DNA from: Shigella phage vB_SboM_Phaginator
Direction: 5' to 3' (one strand)
Sequence record: OL615012
Length of the DNA: 64,000 bases
The position numbers were made by a program, and so were the translations under genes. Below the pieces are notes generated by a model. The model worked only from the letters and a program-made list of their open reading frames with translations, ran no database searches and was not told the origin of the DNA. Positions within the stretch are counted from its first letter, which is position 1, and every line of letters starts with the position of its first letter. Of this stretch, positions 1 to 64,000 are shown piece by piece.

Positions 1-2
1 AA

Positions 3-116
3 GTGTTTTCAAAAGAGCTTCAGGATATGAGCGACGACTACGCGCCAGTTATATTTGTGGATTCGGTTCATTCTGCTGAGTATGTTCCAGTATCTCATGG
101 TATGTCAATGGTATAA
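3..116 (+). CDS. 3' end of upstream gene, probably large terminase gp17 (partial, enters from window edge)
   Basis: Frame 3 open from window edge to TAA 114-116 (...SAEYVPVSHGMSMV*); assigned by position directly upstream of gene 18. Confidence 0.5.
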   Translation: MFSKELQDMSDDYAPVIFVDSVHSAEYVPVSHGMSMV

Positions 117-119
117 ATA
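112..119 (+). promoter_or_regulatory. T4-type late promoter (TATAAATA) for gene 18
   Basis: Exact TATAAATA 29 bp upstream of gene 18 ATG. Confidence 0.7.
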
Positions 120-147
120 TATTAAAGCATATTAAAGAGGATTAAAA

Positions 148-2127
148 ATGACTTTATTATCTCCGGGCATTGAGCTCAAAGAAACTACGGTTCAAAGCAC
201 CGTGGTTAATAACTCTACTGGTACAGCAGCTTTGGCCGGTAAATTCCAGTGGGGTCCTGCTTTTCAGATTAAACAGGTTACAAATGAAGTAGATTTAGTT
301 AATACTTTTGGTCAACCAACCGCTGAAACTGCTGACTATTTTATGTCTGCGATGAATTTCTTGCAGTACGGAAATGACTTACGAGTAGTTCGTGCTGTTG
401 ACAGAGATACCGCTAAAAACTCATCGCCAATTGCTGGTAATATTGAATACACAATTTCTACCCCAGGTAGTAACTATGCAGTTGGAGATAAAATCACGGT
501 CAAATATGTTTCGGATGATATTGAAACTGAAGGTAAAATTACTGAAGTAGACGCAGATGGAAAAATCAAGAAAATTAGTATTCCTACTGCAAAAATTATC
601 GCTAAAGCGAAAGAAGTCGGTGAATATCCGGAATTAGGTTCTAACTGGACTGCGGAAATTTCTTCGTCTTCCTCTGGTTTAGCTGCAGTAATAACTCTTG
701 GAAAAATTATTACTGATTCTGGTATTTTATTAGCTGAAATTGAAAATGCTGAAGCTGCTATGACAGCGGTTGACTTTCAAGCAAATCTCGAAAAATATGG
801 AATTCCAGGAGTAGTAGCTCTTTATCCAGGCGAATTAGGCGATAAAATTGAAATTGAAATCGTATCTAAAGCTGACTACGCAAAAGGAGCTTCTGCATTA
901 CTGCCAATTTATCCAGGTGGTGGTACTCGTGCATCTACTGCCAAAGCGGTGTTTGGATATGGACCACAAACTGATTCGCAATACGCTATTATAGTTCGTC
1001 GTAATGATGCTATTGTTCAAAGCGTTGTTCTTTCAACTAAGCGTGGTGAAAAAGATATTTACGATAGTAACATCTATATCGATGACTTTTTCGCAAAAGG
1101 TGGTTCAGAATATATTTTTGCAACTGCACAAAACTGGCCAGAAGGCTTCTCTGGAATTTTAACTCTGTCTGGTGGATTATCATCAAATGCTGAAGTAACA
1201 GCAGGAGATTTGATGGAAGCTTGGGACTTCTTTGCTGACCGTGAATCTGTTGATGTTCAGTTGTTTATTGCGGGTTCTTGTGCCGGTGAATCTTTAGAAA
1301 CAGCATCTACTGTCCAAAAACACGTCGTTTCAATTGGGGATGCTCGCCAAGATTGCTTAGTATTGTGCTCTCCTCCGCGTGAAACTGTAGTTGGAATTCC
1401 TGTAACCCGCGCAGTAGATAATTTAGTTAACTGGAGAACTGCCACAGGTTCATATACTGATAATAACTTTAATATTAGTTCAACCTATGCAGCAATTGAT
1501 GGTAACTACAAATATCAGTATGACAAATATAATGATGTGAATCGTTGGGTTCCATTAGCAGCTGATATTGCCGGTTTATGTGCAAGAACCGATAACGTTT
1601 CTCAGACTTGGATGTCTCCAGCTGGTTATAATCGCGGCCAGATTCTTAACGTTATTAAACTTGCTATTGAAACTCGCCAGGCTCAGCGCGACCGTTTATA
1701 CCAAGAAGCTATCAACCCAGTAACTGGTACAGGTGGCGATGGTTACGTATTGTATGGTGATAAAACAGCTACTTCTGTTCCTTCTCCATTTGATCGTATT
1801 AACGTTCGTCGTCTGTTTAATATGTTGAAAACGAATATCGGACGTAGTTCAAAATATCGTTTGTTCGAATTAAACAACGCGTTTACTCGTTCATCATTCC
1901 GCACAGAAACTGCCCAGTACTTACAGGGAATTAAAGCTCTCGGTGGAATTTATGAATATCGTGTAGTTTGCGATACAACAAATAACACTCCGTCAGTAAT
2001 TGATAGAAATGAGTTTGTTGCAACATTCTACATCCAACCGGCTAGAAGCATTAACTACATTACCTTAAACTTCGTAGCAACTGCTACTGGTGCAGACTTC
2101 GATGAGTTAACTGGTCTTGCAGGTTAA
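148..2127 (+). CDS. 18: Tail sheath protein gp18
   Basis: 659-aa ORF, same length as T4 gp18; position after gene 17 and before gene 19. Confidence 0.96.
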   Translation: MTLLSPGIELKETTVQSTVVNNSTGTAALAGKFQWGPAFQIKQVTNEVDLVNTFGQPTAETADYFMSAMNFLQYGNDLRVVRAVDRDTAKNSSPIAGNIEYTISTPGSNYAVGDKITVKYVSDDIETEGKITEVDADGKIKKISIPTAKIIAKAKEVGEYPELGSNWTAEISSSSSGLAAVITLGKIITDSGILLAEIENAEAAMTAVDFQANLEKYGIPGVVALYPGELGDKIEIEIVSKADYAKGASALLPIYPGGGTRASTAKAVFGYGPQTDSQYAIIVRRNDAIVQSVVLSTKRGEKDIYDSNIYIDDFFAKGGSEYIFATAQNWPEGFSGILTLSGGLSSNAEVTAGDLMEAWDFFADRESVDVQLFIAGSCAGESLETASTVQKHVVSIGDARQDCLVLCSPPRETVVGIPVTRAVDNLVNWRTATGSYTDNNFNISSTYAAIDGNYKYQYDKYNDVNRWVPLAADIAGLCARTDNVSQTWMSPAGYNRGQILNVIKLAIETRQAQRDRLYQEAINPVTGTGGDGYVLYGDKTATSVPSPFDRINVRRLFNMLKTNIGRSSKYRLFELNNAFTRSSFRTETAQYLQGIKALGGIYEYRVVCDTTNNTPSVIDRNEFVATFYIQPARSINYITLNFVATATGADFDELTGLAG

Positions 2128-2162
2128 TACGGTGCATTCTAAAGGCCTGTTTCGGCAGGCCA

Positions 2163-2170
2163 TATAAATA
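2163..2170 (+). promoter_or_regulatory. Late promoter motif TATAAATA upstream of gene 19
   Basis: Exact TATAAATA in 18-19 intergenic region. Confidence 0.6.
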
Positions 2171-2221
2171 CACTATATCCTTAATTCTTTAATTCTATAT
2201 GCCCTAGGTTAAACATAGGAA

Positions 2222-2229
2222 TATAAATA
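2222..2229 (+). promoter_or_regulatory. Second TATAAATA motif close to gene 19 start
   Basis: Exact motif only 15 bp upstream of ATG; may be too close to be the functional start site. Confidence 0.35.
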
Positions 2230-2243
2230 CTACAGAGGCTAAT

Positions 2244-2735
2244 ATGTTTGTAGATGATGTAACACGAGCGTTTGAATCTGGTGATTTTGCTCGACCTAAC
2301 TTATTCCAAGTAGAAATTTCTTATCTTGGACAAAATTTTACGTTCCAATGTAAAGCCACTGCTTTACCAGCTGGTATTGTAGAAAAAATTCCAGTCGGAT
2401 TTATGAACCGTAAAATTAACGTAGCAGGTGATCGTACATTCGATGATTGGACTGTTACAGTAATGAATGATGAAGCTCATGATGCTCGTCAGAAGTTTGT
2501 TGATTGGCAAAGCATTGCTGCGGGGCAAGGAAACGAAATTACTGGTGGAAAACCTGCAGAGTATAAAAAGAGCGCTATCGTTCGTCAATATGCTCGTGAC
2601 GCTAAAACAGTAACAAAAGAAATTGAAATTAAAGGTCTGTGGCCTACTAACGTGGGTGAACTTCAATTAGATTGGGATTCAAACAATGAAATTCAAACCT
2701 TTGAAGTAACTCTTGCTCTCGATTATTGGGAATAA
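2244..2735 (+). CDS. 19: Tail tube protein gp19
   Basis: 163-aa ORF, matches T4 gp19 length and position. Confidence 0.95.
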   Translation: MFVDDVTRAFESGDFARPNLFQVEISYLGQNFTFQCKATALPAGIVEKIPVGFMNRKINVAGDRTFDDWTVTVMNDEAHDARQKFVDWQSIAAGQGNEITGGKPAEYKKSAIVRQYARDAKTVTKEIEIKGLWPTNVGELQLDWDSNNEIQTFEVTLALDYWE

Positions 2736-2740
2736 AATGA

Positions 2741-2758
2741 ATGGGGAGAAATCCCCAT
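2741..2758 (+). terminator. Stem-loop after gene 19 (GGGGAGAAATCCCC), no U-tract
   Basis: Perfect short inverted repeat directly after stop codon; likely RNA stability element rather than strong terminator. Confidence 0.35.
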
Positions 2759-2767
2759 CCTGCTTAA

Positions 2768-4392
<1,625 letters not shown>

Positions 4393-4393
<1 letters not shown>

Positions 4394-4635
4394 TGGAAGG
4401 TTTAATTGAAGCTATTAAATCAAACGACCTCGTAGCCGCTCGTAAATTATTTGCTGAAGCCATGGCTGCAAGAACGATTGATTTAATTAAAGAAGAAAAA
4501 ATCGCTATCGCTCGTAATTTCTTAATCGAAGGTGAAGAACCTGAAGACGAGGATGATGACGAAGATGGTGATGATAAAGACGATAAAAAAGACAAAGACT
4601 CTGACGAAGATGACGAAGACGAGGATGATGAATAA
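4393..4635 (+). CDS. 67: Prohead core protein gp67 with acidic C-terminal tail
   Basis: 80-aa ORF, TAATG overlap with gene 20; C-terminal run of D/E/K residues; position as in T4. Confidence 0.85.
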
Positions 4636-5060
4636 TGCTTCTGATCCCTGAAACTCATGAATTAGTTCTCGAGAATGTCGAAGCACTTATTCCTGAAGCA
4701 CAGGGTCGCTTTGACGAATTGTCTTCTGCTTTAAATAAAGACGATATAAATACAATTGTCGAGAATATGCTTGATGATGAAACTGATTTAGCGGTTGCAT
4801 TAGCTTCTATTAATGAAAATATGCCATTAAATGAATTCATCGTTAAACATGTTTCCGCCCGTGGTGAAATTACTCGCACTAAAGATCGCAAAACCCGCGA
4901 ACGTAATGCATTTCAAACCACTGGGCTGTCTAAAGCAAAACGTAGACAAATTGCTCGCAAAGCTACCAAAACGAAGATTGCCAATCCAGCAGGTCAATCT
5001 CGTGCTCAGCGTAAGCGTAAAAAAGCTCTTAAACGCCGTAAAGCATTAGGATTAAGCTAA
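4635..5060 (+). CDS. 68: Prohead core protein gp68
   Basis: 141-aa ORF coupled by overlapping stop/start to genes 67 and 21. Confidence 0.85.
4745..4752 (+). promoter_or_regulatory. TATAAATA motif inside gene 68, possible late promoter for gene 21
   Basis: Exact motif about 310 bp upstream of gene 21 start; function uncertain. Confidence 0.3.
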
Positions 5061-5698
5061 TGAATGAACCCCAATTACTAATTGAAACTTGGGGTCAACC
5101 TGGCGAAATTATTGATGGCGTGCCAATGCTTGAATCTCATGATGGAAAAGACCTAGGTTTAAAACCTGGTTTATACATCGAAGGAATATTCATGCAAGCG
5201 GAAGTCGTCAATAGAAATAAACGTCTTTATCCAAAACGCATATTAGAAAAAGCGGTAAAAGACTATATCAATGAGCAAGTTTTAACTAAACAAGCTCTCG
5301 GAGAATTAAATCATCCTCCACGCGCTAATGTTGACCCGATGCAAGCCGCTATCATTATAGAAGATATGTGGTGGAAAGGAAATGACGTATACGGACGAGC
5401 TCGTGTTATTGAAGGTGACCATGGTCCTGGAGATAAATTAGCAGCTAATATTCGTGCCGGATGGATTCCAGGAGTTTCTTCTCGTGGATTAGGTTCATTG
5501 ACTGACACAAATAAAGGTTATCGTATCGTAAACGAAGGATTCAAATTAACTGTAGGTGTTGATGCAGTATGGGGTCCAAGTGCTCCAGATGCATGGGTAA
5601 CTCCTAAGGAAATTACCGAATCACAGACGGCGGAAGCCGATACAAGTGCCGATGACGCCTATATGGCTCTCGCAGAGGCCATGAAAAAAGCGTTATAA
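5060..5698 (+). CDS. 21: Prohead core protease gp21
   Basis: 212-aa ORF, T4 gp21 length and position. Confidence 0.95.
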   Translation: MNEPQLLIETWGQPGEIIDGVPMLESHDGKDLGLKPGLYIEGIFMQAEVVNRNKRLYPKRILEKAVKDYINEQVLTKQALGELNHPPRANVDPMQAAIIIEDMWWKGNDVYGRARVIEGDHGPGDKLAANIRAGWIPGVSSRGLGSLTDTNKGYRIVNEGFKLTVGVDAVWGPSAPDAWVTPKEITESQTAEADTSADDAYMALAEAMKKAL

Positions 5699-5701
5699 AT
5701 A
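5694..5701 (+). promoter_or_regulatory. Late promoter TATAAATA for gene 22 (overlaps gene 21 stop codon)
   Basis: Exact motif 28 bp upstream of gene 22 ATG. Confidence 0.65.
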
Positions 5702-5728
5702 TTATTATCTAAACAACAGGACTACAAA

Positions 5729-6538
5729 ATGCTTAAAGAACAACTGATTGCTGAAGCGCAAAAAATTGATGCTTCCGTTGCTCTTGATAGTATTTTCGAA
5801 TCAGTTAATATTTCTCCGGAAGCAAAAGAAACTTTCGGCACTGTATTCGAAGCTACCGTCAAGCAGCACGCCGTTAAATTAGCTGAATCTCATATCGCTA
5901 AAATTGCTGAAAAAGCAGAAGAAGAAGTAGAAAAAAATAAAGAAGAAGCCGAAGAAAAAGCTGAGAAGAAAATCGCTGAGCAAGCTTCTAAATTCATCGA
6001 CCATCTTGCGAAAGAATGGCTCGCTGAAAATAAATTAGCAGTTGATAAAGGTATCAAAGCCGAACTGTTTGAATCCATGCTTGGTGGATTAAAAGAGCTC
6101 TTTGTTGAACACAACGTTGTTGTTCCAGAAGAATCAGTTGATGTTGTAGCTGAAATGGAAGAAGAGCTGCAAGAACATAAAGAAGAATCAGCTCGTCTGT
6201 TCGAAGAACTCAATAAGCGTGACGCATATATCAATTATGTGCAGCGTGAAGTGGCATTGAGCGAAAGTACTAAAGATCTGACTGAGTCTCAAAAAGAAAA
6301 AGTCTCTGCTCTGGTCGAAGGTATGGATTATTCAGATGAATTCTCAAGTAAATTGAGTGCCATCGTAGAAATGGTGAAGAAGTCTAATAAAGATGAAAGC
6401 ACTATTACTGAGAGTATAAATACTCCTGATACTGAAGCAGCCGGACTGAATTTCGTCACTGAAGCTGTAGAAGATAAAGCTGCACAGGGTGCAGAAGATA
6501 TTGTAAGTGTATATGCGAAAGTCGCATCTCGTTTCTAA
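5729..6538 (+). CDS. 22: Prohead core scaffold protein gp22
   Basis: 269-aa highly charged, helix-prone ORF at the T4 gene 22 position. Confidence 0.93.
   Translation: MLKEQLIAEAQKIDASVALDSIFESVNISPEAKETFGTVFEATVKQHAVKLAESHIAKIAEKAEEEVEKNKEEAEEKAEKKIAEQASKFIDHLAKEWLAENKLAVDKGIKAELFESMLGGLKELFVEHNVVVPEESVDVVAEMEEELQEHKEESARLFEELNKRDAYINYVQREVALSESTKDLTESQKEKVSALVEGMDYSDEFSSKLSAIVEMVKKSNKDESTITESINTPDTEAAGLNFVTEAVEDKAAQGAEDIVSVYAKVASRF
6415..6422 (+). promoter_or_regulatory. Late promoter TATAAATA for gene 23 located inside gene 22
   Basis: Exact motif about 135 bp upstream of gene 23 ATG, as for T4 P23. Confidence 0.6.
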
Positions 6539-6556
6539 TTTTAAAGGTTAACACAA

Positions 6557-8122
6557 ATGACTATCAAAACTAAAGCTGAACTTTTGAACAAATGGAAGCC
6601 ATTACTGGAAGGTGAAGGTTTACCGGAAATTGCTAATAGCAAACAAGCGATTATCGCTAAAATCTTTGAAAACCAGGAAAAAGATTTCCAGACAGCTCCG
6701 GAATATAAAGACGAAAAAATTGCTCAGGCATTCGGTTCTTTCTTAACAGAAGCTGAAATCGGTGGTGACCACGGTTACAATGCTACCAACATCGCCGCAG
6801 GTCAGACTTCTGGCGCAGTAACTCAGATTGGCCCAGCTGTTATGGGTATGGTACGTCGTGCTATTCCTAACCTGATTGCTTTCGATATTTGCGGTGTTCA
6901 AGCGATGAGCAGCCCAACCGGTCAGGTATTCGCACTCCGCGCGGTATATGGTAAAGATCCGATCGCTGCCGGTGCTAAAGAAGCATTCCACCCAATGTAT
7001 GGTCCAGATGCAATGTTCTCTGGTCAGGGTGCTGCTAAGAAATTCGCTGCTTTGAAAGCAAGTGATACTCTTGAAGTCGGAACTATTTACACCCACTTCT
7101 TCCAGGAAACTGGTACTGTATATCTGCAAGCTACAGAAGTTAAACAAATTGATACTAGTGCAACTGATGCAGCTAAATTAGATGCTGAAATTAAGAAACA
7201 AATGGAAGCTGGTGTACTGGTAGAAATCGCTGAAGGTATGGCTACTTCTATCGCTGAACTTCAGGAAGGTTTCAACGGTTCTACCGATAACCCATGGAAT
7301 GAAATGGGCTTCCGTATCGATAAACAAGTTATCGAAGCTAAATCTCGCCAGCTGAAAGCTGCTTACTCTATTGAATTAGCACAAGACCTCCGCGCTGTTC
7401 ATGGTATGGATGCTGATGCTGAACTGTCTGGTATTCTGGCTACCGAAATCATGCTGGAAATCAACCGCGAAGTTGTTGATTGGATTAACTACTCAGCACA
7501 GGTTGGTAAATCTGGTATGACCCTGACTCCGGGTTCTAAAGCTGGTGTATTTGACTTCCAGGATCCGATTGATATTCGTGGTGCTCGCTGGGCTGGTGAA
7601 TCATTTAAAGCTCTGTTGTTCCAGATTGACAAAGAAGCAGTTGAAATTGCTCGTCAAACCGGTCGCGGCGAAGGTAACTTCATTATCGCTTCCCGTAACG
7701 TAGTTAACGTTCTGGCTTCAGTTGATACCGGCATTTCTTATGCTGCACAAGGTCTGGCTACCGGCTTTAACACTGATACTACCAAGTCAGTATTTGCTGG
7801 TGTTCTGGGTGGTAAATACCGCGTATATATCGACCAGTATGCTAAACAGGATTACTTCACTGTAGGTTATAAAGGTCCGAACGAAATGGATGCTGGTATT
7901 TACTATGCTCCATATGTAGCTCTGACTCCGCTGCGCGGTTCCGATCCGAAGAACTTCCAACCAGTAATGGGATTCAAAACTCGTTACGGTATCGGTATCA
8001 ACCCATTTGCAGAATCCGCTGCTCAGGCTCCGGCTTCTCGCATCCAGAGCGGTATGCCTTCTATCCTGAACAGCCTTGGTAAAAACGCTTACTTCCGCCG
8101 TGTATATGTTAAAGGTATCTAA
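6557..8122 (+). CDS. 23: Major capsid protein gp23
   Basis: 521-aa ORF; length, position and sequence recalled as T4 gp23. Confidence 0.97.
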   Translation: MTIKTKAELLNKWKPLLEGEGLPEIANSKQAIIAKIFENQEKDFQTAPEYKDEKIAQAFGSFLTEAEIGGDHGYNATNIAAGQTSGAVTQIGPAVMGMVRRAIPNLIAFDICGVQAMSSPTGQVFALRAVYGKDPIAAGAKEAFHPMYGPDAMFSGQGAAKKFAALKASDTLEVGTIYTHFFQETGTVYLQATEVKQIDTSATDAAKLDAEIKKQMEAGVLVEIAEGMATSIAELQEGFNGSTDNPWNEMGFRIDKQVIEAKSRQLKAAYSIELAQDLRAVHGMDADAELSGILATEIMLEINREVVDWINYSAQVGKSGMTLTPGSKAGVFDFQDPIDIRGARWAGESFKALLFQIDKEAVEIARQTGRGEGNFIIASRNVVNVLASVDTGISYAAQGLATGFNTDTTKSVFAGVLGGKYRVYIDQYAKQDYFTVGYKGPNEMDAGIYYAPYVALTPLRGSDPKNFQPVMGFKTRYGIGINPFAESAAQAPASRIQSGMPSILNSLGKNAYFRRVYVKGI

Positions 8123-8137
8123 TCTTTGACGATTTAA

Positions 8138-8166
8138 GGGACCTTCGGGTCCCTTTAGTTGTTTTT
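8138..8166 (+). terminator. Rho-independent terminator after gene 23
   Basis: GGGACC-UUCG-GGUCCC hairpin followed by T-rich tract. Confidence 0.75.
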
Positions 8167-8170
8167 ATGG

Positions 8171-8178
8171 TATAAATA
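8171..8178 (+). promoter_or_regulatory. Late promoter TATAAATA for gene 24
   Basis: Exact motif 28 bp upstream of ATG. Confidence 0.65.
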
Positions 8179-8205
8179 AATCATATAAACCAAAAGGAAA
8201 GCGCA

Positions 8206-9489
8206 ATGGCTAAAATCAACGAACTTCTGCGCGAATCAACCACAACGAATAGCAACTCAATCGGTCGCCCAAATCTCGTTGCTTTGACTCGCGCTACCAC
8301 TAAATTAATATATTCTGACATTGTAGCAACGCAAAGAACTAATCAACCTGTTGCTGCTTTTTATGGTATCAAATACCTTAACCCAGACAATGAATTTACA
8401 TTTAAAACTGGTGCTACTTATGCTGGCGAAGCTGGATATGTAGACCGAGAACAAATCACAGAATTAACAGAAGAGTCTAAATTAACTCTCAATAAAGGCG
8501 ATTTATTCAAATATAATAATATCGTTTATAAAGTATTAGAAGATACACCATTTGCTGATATTGAAGAAAGCGATTTAGAATTAGCTCTTCAGATTGCAAT
8601 TGTTCTTTTAAAGGTTCGTCTATTTTCTGACGCAGCGTCAACAAGCAAATTTGAAAGCTCTGATAGTGAAATTGCGGATGCTAGATTCCAGATTAATAAA
8701 TGGCAAACCGCAGTTAAATCTCGTAAACTTAAAACCGGTATCACAGTTGAATTAGCACAAGATTTAGAAGCAAATGGATTCGATGCTCCTAATTTCTTGG
8801 AAGATTTGCTTGCAACCGAAATGGCGGATGAAATCAATAAAGATATTTTACAATCTTTGATTACCGTATCAAAACGCTATAAAGTTACAGGAATTACTGA
8901 TACTGGATTCATTGATTTGAGTTATGCATCTGCACCTGAAGCTGGTCGTTCATTATACCGAATGGTATGCGAAATGGTTTCGCATATCCAAAAAGAATCA
9001 ACTTATACAGCAACGTTCTGTGTTGCTTCTGCTCGTGCCGCTGCGATTCTTGCTGCATCAGGTTGGTTAAAACATAAACCAGAAGATGATAAATATCTTT
9101 CACAAAATGCCTATGGGTTCTTAGCTAATGGTTTACCGCTTTATTGCGATACTAACAGCCCATTAGATTATGTAATCGTTGGCGTAGTAGAAAATATCGG
9201 TGAAAAAGAAATTGTCGGATCAATTTTCTATGCTCCGTATACAGAAGGTCTTGACTTAGATGACCCTGAACATGTAGGTGCATTTAAAGTTGTAGTTGAC
9301 CCAGAAAGCTTACAACCATCTATCGGTTTATTGGTTAGATATGCTTTATCTGCAAATCCTTACACTGTAGCAAAAGATGAAAAAGAAGCAAGAATAATTG
9401 ATGGTGGAGACATGGATAAAATGGCGGGTCGTTCAGATTTGTCTGTTTTATTAGGTGTTAAACTACCAAAAATTATTGTTGATGAATAA
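8206..9489 (+). CDS. 24: Capsid vertex protein gp24
   Basis: 427-aa ORF, gp23 paralog position and length as in T4. Confidence 0.95.
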   Translation: MAKINELLRESTTTNSNSIGRPNLVALTRATTKLIYSDIVATQRTNQPVAAFYGIKYLNPDNEFTFKTGATYAGEAGYVDREQITELTEESKLTLNKGDLFKYNNIVYKVLEDTPFADIEESDLELALQIAIVLLKVRLFSDAASTSKFESSDSEIADARFQINKWQTAVKSRKLKTGITVELAQDLEANGFDAPNFLEDLLATEMADEINKDILQSLITVSKRYKVTGITDTGFIDLSYASAPEAGRSLYRMVCEMVSHIQKESTYTATFCVASARAAAILAASGWLKHKPEDDKYLSQNAYGFLANGLPLYCDTNSPLDYVIVGVVENIGEKEIVGSIFYAPYTEGLDLDDPEHVGAFKVVVDPESLQPSIGLLVRYALSANPYTVAKDEKEARIIDGGDMDKMAGRSDLSVLLGVKLPKIIVDE

Positions 9490-9494
9490 AGCAA

Positions 9495-9516
9495 AGGGAC
9501 CGAAAGGTCCCTTTTT
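9495..9516. terminator. Bidirectional terminator between convergent genes 24 and rnlB
   Basis: GGGACC-GAAA-GGUCCC hairpin flanked by A-run and T-run. Confidence 0.7.
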
Positions 9517-9518
9517 AT

Positions 9519-10523
9519 TTAACTTACCAATTCAATCCAAGCCGGACGAAGTACATCTTGTACCATTTTAACTAATTCCTTTTTAATCAAAGAAGGATTA
9601 TCCGCTTGAGTTAGAGTAATACCTTCACGAGAAGTTTCTTCCAAAATATCTTGAACAGTTAGTCCCATCACCTTTCCAAAATCTTTTGGACCAATTTCGC
9701 CAATTTTAGAAATAACGTTATTTACTCGGTTCAGTGTAACGTAGCAAGCTAAAATTCCCAGCAATTTATTATCAGCTTCTGACAGCTCAACTTTAGCTTT
9801 AATAGGCTTATCAGACTTTTTCTTTTCACTAAATTTGGAATTCTTGCATTTAATAGCTACACGATTGCGATTAGGCAGCCAAGAAGGATAACAAGGTTTC
9901 AATACATATCCTTCAGCGGTAAATACTTCGCCTTTGGCTTCGGCATTCCAAACGCATTTATTTGCATCAACTAATCCAGCATGGTCTACTGTAAAATTAT
10001 AATCTTGGACGACAGAATCTAAATCATTTGGCAATTTAATAAGCTCTTCAAATTTACCGCGGCCTAAAAGTGGAGCCATTTTAAACCCAAATGAATTACA
10101 AAACGATTCCATCATGTAATCATCAACATAAGTTACATCACCACTTTCTGTAGTAACAATAATGTCAAATACATAAAAATCTTTATCGCCATAATCAACA
10201 TTCTTCTGAATGCCAGGTCCAGCGAATTCGCCAAAAACTTGATAAGATACAACCGCTGAAGTTTCCATAATATCTTGTACTGCTTTAATGGAATCAGCGT
10301 AATTCTTCAAAATAATTTCATACCCAAAGAAATCTTCAGCAGGAAGAATAGGACCAGTGCGTTTAGCGCAAGTTACTTTATCACGCTCAATAATTAATGA
10401 GAAATTTGTGCCGTGAATCTTTTCACGAGCCACCCATTCGCCGCCAGTCAATCCTAAACTGTAAAGTTTTTCAATAAATTTAGAGTTGTAATGATTTTCA
10501 AGACTGCTATACTTTTTAAACAT
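9519..10523 (-). CDS. rnlB: RNA ligase 2
   Basis: 334-aa ORF with nucleotidyltransferase KxHG motif (KIHGTN); T4 Rnl2 length and position. Confidence 0.9.
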
Positions 10524-10532
10524 AATTAATCC

Positions 10533-10811
10533 TCAGAATGTAATTTCTAACCAATCACCATCACGTTGATCACTATTGACTTTAAAATTAAATCCTTCTT
10601 TTCTCAGCCAATCACCAATTTCTTCAGTAATCAATTTATCGCGAGCAGTACAATAATAACTAAAATATGTTTTACCTTGTTCAGCTGCTTTATTAGCAAG
10701 TTCTGAAAAATCTTTAATAAAACACTCTAGCTTAAACTGTTTACTTTTAAGTGCTTTTTCGCGTAATTGATTAGCAAAAGATTCATTTTCATAAAGATCA
10801 TACTGTTCCAT
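10533..10811 (-). CDS. Hypothetical protein (T4 24.2 position)
   Basis: 92-aa ORF packed between rnlB and next ORF. Confidence 0.6.
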   Translation of the reverse strand: MEQYDLYENESFANQLREKALKSKQFKLECFIKDFSELANKAAEQGKTYFSYYCTARDKLITEEIGDWLRKEGFNFKVNSDQRDGDWLEITF

Positions 10812-11013
10812 TTTTCACCTTTTTATTGATATGTCTTTTTCTATAGACAACTTTTTCTCGAGTTTCAAATTTATTCTTAGCAGTCATAGCTCGAGCCCAT
10901 AATACAGCCACTTCTTTCGCCTGTAAGTTTAATTCACGAGCAATTTCAATGAATGACTTTCCAGACTCATGAAGAGTAAACACCACAACCTCAGTTCTCA
11001 TAATCAATCTCAT
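10798..11013 (-). CDS. Hypothetical protein (T4 24.3 position)
   Basis: 71-aa ORF; start codon uncertain. Confidence 0.5.
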   Translation of the reverse strand: MRLIMRTEVVVFTLHESGKSFIEIARELNLQAKEVAVLWARAMTAKNKFETREKVVYRKRHINKKVKNGTV

Positions 11014-11081
11014 GTTATCGAGTTGGTGCCATTATATACATCATTTTCTGAGTGTGTTTTGTGTGCTTTCAAAATGAAGAA

Positions 11082-11098
11082 AGGGGCCGAAGCCCCTT
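11082..11098 (-). terminator. Hairpin downstream of hoc
   Basis: GGGGC-CGAA-GCCCC stem-loop just after hoc stop; weak U-tract. Confidence 0.45.
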
Positions 11099-11102
11099 AC
11101 GA

Positions 11103-12521
11103 TTATGGATAGGTATAGATGATACCAGTTTCTAAAGCAGTTTTGTGAATGATGTATCCATTACGCGATTCTTGAACATCAACTTCTGGATAATCTTTCA
11201 TCATTTTCTGAAGAGTGTAACGATGCAAGTAGTATTTACTATCTGGATCTTCAGTTTTCCAATCTTTACCTTCTTCAGTCATTTTTTGTATTTCATCCAT
11301 AACCCACCAACCGCACCAGATGTAAGCTGAAGTACGATGTGGAAGAGGATGAACATAAGGTAATTCACCTTCTGGTTCCGGAGCAACTTTATCAGTCACT
11401 TGAACTTGACCTTCTGCTGTAATAGTTTTGCTATCATAATCAGTAGCAGTAACAATTGCCGTAACTTCAATAGTTTGACTTCCAATAGATGAGGTATCAA
11501 CGGTATATACATTAGTTGACCCTTCTACAGGAGAAGAATCTTTCTTCCATGAATAAGCAATTTGTGCTTCTTCTGGTGCATCAGTGACATTAGCAGTAAA
11601 TGTGGCCGAAGCATCTTGCTGAACATTAATAGAAGGAGGAGTCAATGTAACCTGTGGATTCATTGTCTTCTTATTAACTGTTAATGATACTTCATTAGAA
11701 GTAACTTCCTTTTCATTGTAATTTTCAGCAGTTACTTGAGCTACACATTTAATTCTTTTTACTCCACTTGTAGTTGGAGTATAGCTAAATGTAGAGTTAG
11801 TTTCTCCACCAACTTGTGAATCATCTACATACCACTGATACGTAGCAGATGCTCCATCAGGTTGAGAAGCTAAGGCAGCAGTAAATTGAACTGGGGTTCC
11901 AATTACTCCAGCTGAAGGACTATCGGGAGTTACTGCCAAAGTAGTTGTCTGCGTCTTTTTATTAACAGTCAGTGATACTTCATTAGAAGTAACGCTCAGT
12001 GCATCATAATTTGTCGCGGTTACTTGAGCTATGCACTTGATTTTTTTAACTCCGCTTGTGTCAGGAGTGTAATTGAATGTAGCGCTAGTCGCTTCGCTCA
12101 CAGGAGAATCGTCAACGTACCATTGATACGTAGCGTTTGCGCCCGATGGCTGCGAAGCTAAAGCGGCAGTAAATTCAACAGCTGTTCCGATTACTCCAGC
12201 GTCAGGGTTATTAGGAGTTACAGCTAAGGTAGTCGTTTGTGTCTTATTTTGAACTGTGATAGTTGTTGTCGCTTCAGCCGTTTCCGGGCCTCCTTCAGAA
12301 AGTGTATTTGTTGCAACTACTTTAATAGTCTTTTGACCGGCAGGTCCTTTTAGTACATAACTAAAAGTTGCTTCAGCTCCATCTTGTGGAACATCATCTA
12401 CAGTCCAAGCATAGGTAATAGTTCCACCTCCAGTTTCACCACTGGGTGTAGCAGTAAACTGCTGAGTCTGATCTATAACTCCAGTAGGTGTTTTAGGAGT
12501 TATATCAACTGTAAAAGCCAT
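11103..12521 (-). CDS. hoc: Head outer capsid protein Hoc, with four tandem Ig-like domains
   Basis: 472-aa ORF; N-terminus and C-terminal capsid-binding region match T4 Hoc (376 aa) as recalled; contains an internal 96-aa tandem repeat. Confidence 0.9.
   Translation of the reverse strand: MAFTVDITPKTPTGVIDQTQQFTATPSGETGGGTITYAWTVDDVPQDGAEATFSYVLKGPAGQKTIKVVATNTLSEGGPETAEATTTITVQNKTQTTTLAVTPNNPDAGVIGTAVEFTAALASQPSGANATYQWYVDDSPVSEATSATFNYTPDTSGVKKIKCIAQVTATNYDALSVTSNEVSLTVNKKTQTTTLAVTPDSPSAGVIGTPVQFTAALASQPDGASATYQWYVDDSQVGGETNSTFSYTPTTSGVKRIKCVAQVTAENYNEKEVTSNEVSLTVNKKTMNPQVTLTPPSINVQQDASATFTANVTDAPEEAQIAYSWKKDSSPVEGSTNVYTVDTSSIGSQTIEVTAIVTATDYDSKTITAEGQVQVTDKVAPEPEGELPYVHPLPHRTSAYIWCGWWVMDEIQKMTEEGKDWKTEDPDSKYYLHRYTLQKMMKDYPEVDVQESRNGYIIHKTALETGIIYTYP
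11670..12245 (-). repeat. Tandem in-frame duplication of a 288-bp Ig-like domain unit within hoc
   Basis: Two consecutive 96-aa units (KTQTTTLAVTP...SNEVSLTVNK) nearly identical at protein and DNA level. Confidence 0.85.
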
Positions 12522-12530
12522 AAGTTATCC

Positions 12531-13211
12531 TTATTTTAATGTTACGAAAGAAGAATTGCGTGTTTCACGAATTAAAACTGATCCGTCACGGTTAATGTAA
12601 TAAATTAAGCTAAATAAAGTTTGGTGTGCAGAAGCATGCTCAAAACTAGTTGGGTGAGATTTCCAATCAGGAGTTTCAGCAATCCATTGATAAATCCACC
12701 AAGGAACGGTACAAAATCCTGGATTTTTTCCTAATAGTTGAAGATTTGGACTAAAGTTTTCCGGAAGAGTAAATACAGACGGCTTTTCAGATTCAATAAT
12801 CTCAGCTACAGCCTGTTCGAATTTTTCTTCAACAAAAGGAGTATCTTCAATCAAAACTGAGGTATTTTCAGGAATTTTATCAGTTTCTACTACTTCAATT
12901 TTAATGTCAGATTTAACCGGAGAATCAATCAGAAGTGCTGCTTCTGGATTGACTTCTTCATCGTCATATTTTAACCCCTCTGCAGCATCAGCAGCATTGA
13001 TTAAGTCTTTAATAGATAACCCATCAGTCTCTGGCATAGGTTCACTAGCGAGCTTCTGGAGGGCTTCTTCAATATCAACAACGATATTATCAAAAGATTT
13101 ATTCTTTTTGACCTTTATACCAAACTGTTCAGCATATTCAGCTAATTTAGCTTTAGCTTCTTTGTTATCATCAAGAGCCTTCAGCTCTGCAATATAATCT
13201 TTATCTATCAT
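12531..13211 (-). CDS. inh: Inh, inhibitor of prohead protease (hoc.1)
   Basis: 226-aa ORF immediately downstream of hoc on same strand, as in T4. Confidence 0.75.
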   Translation of the reverse strand: MIDKDYIAELKALDDNKEAKAKLAEYAEQFGIKVKKNKSFDNIVVDIEEALQKLASEPMPETDGLSIKDLINAADAAEGLKYDDEEVNPEAALLIDSPVKSDIKIEVVETDKIPENTSVLIEDTPFVEEKFEQAVAEIIESEKPSVFTLPENFSPNLQLLGKNPGFCTVPWWIYQWIAETPDWKSHPTSFEHASAHQTLFSLIYYINRDGSVLIRETRNSSFVTLK

Positions 13212-13224
13212 AATATTTCCTCAG

Positions 13225-13232
13225 TATAAATA
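13225..13232 (+). promoter_or_regulatory. Late promoter TATAAATA for uvsW
   Basis: Exact motif 30 bp upstream of uvsW ATG. Confidence 0.65.
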
Positions 13233-13261
13233 TAGATATATTTATTACATGGTATTTAGAC

Positions 13262-14773
13262 ATGACTGACATTAAAGTACATTTTTATGATTTTAGTCAC
13301 GTGAGAATTGATTGTGAAGAAAGTACATTTCATGAACTCCGTGATTTCTTTAGCTTTGAAGCTGATGGGTATCGTTTTAATCCGAAGTACAGATATGGCC
13401 ACTGGGATGGACGAATCCGTCTGTTAGATTATAATCGTCTTCTTCCATTCGGCTTAGTCGGGCAAATTAAAAAGTTCTGTGATAACTTTGGCTATAAAGC
13501 CTGGATTGACCCACAAATTAACGAAAAAGAAGAATTATCAAGAAAAGATTTTGATGAATGGCTTTCTAAATTAGAAATCTATTCAGGAAATAAAAGAATT
13601 GAACCGCACTGGTATCAAAAAGATGCAGTGTTCGAAGGATTAGTTAATCGTCGTAGAATTCTTAATCTTCCAACATCCGCTGGTAAATCGTTAATTCAAG
13701 CTTTGCTTGCGCGATATTATTTGGAAAATTATGAAGGTAAAATTCTTATCATTGTTCCAACAACTGCTCTAACAACTCAGATGGCTGATGACTTCGTTGA
13801 CTATCGTTTATTCAGTCATGCAATGATAAAGAAAATTGGTGGCGGAGCATCAAAAGATGATAAATATAAAAATGATGCACCAGTCGTTGTTGGTACATGG
13901 CAAACTGTAGTAAAACAACCAAAAGAATGGTTCTCACAGTTTGGAATGATGATGAATGATGAATGTCATCTTGCTACAGGAAAAAGTATTTCATCTATCA
14001 TATCAGGTTTAAATAACTGCATGTTTAAATTTGGTCTATCAGGTTCATTACGTGATGGCAAAGCTAATATCATGCAGTATGTTGGAATGTTTGGTGAAAT
14101 ATTTAAGCCAGTAACGACTTCTAAATTAATGGAAGATGGACAAGTAACTGAGCTAAAAATTAATAGTATTTTTCTTCGCTATCCAGATGAGTTCACTACT
14201 AAATTAAAGGGAAAAACTTACCAAGAAGAAATAAAAATTATTACTGGGCTCAGTAAAAGAAATAAATGGATCGCTAAATTAGCTATTAAGCTTGCGCAAA
14301 AAGATGAAAACGCTTTTGTCATGTTTAAACACGTATCGCACGGTAAAGCTATTTTCGATTTAATTAAAAATGAATACGATAAAGTTTATTACGTATCAGG
14401 GGAAGTTGATACCGAAACACGCAACGTAATGAAAACCTTAGCTGAAAACGGTAAAGGAATAATTATAGTAGCTAGTTATGGTGTATTTTCTACCGGTATT
14501 TCAGTTAAAAATCTGCATCACGTTGTTTTAGCACACGGTGTTAAATCTAAAATTATTGTATTGCAAACAATAGGTCGCGTATTACGTAAGCATGGTTCCA
14601 AAACAATCGCAACAGTCTGGGACCTCATAGATGATTGTGGTGTTAAGCCAAAATCTGCTAATACGAAAAAGAAATACGTTCATTTGAACTATCTTTTAAA
14701 ACACGGCATTGATCGTATTCAGCGCTACGCAGATGAAAAATTTAATTACGTAATGAAAACAGTTAATTTATAA
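13262..14773 (+). CDS. uvsW: UvsW DNA/RNA helicase (SF2)
   Basis: 503-aa ORF with helicase Walker A (PTSAGKS) and DECH box; T4 UvsW. Confidence 0.93.
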   Translation: MTDIKVHFYDFSHVRIDCEESTFHELRDFFSFEADGYRFNPKYRYGHWDGRIRLLDYNRLLPFGLVGQIKKFCDNFGYKAWIDPQINEKEELSRKDFDEWLSKLEIYSGNKRIEPHWYQKDAVFEGLVNRRRILNLPTSAGKSLIQALLARYYLENYEGKILIIVPTTALTTQMADDFVDYRLFSHAMIKKIGGGASKDDKYKNDAPVVVGTWQTVVKQPKEWFSQFGMMMNDECHLATGKSISSIISGLNNCMFKFGLSGSLRDGKANIMQYVGMFGEIFKPVTTSKLMEDGQVTELKINSIFLRYPDEFTTKLKGKTYQEEIKIITGLSKRNKWIAKLAIKLAQKDENAFVMFKHVSHGKAIFDLIKNEYDKVYYVSGEVDTETRNVMKTLAENGKGIIIVASYGVFSTGISVKNLHHVVLAHGVKSKIIVLQTIGRVLRKHGSKTIATVWDLIDDCGVKPKSANTKKKYVHLNYLLKHGIDRIQRYADEKFNYVMKTVNL

Positions 14774-14785
14774 GGGCTTCGGCCC
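14774..14785 (+). terminator. UUCG-tetraloop hairpin between uvsW and uvsW.1
   Basis: GGGC-UUCG-GCCC directly after uvsW stop, followed by GGAG ribosome-binding site of next ORF; weak U-tract. Confidence 0.4.
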
Positions 14786-14798
14786 TTTGGAGAAAAAG

Positions 14799-15029
14799 AT
14801 GTTACTAGAATTTAAACAATTTCTTTATGAAGCTTCTATTGATGAATTTATGGGTAAAATTGCCTCTTGTCAAACGATAGAAGGTCTAGAAGAACTTGAA
14901 GCTTATTATAAGAAAAGAGTTAAAGAAACTGAATTAAAAGATACTGATGACATCTCAGTCAGAGATGCTTTGGCAGGAAAAAGAGCTGAATTAGAAGATT
15001 CAGATGATGAAGTAGAAGAAAGCTTTTAA
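14799..15029 (+). CDS. uvsW.1: UvsW.1
   Basis: ORF track starts at TTG (14787); ATG at 14799 gives 76 aa, the size I recall for T4 UvsW.1. Confidence 0.75.
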   Translation: MLLEFKQFLYEASIDEFMGKIASCQTIEGLEELEAYYKKRVKETELKDTDDISVRDALAGKRAELEDSDDEVEESF

Positions 15030-15084
15030 ATTAAAAAAGGCCCAACCAAAAAGGAAGGGCCAAAACTATAGACTAAAGGTCACA

Positions 15085-15252
15085 CTATAGCAAAAGTTGT
15101 GTTTCATTTAATTGTTCTTCCGAACTTTCTGAAACTGGTAGTTCTTTAATGTAATTATAGCAAGGCCCAGGATGTACAGGACCTTTGTCTGTTTCAACAA
15201 CCAATGCAGAATCGATTGGAGTTTTACAGACAACACAAATCTTATCTGACAT
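15085..15252 (-). CDS. Small Cys-containing protein (55 aa; T4 uvsY.-2 position), missing from ORF track
   Basis: My translation: MSDKICVVCKTPIDSALVVETDKGPVHPGPCYNYIKELPVSESSEEQLNETQLLL; GAGGAG 6 nt upstream of ATG; fills an otherwise empty gap. Confidence 0.55.
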   Translation of the reverse strand: MSDKICVVCKTPIDSALVVETDKGPVHPGPCYNYIKELPVSESSEEQLNETQLLL

Positions 15253-15280
15253 GATTGTCTCCTCTGAATTATATATCTAT

Positions 15281-15505
15281 TTATACAACTCTCATATGCA
15301 TATCAATGCCCATATCTTTAGAATAAAAATATTCATCAAGATATCCGGCAAATTTTCCTTTAATATAAAGGACATCTTCACCACACGGGTGGTCGGCCAG
15401 GATACGAATATCCTGACGCTTAAGATTATACTTTTTCATTAAGAATTGAATTTCCGTTTCAAATTCTTCTTCATAATTAAAAGCATCATCAATGTTATAT
15501 CTCAT
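15281..15505 (-). CDS. Hypothetical protein (T4 uvsY.-1 position)
   Basis: 74-aa ORF with ATGA-type overlap with uvsY stop. Confidence 0.6.
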   Translation of the reverse strand: MRYNIDDAFNYEEEFETEIQFLMKKYNLKRQDIRILADHPCGEDVLYIKGKFAGYLDEYFYSKDMGIDMHMRVV

Positions 15506-15918
15506 TATTTTCCAGCCTCAAATGCTCGCATGTCTTGAATATGCTTAATAGCAAATCCGCGTGATTTAATAGCATCAAGAGCTCCGCTACAGAAATCTAA
15601 TAAAATCCCCCAATACTGTAACGAGGTATCAACCTTTAAAACATCCTTATCAGCTGATAGAACTGTCTTCATTTCTGATTTCTCGTAACGATCCATACTA
15701 AATTCATCACCATCTCCTCGTCCCGAGTAGTAGTCTAATTTAGCTTTAAGAGCAACTTTTTTCTGTGCATCAATTCTAAGCATTTCCTTTTTAATACTTG
15801 AATGCTTATTAAGCCATTTACTATATAACATCACATTATTAGCTGCTTCATACTGCAATTTAGTCGAATCTATAAACACATCTTTCTTCAATTCTTCTTG
15901 AAGATCTTCTAATCTCAT
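15505..15918 (-). CDS. uvsY: UvsY recombination mediator
   Basis: 137-aa ORF, T4 UvsY length and position. Confidence 0.9.
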   Translation of the reverse strand: MRLEDLQEELKKDVFIDSTKLQYEAANNVMLYSKWLNKHSSIKKEMLRIDAQKKVALKAKLDYYSGRGDGDEFSMDRYEKSEMKTVLSADKDVLKVDTSLQYWGILLDFCSGALDAIKSRGFAIKHIQDMRAFEAGK

Positions 15919-15984
15919 ATTGTTCTCTATTCAATTGTTATTGGATGGACTTAGATTCATTATACCACGTTTATACGTGAAGCA

Positions 15985-16383
15985 TTATACTCTATTACTG
16001 GAAGCCAGCTGCAGTTTTATCTGCTCAATATCATCAGGATTATCGATGACCGAAAAGCGTATTTCTACTATCAGAGTATAATCATCATAAACTGGTATCA
16101 CATTAACTGATAATTTATCAATACGTGGCTCATAGTTTCTTACTGCGCTTTCGATATTGCGCTCAACCGTGTCAGCAGTAAGAGGAGTCATATTTTCAAA
16201 AAGCTGGTCTGATAAATCACATCCAAATTCAGGGTCAAACGGTCTTGAACCTTTTCTTGTTGTAATAATTCCCAAAAGACTGTTTTTAATTGACCTTAAT
16301 CCAAGCGATCTGGAAACGTCTTTGTCCCAGTCCATTTTCATTTCTGGGTCGATGTCAGAATAAAGCTTATTAATATTTGCCAT
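15985..16383 (-). CDS. 25: Baseplate wedge protein gp25
   Basis: 132-aa ORF, T4 gp25 length; TAATG overlap with gene 26. Confidence 0.93.
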   Translation of the reverse strand: MANINKLYSDIDPEMKMDWDKDVSRSLGLRSIKNSLLGIITTRKGSRPFDPEFGCDLSDQLFENMTPLTADTVERNIESAVRNYEPRIDKLSVNVIPVYDDYTLIVEIRFSVIDNPDDIEQIKLQLASSNRV

Positions 16384-17009
16384 TATAGTAACTCAAAGAA
16401 CTCTTTGAGGCCTCTTATTACATGAGCATGGGTTTTTCCACACTCTGGACATTTAATTGGAACAGCCAAATAAACGGTAGGCTTTAAAAGCATATCTTTT
16501 ATAGCTACAATATCTGACTCTGTGATGATAGAATATAAATCTTCTAGTTCCTTTTCATTTAAGTCTTCAACTGGAATGCTTTCCCCGTTAGCATGAATCG
16601 TTTCTATGCATGATACTATCATGTGGGCTATATTTTTATCATCAAAAATTTTAGGGTATCGGAATTTAATTTTAATGTCACCCAGTGTATACCAGAGGTC
16701 TTCTGGTGCATCTATTTGTGTATGTAATAGATTTATATGGGTTGGTATTTCAGTTCCACAGGTGCACTTCCAGGAGTTTTCGTGATTAACTTCACCGAGA
16801 GAATGTGCCCATAAATGAATCAACAATAGTTCTGATTCTTGGCGGTTTAAATCTTTTGCATTTGTGCAGTCTTTGATTATCTTTTTAACAATTACTTCTA
16901 CGGAACCATTATTTTTGGCAGTAATAAGTTCTAGATATTCTTTAAGCGTGAATGCGCGACAATTGATTATTTTAGAACCAACTCGCACATCAAATTTGTA
17001 TTCATACAT
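16383..17009 (-). CDS. 26: Baseplate hub protein gp26
   Basis: 208-aa ORF at T4 gene 26 position, divergent from gene 51. Confidence 0.88.
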
Positions 17010-17030
17010 ATTTAGCTCCTTTATTTATCA

Positions 17031-17038
17031 TATTTATA
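17031..17038 (-). promoter_or_regulatory. Late promoter (TATAAATA on minus strand) for genes 26-25
   Basis: Minus-strand TATAAATA 22 bp upstream of gene 26 ATG; part of palindromic TATTTATAAATA. Confidence 0.6.
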
Positions 17039-17042
17039 AATA
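17035..17042 (+). promoter_or_regulatory. Late promoter TATAAATA for gene 51
   Basis: Plus-strand TATAAATA 18 bp upstream of gene 51 ATG. Confidence 0.6.
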
Positions 17043-17059
17043 GAATAAAAGGAGCATCT

Positions 17060-17812
17060 ATGGCAAACATTATTCGTTGTAAATTACCAGATGGTGTTCA
17101 TCGTTTTAAACCATTTACGGTAGAAGATTATCGAGATTTTTTGTTAGTTCGAAACGATATAGAACATCGGTCACCACAAGAACAAAAAGAAGTAATTGCT
17201 GATTTAATTGCTGATTATTTTGGAGACTATCCAAAGACTTGGCAACCATTTATATTTTTGCAGGTATTTGTAGGGTCAATAGGTAAAACTAAAGTACCAG
17301 TCACATTTGTATGTCCAAAATGTAAAAAAGAAAAGACAGTTCCATTTGAAATATATCAAAAAGAATTAAAGGAACCTGTTTTTGATGTAGCTAATGTTAA
17401 AATTAAATTAAAGTTTCCTTCTGAGTTTTATGAAAATAAAGCAAAGATGATTACTGAAAATATTCATTCCGTCCAAGTAGATGAAATTTGGTATGATTGG
17501 AAGGAAATTAGTGAATCAAGTCAAATAGAACTTGTTGATGCTATCGAGATAGAAACATTAGAAAAAATTCTCGATTCAATGAATCCTATTAATTTAACAT
17601 TGCATATGTCATGCTGTAATAAGTATGTAAAAAAATACACTGATATAGTAGATGTGTTTAAGCTATTAGTTAACCCAGATGAAATATTTACTTTTTATCA
17701 AATCAATCACACGCTCGTAAAAAGTAATTATAGCTTAAATTCAATAATGAAAATGATTCCTGCCGAGCGCGGATTCGTATTAAAACTGATTGAGAAGGAT
17801 AAACATCAATGA
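17060..17812 (+). CDS. 51: Baseplate hub assembly catalyst gp51
   Basis: 250-aa ORF at T4 gene 51 position. Confidence 0.88.
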
Positions 17813-18984
17813 GTATGTTACAACGCCCTGGATATCCAAATCTCAGCGTTAAATTATTTGATAGCTACGACGCTTGGAGTAATAATAGATTTGTTGAATT
17901 AGCTGCTACTATTACCACATTAACTATGCGGGATTCTCTTTATGGACGAAATGAAGGAATGCTGCAGTTTTATGATTCTAAAAATATCCACACAAAAATG
18001 GATGGAAATGAAATAATTCAAATTTCTGTAGCTAATGCAAACGATATTAATAATGTTAAAACACGAATTTATGGATGTAAGCATTTTTCCGTGTCAGTAG
18101 ATTCAAAAGGCGATAACATTATTGCTATTGAATTGGGAACTATTCATTCTATAGAAAATCTTAAATTTGGTAGACCATTTTTCCCTGATGCAGGTGAATC
18201 TATAAAAGAAATGCTTGGTGTCATTTATCAGGACCGCACATTATTAACTCCAGCAATAAATGCTATAAATGCTTATGTTCCTGATATTCCATGGACTAGC
18301 ACATTTGAAAACTATTTGTCATATGTCAGAGAAGTTGCTCTAGCTGTAGGAAGTGACAAATTTGTATTTGTGTGGCAAGACATCATGGGAGTTAACATGA
18401 TGGACTATGATATGATGATAAATCAAGAACCATATCCAATGATTGTCGGTGAGCCATCTTTAATAGGTCAATTCATTCAAGAATTAAAATATCCATTAGC
18501 ATATGATTTTGTTTGGTTGACTAAATCGAATCCTCACAAACGTGACCCAATGAAAAATGCTACTATCTATGCGCATTCATTTTTAGATTCTTCATTACCG
18601 ATGATTACTACAGGAAAGGGTGAAAACTCTATTGTAGTGTCAAGGTCAGGTGCTTATTCTGAAATGACTTATAGGAATGGATATGAAGAAGCTATTCGTC
18701 TTCAAACTATGGCGCAATATGACGGATATGCTAAATGTTCTACTGTCGGTAATTTTAACTTGACTCCTGGTGTTAAAATTATTTTTAATGATAGTAAAAA
18801 CCAATTTAAAACAGAATTTTACGTTGATGAAGTTATCCATGAATTATCCAATAATAACTCAGTAACACATCTATATATGTTCACTAATGCAACGAAACTG
18901 GAAACAATAGACCCAGTTAAGGTTAAAAATGAATTTAAATCTGATACTACCACTGAAGAAAGTAGTTCTTCCAATAAGCAATAA
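17809..18984 (+). CDS. 27: Baseplate hub protein gp27
   Basis: 391-aa ORF, T4 gp27 length. Confidence 0.93.
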
Positions 18985-19462
18985 AGAAGTTTCTATTCCT
19001 AAAATGGGTCTTAAACATTATAATATTTTAAAAGATGTTAAAGGTCCTGATGAAAATTTAAAACTTCTTATTGATTCTATTTGTCCGAATTTATCACCGG
19101 CAGAAGTTGATTTCGTTTCTATTCATTTATTGGAATTTAATGGAAAGATTAAATCTCGTAAAGAAATAGATGGCTATACTTATGACATAAATGATGTTTA
19201 TGTATGCCAAAGATTAGAGTTTCAATACCAAGGAAATACATTTTATTTTAGACCTCCTGGAAAATTTGAACAATTTTTAACTGTAAGCGATATGTTATCC
19301 AAATGCTTGCTTAAGGTCAATGATGAAGTTAAAGAAATTAATTTTCTTGAGATGCCAGCATTCGTTTTAAAATGGGCAAATGATATTTTTACAACTTTAG
19401 CAATTCCTGGCCCTAATGGTCCAATAACCGGAATTGGCAATATTATTGGATTATTTGAATGA
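18929..19462 (+). CDS. 28: Baseplate hub distal subunit gp28
   Basis: 177-aa ORF overlapping gene 27 end; true start may be internal. Confidence 0.85.
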
Positions 19463-21231
19463 AAAAGCCACAAGAAATGCAAACGATGCGTAGAAAAGTT
19501 ATTTCAGATAATAAACCAACACAGGAAGCGGCTAAATCCGCTTCTAACACTTTATCTGGACTTAACGATATATCTACGAAATTGGATGATGCTCAAGCTG
19601 CCTCTGAATTAATAGCTCAAACTGTCGAAGAAAAATCGAATGAAATAGTTGGAGCAATTGACAACGTAGAAAGCGCAGTGAGTGATACTACCGCAGGTTC
19701 TGAGTTAATTGCTGAAACTGTTGAAATTGGCAACAATATTAATAAAGAAATCGGTGAATCACTCGGAAGCAAATTAGATAAATTAACGAGTTTATTAGAA
19801 CAAAAAATTCAGACAGCTGGAATTCAACAAACAGGAACCAGTTTAGCTACGGTTGAAAGTGCTATTCCTGTTAAAGTTGTTGAGGATGATACAGCTGAAT
19901 CTGTGGGTCCTTTATTACCGGCTCCTGAAGCAGTTAATAATGATCCTGATGCTGATTTTTTCCCTACCCCTCAGCCAGTTGAACCCAAACAAGAATCACC
20001 AGAAGAAAAACAGAAAAAAGACGCATTTAACTTAAAATTATCTCAAGCTTTAGATAAATTAACAAAGACAGTTGATTTTGGATTTAAGAAATCCATTTCA
20101 ATTACTGATAAAATATCAAGCATGCTATTTAAGTATACTGTCAGTGCTGCTATTGAAGCTGCTAAAATGACTGCAATGATATTGGCTGTTGTTGTTGGAA
20201 TAGACCTGTTGATGGTTCATTTTAAATACTGGTCAGATAAATTTTCAAAAGCCTGGGATTTATTTAATACTGACTTTACTAAATTCTCTAGCGAAACCGG
20301 AACATGGGGTCCTTTATTACAGAGCATCTTTGATTCTATTGATAAAATTAAACAACTTTGGGAAGCGGGAGATTGGGGTGGATTGACAGCAGCTATTGTT
20401 GAAGGACTCGGAAGTGTTCTTTTTAATTTAGGTGAACTTATTCAATTAGGTATGGCTAAATTATCTGCAGCAATTCTTCGAGTCATTCCTGGTATGAAGG
20501 ATACTGCTGATGAAGTAGAAGGAAGAGCATTAGAAAATTTCCAAAATTCTACTGGAGCATCTCTCAATAAAGAAGACCAGGAAAAAGTTGCAAATTATCA
20601 AGATAAACGAATGAATGGAGACCTTGGTCCGATAGCAAAAGGATTAGATAAAATTGCTAATTGGAAAACTCGTGCATCTAATTGGATTCGTGGGGTTGAT
20701 AATAAAGAAGCACTAACTACCGACGAAGAACGCGCAGCAGAAGAAGAAAAATTAAAGCAACTTTCACCTGAAGAAAGAAAAAATGCTTTAATGAAGGCTA
20801 ATGAAGCCCGTGCCGCAATGATTCGCTTTGAAAAATATGCTGATTCAGCTGATATGAGTAAAGACTCAACGGTTAAATCAGTTGAAGCTGCCTATGAAGA
20901 CCTTAAAAAACGGATGGATGACCCGGATTTAAATAATTCACCGGCAGTTAAAAAAGAACTTGCTGCTAGATTTTCTAAAATTGATGCTACTTATCAAGAG
21001 CTCAAGAAAAATCAGCCTAATGCCAAACCTGAAACTTCTGCTAAATCGCCAGAAGCAAAACAAGTCCAGGTAATAGAAAAGAACAAAGCACAGCAAGCTC
21101 CTGTTCAACAAGCATCTCCTTCAATCAATAATACTAATAATGTTATTAAGAAAAATACTGTCGTTCATAATATGACACCTGTCACAAGCACAACTGCTCC
21201 TGGTGTATTTGATGCGACTGGAGTTAATTAA
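19459..21231 (+). CDS. 29: Tail length determinant / baseplate hub gp29
   Basis: 590-aa ORF, T4 gp29 length. Confidence 0.92.
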   Translation: MKKPQEMQTMRRKVISDNKPTQEAAKSASNTLSGLNDISTKLDDAQAASELIAQTVEEKSNEIVGAIDNVESAVSDTTAGSELIAETVEIGNNINKEIGESLGSKLDKLTSLLEQKIQTAGIQQTGTSLATVESAIPVKVVEDDTAESVGPLLPAPEAVNNDPDADFFPTPQPVEPKQESPEEKQKKDAFNLKLSQALDKLTKTVDFGFKKSISITDKISSMLFKYTVSAAIEAAKMTAMILAVVVGIDLLMVHFKYWSDKFSKAWDLFNTDFTKFSSETGTWGPLLQSIFDSIDKIKQLWEAGDWGGLTAAIVEGLGSVLFNLGELIQLGMAKLSAAILRVIPGMKDTADEVEGRALENFQNSTGASLNKEDQEKVANYQDKRMNGDLGPIAKGLDKIANWKTRASNWIRGVDNKEALTTDEERAAEEEKLKQLSPEERKNALMKANEARAAMIRFEKYADSADMSKDSTVKSVEAAYEDLKKRMDDPDLNNSPAVKKELAARFSKIDATYQELKKNQPNAKPETSAKSPEAKQVQVIEKNKAQQAPVQQASPSINNTNNVIKKNTVVHNMTPVTSTTAPGVFDATGVN

Positions 21232-21239
21232 GGAATAAT

Positions 21240-22334
21240 ATGGCAATTGTTAAAGAAATAACTACTGATTTAATTAAAAAGTCCGGTGAGAAAATTTCAG
21301 CTGGACAGAGCACTAAATCAGAAGTAGTAACTAAAACATACACTGCCCAGTTTCCAACTGGGCGTGCTAGTGGTAATGACACTACAGGGGACTTCCAGGT
21401 AACAGATCTATATAAGAATGGATTATTATTTACTGCATACAATATGTCATCTAGGGATTCTGGAAGTCTTAGATCGATGAGATCTAACTACTCTTCTTCA
21501 TCTTCGAGTATTTTACGTACAGCCAGAAACACTATTAGTAGTACAGTATCAAAACTATCAAATGGATTAATATCAAATAATAATTCAGGAACAATAAGTA
21601 AAGCTCCTGTCGCAAACATTCTTTTACCGAGATCTAAATCTGATGTTGACACATCATCGCATAGATTTAACGATGTTCAAGAAAGCCTTATCAGTAGAGG
21701 CGGAGGTACTGCTACTGGTGTGCTAAGTAATATTGCTTCAACTGCAGTATTTGGTGCACTGGAAAGTATAACACAAGGTATAATGGCTGATAATAATGAA
21801 CAGATTTATACGACAGCCAGAAGTATGTACGGCGGTGCTGAAAATAGAACTAAAGTGTTTACATGGGATTTGACTCCACGTTCAACAGAAGATTTAATGG
21901 CTATTATTAATATCTATCAGTATTTTAACTATTTTTCTTATGGTGAAACAGGTAAATCTCAATATGCTGCTGAAATAAAGGGGTATTTAGATGATTGGTA
22001 TCGTTCTACATTAATTGAACCTTTATCTCCGGAAGACGCAGCTAAAAATAAAACACTATTTGAGAAAATGACAGCAAGTTTAACGAACGTTCTTGTAGTT
22101 TCAAACCCGACAATTTGGATGGTGAAAAACTTTGGTGCAACATCTAAGTTTGATGGAAAAACGGAAATATTTGGTCCATGCCAAATACAAAGCATTAGAT
22201 TTGATAAAACACCTAATGGTAACTTTAACGGATTAGCTATTGCTCCAAACCTCCCTAGTACATTTACTCTCGAGATTACTATGAGAGAAATTATCACGTT
22301 AAACCGTGCTTCTTTATATGCGGGGACTTTTTAA
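21240..22334 (+). CDS. 48: Baseplate tail-tube initiator gp48
   Basis: 364-aa ORF, T4 gp48 length. Confidence 0.9.
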   Translation: MAIVKEITTDLIKKSGEKISAGQSTKSEVVTKTYTAQFPTGRASGNDTTGDFQVTDLYKNGLLFTAYNMSSRDSGSLRSMRSNYSSSSSSILRTARNTISSTVSKLSNGLISNNNSGTISKAPVANILLPRSKSDVDTSSHRFNDVQESLISRGGGTATGVLSNIASTAVFGALESITQGIMADNNEQIYTTARSMYGGAENRTKVFTWDLTPRSTEDLMAIINIYQYFNYFSYGETGKSQYAAEIKGYLDDWYRSTLIEPLSPEDAAKNKTLFEKMTASLTNVLVVSNPTIWMVKNFGATSKFDGKTEIFGPCQIQSIRFDKTPNGNFNGLAIAPNLPSTFTLEITMREIITLNRASLYAGTF

Positions 22335-23299
22335 TGTATTCTTTAGAGGAATTTAATAATCAAGCAATAAACGCAGATTTCCAACGTAATAATATGTTTA
22401 GCTGCGTTTTCGCAACAACTCCATCAACTAAAAGCTCTTCGTTGATAAGTTCAATTAGCAACTTTTCTTATAATAACTTGGGTCTAAATTCAGATTGGTT
22501 AGGATTAACTCAAGGTGATATTAATCAGGGAATTACTACGCTAATTACAGCTGGCACACAAAAACTGATAAGAAAATCAGGGGTTAGTAAATATCTTATT
22601 GGTGCCATGAGTCAACGTACAGTTCAAAGTTTATTAGGCTCATTTACAGTTGGTACATATTTAATTGACTTCTTTAACATGGCATATAACTCATCTGGAT
22701 TGATGATATATTCTGTAAAAATGCCAGAGAATAGATTATCCTATGAAACTGACTGGAACTATAATTCTCCTAATATTCGTATAACCGGAAGAGAATTAGA
22801 CCCTTTGGTTATTTCATTTAGAATGGATTCAGAAGCTTGTAACTATCGTGCAATGCAAGACTGGGTTAACTCTGTTCAAGACCCAGTAACTGGATTACGT
22901 GCTTTGCCACAAGATGTCGAGGCAGATATTCAGGTTAATCTTCATGCTCGTAATGGATTACCTCATACTGCGGTGATGTTCACCGGATGCATTCCAATAT
23001 CAGTGAGCGCTCCTGAGTTATCATATGATGGAGATAACCAAATAACTACATTTGATGTTACTTTTGCGTATAGAGTCATGCAGGCTGGGTCGGTTGATAG
23101 ACAAGCTGCGCTTGAGTGGCTTGAATCTGCTGCTATAAATGGCATTCAAAGTGTTCTCGGAAATAGTGGAGGTGTTACTGGATTATCTAATTCGCTTTCA
23201 CGACTTAGTAGATTAGGAGGAACTGCTGGAAGCATTTCAAACATTAATACTATGACGGGAATTGTCAACTCGCAAAGTAAAATATTAGGAGCAATATAA
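22334..23299 (+). CDS. 54: Baseplate tail-tube initiator gp54
   Basis: 321-aa ORF, T4 gp54 about 320 aa. Confidence 0.9.
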   Translation: MYSLEEFNNQAINADFQRNNMFSCVFATTPSTKSSSLISSISNFSYNNLGLNSDWLGLTQGDINQGITTLITAGTQKLIRKSGVSKYLIGAMSQRTVQSLLGSFTVGTYLIDFFNMAYNSSGLMIYSVKMPENRLSYETDWNYNSPNIRITGRELDPLVISFRMDSEACNYRAMQDWVNSVQDPVTGLRALPQDVEADIQVNLHARNGLPHTAVMFTGCIPISVSAPELSYDGDNQITTFDVTFAYRVMQAGSVDRQAALEWLESAAINGIQSVLGNSGGVTGLSNSLSRLSRLGGTAGSISNINTMTGIVNSQSKILGAI

Positions 23300-23302
23300 C
23301 AA

Positions 23303-23330
23303 TGGGGACCGAAAGGTCCCCATATTTTTT
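23303..23330. terminator. Bidirectional terminator between gene 54 and convergent early ORF
   Basis: GGGGACC-GAAA-GGUCCCC hairpin followed by ATATTTTTT. Confidence 0.7.
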
Positions 23331-23619
23331 ATTTACGGAATGAAATAAAAGCAGCAACTGAAGCAACTAAACTGTCTTCAATATAAACTTCAATTTTTAC
23401 CGGAGCTTCTGATTCAAATTTACCTGTTACTACACCCTGAAAAATACTTTCAGTCTGTTCTGGCTTTGAAAAATTTTCAGAAGGAAAAATTCCGAACTTT
23501 TTATCTGTTCCAAAAATTTTGATAAATTCATCGTAAACTGCTTCATTAAAAGCATTATCAGCAGGAATAACGCCTTCAACTACAAGTTCTTGACCTAAAA
23601 AGCGCAAAGAAGATTTCAT
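23329..23619 (-). CDS. Hypothetical protein downstream of alt
   Basis: 96-aa ORF with GAGGA ribosome-binding site and early-promoter-like cassette upstream. Confidence 0.6.
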   Translation of the reverse strand: MKSSLRFLGQELVVEGVIPADNAFNEAVYDEFIKIFGTDKKFGIFPSENFSKPEQTESIFQGVVTGKFESEAPVKIEVYIEDSLVASVAAFISFRK

Positions 23620-23680
23620 TTTGTGTTCCTCATGTTATGTCAGTAAGATTACTATAACACAACACGAGGGACTTGTAAAC
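23620..23680 (-). promoter_or_regulatory. Early-promoter-like cassette (GTTTAC -35, 18 bp spacer, TGnTATAGT -10) with inverted repeat covering the ribosome-binding site
   Basis: Minus-strand GTTTAC (23675-23680), TATAGT (23651-23656); inverted repeat CCUCAUGUU / AACACGAGG; near-identical copy upstream of alc. Confidence 0.5.
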
Positions 23681-25737
23681 TACATTTTGAACTTTTTAGA
23701 CATTCCGTTAATGTTAACCAAAGAAGCTAAGATTTGAGAAACTTCGTTTTCCTCTTCTTTTGATTCTTCTACAAGGAATTGATTAAATCCAGTCATTGGA
23801 CGAACTTCACCAGTTTCCATCAAATGGTCGCCATCATATACTGATTCCTCTAATTGTTCAGAAGGAGGAACGATTGTACCTTCGATTAGATACTTGTTAT
23901 AAGCAGTTTCTTTCATAAAGTACGTACTTACTTTATTAATCTTCAGTAAAATTCCACGTGGTAGAATAACTTCAGCTTCTGATGGAAATCCTGATAAATG
24001 ACCTGGAACGATAACTTTGATTCGCTCAGCTCCTTTAATTACCATACCCACGCTAGTTTCAGCATCTTCATTAGCATATGTAGAATGACTACCCATATGC
24101 ATCAAATCTTCTGCATCAACGGAACCTTCTCCTTCACCAGAAAATACTGCGCCGGAATCATCTAGAGCCATATAGTTTTTACCATGCTCACCGAAGATAT
24201 TTGGTTTAAGCGATGTGGATACGAAGTTCTTGAAATAGAACATTTTGTTTTCAATGTTATGACGCAAAGTTTTAAAGGTAACTTCTTGACCACGGTAAAG
24301 TGTAGTTCCTGGAGGAAGAACTGAACCTTTAGCGAATGCAGAATCAAGCGTCTCAATATGTTTAATAGCTCGTTCCATATATTCTTCACGGGTAGAATCT
24401 GGTTTACCCAAAAGGAACGAGTTCATTTCAACATATGAATCTGCGCAATAATCTTCAATTACATCAGATTCAGCTTGAGTTAATCCTTTTGGAGTTACTT
24501 CGGTGCTCGCGTATTCATATGCCTGAGCGGCAGATTCATTAATCAATTTATAAATGCCATTCATGACAAATTGAATAATAGCTGTCTTTTCATCTGGTGT
24601 AGCTTTAGAACCTTTAACTAAATCATTGATAATTTTCTTAATAACATCAAAGCTATTAGAAATATTAATGTCAGCAAGATCGCTTAAAATTTTATCAGTT
24701 TTATAATCAAAGAATTCTTTATTCTTTAAATATTCTTGAGAACCTTGATATGTTATATCGCTCTGCAACTTGATAGATGGATCACGTAAACGCGCATGGG
24801 CTAATGCAATATGATTTCGGAAACTTTCTAGTTCATAATCATTAGATTTAAAACGAGAAGCACTTCTCATACCACCGATAGCTCCTTTGCTGAAGTTTGA
24901 ACCAATCTGAATAACGCCAGAGTTCATTGGTCCTTCTGCTTTATATACCGGAACTTTAGATTCAAACTCTTGATATTTCTTAGCAGCGAAGCTATCACCC
25001 TGAAGTGAAGCATCAACAGTAGAATATTGAGCTTGTGCTGCTAATCGACGACTAATTTTAGTTTTCTGAATAACAGCTTGATCAGTGCGCTTATCATTTT
25101 CTAAAGCAATAGAAGCAGCAACAGCAACAGCTTTAGGAACAGCATTTCCTGTTTTAACGTCTACATAAACATCACCAACCTTTGATTCAACTTTTGTGAA
25201 TAACTCAGTTGAAATAGGAGGTATACCTGGAATGTCTTCTAAATTGGCATTTTTACGGTAAACCATAATATATGCATATTTCTTATCATAGTCCCAGATT
25301 TCCTTTAAAAGAACATACCGACCTGCTCCTTTAGTACGTACTAAACGGTCAGCAATAACTTGCATTTGACGGGCTGCGCCATTTGTTTTACTTTTTAGTA
25401 CGCGGAATAGGCATGCATCAATTTTATACTGTTTCATTGTTTGAAGAGCAGTATCAAAAACAGCATTAATGACGCCAATTGGATTTCCACCCAAGTTTTT
25501 AAGCTTGACTAACGATAATTTCTCGTTGACACCTATCATTACGATATGCATCATTTTGTCGCCCGGCTTAACGTTTTTATTCGTATCGCCGCCAGAGGTG
25601 TATGTACAAAATCTAAATCCAGGAAGCACGCTTTCTTCGCCGACTTGGATAGCAAAAATTTGTGGTATTTTATGCTTAGGATTTAAGTTAACAACCGGCG
25701 CCGAAGCGCCGTCAAATAATTCTGTAATAAGTTCCAT
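23680..25737 (-). CDS. alt: Alt ADP-ribosyltransferase (packaged, modifies host RNA polymerase), copy 1
   Basis: 685-aa ORF (T4 Alt 682 aa); R-S-E motifs (YRGQ, FVSTSL, EAEVILPRG); N-terminal MELITE resembles a gp21 cleavage/capsid-targeting signal. Confidence 0.9.
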   Translation of the reverse strand: MELITELFDGASAPVVNLNPKHKIPQIFAIQVGEESVLPGFRFCTYTSGGDTNKNVKPGDKMMHIVMIGVNEKLSLVKLKNLGGNPIGVINAVFDTALQTMKQYKIDACLFRVLKSKTNGAARQMQVIADRLVRTKGAGRYVLLKEIWDYDKKYAYIMVYRKNANLEDIPGIPPISTELFTKVESKVGDVYVDVKTGNAVPKAVAVAASIALENDKRTDQAVIQKTKISRRLAAQAQYSTVDASLQGDSFAAKKYQEFESKVPVYKAEGPMNSGVIQIGSNFSKGAIGGMRSASRFKSNDYELESFRNHIALAHARLRDPSIKLQSDITYQGSQEYLKNKEFFDYKTDKILSDLADINISNSFDVIKKIINDLVKGSKATPDEKTAIIQFVMNGIYKLINESAAQAYEYASTEVTPKGLTQAESDVIEDYCADSYVEMNSFLLGKPDSTREEYMERAIKHIETLDSAFAKGSVLPPGTTLYRGQEVTFKTLRHNIENKMFYFKNFVSTSLKPNIFGEHGKNYMALDDSGAVFSGEGEGSVDAEDLMHMGSHSTYANEDAETSVGMVIKGAERIKVIVPGHLSGFPSEAEVILPRGILLKINKVSTYFMKETAYNKYLIEGTIVPPSEQLEESVYDGDHLMETGEVRPMTGFNQFLVEESKEEENEVSQILASLVNINGMSKKFKM

Positions 25738-25740
25738 GAT

Positions 25741-27834
25741 TTATCCTTGAACGAACTTGTAAGGCATGTTTGTAATATCTATGCAAGACGCAATAATTCC
25801 AAGAGATGATTCTACTTTCTGTTTAACATTTGATGAAACAAATGATGCAAAGTCAACTCTGTCTTCTATTTCAATATCATCTGTCATTGCAACTACTTCG
25901 CCGGTTTCCATTAAATGGTCTCCGTCATAGATTACCGATTCGGTGAGTTCTTCTGTGGTCATAACTTCAGCTTGAATGAGTTTTGTATTATTAGATGTTG
26001 TTCCGTCATTATTAGAAGCATCAGTTATTTTATTAACTTTGACCATCAATCCGCGCGGTAGAATAACTTCAGCTTCTGTTGCTATTCCGAGACTTCCTGG
26101 ATATACAACATTAACTTTATGAGCTCCATCAATTGCCCATCCTATTTGAACTTTAACGTATTCAGGATTTTCTTTATACGCTCTTATTTCGCTTGGATTA
26201 ATAGTTATTCCTTCTTCATTTTTATCAACTGTCAATTCATTACGAGCTTCTGGTTCTAAAAGACCAATACCAGCATGTGTAATTCCAAAACGTCCAAAAA
26301 TGATAGGAGTTAAAGAAGTAGATACAAAATTTCTGAAATAGAACACTTTATTTTTAACTAGTGCTTCGTATATAGGAGCAGTCATACTTTGAGCACGATA
26401 AACTGTGATGCCTTCCGGTATGCGGTCACCATTTTCAAAAGCTGAATCTAAGTTATTTATAGCAGATTCAATTTCTTTTTCACTCATTACATCATATCGT
26501 TCTGGATTGTAACGACCTAAAAGAAGATTATTGATGTCAGTATATCCTGAACCGCAATATTCTCTAATGCCACGCTTTTGTGATGGAGTATATTTAGAAC
26601 CATCACGGGCAATAGTAATATCAATCATTGGACCAGCACCAATTCCAGAAAAACTGTAAATCATTCGTTTGAGGAATTTAGTTTTTGCTGCGTTCCAGGA
26701 ATTTTTAGTTATTTCTTCCCAGACTTCATCTGGTTGTCCTTTACGAGTTTTATTATGTTTATCAAGCCAATTATCTTTATATTCTTCAAAGAATTTATTA
26801 ACAGCTGCTGCGTATTTCTCTAAACATTTTATTGAAGTAGTTGGTTCATTTTTGATTGCGTTAAAAATTACATCTTTAATTTTTTCTGAAACTTCATCAA
26901 CCTCACTTTTTGAAAAGAATTTATAGTCATAGTGAAGTTCATTCGCAGTTCCTTCGGCAATAATTTTTGCTGCCTTAGTTTTAGAAGCTAATGAATTAAT
27001 TCCAAGCTTCATTTCTTCTGCTTCGGGAATTAAAGGAGCGGTAGCAGGTTTATTGAAATTAGCTGCGGTAGATTCATACTTCTGGAATAATTCACTTTCA
27101 AATCTAGAAGATTCCAATGATTGACTTTGTGCAATTGCTCTACGGGAAATTTTAACTTTAACGATTACCGCTTGGTCAGAACGTTTATCATTTTCTTGCG
27201 CAATAGATGCTGCAATTGCCTCATTTTTAGTTACTTGGGCTCCAGTATCTTTATTGATATAAACATCACCGACCTTTGATTCAACTTTAGTAAATAGCTC
27301 GGTACTAATTTCCGGAACTCCTGGAATGTCTTCTAGTGATACATTTTTGCGATGTATAAGAATATATGCATACTTTTTATCGTAATCCCAGAGTTCCTTA
27401 AGAAGGACGTATCTGCCACCTGAACGACTACGGATAAGTCTATCAGCAATAACTTGAATTTGTCGAGCTTGGCCAGCAGTTTTAGACTTAAGAATACGAA
27501 GCATACAAGCATCAATTTTATATTGACGCATAGTTTGCATTGCAACAGTAAAAACTGAATTGATATAATTAATTGGGCTTGGACCAAGACCTTTTAATTT
27601 AGCAATTGAACCTTTAGCAGTTAATGTAAAAGGAACAATATGCATCATTTTATCGCCCATCTTTAAATCGCGATTAGTATCACCTCCAGATGTATAGGTA
27701 CATAAACGAAAGCCTGGTTGTTCAATTGCATCATCAACATGAACTGAAAAAATTTGTGGTATTTTCTTCTTTGGATTTAAGTTTGTAATCGGAAGAGTAG
27801 TATCTTCGTCAAATAATTCTGTAATAAGTTCCAT
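25741..27834 (-). CDS. Alt-like ADP-ribosyltransferase paralog, copy 2
   Basis: 697-aa ORF; same N-terminal MELITELFD, conserved first ~230 aa and same R-S-E motifs (YRAQ, FVSTSL, EAEVILPRG), divergent middle region. Confidence 0.85.
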   Translation of the reverse strand: MELITELFDEDTTLPITNLNPKKKIPQIFSVHVDDAIEQPGFRLCTYTSGGDTNRDLKMGDKMMHIVPFTLTAKGSIAKLKGLGPSPINYINSVFTVAMQTMRQYKIDACMLRILKSKTAGQARQIQVIADRLIRSRSGGRYVLLKELWDYDKKYAYILIHRKNVSLEDIPGVPEISTELFTKVESKVGDVYINKDTGAQVTKNEAIAASIAQENDKRSDQAVIVKVKISRRAIAQSQSLESSRFESELFQKYESTAANFNKPATAPLIPEAEEMKLGINSLASKTKAAKIIAEGTANELHYDYKFFSKSEVDEVSEKIKDVIFNAIKNEPTTSIKCLEKYAAAVNKFFEEYKDNWLDKHNKTRKGQPDEVWEEITKNSWNAAKTKFLKRMIYSFSGIGAGPMIDITIARDGSKYTPSQKRGIREYCGSGYTDINNLLLGRYNPERYDVMSEKEIESAINNLDSAFENGDRIPEGITVYRAQSMTAPIYEALVKNKVFYFRNFVSTSLTPIIFGRFGITHAGIGLLEPEARNELTVDKNEEGITINPSEIRAYKENPEYVKVQIGWAIDGAHKVNVVYPGSLGIATEAEVILPRGLMVKVNKITDASNNDGTTSNNTKLIQAEVMTTEELTESVIYDGDHLMETGEVVAMTDDIEIEDRVDFASFVSSNVKQKVESSLGIIASCIDITNMPYKFVQG

Positions 27835-27857
27835 TATAGCCTCTCTAGTGTTTATTC

Positions 27858-27865
27858 TATTTATA
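27858..27865 (-). promoter_or_regulatory. Late promoter (TATAAATA, minus strand) for alt paralog
   Basis: Minus-strand TATAAATA 24 bp upstream of ATG at 27834. Confidence 0.55.
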
Positions 27866-27870
27866 AAATT

Positions 27871-27888
27871 AAAGGCCCGAAGGCCTTT
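27871..27888 (-). terminator. Hairpin terminator at end of the gene 30 transcription unit
   Basis: AAAGGCC-CGAA-GGCCUUU hairpin overlapping stop codon of 62-aa ORF. Confidence 0.5.
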
Positions 27889-28075
27889 AGTAATCTAGTG
27901 GTAAGAGAGTACGATATATTTCAAACTTTGGTCCTTTTTCATAGGCATCAAATGTTTCTGTAAATTTATTATAAGCGTATGCATCTACAAATTCGAGAAT
28001 GACTTGTGATACAGAAGTAGAAACATCTCCACCTTCTTTTTGAGCAATGACAATTGTTTCTAAGTAAGCTTTCAT
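27887..28075 (-). CDS. Hypothetical protein
   Basis: 62-aa ORF with 4-nt overlap with ligase start. Confidence 0.5.
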   Translation of the reverse strand: MKAYLETIVIAQKEGGDVSTSVSQVILEFVDAYAYNKFTETFDAYEKGPKFEIYRTLLPLDY

Positions 28076-29535
28076 AAACCAGTTACCTCATGAAAATCGC
28101 CAAATACATCTTCAAACGTATTAGCTTTAGTTTTATCTTCACGTAAACGAATCGCAATCGGAAGAAATAATTTAACGTAATCAGTGCGGCCATCAGATTT
28201 TAACCAACCGTTGCATTCGCACTCTAGAATTTTTCCAATATAATAATTTTGGTTTTCCATAATGCGAGTACGGTCAAGTTCATGCGATTTTACACCGGCT
28301 TTATCTTTTAAGCCTGAACCAGCATTTACTTTAATTTTTCCACACTCTGACTCAAGAATAAATCCACCCGCTTTAGTAGGGTCTTTACGGTGAGGATAAA
28401 TTCCTACAATTTTTAAATCAACATCAATTACTTCTTTAAATTTATAAAGATTTTTTGAACGAGCATTTTCCCATAATCCATCGATATTTTTGAGAATAAT
28501 ACCTTCAAGACCTTGGTCAATATACTTTTTGTAAATTACCTTAGCTTCATCTAGGTTATTTACTACTTGGTTTTCAATTAAAATTACTTTATCATAGCCT
28601 GATGTCATTTGTTCTAGTTTAGAAAAACGTACATCATACTTTAAACGAAATGCAGGAAGACCATATATTTCTACTAATGGAACATAGTCCCAGACCTGAA
28701 ACTTCATGCATTGTGCTTCTTTTTCGGAAATGGTTCCCTTTAAAGATTTATTAGCGATTCCATTAGAAGTAGTACGTGATTCAGCTACTTCGGCGAATTC
28801 TTTAGCTTTACTAATTTCAGGATAAGCATCAAAAAGAAAATCTAGGCCTTCTGGCTCCTTTTCAACTTGCTCGTGGTATACCAATTCGCCATCAATTAAC
28901 ACACCTTCTGGATGAATCTGGCGGGCTTCAGCGGTCATTTTGATTAACTCTTCCTTAAGAAGATCTAATCCTAGGTATTCATTACCAGCTCGTGATAAAA
29001 GACGAACATCATCTAATTCATCACCTCTGACTTCGGCAAAGCACCGAGCTCCATCAGCCTTTAACTGGGCAAAAGCTGGAAATTTGATATTCTTATTAAT
29101 GCCTTTTTCATCATAAGAACTTGCCAGCATTTGAGGTTGTTCAGGAATTAAACCTGGCCAAACTTTGTTTGCAATAGATATTGAAGCACCGCATTCAAGG
29201 TCTCGCATCATCACTCGACGCAAAACTTCAACATCATCCTTTTTACCATCGGTGATATATCCAGTCAATTCCTCAATTGCAGCATTTCCGGTCAATTTCC
29301 GAGTAGCTAACGTGAATTCAATGAAGTCAAGCATATCGGTAATAGTCAGCATTCCAAAACTCTGGGTAGCAATACCAGGTTTAGGCCATTTCTTGATATA
29401 ATACTGCAACCCACGAGAATAAGTCAGACGATATACTCGTTTAAGCAATTCATTATCTTTATTCTTTTCAAGAATTGCTTGCTTCTGCTTAGTTGAACCA
29501 ATAGATGCTATTTCGTTCAGAATTTTAAGAATCAT
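28072..29535 (-). CDS. 30: DNA ligase gp30 (ATP-dependent)
   Basis: 487-aa ORF, N-terminus MILKILNEIASIGSTKQKQAILEK as in T4 DNA ligase; adenylation motif KADGAR. Confidence 0.96.
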   Translation of the reverse strand: MILKILNEIASIGSTKQKQAILEKNKDNELLKRVYRLTYSRGLQYYIKKWPKPGIATQSFGMLTITDMLDFIEFTLATRKLTGNAAIEELTGYITDGKKDDVEVLRRVMMRDLECGASISIANKVWPGLIPEQPQMLASSYDEKGINKNIKFPAFAQLKADGARCFAEVRGDELDDVRLLSRAGNEYLGLDLLKEELIKMTAEARQIHPEGVLIDGELVYHEQVEKEPEGLDFLFDAYPEISKAKEFAEVAESRTTSNGIANKSLKGTISEKEAQCMKFQVWDYVPLVEIYGLPAFRLKYDVRFSKLEQMTSGYDKVILIENQVVNNLDEAKVIYKKYIDQGLEGIILKNIDGLWENARSKNLYKFKEVIDVDLKIVGIYPHRKDPTKAGGFILESECGKIKVNAGSGLKDKAGVKSHELDRTRIMENQNYYIGKILECECNGWLKSDGRTDYVKLFLPIAIRLREDKTKANTFEDVFGDFHEVTGL

Positions 29536-29801
29536 TGTTCATCCTTTAGAGTTTGGTTTACAGCTCTATTATAAATCAATTCATCATTAAGCTCAGGCAA
29601 AGACTTATGATATGTAGTTCTAACTTTATTTCCTTGCATCCAGTGCTTGACGTAAATGAAACCTTGCTCTACACATTTTTTAAAAATTCGTTCGTCTTTT
29701 TGAGCTCGGAATTCTGGATTGCATCTAAAAAATTGATTTACGTGACCGTAATCACGTGTAGTATTACCTTCATTTTCATAAATAGTATGAACAACAAACA
29801 T
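29532..29801 (-). CDS. Hypothetical protein (30.1 position)
   Basis: 89-aa ORF overlapping stop/start with neighbours. Confidence 0.6.
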   Translation of the reverse strand: MFVVHTIYENEGNTTRDYGHVNQFFRCNPEFRAQKDERIFKKCVEQGFIYVKHWMQGNKVRTTYHKSLPELNDELIYNRAVNQTLKDEQ

Positions 29802-30661
29802 TAGAATGCTCCTTGGAAAATATTATCACCACTACCACTAGTAAGTCTATTAAAATACCCTGCATCGCCAGGCTTAATATAACTCCATGTATGGAATGGA
29901 TGGAATGGATTCTGATATGAGTGTGTATAATATGGATGATATGGATTATAAGGATTAAATCCAGGAGTTCTCCAAGTAGTGTTCCAACGAAAAGAATCGT
30001 TTTTAATCATCTTTTCAACTACATCTTTTATAGCTTTTTCACTATCAAAACTTTCTTTATTTTCCTTCGATGGAAAAAGCTTATTCTCTACATCATTCCA
30101 TGTATAAACTCGCTGTGCAGTTTTTGGAATACTGTCACGTTCCCCTCGAGCCATCCAATAAACAGGCACATTTAATATTTCACTCGCGTGATCGCAGTGG
30201 TGAGCGAGATCGTCAATATAACAAATTACGTTATATTTCTCTTTTGCCTTTTTGAACAACTCTTCTTTTGAAGAATCATGACCACACATCAATACTTCTG
30301 AGAAGGCACCAGGAAAAAGAGCATTCAAATTAAATTGACGATTCAGCAGAGCGTCAATAGAATCACCCAATGCTGTAACAGCTACAAAATTATAATCTTC
30401 TTTTAATTTGTTAATTACACACAGGGCATCTTTATATGGAGACAAGTAACGAATAAAATCTGAACGATTGTATTTTTCAATTAACTTGACGCCAAGTTCT
30501 TCATCACAATTAAAGAGTTTACCAGGAGAAATAAATTTCTCATCTTGGATCATTTTTAAAATATGTTCTAACGGAAGATTATATTTTTGGGCAAAATAAG
30601 GAAGACCTGATTGCCAGCTTAAACATACACCATCAATATCAGTCAAAATAGTAGGCTTCAT
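29801..30661 (-). CDS. HAD-like phosphatase/nucleotidase-family protein with aromatic His/Pro/Tyr-rich C-terminal tail
   Basis: 286-aa ORF; N-terminal DxDG motif (TDIDGV) typical of HAD hydrolases; unusual C-terminal low-complexity tail. Confidence 0.6.
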   Translation of the reverse strand: MKPTILTDIDGVCLSWQSGLPYFAQKYNLPLEHILKMIQDEKFISPGKLFNCDEELGVKLIEKYNRSDFIRYLSPYKDALCVINKLKEDYNFVAVTALGDSIDALLNRQFNLNALFPGAFSEVLMCGHDSSKEELFKKAKEKYNVICYIDDLAHHCDHASEILNVPVYWMARGERDSIPKTAQRVYTWNDVENKLFPSKENKESFDSEKAIKDVVEKMIKNDSFRWNTTWRTPGFNPYNPYHPYYTHSYQNPFHPFHTWSYIKPGDAGYFNRLTSGSGDNIFQGAF

Positions 30662-31122
30662 AGAGAGTCTCTTAATAGGTTTAACACATCAATAAATTCA
30701 GCTTCGGTTAGTATTGTATCATCTTTTGTTAGACCACTAGCCATGCTGTGCTTCAAAACTTTTCCTTTCGAGGCTTGTAATGCATCACGAAAGCCCTTGT
30801 TTTGGATCGCTGTTTCAAAATATGCATTTGTGTATAATTCTTTCCACGCCGGGGAGTATCTTGAAAACGGAACTCCGAGCCAGAAGAGGGTCCCACGGTC
30901 CTGAGCTCTAGCATAAGACCTTCCAGCTTGTTGGGCGGCAAGCCCGGATAACCCAAATACACGACGTTGTTGTTCAACATTTTTCACCTTGCACCCTTGG
31001 AGGAATCCTTCAAGACCTCCAAATTGAATACCATCCATAACGAAAGGCCATTGGGCGAAATTACTTAATGCACATGATGGCCACCTAAAATTGCTTCTAA
31101 TCTCTAACTCAGACATTTTCAA
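30658..31122 (-). CDS. NADAR/YbiA-like (DUF1768-type) protein, putative ADP-ribose or N-glycoside hydrolase
   Basis: 154-aa ORF; LSNFAQWP...DG...EGFLQGCK pattern resembles the YbiA/NADAR signature as I recall it; not verified by profile search. Confidence 0.5.
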   Translation of the reverse strand: MKMSELEIRSNFRWPSCALSNFAQWPFVMDGIQFGGLEGFLQGCKVKNVEQQRRVFGLSGLAAQQAGRSYARAQDRGTLFWLGVPFSRYSPAWKELYTNAYFETAIQNKGFRDALQASKGKVLKHSMASGLTKDDTILTEAEFIDVLNLLRDSL

Positions 31123-31315
31123 TACTTATAATTTCAACATCAGCCCAATGACCATAGCAAGGAAGACGAAATTCAACTGGCCAGTTAGGGTCCTTTTCTA
31201 ATATAACAGACTCAACTCGTGGTTCTTCATGTTCATCAGTATATGGATTTTTATCTGTTACTTTATATGTGACCTTAATGTACTGAATTCCAAAAATCTT
31301 ATTAATTATATTCAT
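31109..31315 (-). CDS. Hypothetical protein
   Basis: 68-aa ORF in packed early array. Confidence 0.5.
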   Translation of the reverse strand: MNIINKIFGIQYIKVTYKVTDKNPYTDEHEEPRVESVILEKDPNWPVEFRLPCYGHWADVEIISIENV

Positions 31316-31509
31316 ACTAATTCCTTTAATCCGTAAATAGGAGATAATTCATCACCCATACGAAGGTCTTCATTTCCATCTACCCAGGAAACAATATAAG
31401 CCTCTTTTATTTGAATACCACTCCATTTAAATGGAGGTAGAACCTTAGAAATTAATCCAGGTATACCAACTACCTTTAATTCAACAGTTTGACCTAAAAA
31501 GAATTTCAT
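31312..31509 (-). CDS. Hypothetical protein
   Basis: 65-aa ORF in packed early array. Confidence 0.5.
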   Translation of the reverse strand: MKFFLGQTVELKVVGIPGLISKVLPPFKWSGIQIKEAYIVSWVDGNEDLRMGDELSPIYGLKELV

Positions 31510-31796
31510 TAGAACCTCATCTGAAAACCGTGCGATTTAACATTACCACCGCCAATATCAGAAATGTTAATTTCACTCGCAATCGAAGGATCGATGTCAA
31601 TTTCACGATTAAGTTTAGTGATAGCTAAAGTATCACGCCCATTTACTGTACGGAATTCTAAAGGACAAACCACATCAACGTAATTTTTAATCGATTCACT
31701 GGTAGGTTGCAAATGAGCAGGAAGGTCTTTAGGCGCCTTTGAGAAAACAACTTCACAGAAATTTTTGCGGGTATCAAAATAAGTAGTCATAAACAT
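31509..31796 (-). CDS. Hypothetical protein
   Basis: 95-aa ORF. Confidence 0.55.
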   Translation of the reverse strand: MFMTTYFDTRKNFCEVVFSKAPKDLPAHLQPTSESIKNYVDVVCPLEFRTVNGRDTLAITKLNREIDIDPSIASEINISDIGGGNVKSHGFQMRF

Positions 31797-31812
31797 AATA
31801 TTTTCCTCAGTA

Positions 31813-31828
31813 AGGGGCCGAAGCCCCT
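31813..31828. terminator. UUCG-type hairpin between 30.x ORFs
   Basis: AGGGGC-CGAA-GCCCCU; T-tract lies on plus strand side, so orientation is ambiguous. Confidence 0.35.
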
Positions 31829-31837
31829 CATTTATTT

Positions 31838-32203
31838 TTAAATATCAAATTCGTTGAGAACTACATCAAAGATTGCTTCAAGATGTTCAGGTTTAGCTCT
31901 GTTACTCAGAATATGACGAATCCAAGTTTTAACCAGAAGCTTGCGATTAACACCATTCCAGCAAGGATGAGTCCCTAAATCGCGTTGACGAAAATCATCA
32001 TCCAAAGCGATTTTGAAGTTGGAACCTTCCATTGTGATTGAAACCGTGATGCCATTTTCAAATCGCATATAAACGTAGTTAGAAGTCATATACTGTTCAA
32101 TTTCGCATACTGATCCATTTTGATGTTTCCAAAGGCAAATAGTATCAATAGAACCTGCAATACCATTAGAAACATATTTACGTTCAAAGTTGATGTAGTT
32201 CAT
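31838..32203 (-). CDS. Hypothetical protein
   Basis: 121-aa ORF with GGAG ribosome-binding site. Confidence 0.6.
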   Translation of the reverse strand: MNYINFERKYVSNGIAGSIDTICLWKHQNGSVCEIEQYMTSNYVYMRFENGITVSITMEGSNFKIALDDDFRQRDLGTHPCWNGVNRKLLVKTWIRHILSNRAKPEHLEAIFDVVLNEFDI

Positions 32204-32269
32204 TTTTATTCTCCAAGATGTTTAATTGCGGTACAGGTATATAATATCATATCCTGTACCAAAGTAAAC
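32204..32269 (-). promoter_or_regulatory. Early-promoter-like cassette with inverted repeat around the -10
   Basis: Minus-strand GTTTAC (32264-32269), 17 bp spacer, TATTAT; inverted repeat GGTACAGG / CCTGTACC flanks the -10. Confidence 0.45.
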
Positions 32270-32271
32270 AA

Positions 32272-32604
32272 TTATTTTACTACTTTCCAGTGCTTCATGT
32301 CAAGTTTACCAACTTTTTTCATCTTCTCAATCAAACGTTCGGCACGTTGGCGAGCTGTAACATAATACCATTCACCTAATTCATTTTGTTCAATTTTTCC
32401 AACGATTACTGTATTCAATTCATAAATCCAACCAGTAAAGAAATTATGAACTTGAATTGTAAAAGTGAAATCTGTTCCCATACCTTCTGTTGTTTCTACT
32501 TCAATAATATCACCTTCAACTGCCATTAAGAACCACATAGTTTCATCATATTTACCATTGAAGCATTTAGTTTTAACTGTAGCGTTCAGATTAATCGTTT
32601 TCAT
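32272..32604 (-). CDS. Hypothetical protein
   Basis: 110-aa ORF with AGGAG ribosome-binding site. Confidence 0.6.
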   Translation of the reverse strand: MKTINLNATVKTKCFNGKYDETMWFLMAVEGDIIEVETTEGMGTDFTFTIQVHNFFTGWIYELNTVIVGKIEQNELGEWYYVTARQRAERLIEKMKKVGKLDMKHWKVVK

Positions 32605-32661
32605 TTTATTCTCCTTTGTTTGTGTAAGATAATACTATCACAAAGGAGCTATACTGTAAAC
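32605..32661 (-). promoter_or_regulatory. Early-promoter-like cassette; inverted repeat 3' arm contains the Shine-Dalgarno sequence
   Basis: Minus-strand GTTTAC (32656-32661), 18 bp spacer, TAGTAT; inverted repeat CUCCUUUGU / ACAAAGGAG with AGGAG 6 nt from ATG. Confidence 0.45.
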
Positions 32662-32680
32662 AACTTTATGCAATCTTTGG

Positions 32681-32710
32681 AAAATAAAAAAGGACTCCCG
32701 AAGGAGTCCT
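32681..32710 (-). terminator. Rho-independent terminator downstream of 30.9-like ORF
   Basis: GGACUCC-UUCG-GGAGUCC hairpin followed on minus strand by UUUUUUAUUUU. Confidence 0.7.
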
Positions 32711-32714
32711 CAAC

Positions 32715-32891
32715 TTATGCTTTCTGCTTACCAAAACGAGAAGCATCATCTCGAAGAACCGCACGTGCTCGGCGCATGATCTTCTCAACAGTTTGATTGA
32801 TACGAGAGTTCGACCCACGCTTGTAGCCAGCGCGTTTAGAATCACCAACTTTCTTTTCAACTGCTTTCTTTGCTTTAACTTGTTTTGCCAT
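32715..32891 (-). CDS. Small basic protein (30.9 position)
   Basis: ORF track gives 72 aa from 32933 with no ribosome-binding site; internal ATG at 32891 gives 58-aa Lys/Arg-rich product (MAKQVKAKK...). Confidence 0.5.
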   Translation of the reverse strand: MAKQVKAKKAVEKKVGDSKRAGYKRGSNSRINQTVEKIMRRARAVLRDDASRFGKQKA

Positions 32892-33135
32892 TATAAATTC
32901 TCTTTTAAATGAAAATGCAGGACTTATTGGCATTGCCTGCGCAAGCCCTCAAGGGGAACATAGGTTTTTGGATATTTAACGACCAGGATAACCATAAACC
33001 CGTCATCATTCACATTCAAGAGGTACACCGTAAAACTGCCGGGGTCTTAAAACTATAATGATTCGCAAATCATTAATCAGACAGTTCGACGGCTCCTCGA
33101 TTTAGCTCACACTAAGGCAGTGAATCTCCAATAAA

Positions 33136-33384
33136 TTACTTCAATGTTACCACAAAGTGACGAACTGCTTTTCGTGCAGCAGAAGCCAGAGGCTTAGCAT
33201 ACTTAAGTTCATCTTTTTCCTGAAGCTCAGCAGCTAATGCAGTTTGAGCAGGATTCAGATGTTTGAAATAACGCAGGATTTCAAGAGCTTCGGCTTCAAC
33301 ATCAATAGATGCGCCATAGTTTTCGTGACCATTATTCCATGCGTTTCGTTGCAGTTCAAGAGCGTGTTGTAATTGTTTAATCAT
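33136..33384 (-). CDS. rIII: rIII lysis-inhibition accessory protein
   Basis: 82-aa ORF, T4 RIII length and position next to gene 31. Confidence 0.88.
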   Translation of the reverse strand: MIKQLQHALELQRNAWNNGHENYGASIDVEAEALEILRYFKHLNPAQTALAAELQEKDELKYAKPLASAARKAVRHFVVTLK

Positions 33385-33532
33385 TTAAAAATTCTCGTTA
33401 GAGATTAAAAACTCGGTAGTCACGTTCTTCTGAATTTCATCTTCTTTCGACAGATCTCTCAGTTGTAGACTACCACATAGAATTGTTCGGTTAACTTATT
33501 ATTCCGACACCCAATTCATATTATTATTTATA

Positions 33533-33868
33533 TCACTTATAAAGACACGGAATAGCTTTATAGTGACAAGTAACGAATTTTTGTTTAATTTCTTTTGGCT
33601 GCTTAAGACCCAGAGCTACAAAAGGATGCGGAACATTTCGAATTTGACCAACTGGAAGAGAAGTCAAATCACCAACTTCGCAGAAACCTTCAGGAACATC
33701 AGGACCAACAGAGTGAACTACACACAGTTCAGGAACTTCACCTTGAACACGTTTACCGATAATAAGTCCTGATTCTGTAACTTCTTCATCACCGGCTTGT
33801 GCAGGTTCAGAAACTAAAATAACATATTCACCGACAGCACGAATTGGTAGCTGTTGTACTTCAGACAT
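33533..33868 (-). CDS. 31: Co-chaperonin gp31 (GroES analogue for capsid protein folding)
   Basis: 111-aa ORF starting [19 protein letters not shown] as in T4 gp31. Confidence 0.95.
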
Positions 33869-33924
33869 CGTTTTTCCTTTTTGTTAACAGATGAATTAAT
33901 AATAACAAATAATTCTTAAAGCAT

Positions 33925-34233
33925 TTATTTACCAATAAATTGGAGTAAATGCTCAACTTTCATACCATTAACAGAAATCAATTTGTCAATAGAAAAACCT
34001 CGCCATGCACCAAGTTCAACATCAAATACTGGAATCATGTCAGTAGATTCTTTCCAAGTAGATTCAGTCAATTTACCAGTTTGCATGGTTGGCATAAAGT
34101 CTGCATCACGAGTACCTTTCATAGTACGAATAGTACCATCAGACTTTTCAAAAACTACGTTTGAAATACCCATGGACAATTTAGTTTTCAAAATTTCACG
34201 AATTGCTACTTTCTGCTCAGTTGTCAGTTTCAT
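33925..34233 (-). CDS. Hypothetical protein (31.1 position)
   Basis: 102-aa ORF. Confidence 0.6.
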   Translation of the reverse strand: MKLTTEQKVAIREILKTKLSMGISNVVFEKSDGTIRTMKGTRDADFMPTMQTGKLTESTWKESTDMIPVFDVELGAWRGFSIDKLISVNGMKVEHLLQFIGK

Positions 34234-34470
34234 TTATTTACCTATTACAGTTTTAATATGGGTTGTTCCACGTTCTTTAAGAGTGGAAAGCAATTTTTGG
34301 CATTTTTCTAAATCAGATTTCCAACTATATGGTCTATCAATACAAACCCATTCTGACTTATAATACTGCTTCCATTTAGAGAAAAAATATTTCTTATACT
34401 CTACAGCAAATGAAATATTCTCATTAGAATAAGAACTAATTGCTGTGAGCTGTACCAAACGAAATTTCAT
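34234..34470 (-). CDS. Hypothetical protein (31.2 position)
   Basis: 78-aa ORF. Confidence 0.6.
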   Translation of the reverse strand: MKFRLVQLTAISSYSNENISFAVEYKKYFFSKWKQYYKSEWVCIDRPYSWKSDLEKCQKLLSTLKERGTTHIKTVIGK

Positions 34471-35051
34471 TATTCACCACAGAATTCGTTGATATTTTCC
34501 CAGTTTAACTTATTCAAGTTTTTCTTAGGAACATTAAACACTTCAATACCTGCATTTCGCAGAATATCATCCCAACCAGGTTTATTTTTATCGTATGTTT
34601 CGCAATAAACCAGCTTTTTAATACCAGATTGAGCTATCGCTTTTGCGCAATCTGGACAAGGAGAAAGTGTTACATACATAGTAGCACCTTCAATAGAAGA
34701 ACCATTTCGTGCAGCAAACAAAATTGCATTTAGTTCAGCATGAATTTCATTTTTAGACGACCATTCAGAGTGAGCGCTACGGTGTTCTTTCGCCAAAACA
34801 AAGCGATCAGTTGAACCGAATGATATGCATTCAGGCTTATGGCCTTGAATGATAGTATGTTTAGGCTTATTCAACAACCAACCTTGCTCAGCAGCATAAT
34901 CACAACAGTTCACACCTCCTGCGGGTGAACCATTATACCCAGTAGAAATAATACGTCCATTCTTTTCAATTACTGCTCCTACCTTCCAGGAGCAACATTT
35001 TGATTCTTGTGATACTAAATATGCAATTTGAAGTACTGTACTCGCTTTCAT
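34470..35051 (-). CDS. cd: dCMP deaminase
   Basis: 193-aa ORF (T4 Cd 193 aa) with cytidine/dCMP deaminase zinc motifs (HAE...PCxxC). Confidence 0.95.
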   Translation of the reverse strand: MKASTVLQIAYLVSQESKCCSWKVGAVIEKNGRIISTGYNGSPAGGVNCCDYAAEQGWLLNKPKHTIIQGHKPECISFGSTDRFVLAKEHRSAHSEWSSKNEIHAELNAILFAARNGSSIEGATMYVTLSPCPDCAKAIAQSGIKKLVYCETYDKNKPGWDDILRNAGIEVFNVPKKNLNKLNWENINEFCGE

Positions 35052-35386
35052 TTCATAATCACCAGATAAGCAGATTTAGCAGTTTCAACACGATAAATTT
35101 CGTGACGAAGTTTAGTTATACTTTTAATAACAGAACTAATTATATTCTGCCCATCTTTAAAGCGGTTTTTCTTATCAATAAAAACTGCGCCAGTCATCTT
35201 TTTGTGAAGCTCAACTGGATACTTCGTCACAATAATAGCATCATACACAGAAGGATGAATACTATTCACCAGAGTATCATTCATTAAAGTTATTCTAATG
35301 AACTGTGCTGTTTCAGAATCAAGCGCTCTATGATCGCCAGTATCATTTTCAAGACAATTATCAATTATATCAGTTAAATTCATCAT
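35048..35386 (-). CDS. Hypothetical protein (cd.x)
   Basis: 112-aa ORF, overlapping stop/start. Confidence 0.6.
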   Translation of the reverse strand: MMNLTDIIDNCLENDTGDHRALDSETAQFIRITLMNDTLVNSIHPSVYDAIIVTKYPVELHKKMTGAVFIDKKNRFKDGQNIISSVIKSITKLRHEIYRVETAKSAYLVIMK

Positions 35387-35622
35387 AGTACGCCATACAC
35401 CCTTTGTGCTTCAACTAATCCATCAAAATCCAGTTTAAGATGCGATATTTGATCGCCATCGCCTGGATTCACAATTACTAATACTGAACGAGGAGTTTCG
35501 GTAATAACACGAACCGATGTTTCAGGAAATCGTTCAGAAACCTTATTTACCAATTCCTGTGCAAATAGCTTAACTTTTTCTTGGAATTCTTTAACAGTAA
35601 TCGGTTTTTCACTTAGCAGCAT
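35383..35622 (-). CDS. Hypothetical protein (cd.x)
   Basis: 79-aa ORF. Confidence 0.6.
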   Translation of the reverse strand: MLLSEKPITVKEFQEKVKLFAQELVNKVSERFPETSVRVITETPRSVLVIVNPGDGDQISHLKLDFDGLVEAQRVYGVL

Positions 35623-35681
35623 TTTGTTTTCCTCATTTGTTTGGTAGAGCTATAATATCACAACTCTACCGTAAAGTAAAC
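35623..35681 (-). promoter_or_regulatory. Early-promoter-like cassette with inverted repeat around the -10
   Basis: Minus-strand GTTTAC (35676-35681), 18 bp spacer, TATTAT; inverted repeat GGTAGAG / CTCTACC. Confidence 0.45.
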
Positions 35682-35683
35682 TA

Positions 35684-35989
35684 TTAAATCGCTTTGAATT
35701 CCGCAGTTTGAGATTCAAAACGAATATCGCCTTTGATGACTAGCTCAGCATCAAGACCGAATACAACAATGATATGCGCGGAACCTGGATACAGCGTAAT
35801 GGCAACAGAATCCACCTGGTCTGGAAGCAAAGTGTTCAATACATGAGTCACTTGAGCGTGGATTCGAAGCTCGGCTGCGTTATCAAGCTTTTCAAACATA
35901 TTATTAGCGATAATTTGACTAAACACTACTTCTACGATTTTAGAATAAGTCGGAAACATATTTACCTCACATAATTTTCTTCGAGCCAA
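35684..35989 (-). CDS. Hypothetical protein (cd.x)
   Basis: 101-aa ORF. Confidence 0.55.
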   Translation of the reverse strand: MARRKLCEVNMFPTYSKIVEVVFSQIIANNMFEKLDNAAELRIHAQVTHVLNTLLPDQVDSVAITLYPGSAHIIVVFGLDAELVIKGDIRFESQTAEFKAI

Positions 35990-36162
35990 TCAATAACATC
36001 CAACGCATTATCAAAAGTTGAACCATCTACTTTGTCTTCTGTTTCATAATCAAGAACATCTAAACCTACTCTTCCATCAACAATAGGCCATAAACAAAAT
36101 AGATATTTCTTTTCTTTTTCAATTTTATCACAAAGACGATAAATCTTTTCTATGTTATTCAT
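35962..36162 (-). CDS. Hypothetical protein (cd.x)
   Basis: 66-aa ORF. Confidence 0.5.
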   Translation of the reverse strand: MNNIEKIYRLCDKIEKEKKYLFCLWPIVDGRVGLDVLDYETEDKVDGSTFDNALDVIDWLEENYVR

Positions 36163-36351
36163 AAGTTTTCCATGGTAAAGGCAGTTTAGTTTTCTTTACT
36201 GTTAGTTCAATATCAGGATTCTTTTCTCTTAATTTAAGGCATTCCTCCCAAGCTCTGATTTCACTAGTGAATACACAAAATTGCCCATTACTAGTACCGA
36301 CTAAACCACTATTTACAATAATAATAGCCCAAGTTTCATGATGCCACGCCA

Positions 36352-36352
<1 letters not shown>
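36155..36352 (-). CDS. Hypothetical protein (cd.x)
   Basis: 65-aa ORF. Confidence 0.5.
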
Positions 36353-37555
<1,203 letters not shown>

Positions 37556-37559
<4 letters not shown>

Positions 37560-37786
37560 TTATTTTTCTCAACCAATGATTGAATATAATCATGCAGGTC
37601 TTTAGATGCTTTACCCCACTTATTTTGGTATTCATTTTTAAGATTAGCCCGAGATTGAGCTAATAAAACATCATTAGTTGGAGGTAAAGATTCTAATCGT
37701 TGAATCTGGCGTCCATAAATCATTGCAGCCATCTCGGATTCATAAATCAATCCTTTGAGATGTTCAAATTGATGCCATGAAATCAT
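37556..37786 (-). CDS. Hypothetical protein (pseT.x)
   Basis: 76-aa ORF. Confidence 0.55.
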
Positions 37787-38082
37787 TTACATTTATCCTC
37801 TTTTAGCTCTTGACGATAATAACATATCATAGTTTTTTGGTCATGTACATATCGTTTTACATCATTAAGCCAAATACGAAATTCCTGAGAATCTTCAAAT
37901 GGCATACCGACCCAAGCTTTACCATCAATAACTTTAACTTGCCAAGATAGTTTAGCTTCATCATATGACTTTATTTGTACAGGCCAATTAGGATGAACTG
38001 TTTCTTTCTTTACTTCTAGAGGCTTTGTCGAACAACCAACTAGAAGACCAATAGATAATATTACTGCTGATAGTTTAATCAT
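37783..38082 (-). CDS. Outer-membrane spanin (o-spanin lipoprotein)
   Basis: 99-aa ORF with signal peptide and lipobox (LLVGC|S); immediately follows i-spanin-like ORF. Confidence 0.7.
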   Translation of the reverse strand: MIKLSAVILSIGLLVGCSTKPLEVKKETVHPNWPVQIKSYDEAKLSWQVKVIDGKAWVGMPFEDSQEFRIWLNDVKRYVHDQKTMICYYRQELKEDKCK

Positions 38083-38432
38083 TTAGAAAGGTCCTGGATG
38101 TCTTCTGCGAACTTGTTGAAGGAGTTGTTGATTTGTTTTTCAACCAATCCTGGCTTATGAGCCACCACATCCGCCTTCTTTGCGTCTTTGCGCAGTTTTT
38201 CATTTTCACGCTCAATAGCAGCAATTGCCTCACGATTTTTATTATTCATCGCATCAATATAATTATACTGAATTCGCAAATTATTTAATGCTAAGGCGTT
38301 TTCATTGGCTGTTTTTGTAATTTCAGTAACTGATGTTTCTAATCTTTCTACCTTATTTTTTAAAATAATAGATGTTCCGCCAAATGCTATTACAAGTAAT
38401 AGCAATCCAGCTGTAAAATTACTTACATGCAT
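38079..38432 (-). CDS. Inner-membrane spanin (i-spanin)
   Basis: 117-aa ORF with single N-terminal transmembrane helix (AGLLLLVIAFGGTSIIL) then charged helical periplasmic region. Confidence 0.7.
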   Translation of the reverse strand: MHVSNFTAGLLLLVIAFGGTSIILKNKVERLETSVTEITKTANENALALNNLRIQYNYIDAMNNKNREAIAAIERENEKLRKDAKKADVVAHKPGLVEKQINNSFNKFAEDIQDLSK

Positions 38433-38929
38433 AAAGTTTTAATAACCTCTATAATATCGTCTTGAGAAAGACCGTTAATTAAAATATGATGTTCAGCCGG
38501 AGATTTAGAAATTTTAAAGCATGCCTCAACATCTTCTGCCATATCCGATGCGCTACGATTTGGATTACTAATTCCAAGACGATGTTTTCCCGTCAAAGGA
38601 TTAACGATGATATAGCATTTACAGCTATTGATATGAACATTAGGCTGAGTCTGATTAATGAATACTTCGCACTCATACTTAGCGAGTTGATTTTCTAAAA
38701 AGACTTTCATCTCTTCAACCGCATCAGGAAGCATATCACGGGCTTGCTCAAGACGACGATTTCGATATTCTTTAATGGTCGTTTTCCGCTTAACTTGCTT
38801 AGCTAAATCTTTCTTAAGATCGGTGATATATCCAACTCGACGATTTCCTTTGAATACAGAAATCCCATCTGTAGTATCACCGTATGCTTCAACGACCATT
38901 TCAGTAGTAATGAGCTGCAAATCCATCAT
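38423..38929 (-). CDS. alc: Alc, inhibitor of host (cytosine-DNA) transcription
   Basis: 168-aa ORF at the T4 alc position between pseT.3 and rnlA. Confidence 0.75.
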   Translation of the reverse strand: MMDLQLITTEMVVEAYGDTTDGISVFKGNRRVGYITDLKKDLAKQVKRKTTIKEYRNRRLEQARDMLPDAVEEMKVFLENQLAKYECEVFINQTQPNVHINSCKCYIIVNPLTGKHRLGISNPNRSASDMAEDVEACFKISKSPAEHHILINGLSQDDIIEVIKTLCM

Positions 38930-38987
38930 AAAGTCCTCATGTTATGTCAGTAAGACTACTATAACACAACATGAGGGACTTGTAAAC
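38930..38987 (-). promoter_or_regulatory. Early-promoter-like cassette upstream of alc (second copy of the 23620-23680 element)
   Basis: Minus-strand GTTTAC (38982-38987), 18 bp spacer, TGnTATAGT; perfect inverted repeat CCUCAUGUU / AACAUGAGG covering GAGG ribosome-binding site. Confidence 0.5.
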
Positions 38988-38990
38988 AGC

Positions 38991-40578
<1,588 letters not shown>

Positions 40579-40585
40579 AATAAAA

Positions 40586-40601
40586 TGGGCCTTGCGGCCC
40601 A
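40586..40601 (-). terminator. Hairpin between nrdB stop and denA start
   Basis: GGGCC-GCAA-GGCCC stem-loop followed by UUUUAUU then denA AUG; AGGAG lies just upstream of the hairpin. Confidence 0.45.
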
Positions 40602-40605
40602 CTCC

Positions 40606-41784
40606 TTAAAAGTATTTTTTAAAACTCATCATAACTTTATCATCAACATCATTATCAATCTGTGCAACAAGGTAAGATGACAGTTCTACTTCTTGTGGCG
40701 CGGATTGAACATTATCAGAATTAAGATATTCACGAATCCAAGGATATGGATGTTTAACCGGGGCATCGGTAATTGGGCATGGAAGACCACACTGTTTCAT
40801 ACGAGATACAGTTAAGTAATCAATAAAGCTCCACATGCTATTTGTATTTAATCCGGGAACGTCTCCATCTTTAAATAAATGAACTGCCCAATCTTTTTCT
40901 TGGCGGTTAACTTCCATGAAAATATCAACTGCTTCTTGTTCACACTCTTGAGCAATTTTAACCCATTCATCACCATCAGTGCCAAGCTGAAGTTGACGAA
41001 TAATATATTGAGTGCCTTTAAGGTGAAGTTGTTCATCACGTGCAATGAACTTCATAATCTTGGCATTACCTTCCATGATTTCCATGTTCTTATGGAAGTT
41101 AAAGGTACATGCGAAAGATACATAAAAACGAATAGCTTCAAGGGCATTAATAACATGCAGACACAGATAAAGCGACTTCATTAGCTCACGCTTCCAATAT
41201 GTCTCATGCTCAATAGCATCTTCAATAACGTCTTCGTCTGCATTAATTTCTTTTTGGTATTCGATATCAGCTTTAGCGTTTTCCCAATAACGAGTTTTAA
41301 TCAGAACGTCATCATAATAACGTCCAATGGATTCAGCGCGTTTCATAATAGCTTCATCTAATACAATCTCATCAAATACCTTTGACGGATCAGTATAAAG
41401 ATTTCGCATGATATGAGTATATGAACGACTGTGAATAGTTTCACTAAAAGTCCATGTAGCAACCCATGTATCAAGACTTGGGTCTGAAATTAATGACATA
41501 AGTACAGCAGATGGTGCACGACCCTGAATGCTATCCAAAAGTGATTGATACTTCAGATTATTAGTAAAAATATTCTGCTGATACTGAGGAAGCTTATTAA
41601 ACTGTGCAGCATCCATCATCAAGTTTACTTCTTCAGGACGCCAGAAAAATGATAATTGCTTTTCGGTTAAATCTTCAAAAACTTTATGGCGTTGAATATC
41701 ATAACGCGCAATACCAAGACCTGAACCAAAAAACATGGGTTCTTTTAAAACATCAACTGGATTTGTGTTAAAAACTGTGCTCAT
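40606..41784 (-). CDS. nrdB: Ribonucleotide reductase small subunit (uninterrupted, no intron)
   Basis: 392-aa continuous ORF starting MSTVFNTNPVDVL; full-length R2 in one frame. Confidence 0.96.
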   Translation of the reverse strand: MSTVFNTNPVDVLKEPMFFGSGLGIARYDIQRHKVFEDLTEKQLSFFWRPEEVNLMMDAAQFNKLPQYQQNIFTNNLKYQSLLDSIQGRAPSAVLMSLISDPSLDTWVATWTFSETIHSRSYTHIMRNLYTDPSKVFDEIVLDEAIMKRAESIGRYYDDVLIKTRYWENAKADIEYQKEINADEDVIEDAIEHETYWKRELMKSLYLCLHVINALEAIRFYVSFACTFNFHKNMEIMEGNAKIMKFIARDEQLHLKGTQYIIRQLQLGTDGDEWVKIAQECEQEAVDIFMEVNRQEKDWAVHLFKDGDVPGLNTNSMWSFIDYLTVSRMKQCGLPCPITDAPVKHPYPWIREYLNSDNVQSAPQEVELSSYLVAQIDNDVDDKVMMSFKKYF

Positions 41785-41810
41785 AAATTTTCCACTTAGT
41801 TAATAGATAG

Positions 41811-41828
41811 TGACTCGTCCATGAGTCA
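41811..41828. repeat. Inverted repeat in the nrdA-nrdB intergenic spacer
   Basis: TGACTC-GTCCAT-GAGTCA in a 51-bp spacer. Confidence 0.5.
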
Positions 41829-41835
41829 AATTATA

Positions 41836-44100
41836 TCATAATTTACAGGATGAACAATCTTCAGCTTTTGGAGTTTCTATTTCATAATCATCAGTACCAG
41901 AACCATCACGGGTATTATGATAATAGAAATTTTTTCCGCCAAAATACCAAAAATACAAAAGGTCATCAATCATTATTGACATTGGAACCTTTCCTTTTGG
42001 AAAAATCTGTGGGTCATAATATGTATTCGCTGAAGCTGATTGACATACCCATTTCAGCATAATAGCTACCTGAGTAAGATAAGGTTTATTACCTTTCTTA
42101 GCTAATTTCCATGTATAATCATAGAGGTCTATGTTATGCTCAATATTGGGCACGACTTGATTAAAGGAGCCCTCTTTTGATTCTTTAACACTTACCGGTC
42201 CACGTGGAGGCTCGATACCGTTTGTACTGTTAGAAACTTGGGAAGATGACTCACATGGCATAAGTGCTGATAATGTGCTATTACGGATGCCAAAGAGCTT
42301 AAGGTCTTCCCGCAGCGACGACCAGTCACAAACGTATTTTGGAGCTGCGATTTGGTCAATCTTTTTATTGTACCAGTCGATAGGTAATTCGCCTCGAGAC
42401 CAACGAGTGTCTGAATAATATTCGCAAGGTCCTTTTTCTTTGGCGAGCTTAATGGATGCTTTAATGAGTCCATACTGTAATCTCTCAAATAGTTCATGTG
42501 TTAAATCGTTAGCATCTTCATAAGAAGCAAAGTTACTTGCCAGCCAAGCTGCATAGTTGGTAACACCTACACCAAGGTTACGACGCTTTTTAGCTTTTTC
42601 TGCTTCAGGAACTGGATATCCTTGGTAATCCAAAAGATTATCAAGAGCACGAACTTGAACTTCTGCCAATTCATTAATTTTATCTTGGTCTTGCCAGTCA
42701 AAATTATCCAGTACGAATGCAGAGAGAGTACACAATCCAATTTCAGCATCAGGACTATTCACATCATTTGTTGGAATAGCAATTTCACAACACAAGTTAC
42801 TCTGACGAATAGGTGCCTTTTCACGAATAAACGGAGTGTAGTTATTCGTATTATCAATGAACTGCACATAAATCCTTGCTGTTCCTGAACGTTCAGTCAT
42901 GAGCAATTCAAATAGTTCACGAGCTTTAATACGCTTTTTACGAATATTAGGGTCTTTTTCTGCTGCTTCGTATAATTCACGGAAACGGTCTTGGTCTTTA
43001 AAATAAGAATAATAAAGCTCACCACCCATTTCATGTGGACTGAACAAAGTAATGTAATCATTCTTTCCAAAACGTTCCATCATCAGGTCATTCAGCTGAA
43101 CACCATAATCCATATGACGAATGCGGTTTTCTTCTACGCCTTTGTTATTTTTCAAAACAAGAAGATTTTCAACTTCCAAATGCCAAATAGGATAATAAGC
43201 AGTAGCAGCGCCGCCACGAATTCCACCTTGTGAGCATGATTTAACAGCAGTCTGAAAATGTTTCCAAAAAGGAATAACACCAGTATGGCGTACTTCACCC
43301 ATGCCAATCTTAGAACCTTCGGCACGAATCATACCAACGTTAATACCAATTCCAGCGCGTTTAGAGATATATTCAACAATTGAAGCGGAAGCCTTATTGA
43401 TAGACTTTAATGAATCACCTGCCTCAATAACAACGCATGAACTAAACTGCCGAGTTGGAGTACGGCAACCAGCCATAATAGGAGTTGGCAATGAAATCTG
43501 TCGAGTAGATACTGCTTCATAAAAACGGATAACATGTTTTAGTCTATCAACAGGTTCATCTTGATGCAATGCCATTCCAATAGTCATAAATGCAAACTGT
43601 GGAGTTTCATAAATTTGACCAGTGGTTTTATCTTTAACTAGATATTTTTCTTTTAATTGCATCGCCCCGGAATAAGTAAATTCCATATCCCGCTCGTGCT
43701 TAATTTTTGATTCTAAAAATGTAATTTCTTCTGCTGAATATTTTGACAATAATTCAGGGTCATATTTACCTTCATTTACACAGTAAGAAATATGGTCAAT
43801 AAATGAACGTGGTTCATATTGTCCGTAAACATGCTTACGAAGAGCGAACATTAAACAACGTGCAGCTACATATTGATAATCAGATTCTTCAACCGAAATA
43901 GAATTCGCAGCGGCCTTAATGACAATAGTCTGAATATCATCAGTTGTCATTCCATCACGGAGATAAGATTTAATATTTTCATATAATTCATAAGGATCTA
44001 CTGATGTTCCTTCAGCTGCCCAAGATAAAACTTTAATAATTTTTTGTGGGTCAAAGCTCTGAGAAACACCACTACTTTTGATAACATTAATTAATTGCAT
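41836..44100 (-). CDS. nrdA: Ribonucleotide reductase large subunit
   Basis: 754-aa ORF, same length as T4 NrdA. Confidence 0.97.
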   Translation of the reverse strand: MQLINVIKSSGVSQSFDPQKIIKVLSWAAEGTSVDPYELYENIKSYLRDGMTTDDIQTIVIKAAANSISVEESDYQYVAARCLMFALRKHVYGQYEPRSFIDHISYCVNEGKYDPELLSKYSAEEITFLESKIKHERDMEFTYSGAMQLKEKYLVKDKTTGQIYETPQFAFMTIGMALHQDEPVDRLKHVIRFYEAVSTRQISLPTPIMAGCRTPTRQFSSCVVIEAGDSLKSINKASASIVEYISKRAGIGINVGMIRAEGSKIGMGEVRHTGVIPFWKHFQTAVKSCSQGGIRGGAATAYYPIWHLEVENLLVLKNNKGVEENRIRHMDYGVQLNDLMMERFGKNDYITLFSPHEMGGELYYSYFKDQDRFRELYEAAEKDPNIRKKRIKARELFELLMTERSGTARIYVQFIDNTNNYTPFIREKAPIRQSNLCCEIAIPTNDVNSPDAEIGLCTLSAFVLDNFDWQDQDKINELAEVQVRALDNLLDYQGYPVPEAEKAKKRRNLGVGVTNYAAWLASNFASYEDANDLTHELFERLQYGLIKASIKLAKEKGPCEYYSDTRWSRGELPIDWYNKKIDQIAAPKYVCDWSSLREDLKLFGIRNSTLSALMPCESSSQVSNSTNGIEPPRGPVSVKESKEGSFNQVVPNIEHNIDLYDYTWKLAKKGNKPYLTQVAIMLKWVCQSASANTYYDPQIFPKGKVPMSIMIDDLLYFWYFGGKNFYYHNTRDGSGTDDYEIETPKAEDCSSCKL

Positions 44101-44417
44101 AAGTCCTCAACTTGAAAATCGTCTTTAAACAATCGGTTAACTATATGAGCTATTATATCACCATGACACGGCTTTGGTTTACATGTGCATCCTAGCCTCA
44201 TTCCACGTAAAGGCTCTAAATGTGCTTTAGTTATTTCTCCGGATTTAATTCGACGTATAAAATCTTTTTTGAATAATTCAATGGCAGCCTCCCGGCTGCC
44301 AGCATCTTTACCGACGTAATTTCCCCAAAATGTACCACGGTGAATATTAACATCAAAGTCGGATTTATATTTATTCACTACCCGGCATAGACGGCCCACG
44401 CTGGAATAATTCGTCAT
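44091..44417 (-). CDS. Hypothetical Cys/His-cluster protein (nrdA.1 position)
   Basis: 108-aa ORF with [11 protein letters not shown] cluster. Confidence 0.6.
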
Positions 44418-44634
44418 ATTGTTTTTCCGTTAATACAGTAATATCATAGTAACAATCGGAAGAAGTTTTAACTGTGGAAATTTTATTATCAAAATACTCA
44501 CGAGTCATTTTATGAGTATAGTATTTTTTACCATAAATGGTAATAGGCTGTTCTGGTCCTGGAACTTCTAACTCGCTTGGGTTAGGAAGTGTAAAAAGAA
44601 CAACGCCAGAAGTATCTTTAAATCGTAAAATCAT
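44371..44634 (-). CDS. Hypothetical protein (nrdA.2 position)
   Basis: 87-aa ORF. Confidence 0.55.
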
Positions 44635-45491
44635 ATTGCCATTTTCCCTTTAATTGCTGGATGCGATTCATAATTTTCAAGGATAAAATCTTTCGGTTTC
44701 ATGTATTCAGTTAACCAGTAAAGCTGTGTTTCGGTGTCACAATTTCCAAACTCTATAGGCCAATCAATTTTAAGTTCACATAGTTCTTTAGGCTCACGAC
44801 GTAAAATTTCTTTACATTGCTCAGTATGATTCATATAGATGTGAGTATTACCACCAGAAAATATCAAATCTCCTGGGATAAGATTACACATCTTAGCCAC
44901 AATATGCGTCAAGGCAGCGTACGAGGCAATGTTGAATGGCAATCCCAAGAAAACATCTACACTTCTTTGGTACCATTGTAAATCAAGATAACCATTACGC
45001 ACATTAAACTGATAGAACATATGACAGGGCGGTAATGCCATTTGATTGATTTCAGCTGGATTCCATGCTGAAACGATTTGACGTCGATCAGTTGGTAATT
45101 TTTTAATACGATCAATAGTTTCAACTAATTGATCCACACCACCGAAATCACGCCACTGTTTTCCATAAATTGGACCAAGTTCACCACTATGATATCCTAG
45201 GTCTTTAGCTTGGTTTTCATAATTGTCATCCCAGATAGTTTTACCTTGAATAAGACTACCATGAGTACGAAGACGCAAATCATTAACATTGGTAGAACCG
45301 GAAATAAACCATAGAAGCTCAGCAATACATGCGTTCCAGGCGAGCTTTTTAGTTGTTACTGCAGGAAAGCCTTTAGTTAAATCCCAACGCAATTTAGTAC
45401 CGAACAAAGCGATTGTTCCTGTGCCTGTACGATCATCGGTTTCATAACCATTTTCAAAAATGTCTTTAATTAAATCTTGGTATTGTTTCAT
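44631..45491 (-). CDS. td: Thymidylate synthase (uninterrupted, no intron)
   Basis: 286-aa continuous ORF starting [17 protein letters not shown]; equals spliced T4 Td length. Confidence 0.96.
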
Positions 45492-45506
45492 TTAACACCT
45501 ATATAA

Positions 45507-46703
<1,197 letters not shown>

Positions 46704-46713
46704 ATTATTTTCC

Positions 46714-46956
46714 TCAAATAGACTTTTTCACAATTTTCCAATCAGCTTTAAACTGCTCGACGTCAGAATGATAAATCCAGAATCCTGCGCTTTCTCCATC
46801 CTCATAAAGAGGGCATCTATCACATTCATCTTCCCATCCCATATCACGTAAAAGATGTTCAGCTTTTTCAACAAGTTCAGAATCTTTACCGATGATATTA
46901 AAATACCATTTACCTCTAACTTCCGAATCTTTGATGCTCTGACGTTGTAATCTCAT
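46714..46956 (-). CDS. Hypothetical protein (frd.2 position)
   Basis: 80-aa ORF with GAGGAG ribosome-binding site. Confidence 0.6.
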   Translation of the reverse strand: MRLQRQSIKDSEVRGKWYFNIIGKDSELVEKAEHLLRDMGWEDECDRCPLYEDGESAGFWIYHSDVEQFKADWKIVKKSI

Positions 46957-47014
46957 TTTATTCTCCTCAGTAGTTGATAAGGCTATAGTATCATTACCAT
47001 AGCCCGTTGTAAAC
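46957..47014 (-). promoter_or_regulatory. Early-promoter-like cassette with inverted repeat around the -10
   Basis: Minus-strand GTTTAC (47009-47014), 18 bp spacer, TACTAT; inverted repeat GGCTAT / ATAGCC. Confidence 0.45.
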
Positions 47015-47400
47015 TACTTTTTGAAAGTTTTTCGCAAAAGTTCAATGATTTCATCTACATTGTTTTCATCTACAATGCAGTGAATTTTTGTTACGCCAGA
47101 AACTATACCTTCATTAGCGGATTGAGGCTTTTCTAAAGTTACCTCAGTAAAGTATTTGAATTCTTCAGAGTAAATCTCAAAATACGTCTCAAGTGGGCCA
47201 CCCGCCATGTATTCAGTGCCATCTTCCATAGTTACACGTACCACACATTCACCAGCACAATCATCACTTTCCATTTCATCTACAACAAAACTAGGTCCGT
47301 GCTTCTCTATTAAATTTAGCATCATTACATTGCAACGACACTCGTTAGCAAAGTCATTTTTAAATAAAGGGTTAATGATATAAGTTTTTCCAACTTCCAT
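47014..47400 (-). CDS. Hypothetical protein (frd.3 position)
   Basis: 128-aa acidic ORF. Confidence 0.6.
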   Translation of the reverse strand: MEVGKTYIINPLFKNDFANECRCNVMMLNLIEKHGPSFVVDEMESDDCAGECVVRVTMEDGTEYMAGGPLETYFEIYSEEFKYFTEVTLEKPQSANEGIVSGVTKIHCIVDENNVDEIIELLRKTFKK

Positions 47401-47420
47401 TTTGATTTCCTCATTTTAAT

Positions 47421-47438
47421 AGGGGCTTGATAGCCCCT
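47421..47438 (-). terminator. Hairpin between small early ORFs
   Basis: AGGGGC-UUGAUA-GCCCCU. Confidence 0.4.
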
Positions 47439-47444
47439 TGATAA

Positions 47445-47675
47445 TTATTGTTCAATCAGTCCCATGTAAAATTCTGCGTCTTCAGAATCCATGCCATCGC
47501 AATATTCATTAGCCATAAAGCGGGTGAGGTCTTCAAGAGGACCTTCAATGACAATAGAAAAATTGCAATAATTGGGATCATCGTGAATACTTGTGATACT
47601 AAGTTCAGGATAACGATTACGAATAATTTCTTCAATATATTCAAAATCAACGATGTCAATATCAACTTTAGCCAT
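47445..47675 (-). CDS. Hypothetical protein downstream of gene 32 (shortened to internal start)
   Basis: ORF track start at 47738 lies upstream of the predicted promoter -10; ATG at 47675 (MAKVDIDIV...) has GAGGA ribosome-binding site and gives 76 aa. Confidence 0.5.
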
Positions 47676-47748
47676 ATTATTTTCCTCTTTAATCATCAGC
47701 AGTATTGCCGATAGTTGTATAGTACCATGGAAGGACAAGGATGTAAAC
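47676..47748 (-). promoter_or_regulatory. Early-promoter-like cassette
   Basis: Minus-strand GTTTAC (47743-47748), 18 bp spacer, TACTAT (47719-47724). Confidence 0.45.
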
Positions 47749-47770
47749 CGTTTTGTGAAAAAATTTTTGA

Positions 47771-47798
47771 AATAAAAAAGGGGACCTCTAGGGTCCCC
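47771..47798 (-). terminator. Rho-independent terminator downstream of gene 32
   Basis: GGGGACC-loop-GGUCCCC hairpin followed on minus strand by UUUUUUAUUU. Confidence 0.7.
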
Positions 47799-47820
47799 AA
47801 TTAATTAGTAATATAATCTA

Positions 47821-48729
47821 TTAAAGGTCATTCAAAAGGTCATCTAGGTCCGTGTCATCAGCACTAGATGAACTGCCAGAGCTTGAGCTCATAAAATCAT
47901 CTTCAGTTTTTGTATTGAAGTCATCAACATTGAATGCATCCAAATCATCAGCAACTTTATCAGCTTTCTTAGCGGCAGTTGCTGCGGCACCACCCATCAC
48001 AGCAGTTCCCATGACTTGACCGAATTTAGTGCTCAGTTCTTCAAACGATTTGAATTTATCTTTAGAAGTCATTTCAGAAAGGTCAACCATTTGTTCGAAC
48101 AGTTCTTTCTGGAAAGATTCATCGTCAATGTTTGGAATCGCAGATTGATTCAGGAATTTAGATTCATCGTAGTTACTAAATCCAGAAACTTGTTTAACTT
48201 TCAGTACAAAGTTAGCACCTTCCCACGGACAAGTTACATCAACCGGAGTTTCACCCATTTCAACATCAACTGCAATCATTGCGTTGATTTTATCCCAGAT
48301 TTTCTTACCGAAACGATATTTAAATACTTTACCTTCATTTTCTGGAGCAGCTGGGTCTTTTACAACAAGAATGTTAGCCCAGTAAGAAGTTTTACGTTTA
48401 ACAAGACTGTACTCTTTATTGTCAGTGTTGTACAAATCATTTTTACTGATGTACTGACATACTGGGCAAGAATCGTAATCACCGTGGGTAGATGAGCAAT
48501 TTTCGATATACCATTTACCATTTTTCTTGAAACCATGATTTACAAGAATTGCGAATGGTGCTTGTTCATCATTTTTAGACGGAAGAAAACGAATTACTGC
48601 TTGACCGTTACCCGCATTGTCGAGTTTCAGTTTCCACTCGCCTTTGTCTTCAGAAGAAAAACCACCTTTATTTCCAGCCAGTTTAGCCATTTGTGCAGCA
48701 AGTTCAGCAGTAGATTTACGTTTAAACAT
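47821..48729 (-). CDS. 32: Single-stranded DNA-binding protein gp32
   Basis: 302-aa ORF starting [17 protein letters not shown], acidic Ser/Asp-rich C-terminus, zinc-binding Cys/His cluster; T4 gp32. Confidence 0.98.
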
Positions 48730-48812
48730 TTTTATTTCCTTTTTAATTTAATTAACAGTTGGTGCTATGACGATGTATGACCTCATAGCTGGTCAGTGAG
48801 ATAATTATAATC
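48730..48812 (-). promoter_or_regulatory. Gene 32 mRNA leader (probable autoregulatory translational operator)
   Basis: AT-rich unstructured tract (AAUUAAAUUAAAAAGGAAAUAAAA) before AUG; by analogy with T4 gene 32 operator. Confidence 0.5.
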
Positions 48813-48820
48813 TATTTATA
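48813..48820 (-). promoter_or_regulatory. Late promoter (TATAAATA, minus strand) upstream of gene 32
   Basis: Minus-strand TATAAATA ~85 bp upstream of gene 32 ATG. Confidence 0.5.
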
Positions 48821-48828
48821 ATAAGCAA

Positions 48829-49482
48829 TTAATACTTACAAGATTTCACAGTTTCAATAAAAACTTTTTTAGCTTTCTGTGAATCAATATTTAAAATTTT
48901 TCTATAAGCCTTTAACTTTATAGAATAATTATTCCAGACTAAATTATCAGTCTGTTCATCATGTTTATCAATTATATTTAAAAACGAATCAAGCAAGATA
49001 AACGTCTCAAACGAAATTATATTCGATTGCAGAAGTTTAAAAATATAACTTGATTGAACCTTTGGATTATATTCAAAGATTTCTTTAAAAGCAGAAACTT
49101 CAACTTTTTTACTAAAATAATAAATGTTGCGAATATCTTCTTCAAACTTAAATTTAATTTGCTTTAAGCGTCCGATATATTCACGATAAAACACAAGTGC
49201 ATCAGCGTCAGAGATGTCGCCAATCCAAGCATCTTGGTTAGCAACCAAATTACTTATAAAAATTAAAGCAAGTTCCTTTAATTTATATTTTTCTGATAAC
49301 TTCTGGAAAAAATACTTATCCCTTCGCTTTTGATAAGCGGCATCAGACACCCGCATGCACCAATTATACTTAATAACATCATACTTTCCATTCATATGCT
49401 GTTTTATCATTAAGTATAATTTATAAACTGATTTACCATCAATGTATCTTTCACCACCAGCAGGCATGCGGAGTTTAATCAT
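48829..49482 (-). CDS. 59: Helicase loader gp59
   Basis: 217-aa ORF, T4 gp59 length and position. Confidence 0.95.
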   Translation of the reverse strand: MIKLRMPAGGERYIDGKSVYKLYLMIKQHMNGKYDVIKYNWCMRVSDAAYQKRRDKYFFQKLSEKYKLKELALIFISNLVANQDAWIGDISDADALVFYREYIGRLKQIKFKFEEDIRNIYYFSKKVEVSAFKEIFEYNPKVQSSYIFKLLQSNIISFETFILLDSFLNIIDKHDEQTDNLVWNNYSIKLKAYRKILNIDSQKAKKVFIETVKSCKY

Positions 49483-49817
49483 AGTAGAAAATCTAATGTA
49501 TTAGTTTTTTCACAACGAACAACAGAAGGACGCAAAAGATTTTCGTCAATAGCTTCTGACTGAATTTTTTCAATTATACCTGAAGGAATAAATTTAGCAA
49601 ATTGAGTTTCAGGAATAGAATTTTCTTCCAAGAATGCTGTCGTAGCTTCAAGATAACTCATTCCAAACTCTTCTACCATTTTTTCAATAATAAATCCATT
49701 TTCTTGACGATCAAGAAGCTTTGCTATTTCATCCTTTTCTTTCTTAATTGAAAGTTCTTTTTCTGAAAGACCGGTCTCATCGACCGGACGAATATCATTT
49801 AGAGAAAACTGTGTCAT
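49479..49817 (-). CDS. 33: Late transcription co-activator gp33
   Basis: Start at MTQFSLNDIRPVDETG gives 112 aa as in T4 gp33. Confidence 0.92.
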   Translation of the reverse strand: MTQFSLNDIRPVDETGLSEKELSIKKEKDEIAKLLDRQENGFIIEKMVEEFGMSYLEATTAFLEENSIPETQFAKFIPSGIIEKIQSEAIDENLLRPSVVRCEKTNTLDFLL

Positions 49818-50064
49818 AAAGTTCAACTACCTCTTCAGTTTCAGCTTCAAACACATCACGGTTATCTTTATGATACAAAGCTAATAGACGATTAAACATC
49901 TTACCATCAACGCCAAGTTCATCTTTAGCACGAATTCGAATATCTTTAATCAGTTCATTATAACCGGAAATTTTCAGTTTATGATCAGATGCTTCTTTAA
50001 TAAATTTAGCCAAGTCTTCGCCATGGATAGCTTCATCAAATTCAACCATTTCTTTTTTAGCCAT
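49795..50064 (-). CDS. dsbA: dsDNA-binding protein DsbA
   Basis: 89-aa ORF, T4 DsbA length and position, overlaps gene 33 start. Confidence 0.88.
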   Translation of the reverse strand: MAKKEMVEFDEAIHGEDLAKFIKEASDHKLKISGYNELIKDIRIRAKDELGVDGKMFNRLLALYHKDNRDVFEAETEEVVELYDTVFSK

Positions 50065-50072
50065 TATTCACC

Positions 50073-50990
50073 TCAAAATTCATTAATGCTATTAGTTAAT
50101 TTAGAAAGACCCGCTTTTACAAAATATGAATAAATTTTGCCACGCGGTGGTAATTTATATGAATTATAGTAATTCACAATGTTTGAAGCAATATTATCAG
50201 GAATATAATCAAAATCAATTAGAACTAAATTTTCTTTATAACGATTATATTCAGATTCTGTAAGAAGCACCTTAGCTTGCTCACGGTCATTAGCAATAGC
50301 TTCAACAATTGAAGTTTTCATTGAAGGAGTTCGTTCACCTTCAACTTTGGTAAACCAAAAGTCAGATCGTACTTTAACTGAAGCAACGTTATCCTTTTTG
50401 TCGCCTTTAAGGATTTTAGTCATACAGTCAATTTCAGCAGAACCGCTTTTAATTTTAACCCATTTCTTATGCATCGGTGACCATTGCTTAACATTTGGAT
50501 ATTTGTGAAGTTGAGTAAAGTCACCATCCGATGAAATGATTAAAATCTTGTGTCCTTCTAAAGAGAACTTTTTAACAAGTACTGCAATGTGGTCATCTGC
50601 TTCATACTTATCAATATCCATAACAATGTATGGCATATAAGCTTTCAATTCATCTATAACTTTGTGGCTGGATTCAAAATAACCTTCCCAGTCCCAAGTC
50701 GATTCTTCTCGTGCTTTTCCACGGTTTTTCTTGTAATAATACGCGAAATCACGACGCCAGTATCCAGATTTCGCGTTATCAATACACAGTACAATTTTAG
50801 TGTATCCAAGCGTTTTTGCTTTTTTGACATTAAACTTAATTGAGTTCAATATCAAATGACGAACCATTGATAAATTAATTTTTTCTTTATCTGGGAAGTT
50901 TACTAAAGCAGTTGAAAGCGCAATTTGACTAAAGTCAATTAAGCAGATTCCTTCTTTGTAATCTTCATCCAACATCATTTCTAAATCCAT
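50073..50990 (-). CDS. rnh: RNase H (5'-3' exonuclease, FEN-family)
   Basis: Start at MDLEMMLDEDYKEGICLIDFSQIA gives 305 aa as in T4 RNase H. Confidence 0.95.
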   Translation of the reverse strand: MDLEMMLDEDYKEGICLIDFSQIALSTALVNFPDKEKINLSMVRHLILNSIKFNVKKAKTLGYTKIVLCIDNAKSGYWRRDFAYYYKKNRGKAREESTWDWEGYFESSHKVIDELKAYMPYIVMDIDKYEADDHIAVLVKKFSLEGHKILIISSDGDFTQLHKYPNVKQWSPMHKKWVKIKSGSAEIDCMTKILKGDKKDNVASVKVRSDFWFTKVEGERTPSMKTSIVEAIANDREQAKVLLTESEYNRYKENLVLIDFDYIPDNIASNIVNYYNSYKLPPRGKIYSYFVKAGLSKLTNSINEF

Positions 50991-51052
50991 ATGAACCTCG
51001 TTCAATTAGTGAGATTTCTATTATATACCATCCAAATCTTAAAGTAAACAAG

Positions 51053-51060
51053 TATAAATA
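51053..51060 (+). promoter_or_regulatory. Late promoter TATAAATA for gene 34
   Basis: Exact motif 35 bp upstream of ATG; AGGAG ribosome-binding site follows. Confidence 0.65.
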
Positions 51061-51094
51061 CTTATTATTGAAAACACAATAGGAGCCCGGGAGA

Positions 51095-54000
51095 ATGGCC
51101 GAGATTAAAAGAAAGTTCAGAGCAGAAGATGGTCTGGACGCAGGTGGTGATAAAATAATCAACGTAGCTTTAGCTGATCGTGCCGTAGGAACTGACGGTG
51201 TTAACGTTGATTATCTAATTCAAGAAAACACAGTTCAACAATACGATCCAACTCGTGGATATTTAAAAGATTTTGTAATCATTTATGATAACCGCTTTTG
51301 GGCTGCTATAAATGATATTCCAAAACCGGCAGGAGCTTTTAATAGCGGACGCTGGAGAGCATTACGTACCGATGCTAACTGGATTACGGTTTCATCTGGT
51401 TCATATCAATTAAAATCCGGTGAAGCTATTTCGGTTAACACTGCAGCTGGTAATGACATCACGTTTACTTTACCATCTTCTCCAATTGATGGTGATACTA
51501 TCGTTCTCCAAGATATTGGAGGAAAACCTGGAGTTAACCAAGTTTTAATTGTAGCTCCAGTGCAAAGTATTGTAAACTTTAGAGGTGAACAAGTACGTTC
51601 AGTACTAATGACTCATCCAAAGTCACAGCTAGTTTTAATTTTTAGTAATCGTCTGTGGCAAATGTATGTTGCTGATTATAGTAGAGAAGCTGTCGTTGTA
51701 ACACCAGCGAATACTTATCAAGCACAATCAAACGATTTTATCGTACGTAGATTTACTTCTGCTGCACCGATAAATATTAAACTTCCAAGATTTGCTAATC
51801 ATGGCGATATTATTAATTTCGTTGATTTAGATAAACTGAATCCACTTTATCATACAATTGTTACTACATACGATGAAACTACTTCAATACAAGAAGATGG
51901 AACTCATTCTATTGAAGGCCGTACATCGATCGACGGTTTCTTGATGTTTGATGATAATGAGAAATTATGGAGATTGTTTGACGGGGATAGTAAAGCACGT
52001 TTACGCATTATAACGACTAATTCTAATATTCGTCCAAACGAAGAAGTTATGGTATTTGGTGCGAATAACGGAACAACTCAAACGATTGAACTTCAGCTTC
52101 CAACTAATATTTCTGTTGGTGATACTGTTAAAATTTCCATGAATTACATGAGAAAAGGACAAACAGTTAAAATCAAAGCTGCCGGTGAAGATAAAATTGC
52201 TTCTTCAGTTCAATTACTGCAATTCCCAAAACGTTCAGAATATCCGCCTGAGGCTGAATGGGTGACTGTCCAAGAATTAGTTTTTAATGGTGAAACTAAT
52301 TATGTTCCAGTTTTAGAGCTTGCTTATATAGAAGATTCTGATGGAAAATACTGGGTTGTACAGCAAAACGTTCCAACTGTAGAAAGAGTAGACTCTTTAA
52401 ATGATTCTACTAGAGCAAGATTAGGCGTAATTGCTTTAGCTACACAAGCTCAAGCTAACGTCGATTTAGAAAATTCTCCACAAAAAGAATTAGCAATTAC
52501 TCCAGAAACATTAGCTAACCGTACTGCTACTGAAACTCGTAGAGGTATCGCAAGAATAGCAACTACTGCTCAAGTGAATCAGAACACCACATTCTCTTTT
52601 GCTGATGATATTATCATCACTCCTAAAAAGCTGAATGAAAGAACTGCTACTGAAACTCGCAGAGGTGTTGCTGAAATTGCTACGCAGCAAGAAACTAATG
52701 CAGGTACTGATGACACTACAATCATTACTCCTAAAAAGCTTCAAGCTCGTCAAGGTTCTGAATCATTATCTGGTATTGTAACTTTTGTATCTACTGCAGG
52801 TGCTACTCCAGCTTCTAGCCGTGAATTAAATGGTACCAACGTTTATAATAAAAACACTAATAATTTAGTTGTTTCACCTAAAGCTTTGGATCAGTATAAA
52901 GCTACTCCAACGCAGCAAGGCGCAGTAATTTTAGCAGTTGAAAGTGAAGTAATTGCTGGACAAAGTCAGCAAGGATGGGCAAATGCTGTTGTAACTCCAG
53001 AAACGTTACATAAAAAGACATCAACTGATGGAAGAATTGGTTTAATTGAAATTGCTACGCAAAGTGAAGTTAATACAGGAACTGATTATACTCGTGCAGT
53101 CACTCCTAAAACTTTAAATGACCGTAGAGCAACTGAAAGTTTAAGTGGTATAGCTGAAATTGCTACGCAAGTTGAATTCGACGCAGGCGTCGACGATACT
53201 CGTATCTCTACACCATTAAAAATTAAAACCAGATTTAATAGTACTGATCGTACTTCTGTTGTTGCTCTATCTGGATTAGTTGAATCAGGAACTCTCTGGG
53301 ACCATTATACCCTTAATATTCTTGAAGCAAATGAGACACAGCGTGGCACACTTCGTGTAGCTACACAGGTTGAAGCTGCTGCTGGAAAATTGGATAATGT
53401 TTTAATAACTCCTAAAAAGCTTTTAGGTACTAAATCTACCGAATCGCAAGAAGGTGTTATTAAAGTTGCAACCCAGTCTGAAACTGTGACTGGAACGTCA
53501 GCGAACACTGCTGTATCTCCAAAAAATTTAAAATGGATTGTGCAGAGTGAACCTACTTGGGCAGCTACTACTGCAATAAGAGGTTTTGTTAAAACTTCTT
53601 CTGGTTCAATTACATTCGTTGGTAATGATACAGTCGGTTCTACCCAAGATTTAGAACTGTATGAGAAAAATAGCTATGCGGTATCACCATATGAATTAAA
53701 CCGTGTATTAGCAAATTATCTGCCGTTAAAAGCAAAAGCTGCTGACGCAAATTTATTAGATGGCCTAGATTCATCTCAGTTCATTCGTAGGGATATTGCA
53801 CAGACGGTTAATGGTTCACTAACCTTAACGAAACAAACGAATCTGAGTGCCCCTCTTGTATCATCTAGTACTGCTACGTTTGGCGGATCAGTTTCGGCAA
53901 ATAGTACATTAACTATTTCTAATACTGGAACGGCAACTCGTCTGATATTTGAGAAAGGACCTCAAACTGGAACTAACCCAGTACAAACGATGACTATCAG

Positions 54001-54964
54001 AGTTTGGGGAAATCAGTTTGGTGGCGGTTCAGATACAACACGTTCTACTGTATTTGAAGTTGGTGATGAAACGTCTAATCACTTTTATTCTCAACGTAAT
54101 AAAGCTGGGAATATAACGTTTAGCATTAATGGTACTGTGATGCCGATAAATGTTAACGCTTCAGGTTCTTTGAACGCTAACGGCGTTGCAACATTTGGTA
54201 GTTCAGTTACTGCTAATGGCGAATTCATCAGTAAATCAGCAAATGCTTTCAGAGCAATAAATGGTGACTATGGATTCTTTATTCGCAATGATGCTGCTAA
54301 CACCTATTTTATGCTTACTGCATCGGGTGATCAGACTGGTGGATTTAATGGATTACGTCCTTTAGCTATTAATAATGCATCTGGTCAAGTAACGATTGGT
54401 GAAAGCTTAATCATTGCCAAAGGTGCTACTATAAATTCTGGTGGTTTAACCGTTAACTCGAGAATTCGTTCTCAGGGTACTAAAACTGCTGATTTATACA
54501 CTCGCGCACCAACATCTGATACTGTAGGATTCTGGTCAATTGATATTAATGATTCAGCTACTTATAACCAGTTCCCGGGTTATTTTAAAATGGTTGAAAA
54601 AACTAATGAAGTGACTGGACTTCCATACTTAGAACGCGGCGAAGAAGTTAAATCTCCTGGTACACTGACTCAGTTTGGTAACACACTTGATTCGCTTTAC
54701 CAAGATTGGATTACTTATCCAACGACACCAGAAGCGCGTACCACTCGCTGGACACGTACATGGCAGAAAACCAAAAACTCTTGGTCAAGTTTTGTTCAGG
54801 TATTTGATGGAGGTAATCCTCCTCAACCATCTGATATAGGTGCTTTACCATCTGATAATGCTACAATGGGGAATCTTACTATTCGTGATTTCTTACGAAT
54901 TGGTAATGTTCGCATTATTCCTGACCCAGTGAATAAAACTGTTAAATTTGAATGGGTTGAATAA
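51095..54964 (+). CDS. 34: Long tail fibre proximal subunit gp34
   Basis: 1289-aa ORF, same length as T4 gp34; contains tail-fibre repeat array. Confidence 0.95.
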   Translation: MAEIKRKFRAEDGLDAGGDKIINVALADRAVGTDGVNVDYLIQENTVQQYDPTRGYLKDFVIIYDNRFWAAINDIPKPAGAFNSGRWRALRTDANWITVSSGSYQLKSGEAISVNTAAGNDITFTLPSSPIDGDTIVLQDIGGKPGVNQVLIVAPVQSIVNFRGEQVRSVLMTHPKSQLVLIFSNRLWQMYVADYSREAVVVTPANTYQAQSNDFIVRRFTSAAPINIKLPRFANHGDIINFVDLDKLNPLYHTIVTTYDETTSIQEDGTHSIEGRTSIDGFLMFDDNEKLWRLFDGDSKARLRIITTNSNIRPNEEVMVFGANNGTTQTIELQLPTNISVGDTVKISMNYMRKGQTVKIKAAGEDKIASSVQLLQFPKRSEYPPEAEWVTVQELVFNGETNYVPVLELAYIEDSDGKYWVVQQNVPTVERVDSLNDSTRARLGVIALATQAQANVDLENSPQKELAITPETLANRTATETRRGIARIATTAQVNQNTTFSFADDIIITPKKLNERTATETRRGVAEIATQQETNAGTDDTTIITPKKLQARQGSESLSGIVTFVSTAGATPASSRELNGTNVYNKNTNNLVVSPKALDQYKATPTQQGAVILAVESEVIAGQSQQGWANAVVTPETLHKKTSTDGRIGLIEIATQSEVNTGTDYTRAVTPKTLNDRRATESLSGIAEIATQVEFDAGVDDTRISTPLKIKTRFNSTDRTSVVALSGLVESGTLWDHYTLNILEANETQRGTLRVATQVEAAAGKLDNVLITPKKLLGTKSTESQEGVIKVATQSETVTGTSANTAVSPKNLKWIVQSEPTWAATTAIRGFVKTSSGSITFVGNDTVGSTQDLELYEKNSYAVSPYELNRVLANYLPLKAKAADANLLDGLDSSQFIRRDIAQTVNGSLTLTKQTNLSAPLVSSSTATFGGSVSANSTLTISNTGTATRLIFEKGPQTGTNPVQTMTIRVWGNQFGGGSDTTRSTVFEVGDETSNHFYSQRNKAGNITFSINGTVMPINVNASGSLNANGVATFGSSVTANGEFISKSANAFRAINGDYGFFIRNDAANTYFMLTASGDQTGGFNGLRPLAINNASGQVTIGESLIIAKGATINSGGLTVNSRIRSQGTKTADLYTRAPTSDTVGFWSIDINDSATYNQFPGYFKMVEKTNEVTGLPYLERGEEVKSPGTLTQFGNTLDSLYQDWITYPTTPEARTTRWTRTWQKTKNSWSSFVQVFDGGNPPQPSDIGALPSDNATMGNLTIRDFLRIGNVRIIPDPVNKTVKFEWVE
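52495..53610 (+). repeat. Array of degenerate phage tail-fibre repeats within gene 34
   Basis: Recurring ~40-aa units with motif TP(K/E)xL...(T/S)E(T/S)xxG(I/V)xxIAT at least 8 times. Confidence 0.7.
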
Positions 54965-54972
54965 GAGGTATT

Positions 54973-56088
54973 ATGGAAAAATTTATGGCAGAGTTTGGAC
55001 AAGGATATGTCCAAACGCCATTTTTATCGGAAAGCAATTCAGTAAGATATAAAATAAGCATAGCGGGTTCTTGCCCGCTTTCTACAGCAGGACCATACGT
55101 TAAATTTCAGGATAATCCTGTAGGAAGTCAAACATTTAGCGCAGGCCTTCATTTAAGAGTTTTTGACCCTTCTACAGGAGCATTAGTTGATAGTAAGTCA
55201 TATGCTTTTTCGACTTCAAATGATACTACATCAGCTGCCTTTGTTAGTTTCATGAATTCTTTGACGAATAATCGAATTGTTGCTATATTAACTAACGGAA
55301 AGGTTAATTTTCCTCCTGAAGTAGTATCTTGGTTAAGAACAGCAGGAACGTCTGCTTTTCCATCTGACTCTGTATTGTCAAGATTCGACGTATCATATGC
55401 TGCTTTTTATACTTCTTCTAAAAGAGCTATTGCATTAGAGCATGTTAAACTGAGTAATAGAAAAAGCACAGATGATTATCAAACTATTTTAGATGTTGTA
55501 TTTGACAGTTTAGAAGATGTAGGAGCTACCGGGTTTCCAAGAAGAACGTATGAAAGTGTTGAGCAATTTATGTCAGCCGTTGGTGGAACTAATAACGAAA
55601 TTGCGCGATTGCCAACTTCAGCTGCTATAAGTAAACTCTCTGATTATAATTTAATTCCTGGTGATGTTCTTTATCTTAAAGCCCAGTTATATGCTGATGC
55701 CGATTTACTTGCTCTTGGAACTACAAATATATCTATCCGTTTTTATAATGCATCTAATGGATATATTTCCTCGACACAAGCTGAGTTCACCGGACAAGCT
55801 GGGTCTTGGGAATTAAAGGAAGATTATGTAGTTGTTCCAGAAAATGCTGTGGGATTTACGATATACGCGCAAAGAACTGCTCAAGCGGGACAAGGCGGTA
55901 TGCGAAATTTAAGCTTTTCTGAAGTATCAAGAAATGGCGGAATTTCAAAACCCGCTGAATTTGGCATCAATGGTATTCGTGTTAATTATATCTGTGAATC
56001 TGCTTCACCTCCGGATATAATGGTACTTCCTACACAAGCATCGTCTAAAACTGGTAAAGTGTTTGGACAAGAATTTAGAGAAGTATAA
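54973..56088 (+). CDS. 35: Long tail fibre hinge protein gp35
   Basis: 371-aa ORF between genes 34 and 36. Confidence 0.9.
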   Translation: MEKFMAEFGQGYVQTPFLSESNSVRYKISIAGSCPLSTAGPYVKFQDNPVGSQTFSAGLHLRVFDPSTGALVDSKSYAFSTSNDTTSAAFVSFMNSLTNNRIVAILTNGKVNFPPEVVSWLRTAGTSAFPSDSVLSRFDVSYAAFYTSSKRAIALEHVKLSNRKSTDDYQTILDVVFDSLEDVGATGFPRRTYESVEQFMSAVGGTNNEIARLPTSAAISKLSDYNLIPGDVLYLKAQLYADADLLALGTTNISIRFYNASNGYISSTQAEFTGQAGSWELKEDYVVVPENAVGFTIYAQRTAQAGQGGMRNLSFSEVSRNGGISKPAEFGINGIRVNYICESASPPDIMVLPTQASSKTGKVFGQEFREV

Positions 56089-56093
56089 ATTGA

Positions 56094-56120
56094 GGGAGCC
56101 TTCGGGTTCCCTTTTTCTTT
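56094..56120 (+). terminator. Rho-independent terminator after gene 35
   Basis: GGGAGCC-UUCG-GGUUCCC hairpin followed by UUUUUCUUU. Confidence 0.7.
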
Positions 56121-56127
56121 ATAAATA
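56120..56127 (+). promoter_or_regulatory. Late promoter TATAAATA for genes 36-37-38
   Basis: Exact motif 24 bp upstream of gene 36 ATG, directly after terminator. Confidence 0.65.
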
Positions 56128-56150
56128 CTATTAAAATAAAGGGGCATACA

Positions 56151-56810
56151 ATGGCTGATTTAAAAGTAGGTTCAACAACTGGAGGCTCTGTCATTTGGCA
56201 TCAAGGAAATTTTCCATTGAATCCAGCCGGTGACGATGTACTCTATAAATCATTTAAAATATATTCAGAATATAATAAACCACAAGCTGCTGATAACGAT
56301 TTCGTTTCTAAAGCTAATGGCGGTATTTATCTAAACCGAGTTACCTTTAACAAGGGTATTCAAGTCCCGGGAGCTGGCAATGGTCTGACCGGGATGTTTG
56401 TTGGGCCAGGTGATGGAGCAACTTATGATAATGTTAACCTTGATATAATATCTTGGTATGGTATCGGATTTAAATCATCTCAAGGAACAGGACCCAGGAC
56501 AATTGTTTTTAACGTTCGTGACGGTGAAATTTCGGCCCGTGGTAATATAAATTCACAGCGTCAGGTGCGAGCCGAAGCCGCAGCGCCCATTGCCGCAAAT
56601 GACCTTACTAGAAAGGACTATGTTGATGGAGCAATAAATACTGTTACAGCAAATGCGAACTCTAGGGTGCTACGATCTGGTGACACCATGACAGGTAATT
56701 TAACAGCGCCAAACTTTTTCTCGCAGAATCCTGCATCTCAACCTTCACATGTTCCACGATTTGACCAAATCGTAATTAAGGATTCTGTTCAAGATTTCGG
56801 CTATTATTAA
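56151..56810 (+). CDS. 36: Long tail fibre distal connector gp36
   Basis: 219-aa ORF, T4 gp36 about 221 aa. Confidence 0.9.
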   Translation: MADLKVGSTTGGSVIWHQGNFPLNPAGDDVLYKSFKIYSEYNKPQAADNDFVSKANGGIYLNRVTFNKGIQVPGAGNGLTGMFVGPGDGATYDNVNLDIISWYGIGFKSSQGTGPRTIVFNVRDGEISARGNINSQRQVRAEAAAPIAANDLTRKDYVDGAINTVTANANSRVLRSGDTMTGNLTAPNFFSQNPASQPSHVPRFDQIVIKDSVQDFGYY

Positions 56811-56818
56811 GAGGACTT

Positions 56819-59800
56819 ATGGCTACTTTAAAACAAATACAATTTAAAAGAAGCAAAACCGCAGGTGCACGTCCTGCTGCTTCAGTATTAGCCGAAGGTG
56901 AATTGGCTATAAACTTAAAAGATAGAACAATTTTTACTAAAGATGATACAGGAAATATCATTGATCTAGGTATTGCTAAAGGCGGTCAAATTGATGGAAA
57001 TGTAACTATTGATGGAACTTTACGCGTCAATGGACCAATAAACAACTTTGGAAATTTTTCTACAAGTGGTACTATTACGGCAAGTAATATTGTTTCTGCT
57101 ACAGTATTCAGATCAACATCCGGTTCATTTTATACAAGAGCAATAAATGATACTGCAAATGCCCATCTTTGGTTTGAAAATACGAATGGATCGGAGAGAG
57201 GGGTTTTATATTCAAAACCACAGTCTGAAAATGAAGGCGTAATTACAATGCGCGTTCGCCAAGGAACCGCAGCAGGGGCTCAAAATTCAGAATTTCATTT
57301 CATTTCTACTGATGGCGGTATCTTCCAGGCACGCAAATTAACTGCTTTAACTTCTATTAGTACACCAACTATTAGTGTTAATTTAATTAATCATGATTCT
57401 AAAGCCTTTGGACAATACGATTCACAATCATTAGTTCAGTATGTTTATCCTGGAACCGGTGAAACAAATGGTGTAAACTATCTTCGTAAAGTTCGAGCTA
57501 AATCAGGTGGAACTATTTACCATGAAATTTGTACAGCTCAGACTGGGCTAGCTGATGAAGTTTCTTGGTGGACTGGTAATATACCGTTATTTAAACTATA
57601 CGGTATTCGTAACGACGGTAGAATGATTATCCGCAATAGCTTGGCCATTGGTACTGTGACTGAAGGATACCCGTCAAGCGATTATGGAAATACCGGGGTA
57701 ATGGGAGATAGGTATTTAGCTCTTGGCGATAATGCTTCTGGACTTAAATGGGTTCGTACTGGCGTTATTGACTTAATGGCTAACGGTATTTCTGCGGCGA
57801 CTATTATTAATAATGGTATTAATAGTACTAAAAAATTGATGGTTGGTTATAGTCGAGATTCTGGTTCTACTTGGGATTTCCCAAATAACAACCAAGCAAT
57901 GTTTACTGCGCGTACCGATGTTGATGGTAATAATAACGGTGATGGTCAAACTCATATCGGTTATAGCAGTAATTCTAAAATGTATCACTATTTCCGTGGT
58001 ACAGGTCGTATGTCCGTTAGTATGGGCGATGGACTTCTTGTTGAACCGGGTATTTTAGACATTAAAACTGGTTCAAATACATTAAGTTTGCGTGCTGATG
58101 GTACCGTCGCTTCTGTTCAAACATTAAAGCTTAATAATGGATTGTATTTTAATGGTGATGGAACTAATGCTTCTCTAGTTTTTAAAGCAGCTTCAGGTGT
58201 TGATGGTACTAAGCAAATTATGTGGGAAGGTGGTACTCGCCCAGGGCAGAATAAAAGCTACGTAACTGTTAAAGCATGGGGTAATTCATTTAACGCATCT
58301 GGTGATCGTAATCGTGAAACAGTCTTTGAAGTATCAGATGGGCAAGGTTACCATTTTTATTCTCAACGCGTAGCTCCTGCACCTGGTTCGACTGTCGGGC
58401 CTATTCAACTCCGAGTTAATGGTGGTTTATTAACTTCAGGTAGTATTGTTGCTTCTGGTTCTATTACAACCGAATCAAGCTTAGTTGCAAATAATGGATT
58501 ATCTGTAAATGGACAAGCTAAATTTGGTGGAACAGCAGATGCATTAAGAATTTGGAATGCTGAATATGGCGCTATTTTCCGTCGTTCAGAAAGTAGTCTT
58601 TATATTATCCCGACTCCTAAAGGTGCCGGAGAATCGGGCGGTATAAGTAATCTTAGACCATTGATAATAGAACTGAACACTGGCACAGTTAAAATGTCGC
58701 ATGATGTTCATTTAGGAGATTCTGGATCTGGTACAGGATTATTACAAGTAAGTAATAGTCTTAAAACTATTAAAATGATATGTCCAGTAACTATTAATGA
58801 ACGCAATGCAGCACTTACCCTGGATTCTCCTTCATCTTCTTCTGCTAATTATTTACAGGGTTCTAAAGCTGGAACTAGATCATGGTACGTTGGTCTTGGC
58901 GGCGCTGGAAATGATTTATCTCTTTATAGCCAATCTTATGGACATGGTCTTGTTATAAGCGATAATTTCGTGTCAATCAGTAAACCTCTTAAAGTTGGAA
59001 ATGCCCAACTAGGAACTGATGGTAATATTACTAGCGGTTCAGGAAACTTTGCCAACTTGAACACCACGCTAAACCGTAAAGTTAATTCTGGATTTATTAC
59101 TTATGGAGCAACCGCTGGATGGTATAAGTTTGCAACAGTAACAATGCCACAATCCACTTCGACGGTCTTCTTTAAAATAGCCGGTGGTTCTGGATTTAAT
59201 AGCGGATTATTCACACAATGCAATATTGCTGAAATTGTTTTACGTACTAGTAATGAAAGACCTGCTGACTTAAATGCTGTATTATATACAAGAACATCTG
59301 GACTGTATAGCGCAGCATTTAGAAATATTGCAGTTAACAATGTCTCTGGAAATACATATGACATTTATGTTTATGCCGGAACATATTGTAATCAACTAGC
59401 GTGTGAATGGTCATGTACCGAAAATGCTACTGTTAGCGTTATTGGTATTAACTCATCTACACAATCACCTGTAGATGCTCTTCCAGATACAGCAGTTAAC
59501 GGTCAAGTTGCTAATGTTCTTAATAACTTGGTTGATCGTGGTAAAGCAAAACGTTATGTAGCAGAATCTGAAATTGCTATTAATAACCAAACGGGTCTTC
59601 GTATTACGAGTAATTCTGATAAATCTGGTTCAAATTCAGTATTATTCAGAAATGACGGTGGAAGCTTCTATATTTTACTGACCGACAAAAACTCTTCAGA
59701 CGGCGATAATAAAGCAACTGAAGGTGATTGGAATGGAAAACGACCATTTTCAATTGATATGACTGCTGGTACTGTTCGTCTTGGCGAAAATACTTCTTTT

Positions 59801-60646
59801 AGTAAAGATGTTACTATTGATGGAAACATTAATTCACGAGTTAAAGTTGTCGGACAGTGGAATGTTAGCTTTTCTGATATTTCAGATGTGACTCGTGACC
59901 GTTCTGCATTTTTAGTGAATACAGGCGGCATTTCCAAGACAAGTCAATCTTATTACCCACTATTTTCTGGATACAGTTTTTTAACTGACACGGGTTATCG
60001 CCAATCGTTTGAATTTGGATGGTTAGGTGTTTCTGGTACTTGGCGTCAAGGCATTATTCGCATGCGTGGTGACAAGCCATCGGGGCAACAGGCTCGTTGG
60101 ACTTTTGATATGGACGGAACATTTTATGCTCCTAAATTGGCTTGCGGTTCTACCGGTGCCCTTGGTATTAACACATCCAACGGATGGGGTGGTAACTCAA
60201 TTGCAATAGGTGATAGCGATACCGGTTTTAGACAAGTAGGTGATGGGCTTTTAGAAGCGTGGGCTAACAATGTTAAAGTTGTTAGATTCACCTCGGGTGA
60301 AGTTTATTCCGAGAAAAACGTCAACGCTCCTAACGTTTATATTCGTTCTGATATTCGTTTGAAATCTAATTTCAAGCCTATTGAAAACGCGCTCGAAAAG
60401 GTTGAACAACTTGATGGTTTAATCTATGACAAAGCTGAATATATAGGCGGTGAGCCTGTTCAAACTGAAGCGGGTATTATAGCTCAAACGTTACAAGACG
60501 TTTTACCAGAAGCTGTCCATGAAACAGAAGACAGTAAGGGTAATAAAATACTCACTGTTTCTTCTCAAGCTCAGATTGCTCTTCTGGTTGAAGCTGTGAA
60601 AACACTTTCCGCTCGTGTAAAAGAACTTGAATCTAAACTTATGTAA
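56819..60646 (+). CDS. 37: Long tail fibre distal subunit gp37 (T2-type, with C-terminal chaperone-like module)
   Basis: 1275-aa ORF; N-terminal region conserved with T4 gp37; C-terminal ~99 aa begins SDIRLKSN, like autoproteolytic intramolecular chaperone domains. Confidence 0.92.
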   Translation: MATLKQIQFKRSKTAGARPAASVLAEGELAINLKDRTIFTKDDTGNIIDLGIAKGGQIDGNVTIDGTLRVNGPINNFGNFSTSGTITASNIVSATVFRSTSGSFYTRAINDTANAHLWFENTNGSERGVLYSKPQSENEGVITMRVRQGTAAGAQNSEFHFISTDGGIFQARKLTALTSISTPTISVNLINHDSKAFGQYDSQSLVQYVYPGTGETNGVNYLRKVRAKSGGTIYHEICTAQTGLADEVSWWTGNIPLFKLYGIRNDGRMIIRNSLAIGTVTEGYPSSDYGNTGVMGDRYLALGDNASGLKWVRTGVIDLMANGISAATIINNGINSTKKLMVGYSRDSGSTWDFPNNNQAMFTARTDVDGNNNGDGQTHIGYSSNSKMYHYFRGTGRMSVSMGDGLLVEPGILDIKTGSNTLSLRADGTVASVQTLKLNNGLYFNGDGTNASLVFKAASGVDGTKQIMWEGGTRPGQNKSYVTVKAWGNSFNASGDRNRETVFEVSDGQGYHFYSQRVAPAPGSTVGPIQLRVNGGLLTSGSIVASGSITTESSLVANNGLSVNGQAKFGGTADALRIWNAEYGAIFRRSESSLYIIPTPKGAGESGGISNLRPLIIELNTGTVKMSHDVHLGDSGSGTGLLQVSNSLKTIKMICPVTINERNAALTLDSPSSSSANYLQGSKAGTRSWYVGLGGAGNDLSLYSQSYGHGLVISDNFVSISKPLKVGNAQLGTDGNITSGSGNFANLNTTLNRKVNSGFITYGATAGWYKFATVTMPQSTSTVFFKIAGGSGFNSGLFTQCNIAEIVLRTSNERPADLNAVLYTRTSGLYSAAFRNIAVNNVSGNTYDIYVYAGTYCNQLACEWSCTENATVSVIGINSSTQSPVDALPDTAVNGQVANVLNNLVDRGKAKRYVAESEIAINNQTGLRITSNSDKSGSNSVLFRNDGGSFYILLTDKNSSDGDNKATEGDWNGKRPFSIDMTAGTVRLGENTSFSKDVTIDGNINSRVKVVGQWNVSFSDISDVTRDRSAFLVNTGGISKTSQSYYPLFSGYSFLTDTGYRQSFEFGWLGVSGTWRQGIIRMRGDKPSGQQARWTFDMDGTFYAPKLACGSTGALGINTSNGWGGNSIAIGDSDTGFRQVGDGLLEAWANNVKVVRFTSGEVYSEKNVNAPNVYIRSDIRLKSNFKPIENALEKVEQLDGLIYDKAEYIGGEPVQTEAGIIAQTLQDVLPEAVHETEDSKGNKILTVSSQAQIALLVEAVKTLSARVKELESKLM

Positions 60647-60647
60647 A

Positions 60648-60665
60648 AGAGGGCTTCGGCCCTCT
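60648..60665 (+). terminator. UUCG hairpin between genes 37 and 38
   Basis: AGAGGGC-UUCG-GCCCUCU; followed by AAGGA ribosome-binding site of gene 38, weak U-tract. Confidence 0.45.
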
Positions 60666-60676
60666 AAGGATTTTTA

Positions 60677-61468
60677 ATGGCAATTGTAGGTGTTCCTGGC
60701 TGGATTGGTGAATCTGCCGTGAATGAAACTGGACAACGCTGGATGGATGCTGCGATGAAAGCTGTTCGTGTTTCAGTTCCCGGTTGGATGAGTTCAATGG
60801 CTGGGCAATCTAAAGAAGTATATTATAGCATTGGTGCTAGCAATTCTTACAATAAAGACACACTAATAAATTGGATAAAAGCCCAAGGAAGTACTCCTGT
60901 TGTTATTACTATTACAGGAAATATTGTTTCTCAATCTACTGGTGTTCCATGCTTAGATTTTCCTAGCTCATTAACTAATGCGTATGTTACCTTAAATATT
61001 AATAGCGGGGTTCATGTATTGGGTCGGGGAGGAAATGGCGGAAGTAACTCTGCTGGTGGAGCAGGAGGAACTGCAATAAATAACGGAATTGGAACTCGTT
61101 TAAGAATAAACAATAACGGTATTATTGGTGGCGGTGGCGGTGGCGGTGCTGGTGCTAGATACCATCCTTTCCCTCAAATGGATATGATATTTGGTGGAGG
61201 CGGAGGTCGTCCATTTGGCGCAGCTGGCGCAGCAGGAGGTGGCGCAGCAGCAGCATCTGCTGGTACAATTTCTGCTCCTGGTAAAGGTACTGTTTCTGGG
61301 GTTCACTATGGAGGAAATGGTGGAGATTTGGGAGCTGCTGGCAAGTCTTCATATATTCAAGGCGGTACTGGAGGAACTGTTCACTCGGGCGGTGCGGCTG
61401 GTAAAGCTGTTACTGGTAATGCTCCAACTTGGACTAAAGTTGGCACAATATATGGTTCAAGAGTATAA
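60677..61468 (+). CDS. 38: Receptor-recognising adhesin gp38 (T2-type, glycine-rich motifs)
   Basis: 263-aa ORF with several poly-Gly blocks separated by short variable segments; unlike the 183-aa T4 gp38 chaperone. Confidence 0.85.
   Translation: MAIVGVPGWIGESAVNETGQRWMDAAMKAVRVSVPGWMSSMAGQSKEVYYSIGASNSYNKDTLINWIKAQGSTPVVITITGNIVSQSTGVPCLDFPSSLTNAYVTLNINSGVHVLGRGGNGGSNSAGGAGGTAINNGIGTRLRINNNGIIGGGGGGGAGARYHPFPQMDMIFGGGGGRPFGAAGAAGGGAAAASAGTISAPGKGTVSGVHYGGNGGDLGAAGKSSYIQGGTGGTVHSGGAAGKAVTGNAPTWTKVGTIYGSRV
61022..61406 (+). repeat. GGT/GGC-rich codon repeats encoding glycine-rich motifs of gp38
   Basis: Runs such as GGTGGCGGTGGCGGTGGCGGTGCTGGTGCT visible in DNA. Confidence 0.8.
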
Positions 61469-61500
61469 TTTTTGAATAAATATCCTTAAAAGGAGGGTCT

Positions 61501-62157
61501 ATGGCAGCACCTAGAATATCATTTTCGCCCTCTGATATTCTATTTGGTGTTCTAGATCGCTTGTTCAAAGATAACGCTACCGGGAAAGTTCTTGCTTCCC
61601 GGGTAGCTGTCGTAATTCTTTTATTTATGATGGCGATTGTTTGGTATAGGGGAGATAGTTTCTTTGAGTACTATAAGCAATCAAAGTATGAAACATACAG
61701 TGAAATTATTGAAAAGGAAAGAAATGCACGCTTTGAATCTGTCGCCCTGGAACAACTCCAGATAGTTCATATATCATCTGAGGCAGACTTTAGTGCGGTG
61801 TATTCTTTCCGCCCTAAAAACTTAAACTATTTTGTTGATATTATAGCATACGAAGGAAAATTACCTTCAACAATAAGTGAAAAATCACTTGGAGGATATC
61901 CTGTTGATAAAACTATGGATGAATATACAGTTCATTTAAATGGACGTCATTATTATTCCAACTCAAAATTTGCTTTTTTACCAACTAAAAAGCCTACTCC
62001 CGAAATAAATTACATGTACAGTTGTCCATATTTCAATTTGGATAATATCTATGCTGGAACAATAACCATGTACTGGTATAGAAATGATCATATAAGTAAT
62101 GACCGCCTTGAATCAATATGTGCTCAGGCGGCCAGAATATTAGGAAGGGCTAAATAA
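61501..62157 (+). CDS. t: Holin T
   Basis: 218-aa ORF starting MAAPRISFSPSDILFGVLDRLFKDNATGKV with one transmembrane segment and large periplasmic domain; T4 holin. Confidence 0.95.
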   Translation: MAAPRISFSPSDILFGVLDRLFKDNATGKVLASRVAVVILLFMMAIVWYRGDSFFEYYKQSKYETYSEIIEKERNARFESVALEQLQIVHISSEADFSAVYSFRPKNLNYFVDIIAYEGKLPSTISEKSLGGYPVDKTMDEYTVHLNGRHYYSNSKFAFLPTKKPTPEINYMYSCPYFNLDNIYAGTITMYWYRNDHISNDRLESICAQAARILGRAK

Positions 62158-62430
62158 TTATTTGTTCGTATACATCTCTAGATATCGATATACACCCTCA
62201 AAACCCTCGTTGAATTCGTCGATGAGGGTTTTTTTATCTTCTTGAGTTAATTCAGAAACAATTTTACGGAATGAATTCTGATTTAATTTTCTACCTTCAT
62301 GCGTTACTCCAATCTCATTCAGAAATGCAATAAAATTAGCACGATTCTCAACAATATCTTCTCTGGAAAATTTAATCAAAATAGACGCAACAGTAATAAT
62401 TTCACGAACTGTATCAATGTTTTTATTCAT
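62158..62430 (-). CDS. asiA: Anti-sigma-70 factor AsiA
   Basis: 90-aa ORF starting MNKNIDTVREIITVASILIKFSREDIVENRANF; matches T4 AsiA. Confidence 0.96.
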   Translation of the reverse strand: MNKNIDTVREIITVASILIKFSREDIVENRANFIAFLNEIGVTHEGRKLNQNSFRKIVSELTQEDKKTLIDEFNEGFEGVYRYLEMYTNK

Positions 62431-62442
62431 TAACTATACCAC

Positions 62443-62595
62443 TCAATTAGTTGACTTTATTATAATATCATCAGACGCTTGATTTGTAAACTGGTCTGTG
62501 TTATTTTCTTCAAAAATTTTTTCTACGAATTCCTTGAACGACTCACGTTCCTGAGCTACATTATGCTCGATTACCTTTTCAAGATTATGACTCAT
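62443..62595 (-). CDS. Small acidic ORF (50 aa) between arn and asiA, missing from ORF track
   Basis: My translation: MSHNLEKVIEHNVAQERESFKEFVEKIFEENNTDQFTNQASDDIIIKSTN; ATG overlaps arn TGA stop (ATGA); no clear ribosome-binding site. Confidence 0.4.
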   Translation of the reverse strand: MSHNLEKVIEHNVAQERESFKEFVEKIFEENNTDQFTNQASDDIIIKSTN

Positions 62596-62870
62596 TCGAA
62601 ATAATCTTCAATTTCATAATCATGGACATAAATCATTATAGTTTTTAATACATCATCAATACTTTTTCCTGGAGTTGGAATTACGTAAAAATATCCTGCT
62701 TTTGAGAGGTCTTTATAAGTTCCAATCAAGAAATCATTATTCTCAAGATGTAGTTCTTCAACTAATTCATTAACAATTGAGTGGTATAAATTTGGTAGAA
62801 ACTTATATAGCTTTTCTAGAATATCAATTTTGATTGTATAATGAACCACGGACTGAGAATCAATAATCAT
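62592..62870 (-). CDS. arn: Arn, anti-restriction (McrBC inhibitor) protein
   Basis: 92-aa acidic ORF at the position next to asiA where T4 arn lies. Confidence 0.75.
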   Translation of the reverse strand: MIIDSQSVVHYTIKIDILEKLYKFLPNLYHSIVNELVEELHLENNDFLIGTYKDLSKAGYFYVIPTPGKSIDDVLKTIMIYVHDYEIEDYFE

Positions 62871-62953
62871 AGACCTTCCCCTTATGTTTCTGTTTGCGAT
62901 TAGATTCTTTAAACGCTTTCTTCTTATCCTTATGAACAGAAGCTTTATTAAAA

Positions 62954-63172
62954 TTATGTTTTGCGACTAAATTGTTCATAGTGCTGAATTACCTCTCTTA
63001 AACATTTGCATGTGAATGAAAACTTTTTAGCTACACCACATTCAAATATATGTTCTCTTAAATCGCGTGTATCGGTATATCCCATCTCAACAATAAAGTG
63101 CCTTATCAGATTTTTATCTTTATCATTGAGAGAATTAAAATAGTCAGATTTTGAATTAATTTCCCTGGCCAA
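62954..63172 (-). CDS. Hypothetical protein (arn.x)
   Basis: 72-aa ORF with Cys pairs. Confidence 0.5.
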   Translation of the reverse strand: MAREINSKSDYFNSLNDKDKNLIRHFIVEMGYTDTRDLREHIFECGVAKKFSFTCKCLREVIQHYEQFSRKT

Positions 63173-63452
63173 ATTGAATCACCTTCAGTTGACGTTTTAA
63201 CTCTGTTATCATTTCTTCGTTCATCGCAATATAAAGATCGCGTAAAGCAGGTTTTAGCATGTCATTTATTATAGAACTAAATGGGCATACATATTCTTTT
63301 CCTACAAGCTTTTTGGTGAATTCCATATCACAGAACTTAAATCCCGGCTCATTGGTATAAATTCCCCAATTAGTTGACATCATTTTATTGGCATATTCTA
63401 GTGCCTGGATTTGATTCATAATTCCATCAATTTGAAACTTTTTAATATTCAT
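63156..63452 (-). CDS. Hypothetical protein (arn.x)
   Basis: 98-aa ORF. Confidence 0.55.
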   Translation of the reverse strand: MNIKKFQIDGIMNQIQALEYANKMMSTNWGIYTNEPGFKFCDMEFTKKLVGKEYVCPFSSIINDMLKPALRDLYIAMNEEMITELKRQLKVIQFGQGN

Positions 63453-63913
63453 TAGTAAAGGTCCTCAGAGTAAAGTTCTTTTTCACTACCACCACGTTCA
63501 ATACGTACTTGTCCAGCGTAAGTTGCAATAATCATTGCTTCTTCGCGAGTCCAATAATTACTATATTGGTCAATAAATCCTTGGTCATCATCACAAACTT
63601 GCTGAGTAACTAATTGGGGTTTAACTACATCTAAAACTTCGGCCATATCTTTAGAATAATGACGAGCACCTGGAATAATAAGAGTTCGTCCATCTTTTAA
63701 TTTAAAACGATTGGCTGCGCAAACAATTCGTCGTTGATATTTTTGATTTTCGTCCCAATACGCAGTCTGCCAACAGATTTCAGGAACTTCTTTCAGAATA
63801 TCTTCTTCTGTGCATTTATAACCGTGTGCTTTAAATTTTTGAACGAGACTCTCCGGAGTTTCACGAGATAAAGGAACATTCAGCATTTTTAAACGATTAA
63901 TAAATGGATTCAT
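63452..63913 (-). CDS. Hypothetical protein (arn.x)
   Basis: 153-aa ORF with ATGA overlap with upstream gene. Confidence 0.6.
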
Positions 63914-64000
63914 TTAAACCATCCTTTAATACGCTGCCACAAAGTTTTCTGTTGAGCTTTGTTAACACCAATTGAGCGAATAACTGGTTGAGATTCCTGG
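63910..64000 (-). CDS. 3' end of a further minus-strand gene (partial, continues beyond window)
   Basis: Open frame from window edge to TGA at 63910-63912 overlapping next ATG. Confidence 0.4.

Follow-up and report, generated by a model that had tools for sequence, protein, structure and literature searches.

The gene studied here lies in a stretch of 64,000 nucleotides from Shigella phage vB_SboM_Phaginator (OL615012), which is called the window below. It encodes Hoc, a non-essential outer capsid decoration of T4-like phages that sits as a monomer at the centre of the gp23* hexamer on the expanded capsid, in up to 155 copies. The reading frame is uninterrupted on the minus strand, and the gene order uvsW / inh / hoc / 24.3 / 24.2 / rnlB is that of T4 except for the extra segE of T4. 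The features are listed below, with the flanking genes taken from the ORF list of the window, the hairpin from a terminator scan and the sequence, and the ribosome-binding motif read from the sequence.

9519-10523, rnlB-like ORF
10533-10811, 24.2-like ORF
10798-11013, minus strand, 24.3-like ORF
11081..11098, minus strand, terminator-like hairpin GGGGC-TTCG-GCCCC with a T-rich tail, 4 nt past the hoc stop
11103..12521, minus strand, hoc CDS, 472 aa, TAA stop, long allele with four Ig modules
11106..11384, minus strand, predicted C-terminal capsid-binding domain, aa 380-472, aligned with T4 Hoc aa 284-376 with few substitutions
11385..11669, minus strand, Ig-like domain 3, aa 285-379, aligned with T4 Hoc aa 189-283
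11670..11957, minus strand, unit B, domain-2-type Ig, aa 189-284, corresponding to domain 2 of T4
11958..12245, minus strand, unit A, domain-2-type Ig, aa 93-188, the unit missing from T4
12246..12521, minus strand, Ig-like domain 1, aa 1-92, carrying E29 and G33, aligned with T4 Hoc aa 1-92
12528..12532, minus strand, Shine-Dalgarno-like AAGGA, 6 nt before the hoc start codon (ATG), sharing bases with the inh stop
12531-13211, minus strand, inh
13262-14773, plus strand, uvsW

The AAGGA motif is probably the Shine-Dalgarno sequence of hoc. No exact copy of the T4 late-promoter consensus TATAAATA was found on the minus strand just upstream of inh and hoc, and the nearest upstream copy on that strand is at 15278-15285. 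An exact copy is present on the plus strand at 13225-13232, in the inh-uvsW spacer, where it points to uvsW. This spacer (13212-13261) measures only 50 nt and, without segE, has the RB30-type arrangement, whereas in T4 a homing-endonuclease gene, segE, separates the two genes. Two further observations concern the small ORFs of the region. The 24.3-like ORF encodes 71 aa, compared with 56 aa (171 nt) in the T4 annotation and with 186-204 nt in relatives. On the strand opposite the 3' part of hoc lies a GTG-initiated ORF of 61 aa (11145-11330, plus strand); its product is of low complexity and rich in hydrophobic residues, and the ORF most likely arose by chance.

When the window protein was searched against the PDB using phmmer, it matched T4 Hoc (5vf3_Z) with an E value of 9e-223, and 8t1x and other entries were matched as well. 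At the DNA level, hoc is 94.5-95.6% identical to many Tequatrovirus and Mosigvirus records, including RB30 and RB27, and such matches span T-even phages of Escherichia, Shigella, Serratia and Proteus. The best GenBank match reached 95.6%, and the exact allele of the window is absent from that collection. The window protein has a computed mass of 50.7 kDa and a pI of 4.47, against 40.4 kDa and 4.74 for T4 Hoc. All sequence-level hallmarks of Hoc were found, namely the C-terminal domain, the string of Ig domains, the genome position and an acidic pI, the value of 4.47 agreeing with the acidic pI (about 4-5) reported for Hoc homologues (PMC10385173).

An earlier note on this DNA had given the length of Hoc as 472 aa, against 376 aa in T4, and had ascribed the excess to one in-frame unit of 288 bp, or 96 aa, repeated in tandem at 11670-12245. 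The lengths were confirmed by the ORF list and by alignment with T4 Hoc, and the coordinates correspond exactly to aa 93-284. Tandem Repeats Finder reported a single array at 11665-12245, with a period of 288, 2.0 copies, 74% matches and a score of 640; a second repeat search delimited two copies of 288 nt each, at 11665-11952 and 11953-12240, with 74% identity. The phmmer alignment splits in two, aa 1-106 of the query being aligned with T4 aa 1-106 and aa 189-472 with T4 aa 93-376. The window Hoc therefore corresponds to T4 Hoc plus one extra unit of 96 aa, and T4 has one module fewer.

The two units are less alike than the "nearly identical" of the earlier note. Units A and B differ at 76 of 288 nucleotides (74% identity) and at 22 of 96 residues (77% identity), and the longest run of identical DNA is 21 nt. 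The note's other point on similarity stands, since either unit is only 38-41% identical in protein to domain 1 or domain 3, that is, 41% or less to the other Hoc domains. Because of this difference between 77% and 38-41%, we regard A and B as copies of one type, that of domain 2. Unit B is the closer to domain 2 of T4, with 92% identity in protein and 91% in DNA, rising to 100% across the central 96 nt, while unit A is 81% identical to it in protein. The ends of the units, KTQTTTLAVTP and VTSNEVSLTVNK, are conserved, and unit A includes the SPVSEATSATFNYTPDTSGVK region.

The proposal of four Ig-like domains followed by a capsid-binding domain, also made in the earlier note, agrees with the T4 alignment, the Pfam matches and a structural model. 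Over the two units, significant Pfam matches were obtained with PKD (43.7 bits, cut-off 23.5), PKD_4 (33.0, cut-off 27) and PKD_3 (27.3, cut-off 26.3), the best PKD stretch being aa 195-267, in unit B. Unit A gave matches to Ig_2 and BiPBP_C, and domain 3 to Ig_3 and I-set (aa 289-373), the latter two under their curated cut-offs. In the AlphaFold2 model, built from 30 homologues, aa 1-379 form a row of four all-beta modules, with block-mean pLDDT values mostly of about 85-95 and of 76-80 at the linkers. Domain 1 is all-beta in the model (block-mean pLDDT 80-94), and unit A is a beta-sandwich (pLDDT about 90-95) with the same strand pattern as unit B. When the model was compared with the PDB using Foldseek, the top matches were strings of four Ig domains (Dscam1 Ig1-4, Sidekick Ig1-4 and ICAM-5 D1-D4, E about 1e-12), and the best TM-scores were obtained with linear tandem arrays (4p99, CELSR1 EC1-4).

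The C-terminal 93 residues were modelled poorly (pLDDT below 50). The model being unusable there, aa 380-472 is assigned by homology as the predicted capsid-binding domain. For T4 Hoc, cryo-EM structures of this domain in place on the capsid are available (5vf3, 8t1x and others; PMC10385173). As the C-terminal domains are nearly identical, the window Hoc would be expected to bind at the centre of the gp23* hexamer.

The closest named counterparts of the window Hoc are those of RB30 (AY101183, AAM52483) and RB27 (KM607000 / NC_025448), which also have 472 aa arranged as domain 1, unit A, unit B, domain 3 and C-terminal domain. Their hoc genes are 94.5-94.7% identical to that of the window over the whole gene and differ from it by allelic substitutions only. 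The window Hoc fits this RB30-type long form in its 472 aa, in its in-frame repeat of 2 x 288 nt and in its 94.5% DNA identity to AY101183 over the full length. At the protein level, unit A of RB30 is 95% and unit B 93% identical to the window unit, and RB27 is the nearest genome to the window over 25 kb (97.3%). T4 Hoc (376 aa; AF158101; 5vf3, 8t1x, 8t9r) shares with the window the gene position, domains 1 and 3, the capsid-binding domain and the acidic pI. It differs in its single domain-2 unit, which gives three Ig modules instead of four, and in Q29 in place of E29.

A still longer Hoc, of 568-570 aa with three domain-2-type units and five Ig modules, was encountered in Escherichia phage YUEEL01 (KY290975.3, 1225-2931 of the retrieved segment) and among the protein matches. 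The 568-aa Hoc of YUEEL01 and of Escherichia phages UGKSEcP1/UGKSEcP2 resembles that of the window in its head-to-tail units with a period of 96 aa. It differs in having three such units, the third of which, with the signature DGSLVDGETTTT, is 84% identical to unit B of the window. The Hoc of RB49, for which a crystal structure exists, and that of Serratia phage Muldoon, with 10 Ig domains, are much more divergent and were compared by description only.

The frequency of the long form was estimated using the two-unit segment as a query, from 60 evenly spaced records sampled among the 616 matching phage records. Both units were contiguous in 23 of the 60 (roughly 38%), and in the remaining ones both halves of the query mapped to a single stretch of roughly 305 bp, which is the short form. 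Of the top 120 protein clusters, 78 had a Hoc of 376 aa, 29 one of 472 aa and 7 one of 568 aa, with a few off by 1-4 residues. As predicted from these genes, T-even Hoc is a protein with one, two or three domain-2-type units. In the reference genome of phage T2 (NC_054931.1), two short CDS fragments (1375-1728 and 1806-2231 of the retrieved segment) carry the annotation 'Hoc-like head decoration' in place of a single hoc gene, which suggests that hoc is disrupted there.

The long Hoc allele is already known, being annotated for RB30 and common among sequenced relatives. Five domains are annotated in the RB30 record (AY101183), and its repeat_region entry reads 'intragenic repeat led to appearance of additional immunoglobulin-like domain', and Hoc homologues with 1 to 10 Ig domains have been published (PMC10385173). 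A literature search of limited coverage found no paper on the RB30 or 472-aa form of Hoc, so that prior knowledge of the long form rests on this annotation and on PMC10385173.

The age of the pair was estimated from synonymous and non-synonymous divergence by the method of Nei and Gojobori. In the window, units A and B are separated by a dS of 1.47 and a dN of 0.157 (dN/dS 0.11), and their dS in RB30, mobillu and PM133 is 1.1-1.5. Comparing the orthologous domain 1, domain 3 and C-terminal segments of the window with those of T4, RB30 or YUEEL01 gave a dS of 0.11-0.33, the A-B value of the window being 5-10 times as high. Units at the same position in different phages are 89-95% identical in protein for the first unit and 93-98% for the second. 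Each unit of the window has a closer orthologue in RB30, mobillu, PM133 and YUEEL01 than in its neighbour within the gene. Since each unit is nearest its positional orthologue and the dS is high, the pair would long predate the divergence of the phages compared. On these estimates, A and B are an old, conserved and shared pair with synonymous divergence near saturation, not a fresh duplication, and the dN/dS of about 0.11 indicates that both units are maintained as functional folds by purifying selection.

We therefore read the window Hoc as an ordinary long allele, made of domain 1, units A and B, domain 3 and a capsid-docking domain, in which A and B would be old, recombining paralogues of T4 domain 2 and the product a longer spacer fibre. 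To this reading we give a probability of about 0.9.

How the short and long forms are related was approached by assigning units to classes from the signature of a central loop and by painting the DNA sites at which A and B of the window differ. The loop, at unit positions of about 45-56, reads DDSPVSEATSAT in A, DDSQVGGETNST in B and DGSLVDGETTTT in the third type. In the long forms, the A signature occupies the first unit in 29 of 30 clusters, and the B signature, exact or with one of three sites differing, the second in 26 of 30. Of the short (376-aa) clusters, 36 show the A signature, 30 the B signature and others a mixed one, and these classes are not sharply bounded, average-linkage A/B/C clustering being only partly clean and many short-form units intermediate (for example 86% identical to A and 85% to B). 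By site painting, the single unit of T4 (CDS nt 277-564) is of B type through a long core and of A type over a stretch near its 3' end, and in that of Shigella phage Shf125875 (KM407600; CDS nt 277-564) an A-type core is flanked by B-type ends. In these units the ends track the haplotype of the neighbouring flanking domain. The flanks of the window gene themselves differ in affinity, domain 1 being T4-like (95%, versus 88% to Shf125875) and domain 3 Shf125875-like (95%, versus 86% to T4), which makes hoc as a whole a recombinant patchwork. Such patterns point clearly to repeated exchange of segments among the units, and the hoc locus looks like a recombining cassette with length polymorphism.

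A form with two or more units could have been ancestral in the T-even phages, the 376-aa Hoc of T4 then being a deletion derivative produced by unequal recombination. This is a possible history, to which we would give somewhat less than even odds. It accords with the mosaic of A-like and B-like segments in short-form units and with the existence of short forms bearing A, B or mixed signatures, and the conserved unit ends (KTQTTTLAVTP and VTSNEVSLTVNK) are possible crossover sites. The T4 arrangement is nevertheless the opposite of the A-5'/B-3' chimera that a single crossover would leave, and Shf125875 is B-A-B. On these grounds a single unequal crossover between the two units was rejected as the origin of the T4 short form. 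As the mosaics of T4 and Shf125875 do not fit one crossover, several exchanges are required whichever the direction, gain or loss.

As to function, T4 Hoc has been described as a linear fibre of roughly 180 A, with three Ig domains and a capsid-binding domain at the centre of the gp23* hexamer (PMC10385173). It binds fucosylated glycans, with an affinity that changes upon the substitution D246N in domain 3 (PMC9271167). In the Hoc of phiPNJ-6, E29 and G33 of domain 1 are essential for binding to MUC2 and fucose (PMC11150434). The window Hoc has E29, G33 and D342, the equivalent of D246 of T4, which are sequence proxies for mucin-glycan binding.

In our preferred reading, that of an ordinary long allele, the fibre would exceed that of T4 by one Ig module, which for collinear modules means roughly 45 A on top of the roughly 180 A of T4. 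The mass per Hoc would be higher by about 10 kDa, the capsid anchor would be unchanged, and the glycan pocket of domain 1 would lie farther out from the capsid surface. For the added unit we would expect chiefly the part of a spacer and of an extra antigenic surface, and neither a new enzymatic function nor a new attachment to the capsid. Such a role in reach, with the extra antigenic surface, is the most likely one in our analysis, because isolated domains 2 and 3 of the short Hoc of phiPNJ-6 did not pull down MUC2 in the one study concerned (PMC11150434). However, the effect of D246N in domain 3 of T4 (PMC9271167) indicates that non-terminal modules can matter, and unit A could therefore bind as well. 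The change in adhesion that the earlier note suggested is speculative.

Alternatively, the extra unit might be an adhesin in its own right, with a separate ligand specificity, and its variable loops would make the glycan or cell-surface binding of the long allele broader or different and its antigenicity different. The differences among A, B and the third type fall mostly in two stretches, at unit positions of about 45-56 and 76-83, both of which lie between predicted strands in the AlphaFold2 model. This clustering would suit an adhesin, as would the binding of fucosylated glycans by Hoc Ig domains, the shift in affinity caused by one substitution in domain 3 (PMC9271167) and the maintenance of the unit at a dN/dS of 0.11. 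That same purifying selection acts on the whole unit, however, and there is no sign of a diversifying arms race at that level. We consider an adhesin of this kind rather doubtful.

More speculative, and in our opinion unlikely, is a scheme in which at least three types of domain-2 unit form a fixed-order cassette of one, two or three units. Length and loops would be reshuffled among co-infecting phages, perhaps with the aid of SegE, and selected for mucus reach and adhesion or for antigenic variation. Synonymous divergence between A and B would then be favoured, because it would guard the array from recombinational deletion. The segE-less arrangement has been described as a target for SegE cleavage and homing, with co-conversion of flanking sequence (PMC2330249). 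As hoc lies about 0.7 kb from the SegE target, homing from a T4-like co-infecting phage could replace the hoc allele of the window.

To a recent tandem duplication of Ig domain 2 private to this phage lineage we give hardly any credence: the array is exactly in frame, with a 288-nt period and edges on domain boundaries, but identity between its copies reaches only 74% in DNA and 77% in protein, dS is 1.47 in the window and 1.1-1.5 across phages, each copy has nearer orthologues in RB30, mobillu, PM133 and YUEEL01 than in its in-gene neighbour, following its position across phages, and the two-unit form occurs in about 38% of related GenBank records. An assembly or frameshift artefact was also rejected, the ORF being intact and the same structure being present in hundreds of independent genomes. 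Collapse or expansion by an assembler is impossible, as the copies differ at 76 of 288 nucleotides.

The window contributes one further allele of an already annotated long form of Hoc. Mildly new are the near-saturated synonymous divergence of the adjacent units, the fixed-order series of one, two and three units and the mosaic nature of the short-form units. T4 vaccines and vectors are engineered with Hoc as the display scaffold, and the model of phage adherence to mucus has Hoc as its adhesin, which makes the natural length of the fibre practically relevant. A scaffold of 472 or 568 aa would show N-terminal fusions farther from the capsid, and could alter the retention of therapeutic phages in mucus.

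Follow-up and report, generated by a model that had tools for sequence, protein, structure and literature searches.

T4 Alt ADP-ribosylates the alpha subunit of RNA polymerase together with other E. coli proteins (PMC5512222, PMC9503650), is cleaved at ITE-6 and LTE-619 to a 68.2-kDa form (PMC5694885) and is inactive when its catalytic Glu is mutated (published as E577A; PMC11404850). Its gene (NP_049811, 682 aa) lies between alt.1/gene 30 and alt.-3/gene 54. In RB32, a second gene at this place has been annotated since 2006 as alt.-2, 'similar to alt', and duplications of alt, the T4 remnants included, were described in the same year by Nolan et al. (PMC1524935). Hundreds of records now carry the annotation 'Alt-like RNA polymerase ADP-ribosyltransferase' twice. 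The two-copy locus of Shigella phage vB_SboM_Phaginator (OL615012), which the original prediction had described as a tandem duplication, is thus preceded by all of these; since hundreds of genomes already list the second alt and the T4 record itself accounts for the remnants, its value as a discovery is low.

How does this locus compare? Within the 64,000-nt stretch of DNA that we analysed (the window), two adjoining minus-strand open reading frames of 697 and 685 codons, both starting MELITELFD, occupy exactly the positions that had been claimed for them, in the conserved order gene 30 - alt.1 - alt - (alt.-2) - alt.-3 - gene 54. The features are as follows.

27870..27889, minus strand: terminator-like hairpin TAAAGGCCTTCGGGCCTTTA plus T-run; 8 pairs, 4 of them G-C, loop of 4 (terminator scan)
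27858..27865, minus strand: T4-type late promoter motif TATAAATA, 23 nt before the alt ATG
27840..27845, minus strand: Shine-Dalgarno GAGAGG of the upstream alt gene (read from sequence)
25741..27834, minus strand: upstream gene, 697 aa, alt ortholog (ORF, homology)
27121..27816, minus strand: upstream copy, N-terminal alpha/beta domain, aa 7-238
26599..27120, minus strand: upstream copy, all-alpha central region, aa 239-412
25939..26598, minus strand: upstream copy, ADP-ribosyltransferase (ART) domain, aa 413-632
25744..25748, minus strand: Shine-Dalgarno AAGGA of the downstream gene, within the upstream gene's last codons (Q-G-stop)
23680..25737, minus strand: downstream gene, 685 aa, ortholog of RB32 alt.-2 (ORF, homology)
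25024..25719, minus strand: downstream copy, N-terminal alpha/beta domain, aa 7-238
24493..25023, minus strand: downstream copy, all-alpha central region, aa 239-415
23845..24492, minus strand: downstream copy, ART domain, aa 416-631
25390..25398, minus strand: 9-bp direct repeat CTAAAAAGT, left copy; one breakpoint of the T4 alt.-2 deletion
23691..23699, minus strand: 9-bp direct repeat CTAAAAAGT, right copy
23329..23619, minus strand: alt.-3, 96 aa, DUF5498, last gene before the terminator
23302..23323, both strands: bidirectional terminator-like hairpin in the gap between alt.-3 and gene 54, closing the alt transcription unit

Orthologous to alt of T4 and of RB32, the upstream gene encodes a product 70% identical to T4 Alt, as against 41% overall for the downstream copy, and it agrees with the T4 gene in place, late promoter context, architecture, R-S-E/ExE motifs and gp21 cleavage sites (ITE-6, and LTE near the C-terminus in T4). 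The N-terminal 238 residues are 100% identical to those of T4 Alt; beyond them, the upstream copy is a different allele, with 31% identity in the central region, 64-67% in the ART domain and saturated dS. This ART domain is 94% identical in amino acids and 90% in nucleotides to that of the upstream alt of Dhakavirus IME341, against a baseline of 57-70% amino acid identity for neighbouring genes.

Both proteins belong to the Alt family of ADP-ribosyltransferases. The Pfam domain PF03496 (ADPrib_exo_Tox) scores 71.9 bits in the 685-aa and 129.2 bits in the 697-aa protein (gathering cut-off 23.4), and phrog_802, 'Alt-like RNA polymerase ADP-ribosyltransferase', matches residues 1-685 (E = 6e-257) and 1-696 (E = 4e-273), respectively; database orthologs carry PF26846 (Tevenvirinae_ADPRT) next to PF03496, and the ART fold is that of the R-S-E ADP-ribosyltransferases of the Alt/VIP2 type. 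The 697-aa protein has the motifs YRAQ (R480), FVSTSL (S505-T-S507) and EAEVILPRG (E587, E589), the 685-aa protein YRGQ (R482), FVSTSL (S507-T-S509) and EAEVILPRG (E587, E589). Aligned to the toxin CdtA, YR and ExE coincide with its catalytic motifs, and the catalytic R, STS and ExE are invariant and correctly ordered in alignments of 18 and 26 sequences. By our count the T4 ExE is E574/E576, with V at 577, and we infer that the published E577 is the second Glu of this motif; both proteins keep a Glu at the equivalent position. The claim that each frame carries the R-S-E motifs therefore held for every catalytic residue, neither copy having lost any, and both genes are intact, predicted catalytically competent alt paralogs.

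The two paralogs align over their full length at 41% identity (BLASTP, E = 3e-164), unevenly distributed: 67-68% over aa 1-238, 21% over aa 239-415, 34-36% in the ART domain and 44% in the C-terminal tail. The shared N-terminal portion of ~230 residues and the central divergence on which the original prediction had rested are thus both real. Between the central regions of the two lineages (~175 residues), profile comparison detected no homology (hhalign probability 0.08%, E = 0.64); both are predicted to be all-alpha, and they could represent the same fold, diverged past sequence recognition, rather than different modules. The ART domains differ by large indels between the STS and ExE motifs, the interval that holds the substrate-recognition loops of such enzymes. 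Divergence between the copies has reached saturation at synonymous sites (dS 1.1-1.8), so the duplication is not recent.

The same alt-alt pair is found in Dhakavirus IME341. There, each copy clusters with its positional counterpart in Tequatrovirus as regards the central, ART and tail regions, whereas the N-terminal domains group by genome and not by position (66-67% identity within a genome versus 43-47% between genera). Judging from these groupings, concerted evolution within each genome affects the N-terminal delivery module, while the effector half, made up of the central and ART regions, is exchangeable; the N-terminal domain would be the module that directs the protein into the head core. 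Might the two enzymes nevertheless be redundant, modifying the same targets (RNA polymerase alpha, for example), with the second copy providing dosage or robustness? They have the catalytic motifs, the ExE signature of arginine specificity and the overall architecture of their models in common, but central regions without detectable homology, ART domains that differ precisely where the recognition loops lie, and the persistence of two distinct lineages across two genera all argue against this reading, as does the fact that dosage duplicates, unlike these copies, are normally similar in sequence. We regard redundancy as unlikely. Unrelated centres would fit different targets, and it is plausible that the two enzymes act on different host proteins.

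With regard to expression, the predicted late promoter behind a terminator hairpin is indeed present at the upstream copy: hairpin TAAAGGCCTTCGGGCCTTTA (27889-27870, minus strand) lies 3′ of alt.1, and TATAAATA (27865-27858, minus strand) follows it directly; this motif has 18 matches in the 64-kb window against 8.7 expected by chance. The second gene is presumably co-transcribed late from this promoter. Only 3 nt separate the TAA stop of the upstream gene from the ATG of the downstream gene, an arrangement kept, together with the AAGGA, in RB32, ESH35 and Dhakavirus IME341. Translational coupling is probable for the second gene, since its Shine-Dalgarno sequence sits within the last codons of the first. 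The following gene, alt.-3, has an early-like promoter of its own (23679-23651).

Both proteins also carry the marks of head processing. Judged at the level of sequence motifs (ITE-6 plus an L-x-E ~55-65 residues from the C-terminus), gp21 sites are present at ITE-6 and LTE-632 in the 697-aa protein and at ITE-6 and LEE-631 in the 685-aa protein, with predicted mature products of ~70.1 kDa and ~69.2 kDa; the same mapping applied to T4 Alt returns the published 68.2 kDa. The Glu of the C-terminal site is invariant in the alignments of 18 and 26 sequences, and AlphaFold models of both proteins are disordered beyond both cleavage sites. These features bear on whether the downstream protein, as an active ART made late, might go unpackaged and act in the producing cell instead of being injected. 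An obvious late promoter motif was found only at the upstream copy and none directly upstream of the second gene, and a literature search returned no virion proteomics or functional data (targets, phenotype) for the second copy, which would suit such a protein. Yet the MELITE hexapeptide, the 68%-identical N-terminal domain shared with the packaged Alt and the retained C-terminal L-x-E|S site for gp21 have no obvious use outside the prohead, and concerted evolution of the N-terminal domains within each genome fits co-adaptation to the same head core. We consider an unpackaged enzyme quite improbable.

RB32 alt.-2 (YP_803136) is orthologous to the downstream gene, which is the intact counterpart of the T4 remnants alt.-1 and alt.-2. 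The downstream product is 99% identical to RB32 alt.-2 and 98% to the ESH35 protein; across RB32, T2 and ~400 other Tequatrovirus records, alt.-2 is 685 aa long, stands at the same position and shows 97-99% amino acid identity, and this phage, differing from the group in nothing of substance, is one more member of it. A full-length second gene is present in ~400 of ~540 related phage records (about three-quarters of sequenced Tequatroviruses), including T2, which has both copies. Strong purifying selection acts on this gene, with dN/dS at 0.037-0.045 overall and 0.031 in the ART domain (dS ≤0.55).

In T4, alt.-1 (NP_049810) is 93% identical to residues 1-56 of the downstream protein and alt.-2 (NP_049809) 98% identical to residues 62-116; the two are fragments split by a frameshift, with the codons from ~117 onward deleted. 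The missing 1,699 bp are those between the two CTAAAAAGT repeats, of which T4 retains one copy and the present phage both, intact, and T4 alt.-2 now ends in KCSLQVPRVVL, which results from reading over the former stop codon out of frame. In 401 phage records, at least 80% of the missing segment is present, mostly at 94-98% nucleotide identity. The T4 record calls alt.-1 and alt.-2 'a duplication of the first part of gene alt'; what our comparison shows instead is a duplicate of full length, later deleted in T4. That T4 has a single 682-aa alt is consequently right in so far as only one full-length copy is present, and incomplete in that the small frames alt.-1 and alt.-2 remain of a second. 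A duplication relative to T4, as had been proposed, has the direction wrong: the two-gene state is ancestral and that of the majority (the 401 records; the Dhakavirus pair), and the T4 remnants and junction, with both repeats intact here, speak for an old duplication and a deletion in T4 rather than a duplication in this phage. The locus is unstable, as the loss between 9-bp repeats demonstrates. T4, and possibly also phages with a single hybrid alt gene, thrive without a complete pair, so that on laboratory hosts at least the second enzyme is dispensable.

We give next to no credence to the downstream copy being a decaying duplicate on its way to the T4 state, with no function of its own: T4 has lost its second copy and Alt itself is reported to be non-essential (PMC9026906), but the reading frame is intact over 685 codons in ~400 records, dN/dS is as low as 0.04 overall and 0.03 in the ART domain at dS up to 0.55, catalytic and cleavage-site residues are all invariant and a positional ortholog is kept in another genus, so that the selection data effectively refute decay.

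Together, these observations lead us to hold, with good confidence, that the locus encodes two old tandem Alt paralogs, both made late, packaged and injected as ARTs, probably with different targets, and that it is modular and unstable. Given purifying selection, both cleavage motifs and its position in the late unit, the downstream gene most likely encodes a second packaged, injected ADP-ribosyltransferase. In the sequence of events that we envisage, the locus holds two versions of Alt, the internal head protein and arginine-specific R-S-E-type mono-ADP-ribosyltransferase of T-even phages. Both would be transcribed late from TATAAATA, the second being translated by coupling, and enter the prohead core via the shared N-terminal domain and the terminal propeptides. 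After gp21 has trimmed them to ~69-70 kDa, they would enter the cell along with the DNA and modify host proteins by ADP-ribosylation in the opening minutes of infection; owing to their non-homologous all-alpha centres and divergent ART loops, the two probably have different target sets. More tentatively, at somewhat less than even chances, we propose the specific version in which Alt.-2 is a second virion-delivered ART whose targets differ from those of Alt, being determined by a central domain unrelated to that of Alt and by diverged ART loops.

All Alt biochemistry comes from T4, a natural alt.-2 deletion mutant. If our reading is true, decades of work on host takeover by T4 would, on account of this deletion, have missed an injected effector used by most Tequatroviruses, T2 included, and Alt proteins would form a modular 'delivery domain plus swappable effector' system, with ART cassettes moving between genera. 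Exchangeable central and ART modules could also shed light on substrate choice in these enzymes, and T4 and a two-copy relative represent a ready-made experiment on the diversification of injected effectors.

Tandem alt paralogs at the same locus are known from Dhakavirus IME341 and JS10, 44RR (ORF187c/188c) and RB49 (ORF183c). More distantly, the C3-like, Vis and iota/CDTa/VIP2 toxins (PF03496) have the ART fold and the R / S-T-S / E-x-E active site in common with both proteins, but are secreted, are 14-26% identical and are devoid of the T-even N-terminal domain, the all-alpha centre and the gp21-cleaved propeptides. A similar logic, a conserved part for head delivery joined to a diverse, exchangeable effector, governs the T4 internal proteins IPI-IPIII, for which homology to Alt was neither found nor is claimed: these combine a conserved capsid-targeting sequence with a hypervariable payload, are cleaved by gp21 and are injected (PMC3012670, PMC9026906). 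Their conserved part is a peptide of 10-20 residues, whereas that of Alt consists of a folded domain of ~230 aa and two short propeptides.

The window is a Tequatrovirus (T4-like) segment spanning, in this order, genes for the tail sheath, the head, the baseplate hub and the long tail fibres, with phage vB_EcoM-UFV13 as its nearest record over 25 kb (~95% identity). Its alt locus consists of two adjacent minus-strand ORFs, whose coordinates and shared start the original prediction had exactly right:

25741-27834, minus strand: upstream gene, alt, 697 aa, beginning MELITELFD
23680-25737, minus strand: downstream gene, alt.-2, 685 aa, beginning MELITELFD

The two proteins are 41% identical end to end (E = 3e-164), and pairwise alignment bore out the expected conserved N-terminus of ~230 residues followed by a divergent centre: identity is 68% over residues 1-238, falls to 21% over 239-415, and stands at 34% across the catalytic domain and 44% for the C-terminal tail. 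Both exceed the Pfam threshold for PF03496 (ADPrib_exo_Tox) and are spanned end to end by phrog_802 ('Alt-like RNA polymerase ADP-ribosyltransferase'). The R-S-E catalytic motifs are likewise present in each, as R480, S505-S507 (Ser-Thr-Ser) and E587/E589 (Glu-x-Glu) in the 697-aa protein and as R482, S507-S509 (Ser-Thr-Ser) and E587/E589 (Glu-x-Glu) in the 685-aa protein; across two alignments, of 18 and 26 family members, no substitution occurs at the catalytic Arg, Ser-Thr-Ser or Glu-x-Glu, and these motifs align with their counterparts in the CdtA toxin. On every testable feature, both proteins are predicted members of the R-S-E Alt/VIP2 ADP-ribosyltransferase (ART) family and of the T-even Alt group. 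No NCBIfam family was found for either of them. Against Pfam at E ≤ 10, the isolated N-domains (residues 1-240) gave no match and the isolated central segments sub-threshold noise alone (CesA, Noc2, YtxC). Phmmer searches of the PDB returned no relative of the 685-aa protein at E ≤ 0.01 and just weak CdtA/iota matches, over 70 residues, for the 697-aa protein; no Alt structure was found in the PDB search.

Adjoining alt.1 and the DNA ligase gene, the upstream gene is, by position and similarity, the alt ortholog; its product shares 70% identity with T4 Alt as a whole and 100% across residues 1-238. The downstream gene is, on the same kind of evidence, the ortholog of RB32 'alt.-2', the product of which is 99% identical to the downstream protein and which the RB32 record annotates as 'similar to alt'. 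The statement that T4 has a single alt is correct only in part, as the T4 locus is not simply single-copy: alt.-1 (61 aa) and alt.-2 (67 aa) remain, matching the downstream protein at 93% identity over residues 1-56 and at 98% over residues 62-116, respectively. DNA alignment revealed that the counterpart of window positions 23700-25389 is missing in T4, and the same 9-bp direct repeat lies at both edges of this segment:

25390-25398, gene strand: 9-mer CTAAAAAGT, at one edge of the segment missing in T4
23691-23699, gene strand: 9-mer CTAAAAAGT, at the other edge

The T4 junction holds one copy of the repeat, while RB32 and ESH35 hold both. Because the loss of 1,699 bp is not a multiple of three and shifts the frame, T4 alt.-2 ends in KCSLQVPRVVL, an out-of-frame reading around the old stop codon, whose sequence is still visible in the window. 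As judged from these alignments, T4 lost most of a full-length second gene through a microhomology-flanked deletion; its small ORFs are not a partial duplication.

How old, then, is the pair? Among ~540 phage records with a match to the locus, 401, T2 included, contain 80% or more of the segment that T4 lost, mostly at 94–98% nucleotide identity, and the Alt family as a whole was detected by tblastn in 1,221 phage records, many with two or three copies. The duplication had originally been taken for a feature of this phage. This reading has to be abandoned, as the pair is common to ~400 phages and Dhakavirus and dS between the two copies is saturated (1.1–1.8); a recent duplication in this phage is rejected on the same grounds. 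In comparison with Dhakavirus IME341, three protein regions group by position: the central region (65% identity between upstream copies, 45% between downstream copies, 20–23% across positions), the C-terminal tail (54%, 67% and 42–48%) and the ART domain (94%, 58% and 35–43%). The N-domain groups by genome, at 66–67% within a genome vs 43–47% between genera. Since the whole-protein identity of the upstream copies (67%) is inflated by their 94%-identical ART domain, it is the central and tail regions that argue for a duplication before the genera split. The most economical reading would be an ancient duplication, with both effector halves distinct before the Tequatrovirus/Dhakavirus split and an N-domain that has since been homogenised or has co-evolved within each genome.

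The upstream gene is itself a mosaic relative to T4 alt. Over residues 1-238 dS is 0.11; over residues 239-632 it exceeds 1, identity being 31% for the central region and 64–67% for the ART domain, of which T4 Alt carries a different allele; and over residues 633-697 it returns to 0.105, with 91% identity. Conversely, the ART domain of the upstream gene (25939-26598) matches that of the upstream alt of Dhakavirus IME341 at 94% amino acid and 90% nucleotide identity, compared to 57–70% and 65–74% for the five neighbouring genes and 46–47% for the N-domain of the same Alt protein. The excess over the neighbours points to an ART cassette that moved between genera fairly recently. In addition, four hybrid proteins from SRA assemblies (P0003-P0006) join an alt-type N-terminus to an alt.-2 body, at four different switch points within the N-domain, and one SRA-derived contig bears a hybrid locus:

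L004:5001-7055 (Logan SRR24155011 contig, 65 kb): single hybrid alt, flanked by alt.1 and alt.-3 with no other alt gene in between

Unequal crossing-over between tandem copies would be expected to produce such hybrids, which may accordingly represent rare natural recombinants. Alternatively, they may be assembly chimeras; a search of complete phage genomes gave no match to the hybrid locus in one piece, only two-part matches to ordinary two-gene loci.

With respect to expression, the late-promoter motif proposed behind a hairpin ahead of the upstream copy was confirmed, and a second exact octamer lies within that gene:

27889-27870, minus strand: hairpin, immediately preceding the late-promoter octamer
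27865-27858, minus strand: T4-type late-promoter octamer TATAAATA, directly after the hairpin and 23 nt ahead of the alt ATG
26454-26461, minus strand: second exact TATAAATA, internal to upstream alt, 717 nt before the downstream ATG
25741-25750, minus strand: alt/alt.-2 junction with a 3-nt spacer, the last alt codons, Q-G-stop (CAAGGATAA), doubling as Shine-Dalgarno sequence

From alt through alt.-2, no terminator-like site was found on the coding strand before the hairpin after alt.-3. Together with the 3-nt gap and a Shine-Dalgarno sequence (AAGGA) for alt.-2 in the final codons of alt, this suggests that one late transcript would cover both genes and that alt.-2 translation would be coupled to that of alt. 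The junction is the same in the RB32, ESH35 and Dhakavirus IME341 loci (in the Dhakavirus version, CAAGGGTAAATAATG), which suggests that translational coupling has been conserved and that the C-terminus of Alt is under constraint. The internal octamer is probably a coincidence of coding sequence: it encodes A-I-N-N, occurs in the RB32-type allele only (kept in RB32 and ESH35) and is missing from the T4 and Dhakavirus alt alleles. Alternatively, it could act as an internal late promoter for alt.-2.

Several neighbouring genes deserve mention. In the tail fibre region, a distal long-tail-fibre ORF of 1,275 aa is followed by a 263-aa ORF (56819-61468, plus strand). T4 gp37 and gp38 comprise ~1,026 and ~183 aa, and by ORF sizes and the neighbours' annotations the pair resembles the gp38 adhesin arrangement of the T2/T6 type, not that of T4. 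The alt.1 product (27887-28075, minus strand, 62 aa) is a full-length match to PF24647 ('Phage blade protein'; E = 2e-29), and alt.1 overlaps the ligase stop codon by 4 nt. On the other side lies alt.-3 (23329-23619, minus strand, 96 aa, DUF5498), with an early-type promoter-like site (23679-23651, minus strand; TTTACA, 17 nt, TATAGT with a TG extension) that overlaps the alt.-2 stop codon. The mutations by which T4 is reported to escape the CmdTAC defence system are C-terminal extensions of Alt.-3 (PMC11618068).

By every available sequence test, the second gene appears functional. Its dN/dS between orthologs is 0.037–0.045, and 0.031 in the ART domain despite a dS of up to 0.55; at ~0.04, a pseudogene is ruled out. 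T4 Alt resides in the prohead core at ~40 copies, which the gp21 protease trims and which are injected along with the DNA; the alpha subunit of RNA polymerase and further host proteins are then ADP-ribosylated (PMC9026906, PMC5512222, PMC9503650). The cleavage sites of T4 Alt were assigned by mass spectrometry to ITE-6 and LTE-619, leaving a 68.2 kDa product (PMC5694885), and mapping them onto the T4 sequence gives the same mass. Corresponding motifs occur in the 697-aa protein (ITE-6 and LTE-632; predicted product 70.1 kDa) and the 685-aa protein (ITE-6 and LEE-631; 69.2 kDa). At the C-terminal site, the Glu is invariant and the next Ser nearly so in family alignments. In both AlphaFold models, disorder starts just past this site, and the first 10–11 residues, including the N-terminal site, are disordered. 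Most likely, the two products would be co-packaged through their shared N-domain, matured by gp21 and then co-injected. The literature searched yielded no virion proteomics or functional work on the second copy, presumably because the model phage T4 lacks it.

Do the two enzymes act on different host proteins? Their central ~175 residues, predicted to be helical in both, have no profile-profile similarity (hhalign probability 0.08%), a null result that fits module replacement and extreme divergence alike. ART substrate-recognition loops fall between STS and ExE, and in the alignment this stretch differs between the lineages by large indels. As circumstantial evidence, these differences are compatible with different host targets, as originally proposed. 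A role for Alt.-2 as an additional injected effector, acting on targets of its own, is a serious possibility, which we hold tentatively.

The two-gene alt locus is real but not new: for hundreds of phages, GenBank and RefSeq list a pair of genes here, each named 'Alt-like RNA polymerase ADP-ribosyltransferase', and Dhakavirus IME341 has the identical gene order (ligase, alt.1, alt, alt, alt.-3, gene 54). Duplications of alt in 44RR and RB49 were reported by Nolan et al. (2006; PMC1524935), who also described the alt.-1 and alt.-2 remnants in T4; the T4 record explains these two as remnants of a duplication. To these facts, the present analysis adds the exact mechanism of the T4 deletion, a view, domain by domain, of a delivery domain that evolves in concert and an attached effector half that can be exchanged, and evidence from selection and processing sites for a functional, probably packaged second enzyme.

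Follow-up and report, generated by a model that had tools for sequence, protein, structure and literature searches.

Introduction

T-even phages resist the DarTG1 system, and Johannesman et al. (Nat Commun 2025) mapped this resistance to gene 30.3, which was renamed adfN, for anti-DarT factor NADAR (PMC11825919). The gene is necessary and sufficient for DarTG1 resistance: deleting adfN from T4 or T2 abolished plaquing on DarTG1 hosts, ectopic adfN expression rescued RB69, and purified AdfN took ADP-ribose off DarT1-modified DNA (PMC11825919). DarTG2, on the other hand, is not countered by AdfN (PMC11825919). At the level of the substrate, the T4 NADAR hydrolyses guanine-ADP-ribose (G-ADPr), but neither thymidine-ADPr (T-ADPr; PMC11125620) nor cytidine-ADPr (C-ADPr; PMC12945103). 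AdfN(T4) failed to rescue uninfected E. coli from DarT1 toxicity and rescued non-T-even phages only partially (PMC11825919). Given this weakness outside T-even infection, a phage factor or context seems to be needed (PMC11825919, PMC11125620); a T-even helper factor has been postulated for AdfN(T4), with DNA hypermodification excluded as the explanation (PMC11825919).

Other described NADARs share the fold and differ in the details of the active site. The third catalytic position is occupied by Glu in YbiA-type, by Asp in DarT1-associated and by His in phage (gp30.3) NADARs (PMC11543638, PMC11125620). C-ADPr is removed by YbiA-type and general NADARs, but not by the T4 type (PMC12945103), and the T4 protein cannot replace DarG1 in uninfected cells (PMC11825919). 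AdfN(Bas32) and AdfN(Bas60), from T5-like phages and Vequintavirinae, resemble T4 AdfN in being orphan phage NADARs with guanine-specific, anti-DarTG1 activity. However, they belong to other, independently acquired NADAR clades and—unlike the T4 type—neutralise DarT1 without phage context (PMC11825919).

Results

An ortholog of T4 gene 30.3 in a Tequatrovirus genome

We analysed a stretch of 64,000 nucleotides from Shigella phage vB_SboM_Phaginator (OL615012), hereafter the window. An original prediction made from these letters had pointed to an ORF at 30658-31122 whose 154-aa product carries the motifs LSNFAQWP, DG and EGFLQGCK; the ORF is present, and all three motifs occur in its translation. 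Called mechanically, it runs from 31122 to 30658 on the minus strand, with the 154 aa counted from a TTG at 31122. The likely start, however, is the ATG at 31116, two codons further downstream, because this codon overlaps the upstream stop, coincides with the start annotated in T4 and yields the published E36/K43 numbering (PMC11825919). The gene and its boundaries are as follows:

30658..31116, minus strand: adfN (gene 30.3), coding for 152 aa and ending in TGA
31109..31116, minus strand: ATGTCTGA, adfN start codon overlapping the stop codon of the 30.4 homolog upstream (read from the sequence)
30658..30661, minus strand: ATGA, adfN stop overlapping the start of gene 30.2 (29801..30661), an arrangement shared with T4

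The gene 30.4 homolog corresponds to the ORF at 31109..31315, and adfN starts within its end, in ATGTCTGA; this start/stop overlap suggests translational coupling of the two genes. The order of genes in the window is T4-like—ligase gene 30 (28072..29535), 30.1, 30.2, adfN, 30.4 to 30.9, rIII, 31 and cd—and in the T4 record, too, gene 30.3 lies close to the ligase gene, with 30.2 and 30.4 on either side. Over the 2.8 kb around adfN, identity to Escherichia phage vB_Eco_T-01 is 98.2%, with 731 phage records matching. Judged by its sequence, the window is a Tequatrovirus (T4-like) genome.

The window product aligns with T4 gp30.3 at equal length and without gaps, 149 of the 152 residues being identical (98%). 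All three substitutions (I53V, A103T and I125M) are conservative, and none affects a known functional residue. The high identity and the T4 gene order therefore mark the ORF as the 30.3 ortholog of a Tequatrovirus. With regard to protein length, the methods of one study give the T4 NADAR construct as ‘gp30.3; residues 1-208’ (PMC11125620), compared with the 152 aa that T4 30.3 encodes.

PF08010 (Phage_30_3) matched the product over 138 of 138 profile positions, with a score of 232 bits (cut-off 36; E=1.8e-69). Together with tblastn matches in 1510 phage records, this far exceeds what a chance ORF would give. Among the matches listed from these 1510 records, nearly all features over 30.3 are annotated as ‘hypothetical protein’. 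In the T4-like phages SV76, NR1, UGJNEcP4 and RPN226 (P0007, P0016, P0017, P0047), the 30.3 products are just 86-109 aa long or the matches are fused to domains of neighbouring genes; these may represent natural frameshifted or truncated alleles like that of RB69.

Family profiles and a structural model connect the product to NADARs

Searched with the single window sequence, Pfam NADAR (PF08719) gave no match, even at E up to 10. In formal terms this outcome speaks against the original prediction, which had named the lack of a significant NADAR profile hit as its counter-evidence. The single adfN product likewise returned nothing relevant from NCBIfam, PADLOC or a phmmer search of the PDB. With PF08719 silent on the single sequence, the link to NADARs came to light through the profile of the whole family, through intermediate sequences and through the fold.

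To this end, 104 homologs were collected, 59 of which were aligned (alignment A2); another alignment comprised 60 sequences. Twenty of the 59 aligned family members match PF08719 by themselves, the best at E=1.5e-7. When the family HMM was run against the PDB, E. coli YbiA came out on top (E=0.0084), the match extending over the SNF...E..Q..K motif, and hhalign paired the family profile with YbiA at 92.8% probability (E=3.9e-7).

An AlphaFold2 model built from alignment A2 reached a pLDDT of 93.6 and a pTM of 0.89. The modelled adfN product displays the helical core with flanking small beta-sheets by which the YbiA fold is recognised. In a Foldseek comparison against the PDB, the first three matches were the three solved NADARs—YbiA (2b3w), a Phytophthora NADAR (8bau) and the DarG1-type NADAR of Geobacter lovleyi (8bat)—and the remaining matches were noise. 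The NADAR/YbiA-like fold that had been proposed is borne out by these matches and by the family profile, whose alignment with YbiA brings the catalytic Glu and Lys of both into line; the NADAR fold of the adfN product is established independently of the literature.

The active site is of the phage type

The residues expected of a phage NADAR, and the C-terminal helix, map to these positions:

31009..31011, minus strand: Glu36 codon GAA, catalytic glutamate (distal-ribose contact), equivalent to YbiA E48 and PnNADAR E43
30988..30990, minus strand: Lys43 codon AAG, catalytic or phosphate-binding lysine, equivalent to YbiA K55 and PnNADAR K50
30748..30750, minus strand: His123 codon CAC, phage-NADAR signature residue, invariant in 59-60 sequences
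30664..30705, minus strand: C-terminal alpha-helix, residues 138-151, from the model; the product is full-length, with no frameshift

Glu36 is invariant in the 59- and 60-sequence alignments and stands opposite YbiA E48 in profile alignments, while Lys43 is kept in at least 90% of the family and lies in register with YbiA K55. The spacing between the two, 7 residues, equals that of YbiA E48/K55. The conserved NADAR Glu/Lys pair (E88/K95 in the E. coli C7 NADAR; E43/K50 in PnNADAR) is present as E36/K43, and exchanging either residue (E36A, K43A) impairs rescue by T4 AdfN (PMC11825919). As for His123, it follows on strand 120-122 in the predicted model and, if the hhalign register is continued without gaps, pairs with YbiA E125. 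The C-terminal helix is removed by a frameshift in RB69, which correlates with DarTG1 sensitivity and lowers activity (PMC11825919).

Compared with the described systems, window AdfN is closest to T4 gp30.3/AdfN, with which it shares 98% identity, length, the position between 30.2 and 30.4, E36, K43, H123 and the C-terminal helix. Besides the three substitutions, a further difference from T4 lies outside adfN: the window genome has two full-length alt paralogs, the second of which is missing from T4. DarG1 (BC4488 family; 8bat) is encoded next to DarT1, whereas the adfN gene of the window is an orphan—neither flanking gene (the 30.2 and 30.4 homologs) contains a DarT or ART domain, and PADLOC found no match. 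DarG1 (219 aa) further possesses an N-terminal extension, whereas window AdfN consists of the core domain only (152 aa, 133 of them aligned to 8bat), and the catalytic Asp in the last strand of DarG1 contrasts with His123. YbiA (2b3w) and the Phytophthora NADAR (8bau), both of PF08719, share ~18-19% sequence identity with window AdfN and carry a last-strand Glu (E125) where the latter has His at the equivalent place. YbiA also differs in its role, which is a housekeeping one in riboflavin metabolism.

The alt genes appear to be transcribed separately from adfN

Alt modifies arginine side chains, and two genes of this type are found in the window, with two sequence elements ahead of the nearer one:

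25741..27834, minus strand: Alt-type ADP-ribosyltransferase gene (PF03496), 70% identity to T4 Alt, full-length
23680..25737, minus strand: Alt-type ADP-ribosyltransferase gene (PF03496), 41% identity to T4 Alt, full-length, in tandem
27889..27870, minus strand: terminator-like hairpin AAAGGCCTTCGGGCCTTT plus T-run, G+C-rich, between alt.1 and alt
27865..27858, minus strand: TATAAATA, directly after the hairpin and ~24 nt upstream of the alt ATG

The original prediction had placed adfN about 3 kb from two alt genes, on the same strand and in the same early gene block. Distance and strand are confirmed, the nearer gene ending at 27834, 2.8 kb from adfN. The common block, by contrast, finds no support: the hairpin with its T-run and TATAAATA lie between alt.1 and alt. 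We take TATAAATA to be the T4 late-promoter consensus; it occurs 18 times in the window, as compared to 8.7 expected occurrences. Given the terminator-like hairpin and the promoter motif, alt appears to form a late transcription unit separate from the 30.x block, and on the same grounds we rejected a transcriptional link between adfN and alt.

At its two ends, the paralog with 70% identity hardly differs from T4 Alt, whereas its middle and catalytic region are divergent. In T4, just the short remnants alt.-1 and alt.-2 are found in the place of the 23680..25737 paralog. The T4 record describes Alt as a virion (capsid)-packaged ADP-ribosyltransferase that modifies RNA polymerase.

Gene 30.2 and the overlapping frame 30.3′

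Two further reading frames touch adfN:

29801..30661, minus strand: gp30.2, 286 aa, its start overlapping the adfN stop in ATGA
30753..30980, minus strand: 30.3′ ORF (75 aa), lying within adfN in its +1 frame, annotated in T4

Near its N-terminus, gp30.2 has a DxDGV motif resembling the HAD-phosphatase signature, and its C-terminal tail is Tequatrovirus-specific and rich in His, Pro and Tyr (...NPYNPYHPYYTHSYQNPFHPFHTW...). Searches with gp30.2 of Pfam (E up to 0.01), PDB sequences and PADLOC gave no match, and its sole PHROG family has no assigned function. In four genera of the Straboviridae (Tequatrovirus, Dhakavirus, Gualtarvirus and Lazarusvirus), the gene immediately after the 30.3 homolog encodes the ~195-aa N-terminal domain of gp30.2, with identities as low as 45%. 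We consider it improbable that gene 30.2 is the helper factor postulated for T4-type AdfN. Both genes are lineage-wide (30.2 in 1438 records, 30.3 in 1510), making their co-occurrence uninformative, and since their adjacency is lost in Aeromonas phage P19 and Klebsiella phage Roth01, the pairing may be inherited synteny.

In T4 and in Dhakavirus CLB_P2, the latter at 80% nucleotide identity, the 30.3′ frame is likewise free of stops and has the same ends. In synonymous-codon shuffles, however, an open run as long as 30.3′ arose in 9-23% of trials (p=0.09 and 0.23). As equally long runs arise in the shuffles, the openness of 30.3′ is no evidence for a gene, and we rejected it as independent support for a second gene at this place.

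Homologs in other genomic contexts

In Aeromonas phage P19 (L006, 5001..9536), the 30.3 homolog lies within a few kb of genes annotated as phosphoribosylpyrophosphate synthetase and nicotinate phosphoribosyltransferase, that is, NAD salvage; an association of some phage NADARs with NAD salvage has been described (PMC9503650). In Klebsiella phage Roth01 (L007, 1431..5835), it is located inside a tRNA gene cluster, away from ligase and 30.2, and has therefore moved within Straboviridae.

A more distant PF08010 member (P0045; 38% identity to the window protein) is found on very large metagenome contigs—up to 308 kb in L008-L011 and up to 424 kb overall—which carry many small unannotated ORFs as well as Thg1-like and NUDIX genes and are probably jumbo phages. 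As these contigs show no toxin neighbour, we rejected P0045 as a candidate for a non-T4 family member beside a DarT-like toxin.

Discussion

The window protein is an AdfN ortholog with the NADAR fold, intact catalytic residues and an intact C-terminus. We are confident that the ORF is the T4 30.3/adfN ortholog in the functional sense, too: a single-domain, NADAR-fold ADP-ribosylglycohydrolase that reverses the guanine modification introduced by DarT1. That the enzyme is active, specific for guanine and protective against DarTG1 has been documented for the published T4 and T2 alleles (PMC11825919, PMC11125620), and from the 98% identity to the T4 protein we infer that the window allele (I53V, A103T, I125M) behaves like T4 AdfN. 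Upon infection of a DarTG1 host, the DarT1 toxin would ADP-ribosylate guanine N2 of the phage DNA and so block replication. AdfN would then hydrolyse the N-glycosidic ribose-guanine bond and return the DNA to its unmodified state, in the manner of an orphan antitoxin; Glu36 is predicted to position the distal ribose and Lys43 to bind the diphosphate, with His123 at the third catalytic position.

The original prediction had offered two purposes for a candidate eraser of ADP-ribose, counter-defence against ADP-ribosylating toxins of the host and self-protection, and the former is what experiments on T4 AdfN versus DarT1 demonstrated (PMC11825919). Self-protection would mean that AdfN limits or reverses ADP-ribosylation by the phage's own Alt paralogs and by ModA/ModB, sparing phage components or tuning host takeover. 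Two Alt-type ART genes on the strand of adfN, at a distance of 2.8-7 kb, invite such a reading, as do the Alt-like genes that neighbour the 30.3 homologs of Morganella and Acinetobacter phages and the earlier remark by Iyer et al. (2022) on NADARs beside ART genes in T4-like phages (PMC9503650). Yet in the studies considered here the reported T4 substrates are all base-linked ADP-ribose, with the guanine adduct removed and those of thymidine and cytidine left (PMC11125620, PMC12945103), and the sole phenotype reported for T4 without adfN is the loss of plaquing on DarTG1 hosts (PMC11825919). Alt, moreover, is packaged into the virion and targets RNA polymerase, its gene is set apart by the hairpin with T-run and TATAAATA, and the homologs in Aeromonas P19 and Klebsiella Roth01 have no ART neighbour. 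The proposed link to the alt writers thus found no support in substrates, packaging or transcription unit, and the base-linked substrates, the lone DarTG1 phenotype and the separation of alt lead us to regard self-protection as very unlikely.

Equally hard to credit is a YbiA-like housekeeping N-glycosidase acting not on DNA but on small molecules, for example intermediates of the riboflavin pathway or soluble immune signals derived from ADP-ribose. YbiA is the best match by sequence and by Foldseek, and in Aeromonas P19 genes of NAD salvage are close to the homolog; but the Glu that defines the YbiA family is replaced by His123, and biochemistry and genetics of the T4 protein directly show DNA G-ADPr hydrolysis and a DarTG1-specific phenotype (PMC11825919, PMC11125620). 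A broader de-ADP-ribosylase, targeting also G-ADPr in RNA or the adducts of other guanine-specific toxins and defences, would add to the reversal of DarT1 modification and is a possible, if doubtful, extension. Representatives of all NADAR families remove G-ADPr from RNA in vitro (PMC12945103), the family is found in 1510 phage records from many host genera, and action against other DNA- or RNA-ADP-ribosylating systems has been raised as a possibility (PMC11825919). The in-vivo evidence, however, is confined to DarT1 products, and neither C-ADPr nor T-ADPr is hydrolysed by the enzyme (PMC12945103, PMC11125620). We retain reversal of DarT1 guanine modification as the preferred explanation.

The feature as such is already known: the product of gene 30.3 (adfN) has been characterised as a counter-defence enzyme against DarTG1, so that no new biology is added. 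The functional call from raw sequence alone was nevertheless correct, for a gene that took decades in T4. If the truncated alleles of SV76, NR1, UGJNEcP4 and RPN226 are real, these phages are predicted to be sensitive to DarTG1. Conversely, the intact adfN allele predicts resistance of the present phage to DarTG1 hosts, which bears on the host range of therapeutic T4-like phages.

Follow-up and report, generated by a model that had tools for sequence, protein, structure and literature searches.

The analysed DNA is a 64,000-nucleotide stretch (hereafter the window) of Shigella phage vB_SboM_Phaginator (OL615012), a Tequatrovirus (T4-like phage). Its positions 32605-32661 are the 57 nt immediately 5′ of the gene 30.8 ATG on the minus strand, where the gene order 31 / rIII / 30.9 / 30.8 / 30.7 is the same as in T4. 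The 1.4-kb stretch around them is 99.7% identical to phage REP1 and 98.6% identical to RB3-group phages. An early promoter, a Shine-Dalgarno (SD) sequence and the two arms of an inverted repeat share this short gap, and related cassettes lie in front of other minus-strand genes, including alc (Table 1).

Table 1. Promoters, hairpin arms, genes and terminator of the window. z, hairpin stability against dinucleotide shuffles, with folding energy in parentheses (kcal/mol); RBS opening, cost of freeing the ribosome-binding site on read-through versus own-start RNA (kcal/mol)
Feature	Position	Strand	Hairpin z	RBS opening	Remarks
96-aa ORF, T4 alt.-3 homologue	23329..23619	-
P1 3′ arm	23625..23640	-			includes SD GAGG
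P1, alt.-3 homologue early promoter	23651..23680	-	-5.3 (-23)	14.4 vs 3.6	-10 TATAGT; near-identical copy of alc cassette
P1 5′ arm	23657..23672	-
Late promoter TATAAATA	27858..27865	-			5′ of two alt paralogues
P2 hairpin core arms	32253-32260 + 32230-32237	-			brackets -10; SD free
P2, gene 30.7 early promoter	32241..32269	-	-5.5		pattern match; 'promoter' in Lutter
Gene 30.8 homologue, 110 aa	32272..32604	-			ATG 32602-32604
P3 3′ arm ACAAAGGAG	32611..32619	-			includes SD GGAG
P3 -10 element TAGTAT	32632..32637	-			TGn before it; within hairpin loop
P3 5′ arm CTCCTTTGT	32640..32648	-			inside promoter spacer, upstream of P3's own start site
P3 -35 element GTTTAC, gene 30.8 promoter	32656..32661	-	-3.4 (-14.6)	12.3 vs 0.5	22-nt loop; weakest hairpin of the class A three
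Intrinsic terminator 3′ of gene 30.9	32690..32711	-			~30 nt upstream of P3; annotated terminator in Kha5h, Lutter
Late promoter TATAAATA	33525..33532	-			5′ of rIII; 'promoter' annotated at same place in Lutter
P4 hairpin arms	35659-35670 + 35643-35654	-			brackets -10; SD free
P4, cd.2 early promoter	35652..35681	-	-5.4		T4 'Pe133295'
alc, inhibitor of host transcription	38423..38929	-
P5 3′ arm ACATAACATGAGGACTT	38931..38947	-			includes alc SD
P5, alc early promoter	38958..38987	-	-6.2 (-24.8)	18.0 vs 4.2	GTTTAC ... TGT TATAGT
P5 5′ arm AAGTCCCTCATGTTGTGT	38964..38981	-			in spacer
P6 hairpin arms	46995-47005 + 46980-46990	-			-10 hexamer part of 3′ strand; SD free
P6, frd.1 early promoter	46985..47014	-	-3.6
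P7, frd.3 early promoter	47719..47748	-	-1.6		not significant
P8, asiA early promoter	62462..62491	-	0.07		no hairpin; absent from original prediction

Early promoters and the transcripts that may enter them

The pattern GTTTAC-N16-19-TANTAT matched seven times in the window, six of them on the minus strand, against 0.34 matches expected; this is an approximately 20-fold excess, and none of 100 shuffles reached seven. A generic sigma-70 scan of the window found no enrichment (68 promoters vs 72.8 expected), which makes the excess a property of the T4 early consensus in particular. The fuller T4 early-promoter pattern, GTTTAC-N13-16-TGnTAnnnT, has eight minus-strand matches (P1-P8). The original prediction had listed seven such cassettes, all of which are confirmed as sites, but the -10 it gave, TA(T/C/G)TAT, does not fit those at 23620-23680 and 38930-38987, where the hexamer is TATAGT, and the eighth site, at asiA, was missed. 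Judged from its sequence, the cassette that was left unnamed there is the classical T4 early promoter, with the published architecture of UP element, -35 GTTTAC, TGn and -10 (PMC2988021, PMC1524935).

All eight promoters are present in the T4 genome. Each has an A/T-rich flank and is followed by an SD and an early-strand gene, whose ATG is 21-37 nt away. They share the consensus, the orientation and the position 5′ of early genes with T4 early promoters, and none differs as a promoter; what is added here is that the 'free' nucleotides of the spacer act as a hairpin arm. The record of phage Lutter (NC_054924) has promoters annotated at the equivalents of P3 (a 30-nt stretch) and P2, and the T4 record carries the name 'Pe133295' at the position matching P4. 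The T4 RefSeq/GenBank records hold no promoter features except one misc_feature note. The 30.8 and 30.7 promoters were reportedly mapped by primer extension by Truncaite et al. in Virology in 2006.

Transcripts from farther upstream might also cross these promoters. The late promoter 5′ of rIII is a putative source of transcripts running toward 30.9, the terminator and 30.8, and the terminator may leave little read-through RNA at 30.8. No terminator was found in the rnlA-alc interval, in which P5 directly follows the rnlA stop codon, or from the alt paralogues to the 96-aa ORF before 23302-23323. Because no terminator intervenes, late transcripts from 27858-27865 would enter P1 and the 96-aa ORF. 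Read-through into both alc and the 96-aa ORF is plausible, given the missing terminators and the late promoters upstream.

Hairpins bracketing the -10 element

The RNA from GTTTAC to the ATG was folded for each promoter and compared with 200 dinucleotide shuffles. As had been proposed, an inverted repeat brackets the -10 at six of the seven sites listed originally, with z-scores from -3.4 to -6.2; at most one of the 200 shuffles was equally stable in any of these cases. The candidate hairpin at the frd.3 promoter was rejected (Table 1), and the T4 spacer at this promoter is different and has no hairpin.

The six hairpins fall into two classes. Those of class A (30.8, alc and the alt.-3 homologue) cover the SD with their 3′ arm, and these are exactly the three sites at which this had been claimed. 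Class B hairpins (30.7, cd.2 and frd.1) miss the SD. The alc and alt.-3 cassettes (38931-38987 and 23625-23680) are near-identical and lie 15 kb apart; as they are copies of one cassette, the window contains only two independent class A cases.

This organisation is similar to that of PeSLs, the promoter-early stem-loops of T4-type phages, whose common layout is an A/T-rich region, early promoter, stem-loop, SD and ATG (Arbiol et al. 2010, PMC2839356; Comeau et al. 2014, PMC4122927). PeSLs recur and get copied, as P1 and P5 do here, and ORF gain or loss at the cassettes is likewise matched: the small ORF that distinguishes T4 from the window sits right at one such cassette (an extra 22-aa ORF, present at T4 promoter 146143 and absent from the window). 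The repeats might accordingly be read as the stem-loop of PeSL cassettes, attenuating or terminating upstream transcription and offering homology for gene shuffling, with the SD overlap being incidental. The stem-loops of RB49 and phi1 lie between the -35 and -10 or over the -10, and one of them cut lacZ like a strong terminator (PMC2839356), and for the PeSLs of PST/T4 the promoter is given as TTTACW-N17-TAYWAT (PMC4122927). Promoters of alt.-3 vary from genus to genus, and those of other genera lack the cassette shared by P1 and P5, which also agrees with this reading, as does the fact that the SD is not involved in three of the six hairpins. However, no U-tract follows any of the six, which sets them apart from canonical intrinsic terminators; P3 already has a real terminator ahead of it, and recombination homology needs no self-complementarity. 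We consider this explanation unlikely, also in view of the alc comparison described below.

The published layout differs in a further respect. P3 together with its upstream terminator, SD and ATG reproduces the PST/T4 PeSL layout, in which the stem-loop is placed upstream of the promoter (PMC4122927); the counterpart of that stem-loop is the 30.9 terminator, not the repeat around the -10. PeSL stem-loops have been interpreted as terminators or attenuators and as recombination sites, and pairing between spacer and SD is not described in PMC2839356 or PMC4122927; the words 'translation' and 'hairpin' are absent from the main text of the former. Class B hairpins need an explanation other than SD burial. 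Among published structures they come closest to the stem-loops of RB49 and phi1; most likely they represent the PeSLs of Tequatrovirus, and would act as attenuators or 3′-end stabilisers on upstream transcripts.

Accessibility of the ribosome-binding site

RBS-opening cost was calculated as the free energy required to melt all pairing from -14 to +3 around the ATG. Two RNAs were compared at each site: a read-through RNA from 40 nt 5′ of GTTTAC through +18, and an own-start RNA beginning 7 nt after the -10, which is the assumed start. At the class A sites, the RBS was costly to free on the read-through leader (12-18 kcal/mol) and open on the promoter-proximal one (0.5-4 kcal/mol). At P2, P4 and P6 the two RNAs differed by no more than 2.2 kcal/mol, and no sequestration was seen. 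The promoters' own transcripts lack the 5′ arm because this arm falls within the -35/-10 spacer; for the same reason, a start site upstream of the arm is excluded if the promoters are active. The proposal that the RBS is hidden on read-through RNA and exposed on RNA from the local promoter is thus supported in silico for three sites, representing two cassettes.

For calibration, the same cost was determined across a 47-kb T4 segment (70 annotated genes), for which the median was 4.5. The T4 alc gene ranked first (16.9) and alt.-3 second (14.9), followed by I-TevI in third place (14.5), which is an experimentally established case; gene 38 scored 13.0, and 30.8 was fifth (11.6). Other established T4 cases gave 15.4 (e), 15.8 (49), 9.0 (soc), 13.1 (I-TevII) and 16.1 (segB). 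The costs of 12.3-18.0 in the window are in the range of these proven cases, so the hairpins are not too weak to occlude the RBS, a possibility the original prediction had itself raised as an objection.

In T4 e, soc, 49 and I-TevI, the SD or AUG is buried on a long RNA and freed by an internal promoter (PMC3014915). The class A sites resemble these genes, as well as Aeh1 mobE and T4 segB, in having the SD or AUG within a helix on upstream-initiated transcripts, and the promoter of the e/soc/49/I-TevI group likewise lies within or beside the 5′ arm, with RBS-opening costs in a shared range. In contrast, the nested promoter in the known group is late (gp55, TATAAATA) or middle and translation is late-only, whereas here it is an early sigma-70 promoter and translation is predicted to be early-only. 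TATAAATA does not occur inside the class A hairpins, which in this respect do not belong with the late- or middle-promoter cases. The likeness to e and soc that had been suggested therefore holds for the RBS-hiding layout but not for the timing. The window cases also differ in that the 5′ arm occupies the -35/-10 spacer and in being computational.

The same pairing could affect RNA stability. The SD of 30.8, 30.7 and frd.1 is GGAGAAUAAAA, an exact match to the RegB/S1 consensus; the RegB target consensus is GGAGRAYARAA (PMC1702504). RegB is inhibited by secondary structure (PMC3014915, PMC1702504), and 16 RegB-resistant T4 RNAs have their GGAG within stable structures (PMC1702504). Because of this inhibition, the 30.8 hairpin should protect read-through RNA, while promoter-proximal RNA would stay cleavable; at 30.8, RegB access would depend on the promoter from which the RNA came.

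Shielding of RNA might even be the primary function, with hairpins hiding GGAG from RegB or sites from RNase E, or blocking 3′ exonucleases, and loss of translation as a side effect. In addition to the consensus match at 30.8 and the structure-resistant RNAs, it is in keeping with this idea that the promoter of regB itself bears such a hairpin and that class B hairpins lie 10-25 nt upstream of a RegB-type SD. On the other hand, the strongest hairpins of the window are those of alc and the alt.-3 homologue, whose SDs read GAGGA and lack GGAG. The GGAG of denV resists RegB through its 3′ sequence and not through structure (PMC1702504). Stability as the primary function appears improbable to us, and it would in any case be compatible with a translational role rather than exclusive of it.

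T4 early promoters, PeSL cassettes and RBS sequestration relieved by internal late or middle promoters are already known. Individual hairpins of this kind have likely been mentioned before: Valerie et al. reportedly noted in NAR in 1986 that the sequences before ipIII, ipII, denV and orf61.9 (regB) can form stem-loops. In the accessible literature, which leaves older T4 work largely uncovered, we found no early-promoter spacer described as an anti-SD arm and no account of its covariation. The hairpin genes of the window go undiscussed in the main text of the T4 omics paper.

Covariation of the arms and a candidate early-only gate

Relatives were gathered from BLAST hits and fetched regions, and the regions upstream of alc were taken from 14 lineages. 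The spacer-leader hairpin that buries the SD at the alc early promoter is kept in 10 of the 14 (window phage, T4, Dhakavirus, Jiaodavirus, Gelderlandvirus, Karamvirus, Moonvirus, Bragavirus, Winklervirus and Marfavirus), where its arms differ widely in sequence, as in GTCCTCATGTT/AACATGAGGAC, ATCCTCATCAG/CTGATGAGGAT, ATCTCCGTTTAGTT/AACTAAACGGAGAT and AACCTCTCATTTT/AAAATGAGAGGTT. In Tegunavirus TG1 and Kanagawavirus KLB31 the alc hairpin brackets the -10 only and leaves the SD free, and it is absent in two of the 14 lineages, PS2 and NHEP11. These four exceptions indicate that SD burial is neither the sole selected feature nor indispensable.

In an alignment-free comparison, the alc spacers and their own leaders formed duplexes summing to -207.6 kcal/mol, against -116.9 ± 12 kcal/mol with swapped partners (0/100,000 permutations). 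In a helix-registered alignment, which by design follows the structure, compensatory changes were present in 11 of 11 pairs, the covariation score was 1.16 against 0.29 in shuffles (0/500), and sliding the partner lowered the share of paired cells from 97% to 39-52%. With MAFFT alone, the arms of the alc leaders did not line up, and RNAalifold then predicted no pairing. The arms also show G/A variation in which G.U is tolerated. These sequence comparisons indicate that covariation has preserved the alc hairpin in different genera, apparently through compensatory evolution in at least nine of them. Homology for recombination would leave such arm-by-arm compensatory change at an orthologous site unexplained, and in the ten keepers the 3′ arm always covers the SD, which also argues against an incidental overlap of a PeSL stem-loop.

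The search for loci related to gp30.8 returned nine close loci. In the close relatives, an outer arm position of P3 is C or T, giving C-G or U.G, both of which pair in RNA. Dhakavirus has another arm pair at 30.8 (TCTCCGG/CTGGAGA), and the 30.8 pairing is absent in Jiaodavirus and Muldoonvirus. Class B arms covary as well: those of cd.2 are GGTAGAGTT/AGCTCTACC in the window and GGTAGGACT/AGTCCTACC in MX01, and those of frd.1 are GGGCTAT/ATAGCC, compared with GGAGCTAT/ATAGCTCC in KpnM6E1 and GGGTAGTAGT/ACTATTACCC at T4 146143.

We surveyed 131 kb of T4, which contained 31 strict early promoters. Duplexes between each promoter's upstream part and its own leader summed to -389.3, against -272.1 ± 15.3 for permuted partners (0/200,000), and for 12 of the 31 promoters the own leader was the best of all 31 partners. 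Further RBS-burying hairpins were found in T4 at regB, denV, nrdC.8, motB.2, modB and an ndd-region gene, and further hairpins involving only the -10 at dmd, ipI, ipII, ipIII, motB and others. Some pairing is expected from the shared elements themselves, since the upper stem of class B partly pairs the consensus GTG (TGn region) with TAT (-10), and an anti-SD-like CCTC in the spacer pairs with any SD. The partner swaps in alc and in T4 kept all consensus elements, however, and together with the rarity of equally stable dinucleotide shuffles they effectively refute chance as the origin of the hairpins.

Comparison of the strands bears on the level at which the repeats act. The main helices contain G.U in 27 of 422 pairs and only one A.C apposition. 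Sense duplexes summed to -554.7 and antisense duplexes to -486.9, the sense being better in 21 and the antisense in 8 of 30 (p = 0.003), in a comparison biased by the set having been picked on sense-strand folds. G.U counts over whole MFE structures showed no sense/antisense asymmetry (48/564 vs 49/589). The main-helix comparison moderately favours a function in the mRNA-sense transcript.

A function in DNA, with the inverted repeat around the -10 acting as a cruciform, a dimeric-regulator site or a recombination hotspot that modulates the promoter, would account for the -10 always lying between the arms. In one variant, a dimeric regulator would take part in early-promoter shut-off, the mechanism of which is not understood (PMC3014915), and according to the T4 record the 14-bp stretch between the cd.2 promoter arms was once reported as its inverted complement. 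The arm sequences nevertheless differ at every promoter, leaving no common protein site, and the class A loops of 20-25 nt disfavour cruciform extrusion. The G.U pairs of the helices would be G.T mismatches in DNA, the sense RNA is more stable than the antisense, and two of the eight promoters (P7 and P8) have no significant repeat. We regard a function in DNA as very improbable.

For class A, we instead favour a translational mechanism. Early promoters sit in intergenic gaps of ~60 nt, in which the spacer and leader would be the only unconstrained nucleotides, and the -35/-10 spacer would have co-evolved to complement the downstream leader including the SD. Read-through RNA, whether delayed-early, middle or late, would carry both arms and fold into a hairpin of -15 to -25 kcal/mol that buries the RBS. 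RNA from the nested promoter would start ~7 nt after the -10, lack the 5′ arm and leave the RBS open. Translation of the gene would then be confined essentially to the time when its own early promoter is firing, which would amount to an early-only translational gate. We infer that such a gate, set by a nested early promoter, probably operates at 30.8, alc and the alt.-3 homologue. As the terminator upstream of P3 should cut read-through, the gate at 30.8 would be a second barrier. Ribosomes completing translation of the preceding cistron could open the hairpin and so allow coupled re-initiation.

The T4 survey raises the possibility of a general early-only gate in T4-like phages. About a third of the early promoters would be built with a hairpin that silences their cistron on all read-through RNA and shields its RegB site. 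The set may include alc, regB, denV, 30.8, alt.-3, nrdC.8, motB.2, modB and others. We put this wider proposal forward tentatively, as a serious but somewhat doubtful possibility.

T4 is the reference system for temporal gene control, and the abrupt stop in the synthesis of many of its early proteins is incompletely understood (PMC3014915). A hairpin tying translation to a gene's own promoter would add a cis-acting layer to early shut-off. If the general form is true, immediate-early protein synthesis would end when the early promoters shut off, despite continued transcription of the genes. The gate would give a reason for the conservation or covariation of early-promoter spacers at nucleotides that seem 'free', and PeSL stem-loops would gain a second, translational role. 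For the annotation and engineering of T4-like phages, it would mean that promoter spacers are not freely changeable.

Hairpin geometry and Shine-Dalgarno sequences at early promoters

A variant hairpin geometry was observed at the T4 modB promoter: here the partner of the start-codon region, GGAGGCTATCATG, is not the spacer but the -10 region, ATGATAGC. The computed free energy needed to unpair the ribosome-binding site was 17-19 kcal/mol for modB read-through RNA versus 2.1 kcal/mol for the leader that starts at the gene's own promoter.

At 30.8, 30.7 and frd.1, the Shine-Dalgarno regions share a sequence that fits exactly the consensus GGAGRAYARAA for cleavage by the T4 endoribonuclease RegB with S1. 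Among these three genes, it lies within the hairpin stem at 30.8 only.

Several early promoters, in T4 as well as in other genera, carry another recurrent spacer motif, (C)CAC-AAGGA(T/C)-GTG(G). It forms a short inverted repeat entirely within the -35/-10 spacer.

Table. Features described in this part. Positions are those of the window unless marked T4 or L (fetched comparison regions: L014, L030, L031 and L032 from T4; L015, L016 and L021 from other phages).
Feature	Position	Strand	Remark
modB promoter	L030, T4 13130-13186		variant hairpin geometry
Shine-Dalgarno regions of 30.8, 30.7, frd.1	32604-32614, 32203-32216, 46956-46968	minus	GGAGAAUAAAA
Spacer motif, T4	L030 (T4 2458), L031 (T4 50973), L032 (T4 167086)
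Spacer motif, further regions	L015 30922, L016 28285, L021 244
frd.1 promoter cassette	46957-47014	minus
22-aa ORF, T4	L014 28019-28084 (T4 ~146018-146083)	minus	MFAPYIMAAVMLVCLYLLIKAC; unannotated, hydrophobic; between frd.2 and frd.1
14-bp stretch annotated in T4 record	L014 15301-15314 (T4 133300-133313); window equivalent ~35650-35663
Terminator hairpin	23302-23323		ATGGGGACC-GAAA-GGTCCCCAT; perfect, bidirectional; predicted from sequence
alt-like ADP-ribosyltransferase paralogues	23680-25737, 25741-27834	minus	two, full-length, tandem
Promoter and hairpin cassettes of alt.-3 homologue and alc	23625-23680, 38931-38987	minus	near-identical copies

Sequence differences at the frd.1 and cd.2 promoters

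In T4, an early promoter at 146143 precedes the 22-aa ORF, whereas the window lacks this ORF, and there the promoter lies immediately before frd.1. Judged by sequence comparison, the difference is an insertion or deletion sited exactly at the promoter cassette.

At cd.2, the T4 record describes the 14-bp stretch as 'inverted complement of previously reported sequence', a note that corrects early promoter Pe133295 between cd.2 and cd.3. The stretch spans the -10 hexamer and its immediate flanks, that is, the centre and loop of the cd.2 promoter hairpin. Two readings of this discrepancy are available: the palindrome produced an artefact in the earlier sequencing, or the segment can flip, as the note would then hint.

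Duplication of the alt.-3/alc cassette

The predicted terminator hairpin separates the convergent 96-aa ORF (the alt.-3 homologue) and baseplate gene 54 homologue. Its plus-strand stem is followed by a T run, and no comparable T run was found downstream of the minus-strand stem. The number of alt copies varies: the window has two, T4 has one alt together with alt.-1/alt.-2 remnants, and the related phage MX01 has three.

The alt.-3-homologue and alc cassettes, each of ~57 nt, lie 15 kb apart and show few differences, one of which, a G/A change, retains pairing (G.U versus A-U). The cassette was apparently copied within the genus Tequatrovirus, because T4 shares the duplication, whereas MX01 and another related phage, KpnM6E1, have alt.-3 promoters without the alc-type copy.

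Follow-up and report, generated by a model that had tools for sequence, protein, structure and literature searches.

T4 is the reference lytic phage, yet the spacer of 244 nt between its genes rIII and 30.9 (130541..130784 in RefSeq T4) carries no annotated feature, which raises the question of what this stretch of DNA contains. We addressed it in a 64,000-nt stretch of the genome of Shigella phage vB_SboM_Phaginator (OL615012; hereafter the window) that is ~99% identical to phage T4 and differs from RefSeq T4 by 1 nt within the gap. A previous sequence-only reading had noticed an unusually long non-coding interval upstream of 30.9, and this interval is real: among the ~70 features in the 112-150 kb region of T4 no other intergenic gap is as long, the runners-up measuring 147, 145, and 138 nt. 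The left border proposed at the time, 32934, presupposes a 30.9 of 72 codons, whereas RefSeq T4 uses a downstream ATG (58 aa), the sole one kept in most of the more distant relatives (L009-L025). Because 30.9 starts at this downstream ATG, the gap extends over 32892..33135 and thus 244 instead of 202 nt. On one side it is bordered by rIII, whose product shows 100% identity to T4 RIII-type proteins and matches PHROG 1457 (‘lysis inhibition; accessory protein’, E = 4.7e-44), and on the other by 30.9, which encodes a very basic, lysine- and arginine-rich protein that matches PHROG 1427 (function unknown, E = 3.5e-31) and has no match in Pfam. In the records examined beyond RefSeq T4, annotation of the spacer is limited to a handful of ORF calls that are not conserved and a single tag ‘ori type 2 repeat’, and a literature search retrieved no paper on it.

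The gap is non-coding in practice, as none of its ORFs is conserved. The earlier statement that neither strand has an ORF of more than 35 codons needs correction, given that an ATG ORF of 49 codons is present on the plus strand (32909..33058; no Pfam or PHROG match), while the minus strand contains two of 34 codons; in close relatives, frameshifts and stops within the frame disrupt the gap ORFs. Transcription of rIII starts from early, middle, and late promoters (PMC9409239), and the first terminator after rIII in our scan is located 3' of 30.9, where it marks the end of transcripts crossing the gap; in the annotation of phage Kha5h the same terminator is listed as an early one. The spacer would thus be transcribed without a promoter or a protein gene of its own, and its content would be made within rIII-30.9 transcripts at all infection stages. 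This content is very probably a set of conserved structured RNA elements and not a promoter region (Table 1). On the gene-sense strand, a ToxI-like repeat (H0), modules A, C, and D, and a hairpin at the ribosome-binding site of 30.9 would follow each other from 5' to 3' and fold independently. The suggestion of a small structured RNA in the interval is supported and understated the case, with covariation across relatives covering a whole string of structures.

Table 1. Elements of the rIII–30.9 spacer and its surroundings (window coordinates).
Feature	Position	Strand	Description	Basis
rIII CDS (context)	33136..33384	-	82 aa; upstream gene, transcripts read into the gap	
H0	33099..33132	-	one degenerate repeat resembling ToxI (a type III antitoxin), AUUGGAGAUUCACUGCCUUAGUGUGAGCUAAAUC	positional orthology
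Module A	33020..33098	-	79-nt irregular hairpin, four nested helices	covariation, RNAalifold, MFE
Module C	32959..33009	-	H-type pseudoknot	covariance model, shuffles
Module D	32907..32956	-	hairpin region, CCCCUUGAGGG and GCAGG...CCUGC, then AUUUUCAUUU	comparative
Putative hairpin over 30.9 Shine-Dalgarno	32897..32916	-	small hairpin, AUUUUC/GAGAAU	RNAfold, T4-type sequences
30.9 CDS (context)	32715..32891	-	RefSeq T4 version of 177 nt, 58 aa	
Intrinsic terminator 3' of 30.9 (context)	32690..32711	-	nine-pair GC-rich stem, then UUUUUAUUUU	

The structures of modules A and C are well supported. Module A consists of the helices P0 (GAGG/CCUC), P1a (GCCGU/ACGGU), P1b (AACUGUC/GGCAGUU), and P2 (UAAUGAUU-UGCG-AAUCAUUA), with an invariant G.U pair and other wobbles on the gene-sense strand, and its unpaired positions include CGAA, (C)UGAUUA, UAUAGUUUUA, UUUU, and GUGUA, conserved in most or all sequences. 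Across 20 distinct sequences 98.3% of the cells are paired and 12 of the 26 pairs have changed on both sides, a value equalled by none of 500 shuffles, while the paired fraction drops to 25-63% in slid controls. RNAalifold independently gives the same fold, which is also unusually stable in the single sequence (MFE -24.5 vs -14.6 +/- 3.0 kcal/mol, z = -3.33), and the only place in the window matched by a covariance model of it is 33007..33104 (119 bits). In module C, the loop GGUU of a first stem (S1, GACG-GG/CC-U-GGUC) pairs with a downstream AACC (S2), and the linker CGUUAAAUAUCCAAAA is conserved and A-rich. The identity of S2 differs by lineage (GUUGGUU/AACCAAC, UUGUGAG/CUCACAA, GGUAGU/ACUACU, CAAGGUU/AAUCUUG), and in T4 itself it is weak (-5.1 vs -3.6 +/- 1.8 kcal/mol). 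S1 and S2 together are 78.9% paired, compared to 68.6 +/- 1.5 in shuffles, with 36 cells changed on both sides vs 14.2; none of 500 shuffles matched on three measures, and slid controls reached at most 52% pairing. The covariance model of module C matches each T4-like locus once, and the window likewise contains a single match (32955..33011, 62.8 bits).

Support for module D is purely comparative, and alternative pairings exist, given a single-sequence z-score of -0.25. Its sequence identity is 89-98% in comparisons of T4 with relatives whose 30.9 is 71-90% identical, and in other lineages its second stem swaps identity at the same position (GGGAGC/GCUCCC, GAACUGG/CCAGUUC, GGUGGAG/CUCCAC). This part (D2, GCAGG/CCUGC with the following U-rich tail) is conserved in position and has covarying stems; it was not called as a terminator by the scan because its loop measures 14 nt. 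The hairpin over the Shine-Dalgarno sequence of 30.9 has different small counterparts at or near this site in other lineages (UCC/GGA or CUCC/GGAAG) and is best regarded as putative, since its predicted stability is low (-2.4 kcal/mol, z = +0.13). In T4 alone, the folding energies of C, D, and H0 are unremarkable, and the MFE of the whole gap is marginal (z = -1.79). Many compensatory changes are shared by clades and thus represent few independent events.

Judged by their sequences, modules A, C, and D are under stronger conservation than the flanking genes, i.e. under purifying selection: between T4 and two relatives (L015, L010) they are 89-95% identical, while rIII reaches 82-84% and 30.9 71-72%. 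At the same time, H0, A, B, X, C, and D vary in presence and order across 36 distinct gaps, with gain, loss, and reordering among T4-like genera. Outside this group, module A has homologues in unrelated coliphages: two Vequintavirinae (W70, A5-4) and, among Kuravirus, O18-011 with related contigs. In A5-4, modules A and C precede a tRNA-like gene, tRNA-Met, and a homologue of the T4 stable RNA rnaD, whereas W70 has only A; in O18-011, the portal gene is preceded by a non-coding gap that contains A and, 40 nt upstream of A, a C-like element (25.7 bits, E = 0.0012). Pattern scans for module A in viral, genome, and metagenome collections recovered T4-like and Kuravirus-like contigs; two further hits (L069, L074) were discarded as chance matches.

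Rfam 15 gave no match at the gathering threshold in the window and 12 related loci, and at E <= 10 only chance or terminator-driven matches appeared (Atu_C8, Phe_leader, preQ1-II, snoZ242, MIR4221, DUF2815, TeloSII), the DUF2815 RNA scoring 14.5 bits against a threshold of 41.2. Atu_C8 and Phe_leader merely overlap the terminator hairpin after 30.9 and were dismissed. A search of the window for tRNAs and tmRNAs was negative, and there was no second copy of the gap in its 64 kb. A hammerhead ribozyme was considered for module A and rejected, as CUGAUUA occurs in place of CUGAUGA (U at the G8 position), UAUAG read from the sequence replaces GAAA after the hairpin, and Rfam gave no match. The T4 gap produced only chance matches in 72,556 plasmids, and modules A, B, C, and D had no detectable counterpart in these plasmids or in 5,426 E. 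coli genomes; they are thus not close mimics of a known host RNA. Comparable to the modules are rnaC and rnaD of T4 (species 1 and 2 RNAs), also phage-encoded structured RNAs of unknown function, but these lie in the tRNA cluster, whereas the T4 modules lie in an mRNA spacer. Searches of all gaps with rnaC and rnaD as queries (BLAST, nhmmer) detected no sequence similarity to any module, and rnaD matched nothing but the stretch that follows tRNA-Met in A5-4 and W70.

The one element with a recognizable relationship is H0. Its positional orthologue in relatives (L015; Mosigvirus ATK48, L003) is AGGTGATTCGCTACCTTAAGTGCGGCTAGAAAATCG, which agrees at ~32/36 positions with the ToxI repeats upstream of the ToxN gene on E. 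coli plasmid pU90-1, and the repeat of another relative (L026) matches the Pectobacterium-type ToxI repeat. When the pooled gaps were compared to the 5,426 E. coli genomes by BLAST, matches were confined to two short query stretches, where L015 and L026 have their ToxI-like repeats, and 137 of the 141 matching places were on plasmids, including plasmids shown with ToxI arrays; ToxI-bearing plasmids were found in E. coli, Salmonella, Klebsiella, and Yersinia. ToxI is characterized by two interleaved stems of 3-4 bp with loops of 3-4 nt, 1-2 nt, and no more than 7 nt (PMC3401426), and the loops of H0 (GAUU, U, UUAGU, read from the sequence) fit this spacing. Stems were assigned from covariation among natural repeats and not from coordinates: the putative stem 2 persists through compensatory changes (UGC/GCA -> CGC/GCG -> CAC/GUG), and stem 1 (GGA/GCC) retains two of three pairs, one pair being lost. 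T4 H0 itself agrees with a Pseudomonas-type ToxI repeat at ~25/36 columns by eye, its fold z-score is ~0, and an HMM of 10 bacterial ToxI repeats did not detect it in the window. This suggests that H0 is a decayed single ToxI-like pseudoknot repeat, with a link to ToxI that is only transitive in T4 itself. The gap of RB69 has no H0, and the resistance of that phage to toxIN was hence dropped as bearing on it.

ToxI-like elements in phages have a precedent in PhiTE, the only phage described with ToxI RNA mimicry in the literature we found. The wild type is sensitive to ToxIN, and escape mutants had extended a short ToxI-like sequence (PMC5086642); wild-type T4 remains subject to restriction by toxIN of E. 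coli (PMC10853763). The closest known system is pseudo-ToxI of this Pectobacterium phage together with ToxI, the RNA antitoxin of the type III toxin-antitoxin system ToxIN; pseudo-ToxI resembles the T4-like case in being a phage-borne, non-coding, intergenic pseudoknot unit of 36 nt. However, T4 H0 is degenerate, single instead of tandem, lacks GAAAU, and covers just 34 of the 244 nt, and while active escape phages carry expanded arrays, the T4 gap does not; throughout the related loci, as in the window, the ToxI-like repeat occurs as a single copy without a tandem array. Single repeats of this kind were seen in 161 phage records. In Certrevirus CB7, pseudo-ToxI adjoins tRNA-Tyr in a small-RNA region, and in Kuravirus XT73 a full pseudo-ToxI repeat is located in the gap before the portal gene, which corresponds to the gap with A and the C-like element in O18-011, ending in the same terminator and portal start.

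What the modules do can be approached by guilt by association, as relatives hold clear ToxI-like repeats in the same gap as the T4 modules, which suggests a link to counter-defence. The modules might act in trans as RNAs, most probably as small stable RNAs that bind to host factors or serve as decoys for them, e.g. those of RNA-dependent abortive-infection systems, in analogy to pseudo-ToxI decoying ToxN; only the last hairpins would act in cis, on the translation of 30.9. The full statement, conserved structured spacer RNAs including this trans-acting role, has in our judgement a little less than an even chance of being correct. That the modules are decoys for counter-defence in particular is a tentative and rather unlikely specification drawn from the analogy, and we are more doubtful about an ‘RNA counter-defence island’, i.e. 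a constitutively transcribed spacer slot that collects decoy RNAs in T4 and many enterobacterial phages. If such an island existed, B as well as A and C, which travel together across three unrelated phage families, would be new classes of defence-inhibiting RNA beside pseudo-ToxI, the first in T4. The ToxI-like repeats in the same slot of relatives offer a testable lead to RNA-based counter-defence in T-even phages. Even if the function proves ordinary, the motifs are new candidates for Rfam, where at least two conserved structured RNA motifs common to rV5-like and phiEco32-like coliphages are absent, and they explain why the spacer is more conserved than its neighbouring genes.

A cis-acting leader or 3'-UTR, whose elements control translation of 30.9 or stabilise or process the rIII-30.9 message, is somewhat unlikely as the explanation of the whole gap. 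The modules do adjoin 30.9 directly upstream in nearly all T4-like loci, an arrangement also compatible with such a leader, a small hairpin holds the Shine-Dalgarno sequence across all lineages, and the hairpin and U-rich tail of D2 are conserved just upstream of the ribosome-binding site. The leader of T4 gene 32 contains a pseudoknot operator, and module C likewise lies in one of the few long leaders of its genome region. By this analogy an operator for the 30.9 protein, small, rich in lysine and arginine, and without known function, is conceivable if on balance improbable, and the same holds for RNase E or RegB sites, with two GGAG motifs (the RegB consensus) present at gap positions 7 and 40. 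However, A and C also occur without 30.9, before tRNA genes in Vequintavirinae and before the portal gene in Kuravirus, and among T4-like phages 30.9 remains constant while the order and presence of modules vary freely, down to a gap of only 120 nt (L023) that keeps C and has lost A. The GGAG in module A also stays unchanged beyond the T4-like phages, and helix P0 includes the first two G's of this motif.

That the elements are evolutionary debris or recombination cassettes, i.e. remnants of mobile elements or shuffling motifs of the PeSL type without an RNA function of their own, is very unlikely. The gap certainly is a hotspot for insertion, deletion, and exchange, H0 of T4 looks decayed, and horizontal transfer between phage families is evident, but debris would not be expected to exceed the flanking genes in conservation as A, C, and D do, nor to keep its pairing through compensatory changes. 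The PeSL cassettes of T4-type phages are, like the modules, short intergenic motifs tied to modular shuffling, and they consist of an early promoter and a stem-loop (PMC2839356, PMC4122927). By that description a PeSL needs an early promoter, which the gap does not have, and the modules are larger and composed of multiple helices.

The sequence-only reading had also proposed early or middle promoters in the gap for 30.9 and the genes downstream, which is highly improbable: promoters are often found in long gaps of T4 early regions, but the sigma-70 consensus scan found no site in this one (the nearest are within rIII and downstream of 30.9) and called no canonical terminator, the sense strand has no TGCTT MotA box, TATAAATA late promoter, or GTTTAC early -35, and the conserved positions covary as RNA helices. 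The best candidate is a weak sigma-70-like pair (TTGAAT-17-TATGGT, gap positions 117-145, 8/12 matches), whose halves are pushed apart in relatives by insertions of 50 to 150 nt, and an older T4 record (X54536) puts its promoters before gene 31 and after 30.9, with none in the gap. A pistol-related self-cleaving ribozyme, formed by module C alone or with its neighbours and processing the transcript between rIII and 30.9, has hardly any probability, for although phage association is frequent for pistol RNAs (PMC4604425), the hairpin P1 with a loop that forms a downstream pseudoknot is present in module C (weak in T4), and the sequence after P1 (CGUUAAAUA) is identical to that of the env25 pistol ribozyme (CGUGGUUAGGGCCACGUUAAAUAG..., PMC7373991), neither P2 and P3 nor the G-U cleavage junction can be drawn after the pseudoknot, L026 has a ToxI-like repeat directly at this place, and the Rfam pistol model does not match the 256 nt searched even at E <= 10. 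A different comparison can be made with the CptI-type type III antitoxin, an H-type pseudoknot with a long A-rich loop (PMC5086642): module C is not tandemly repeated and no sequence match to a bacterial array was found, but it has the same H-type topology and an A-rich connecting loop.

The spacer between rIII and 30.9 is non-coding, and the ORF-free interval of 200 bp described there by the sequence-only reading is real but slightly misdrawn. The 901 bases around it match T4-type phages at 99% or more, both genes are placed here on the minus strand in RefSeq T4, Kha5h and X54536, and the gap differs from RefSeq T4 by one base. Its left border had been put at 32934 because of a longer, 72-codon form of 30.9 that some records annotate; most of the more distant relatives lack this form and keep only the downstream ATG, which gives the gap the borders listed in the table. 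Annotation of the 30.9 start (window 32892-32933) is inconsistent, with 72 aa in Kha5h and X54536 and 58-59 aa in RefSeq T4 and RB69. The unusual length was rightly noted: among about 70 annotated T4 features from 112 to 150 kb no intergenic gap is longer, the next ones measuring 147, 145 and 138 nt. The claim that no ORF exceeds 35 codons was inexact, as a 49-codon ORF runs on the plus strand at 32909..33058, besides two of 34 codons on the minus strand. The plus-strand ORF has no match in Pfam or PHROGs, and close relatives keep none of the gap ORFs intact, every reading frame there being disrupted by stops and single-base indels. The ORFs that several GenBank records place in the gap (window 32909-33058 plus, and nearby), under names such as 'hypothetical protein' and '1,4-alpha-glucan branching enzyme, GH-13-type', are probably spurious since the gap ORFs are not conserved. 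In the ATK48 record, an 'ori type 2 repeat' of 10 bases (locus positions 1010-1019) is annotated where the gap adjoins 30.9; we found no evidence of a replication origin at this site, and T4 annotation puts oriF at uvsY.

Features of the rIII-30.9 region in window coordinates
Feature	Coordinates	Strand	Description
rIII	33136..33384	minus	
30.9	32715..32891	minus	58-aa RefSeq form
gap rIII-30.9	32892..33135		244 nt
module A	33020..33098	minus	four nested helices P0, P1a, P1b, P2
module C	32959..33009	minus	hairpin, loop pairs ~20 nt downstream across conserved linker CGUUAAAUAUCCAAAA

Early or middle promoters had been suggested as the content of this interval, and they are not supported: a consensus scan found no sigma-70 promoter (and no intrinsic terminator) inside the gap, a motif search of its sense strand found no MotA box core TGCTT, late TATAAATA or early GTTTAC, the halves of one weak -35/-10 pair (8/12 matches) are separated by insertions in relatives, and the promoters annotated in T4 are elsewhere, one side being upstream of gene 31 and the other downstream of 30.9. 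The other suggestion, a small structured RNA, was right, and the gap is richer than expected, holding a chain of modules. It contains no tRNA, and no Rfam family was found at gathering thresholds or at E <= 10. Membership in Atu_C8 (31.4 bits) or Phe_leader, considered for window 32676-32759 (minus), was rejected, the matches being sub-threshold and due to the GC-rich hairpin of the terminator that follows 30.9.

Forty loci fetched from IMG/VR via RIII gave 36 distinct rIII-30.9 gaps, which were aligned; all but one measure 120-416 nt. Read 5' to 3' along the minus strand, T4 has H0, A, C and D followed by the 30.9 ribosome-binding site, and the gap is modular across lineages: H0 is missing in RB69 and A in some lineages, others carry the 136-nt module B or the ~50-nt hairpin X between A and C, and the group of locus L026 places C ahead of a ToxI-like unit and B. 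Between T4 and the related loci L015 and L010, identity is 94-95% in A, 89-91% in C and 89-94% in D, whereas the flanking genes reach 82-84% (rIII) and 71-72% (30.9); judged from these alignments, the non-coding modules are under stronger constraint than the adjoining genes.

The structure of A is well supported. Over 20 distinct sequences, 98.3% of cells are paired and both partners have changed in 12 of 26 pairs, many of these compensatory changes being common to the Kuravirus clade and thus counting as few events; separate compensatory events within T4-likes are G-C to A-U at pair 15-84 and C-G to U-A at 27-72. None of 500 shuffles matched the observed pairing, both-side-changed cell count or covariation score, and pairing was 25-63% once the 3' partners were slid as a control. 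RNAalifold predicts the identical fold unaided, and T4 A alone folds to exactly the comparative structure (-24.5 kcal/mol, z = -3.33). The gene-sense strand is the one that carries an invariant G.U pair and several further wobbles, which assigns the structure to the RNA or to the corresponding DNA strand. The structure of C is likewise well supported: covariation is strong at the outer pairs of S1 (both sides altered in 9 and 8 sequences), and S2 keeps its place with lineage-specific identity (GGUU/AACC, GUUGGUU/AACCAAC, UUGUGAG/CUCACAA, GGUAGU/ACUACU, CAAGGUU/AAUCUUG). Although five rows are one column off register in the MAFFT alignment, the combined structure is better than 500/500 shuffles on three measures and than all slid controls. 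T4's own S2, with four pairs and two past a bulge, is no better than shuffles (43/200), so that the pseudoknot in the window is predicted from homology.

H0 is likely of ToxI ancestry, as a degenerate ToxI-like repeat. The L026 group gap contains GGTGATTTGCTACCAAAGTGCAGCTAGAAAT, and L015 and ATK48 have AGGTGATTCGCTACCTT(A)AGTGCGGCTAGAAAATCG directly 3' of the rIII stop; the published ToxI repeat is AGGTGATTTGCTACCTTTAAGTGCAGCTAGAAATTC (PMC8610362; primer in PMC5772629). ToxI arrays precede ToxN genes on 75 plasmids of E. coli, Salmonella, Klebsiella, Yersinia and others, and the pU90-1 variant, TAGGTGATTCGCTACCTTAAGTGCGAGACGAAAATC, is identical to L015 at about 32/36 positions. Seven pooled gaps (window, L015, L026, L022, L029, L018, L021; 1,848 nt) matched 5,426 complete E. 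coli genomes by BLAST only at query 244-288 and up to 656, which are the L015 and L026 ToxI-like repeats. Of the 141 matched places 137 are on plasmids, several of them found to carry ToxI arrays. H0 of T4 is the positional orthologue of the L015/ATK48 repeat and keeps its loop spacing, with stem 2 retained through compensatory change (UGC/GCA in ToxI, CGC/GCG in L015 and pU90-1, CAC/GUG in T4). It has lost one stem-1 pair, reads UAAAU in place of GAAAU, is 72% identical to L015 against 94% for adjacent A, and went undetected by an HMM of bacterial ToxI repeats; hence we call it degenerate, its homology to ToxI being purely transitive. That H0 is no effective antitoxin accords with the literature: E. 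coli toxIN restricts wild-type T4, whose route of escape is the protein TifA (PMC10853763), and wild-type PhiTE is ToxIN-sensitive, its escape mutants having lengthened a short ToxI-like sequence to a suppressing pseudo-ToxI (PMC5086642). PhiTE is the sole phage named for ToxI mimicry in the accessible literature. In all, 161 phage records of several families have single ToxI-like repeats, among them T4-likes, Kuraviruses (XT73, L090:694-740), Salmonella phage 7-11, ~110 kb Klebsiella phages, Vibrio and Salinivibrio phages, and also Pectobacterium phage CB7 (L091:1601-1658).

ToxI/pseudo-ToxI is the closest known relative of any part of the gap, and for H0 only. C resembles the P1-pseudoknot half of the pistol ribozyme down to the linker CGUUAAAUA (PMC7373991), but lacks P2, P3 and the G-U junction and is not matched by the pistol covariance model; A holds CUGAUUA, which differs from the hammerhead core at a single base, but has neither G8 nor the GAAA element. 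A PeSL cassette requires an early promoter, absent from the gap, and rnaC and rnaD have no homology to any module. We class the finding with phage intergenic structured and decoy RNAs, any function of its modules being a proposal. The finding matters because these motifs, absent from Rfam, lie in T4 itself.

We favour trans-acting RNAs, from association rather than proof, in part because A and C occur apart from 30.9, in stable-RNA gene clusters or non-coding gaps of other phage families. BLAST and pattern scans placed A in the Vequintavirinae W70 and A5-4, ahead of a tRNA-like sequence, tRNA-Met and an rnaD homologue, and in Kuravirus O18-011 (in a 470-nt non-coding gap that precedes the portal gene) and related metagenome contigs; its covariance model detects a single copy in each genome segment and no further copy in the window. 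With the model of C, every T4-like locus gives a single hit, A5-4 gives one immediately following A, and O18-011 gives a weaker match 40 nt upstream of A (25.7 bits, E = 0.0012). The two modules thus co-occur in three unrelated phage families, in either order. The modules also behave as independent cargo in one slot. XT73 has a complete pseudo-ToxI repeat in the gap ahead of its portal gene, where the corresponding O18-011 gap, ending in the same terminator and portal start, has A and a C-like element instead, and Certrevirus CB7 carries one beside tRNA-Tyr in a small-RNA region. Moreover, the slot would be transcribed throughout infection, given that early, middle and late promoters all drive rIII (PMC9409239) and the next terminator downstream lies after 30.9. 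For A, B and C as possible decoys, the plasmid collection and the 5,426 E. coli genomes yielded no bacterial counterpart.

A cis-regulatory role for 30.9 is a serious rival, and the last hairpins of the gap probably have one. Across lineages the D2 stem recurs at one position in varying sequence, with a U-rich run after it; D allows alternative pairings, and its T4 sequence alone is not thermodynamically unusual. The 30.9 Shine-Dalgarno lies within a small hairpin (AUUUUC/GAGAAU) in T4-type sequences, and other lineages have a different one at or near the site (UCC/GGA or CUCC/GGAAG). D and this hairpin are most simply read as a cis element for 30.9.

Further RNA elements were seen in relatives. 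Between module C and tRNA-Met, A5-4 (L064:1675-1760) and W70 (equivalent in L044) carry a tRNA-like sequence, GCGCGGGTGTATCTCAACGG ... TTCGAGTCC ... CCCGCGCTA, uncalled by ARAGORN. Directly 3' of tRNA-Met, these rV5-like phages have a homologue of rnaD (species 2 RNA; L064:1851-1947 and equivalent in L044; nhmmer E = 1e-11), downstream of A and C in A5-4. Module X, an extra hairpin between A and C in RB69-like gaps (L092:300-355 minus in RB69; also L004, L009-L012, L015, L021) and absent from T4, reads GCGUCAGA-AAAAGGUUA-UCUGUC, with CAGA/UCUG changed to CAGC/GCUG in L021. Module B, absent from the window and without an Rfam match, is a structured RNA of ~136 nt in the rIII-30.9 gap (L026:1860-1995; also L013, L016, L020, L022, L024-L032, L038), present once per genome and mostly 90-100% identical in 407 records of T4-like phages of Klebsiella, Escherichia, Enterobacter and others. 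RNAalifold shows compensatory change in 13 of its 40 pairs, and an apparent kissing loop covaries (CGAUGG/CCAUCG versus CUAUGG/CCAUAG).
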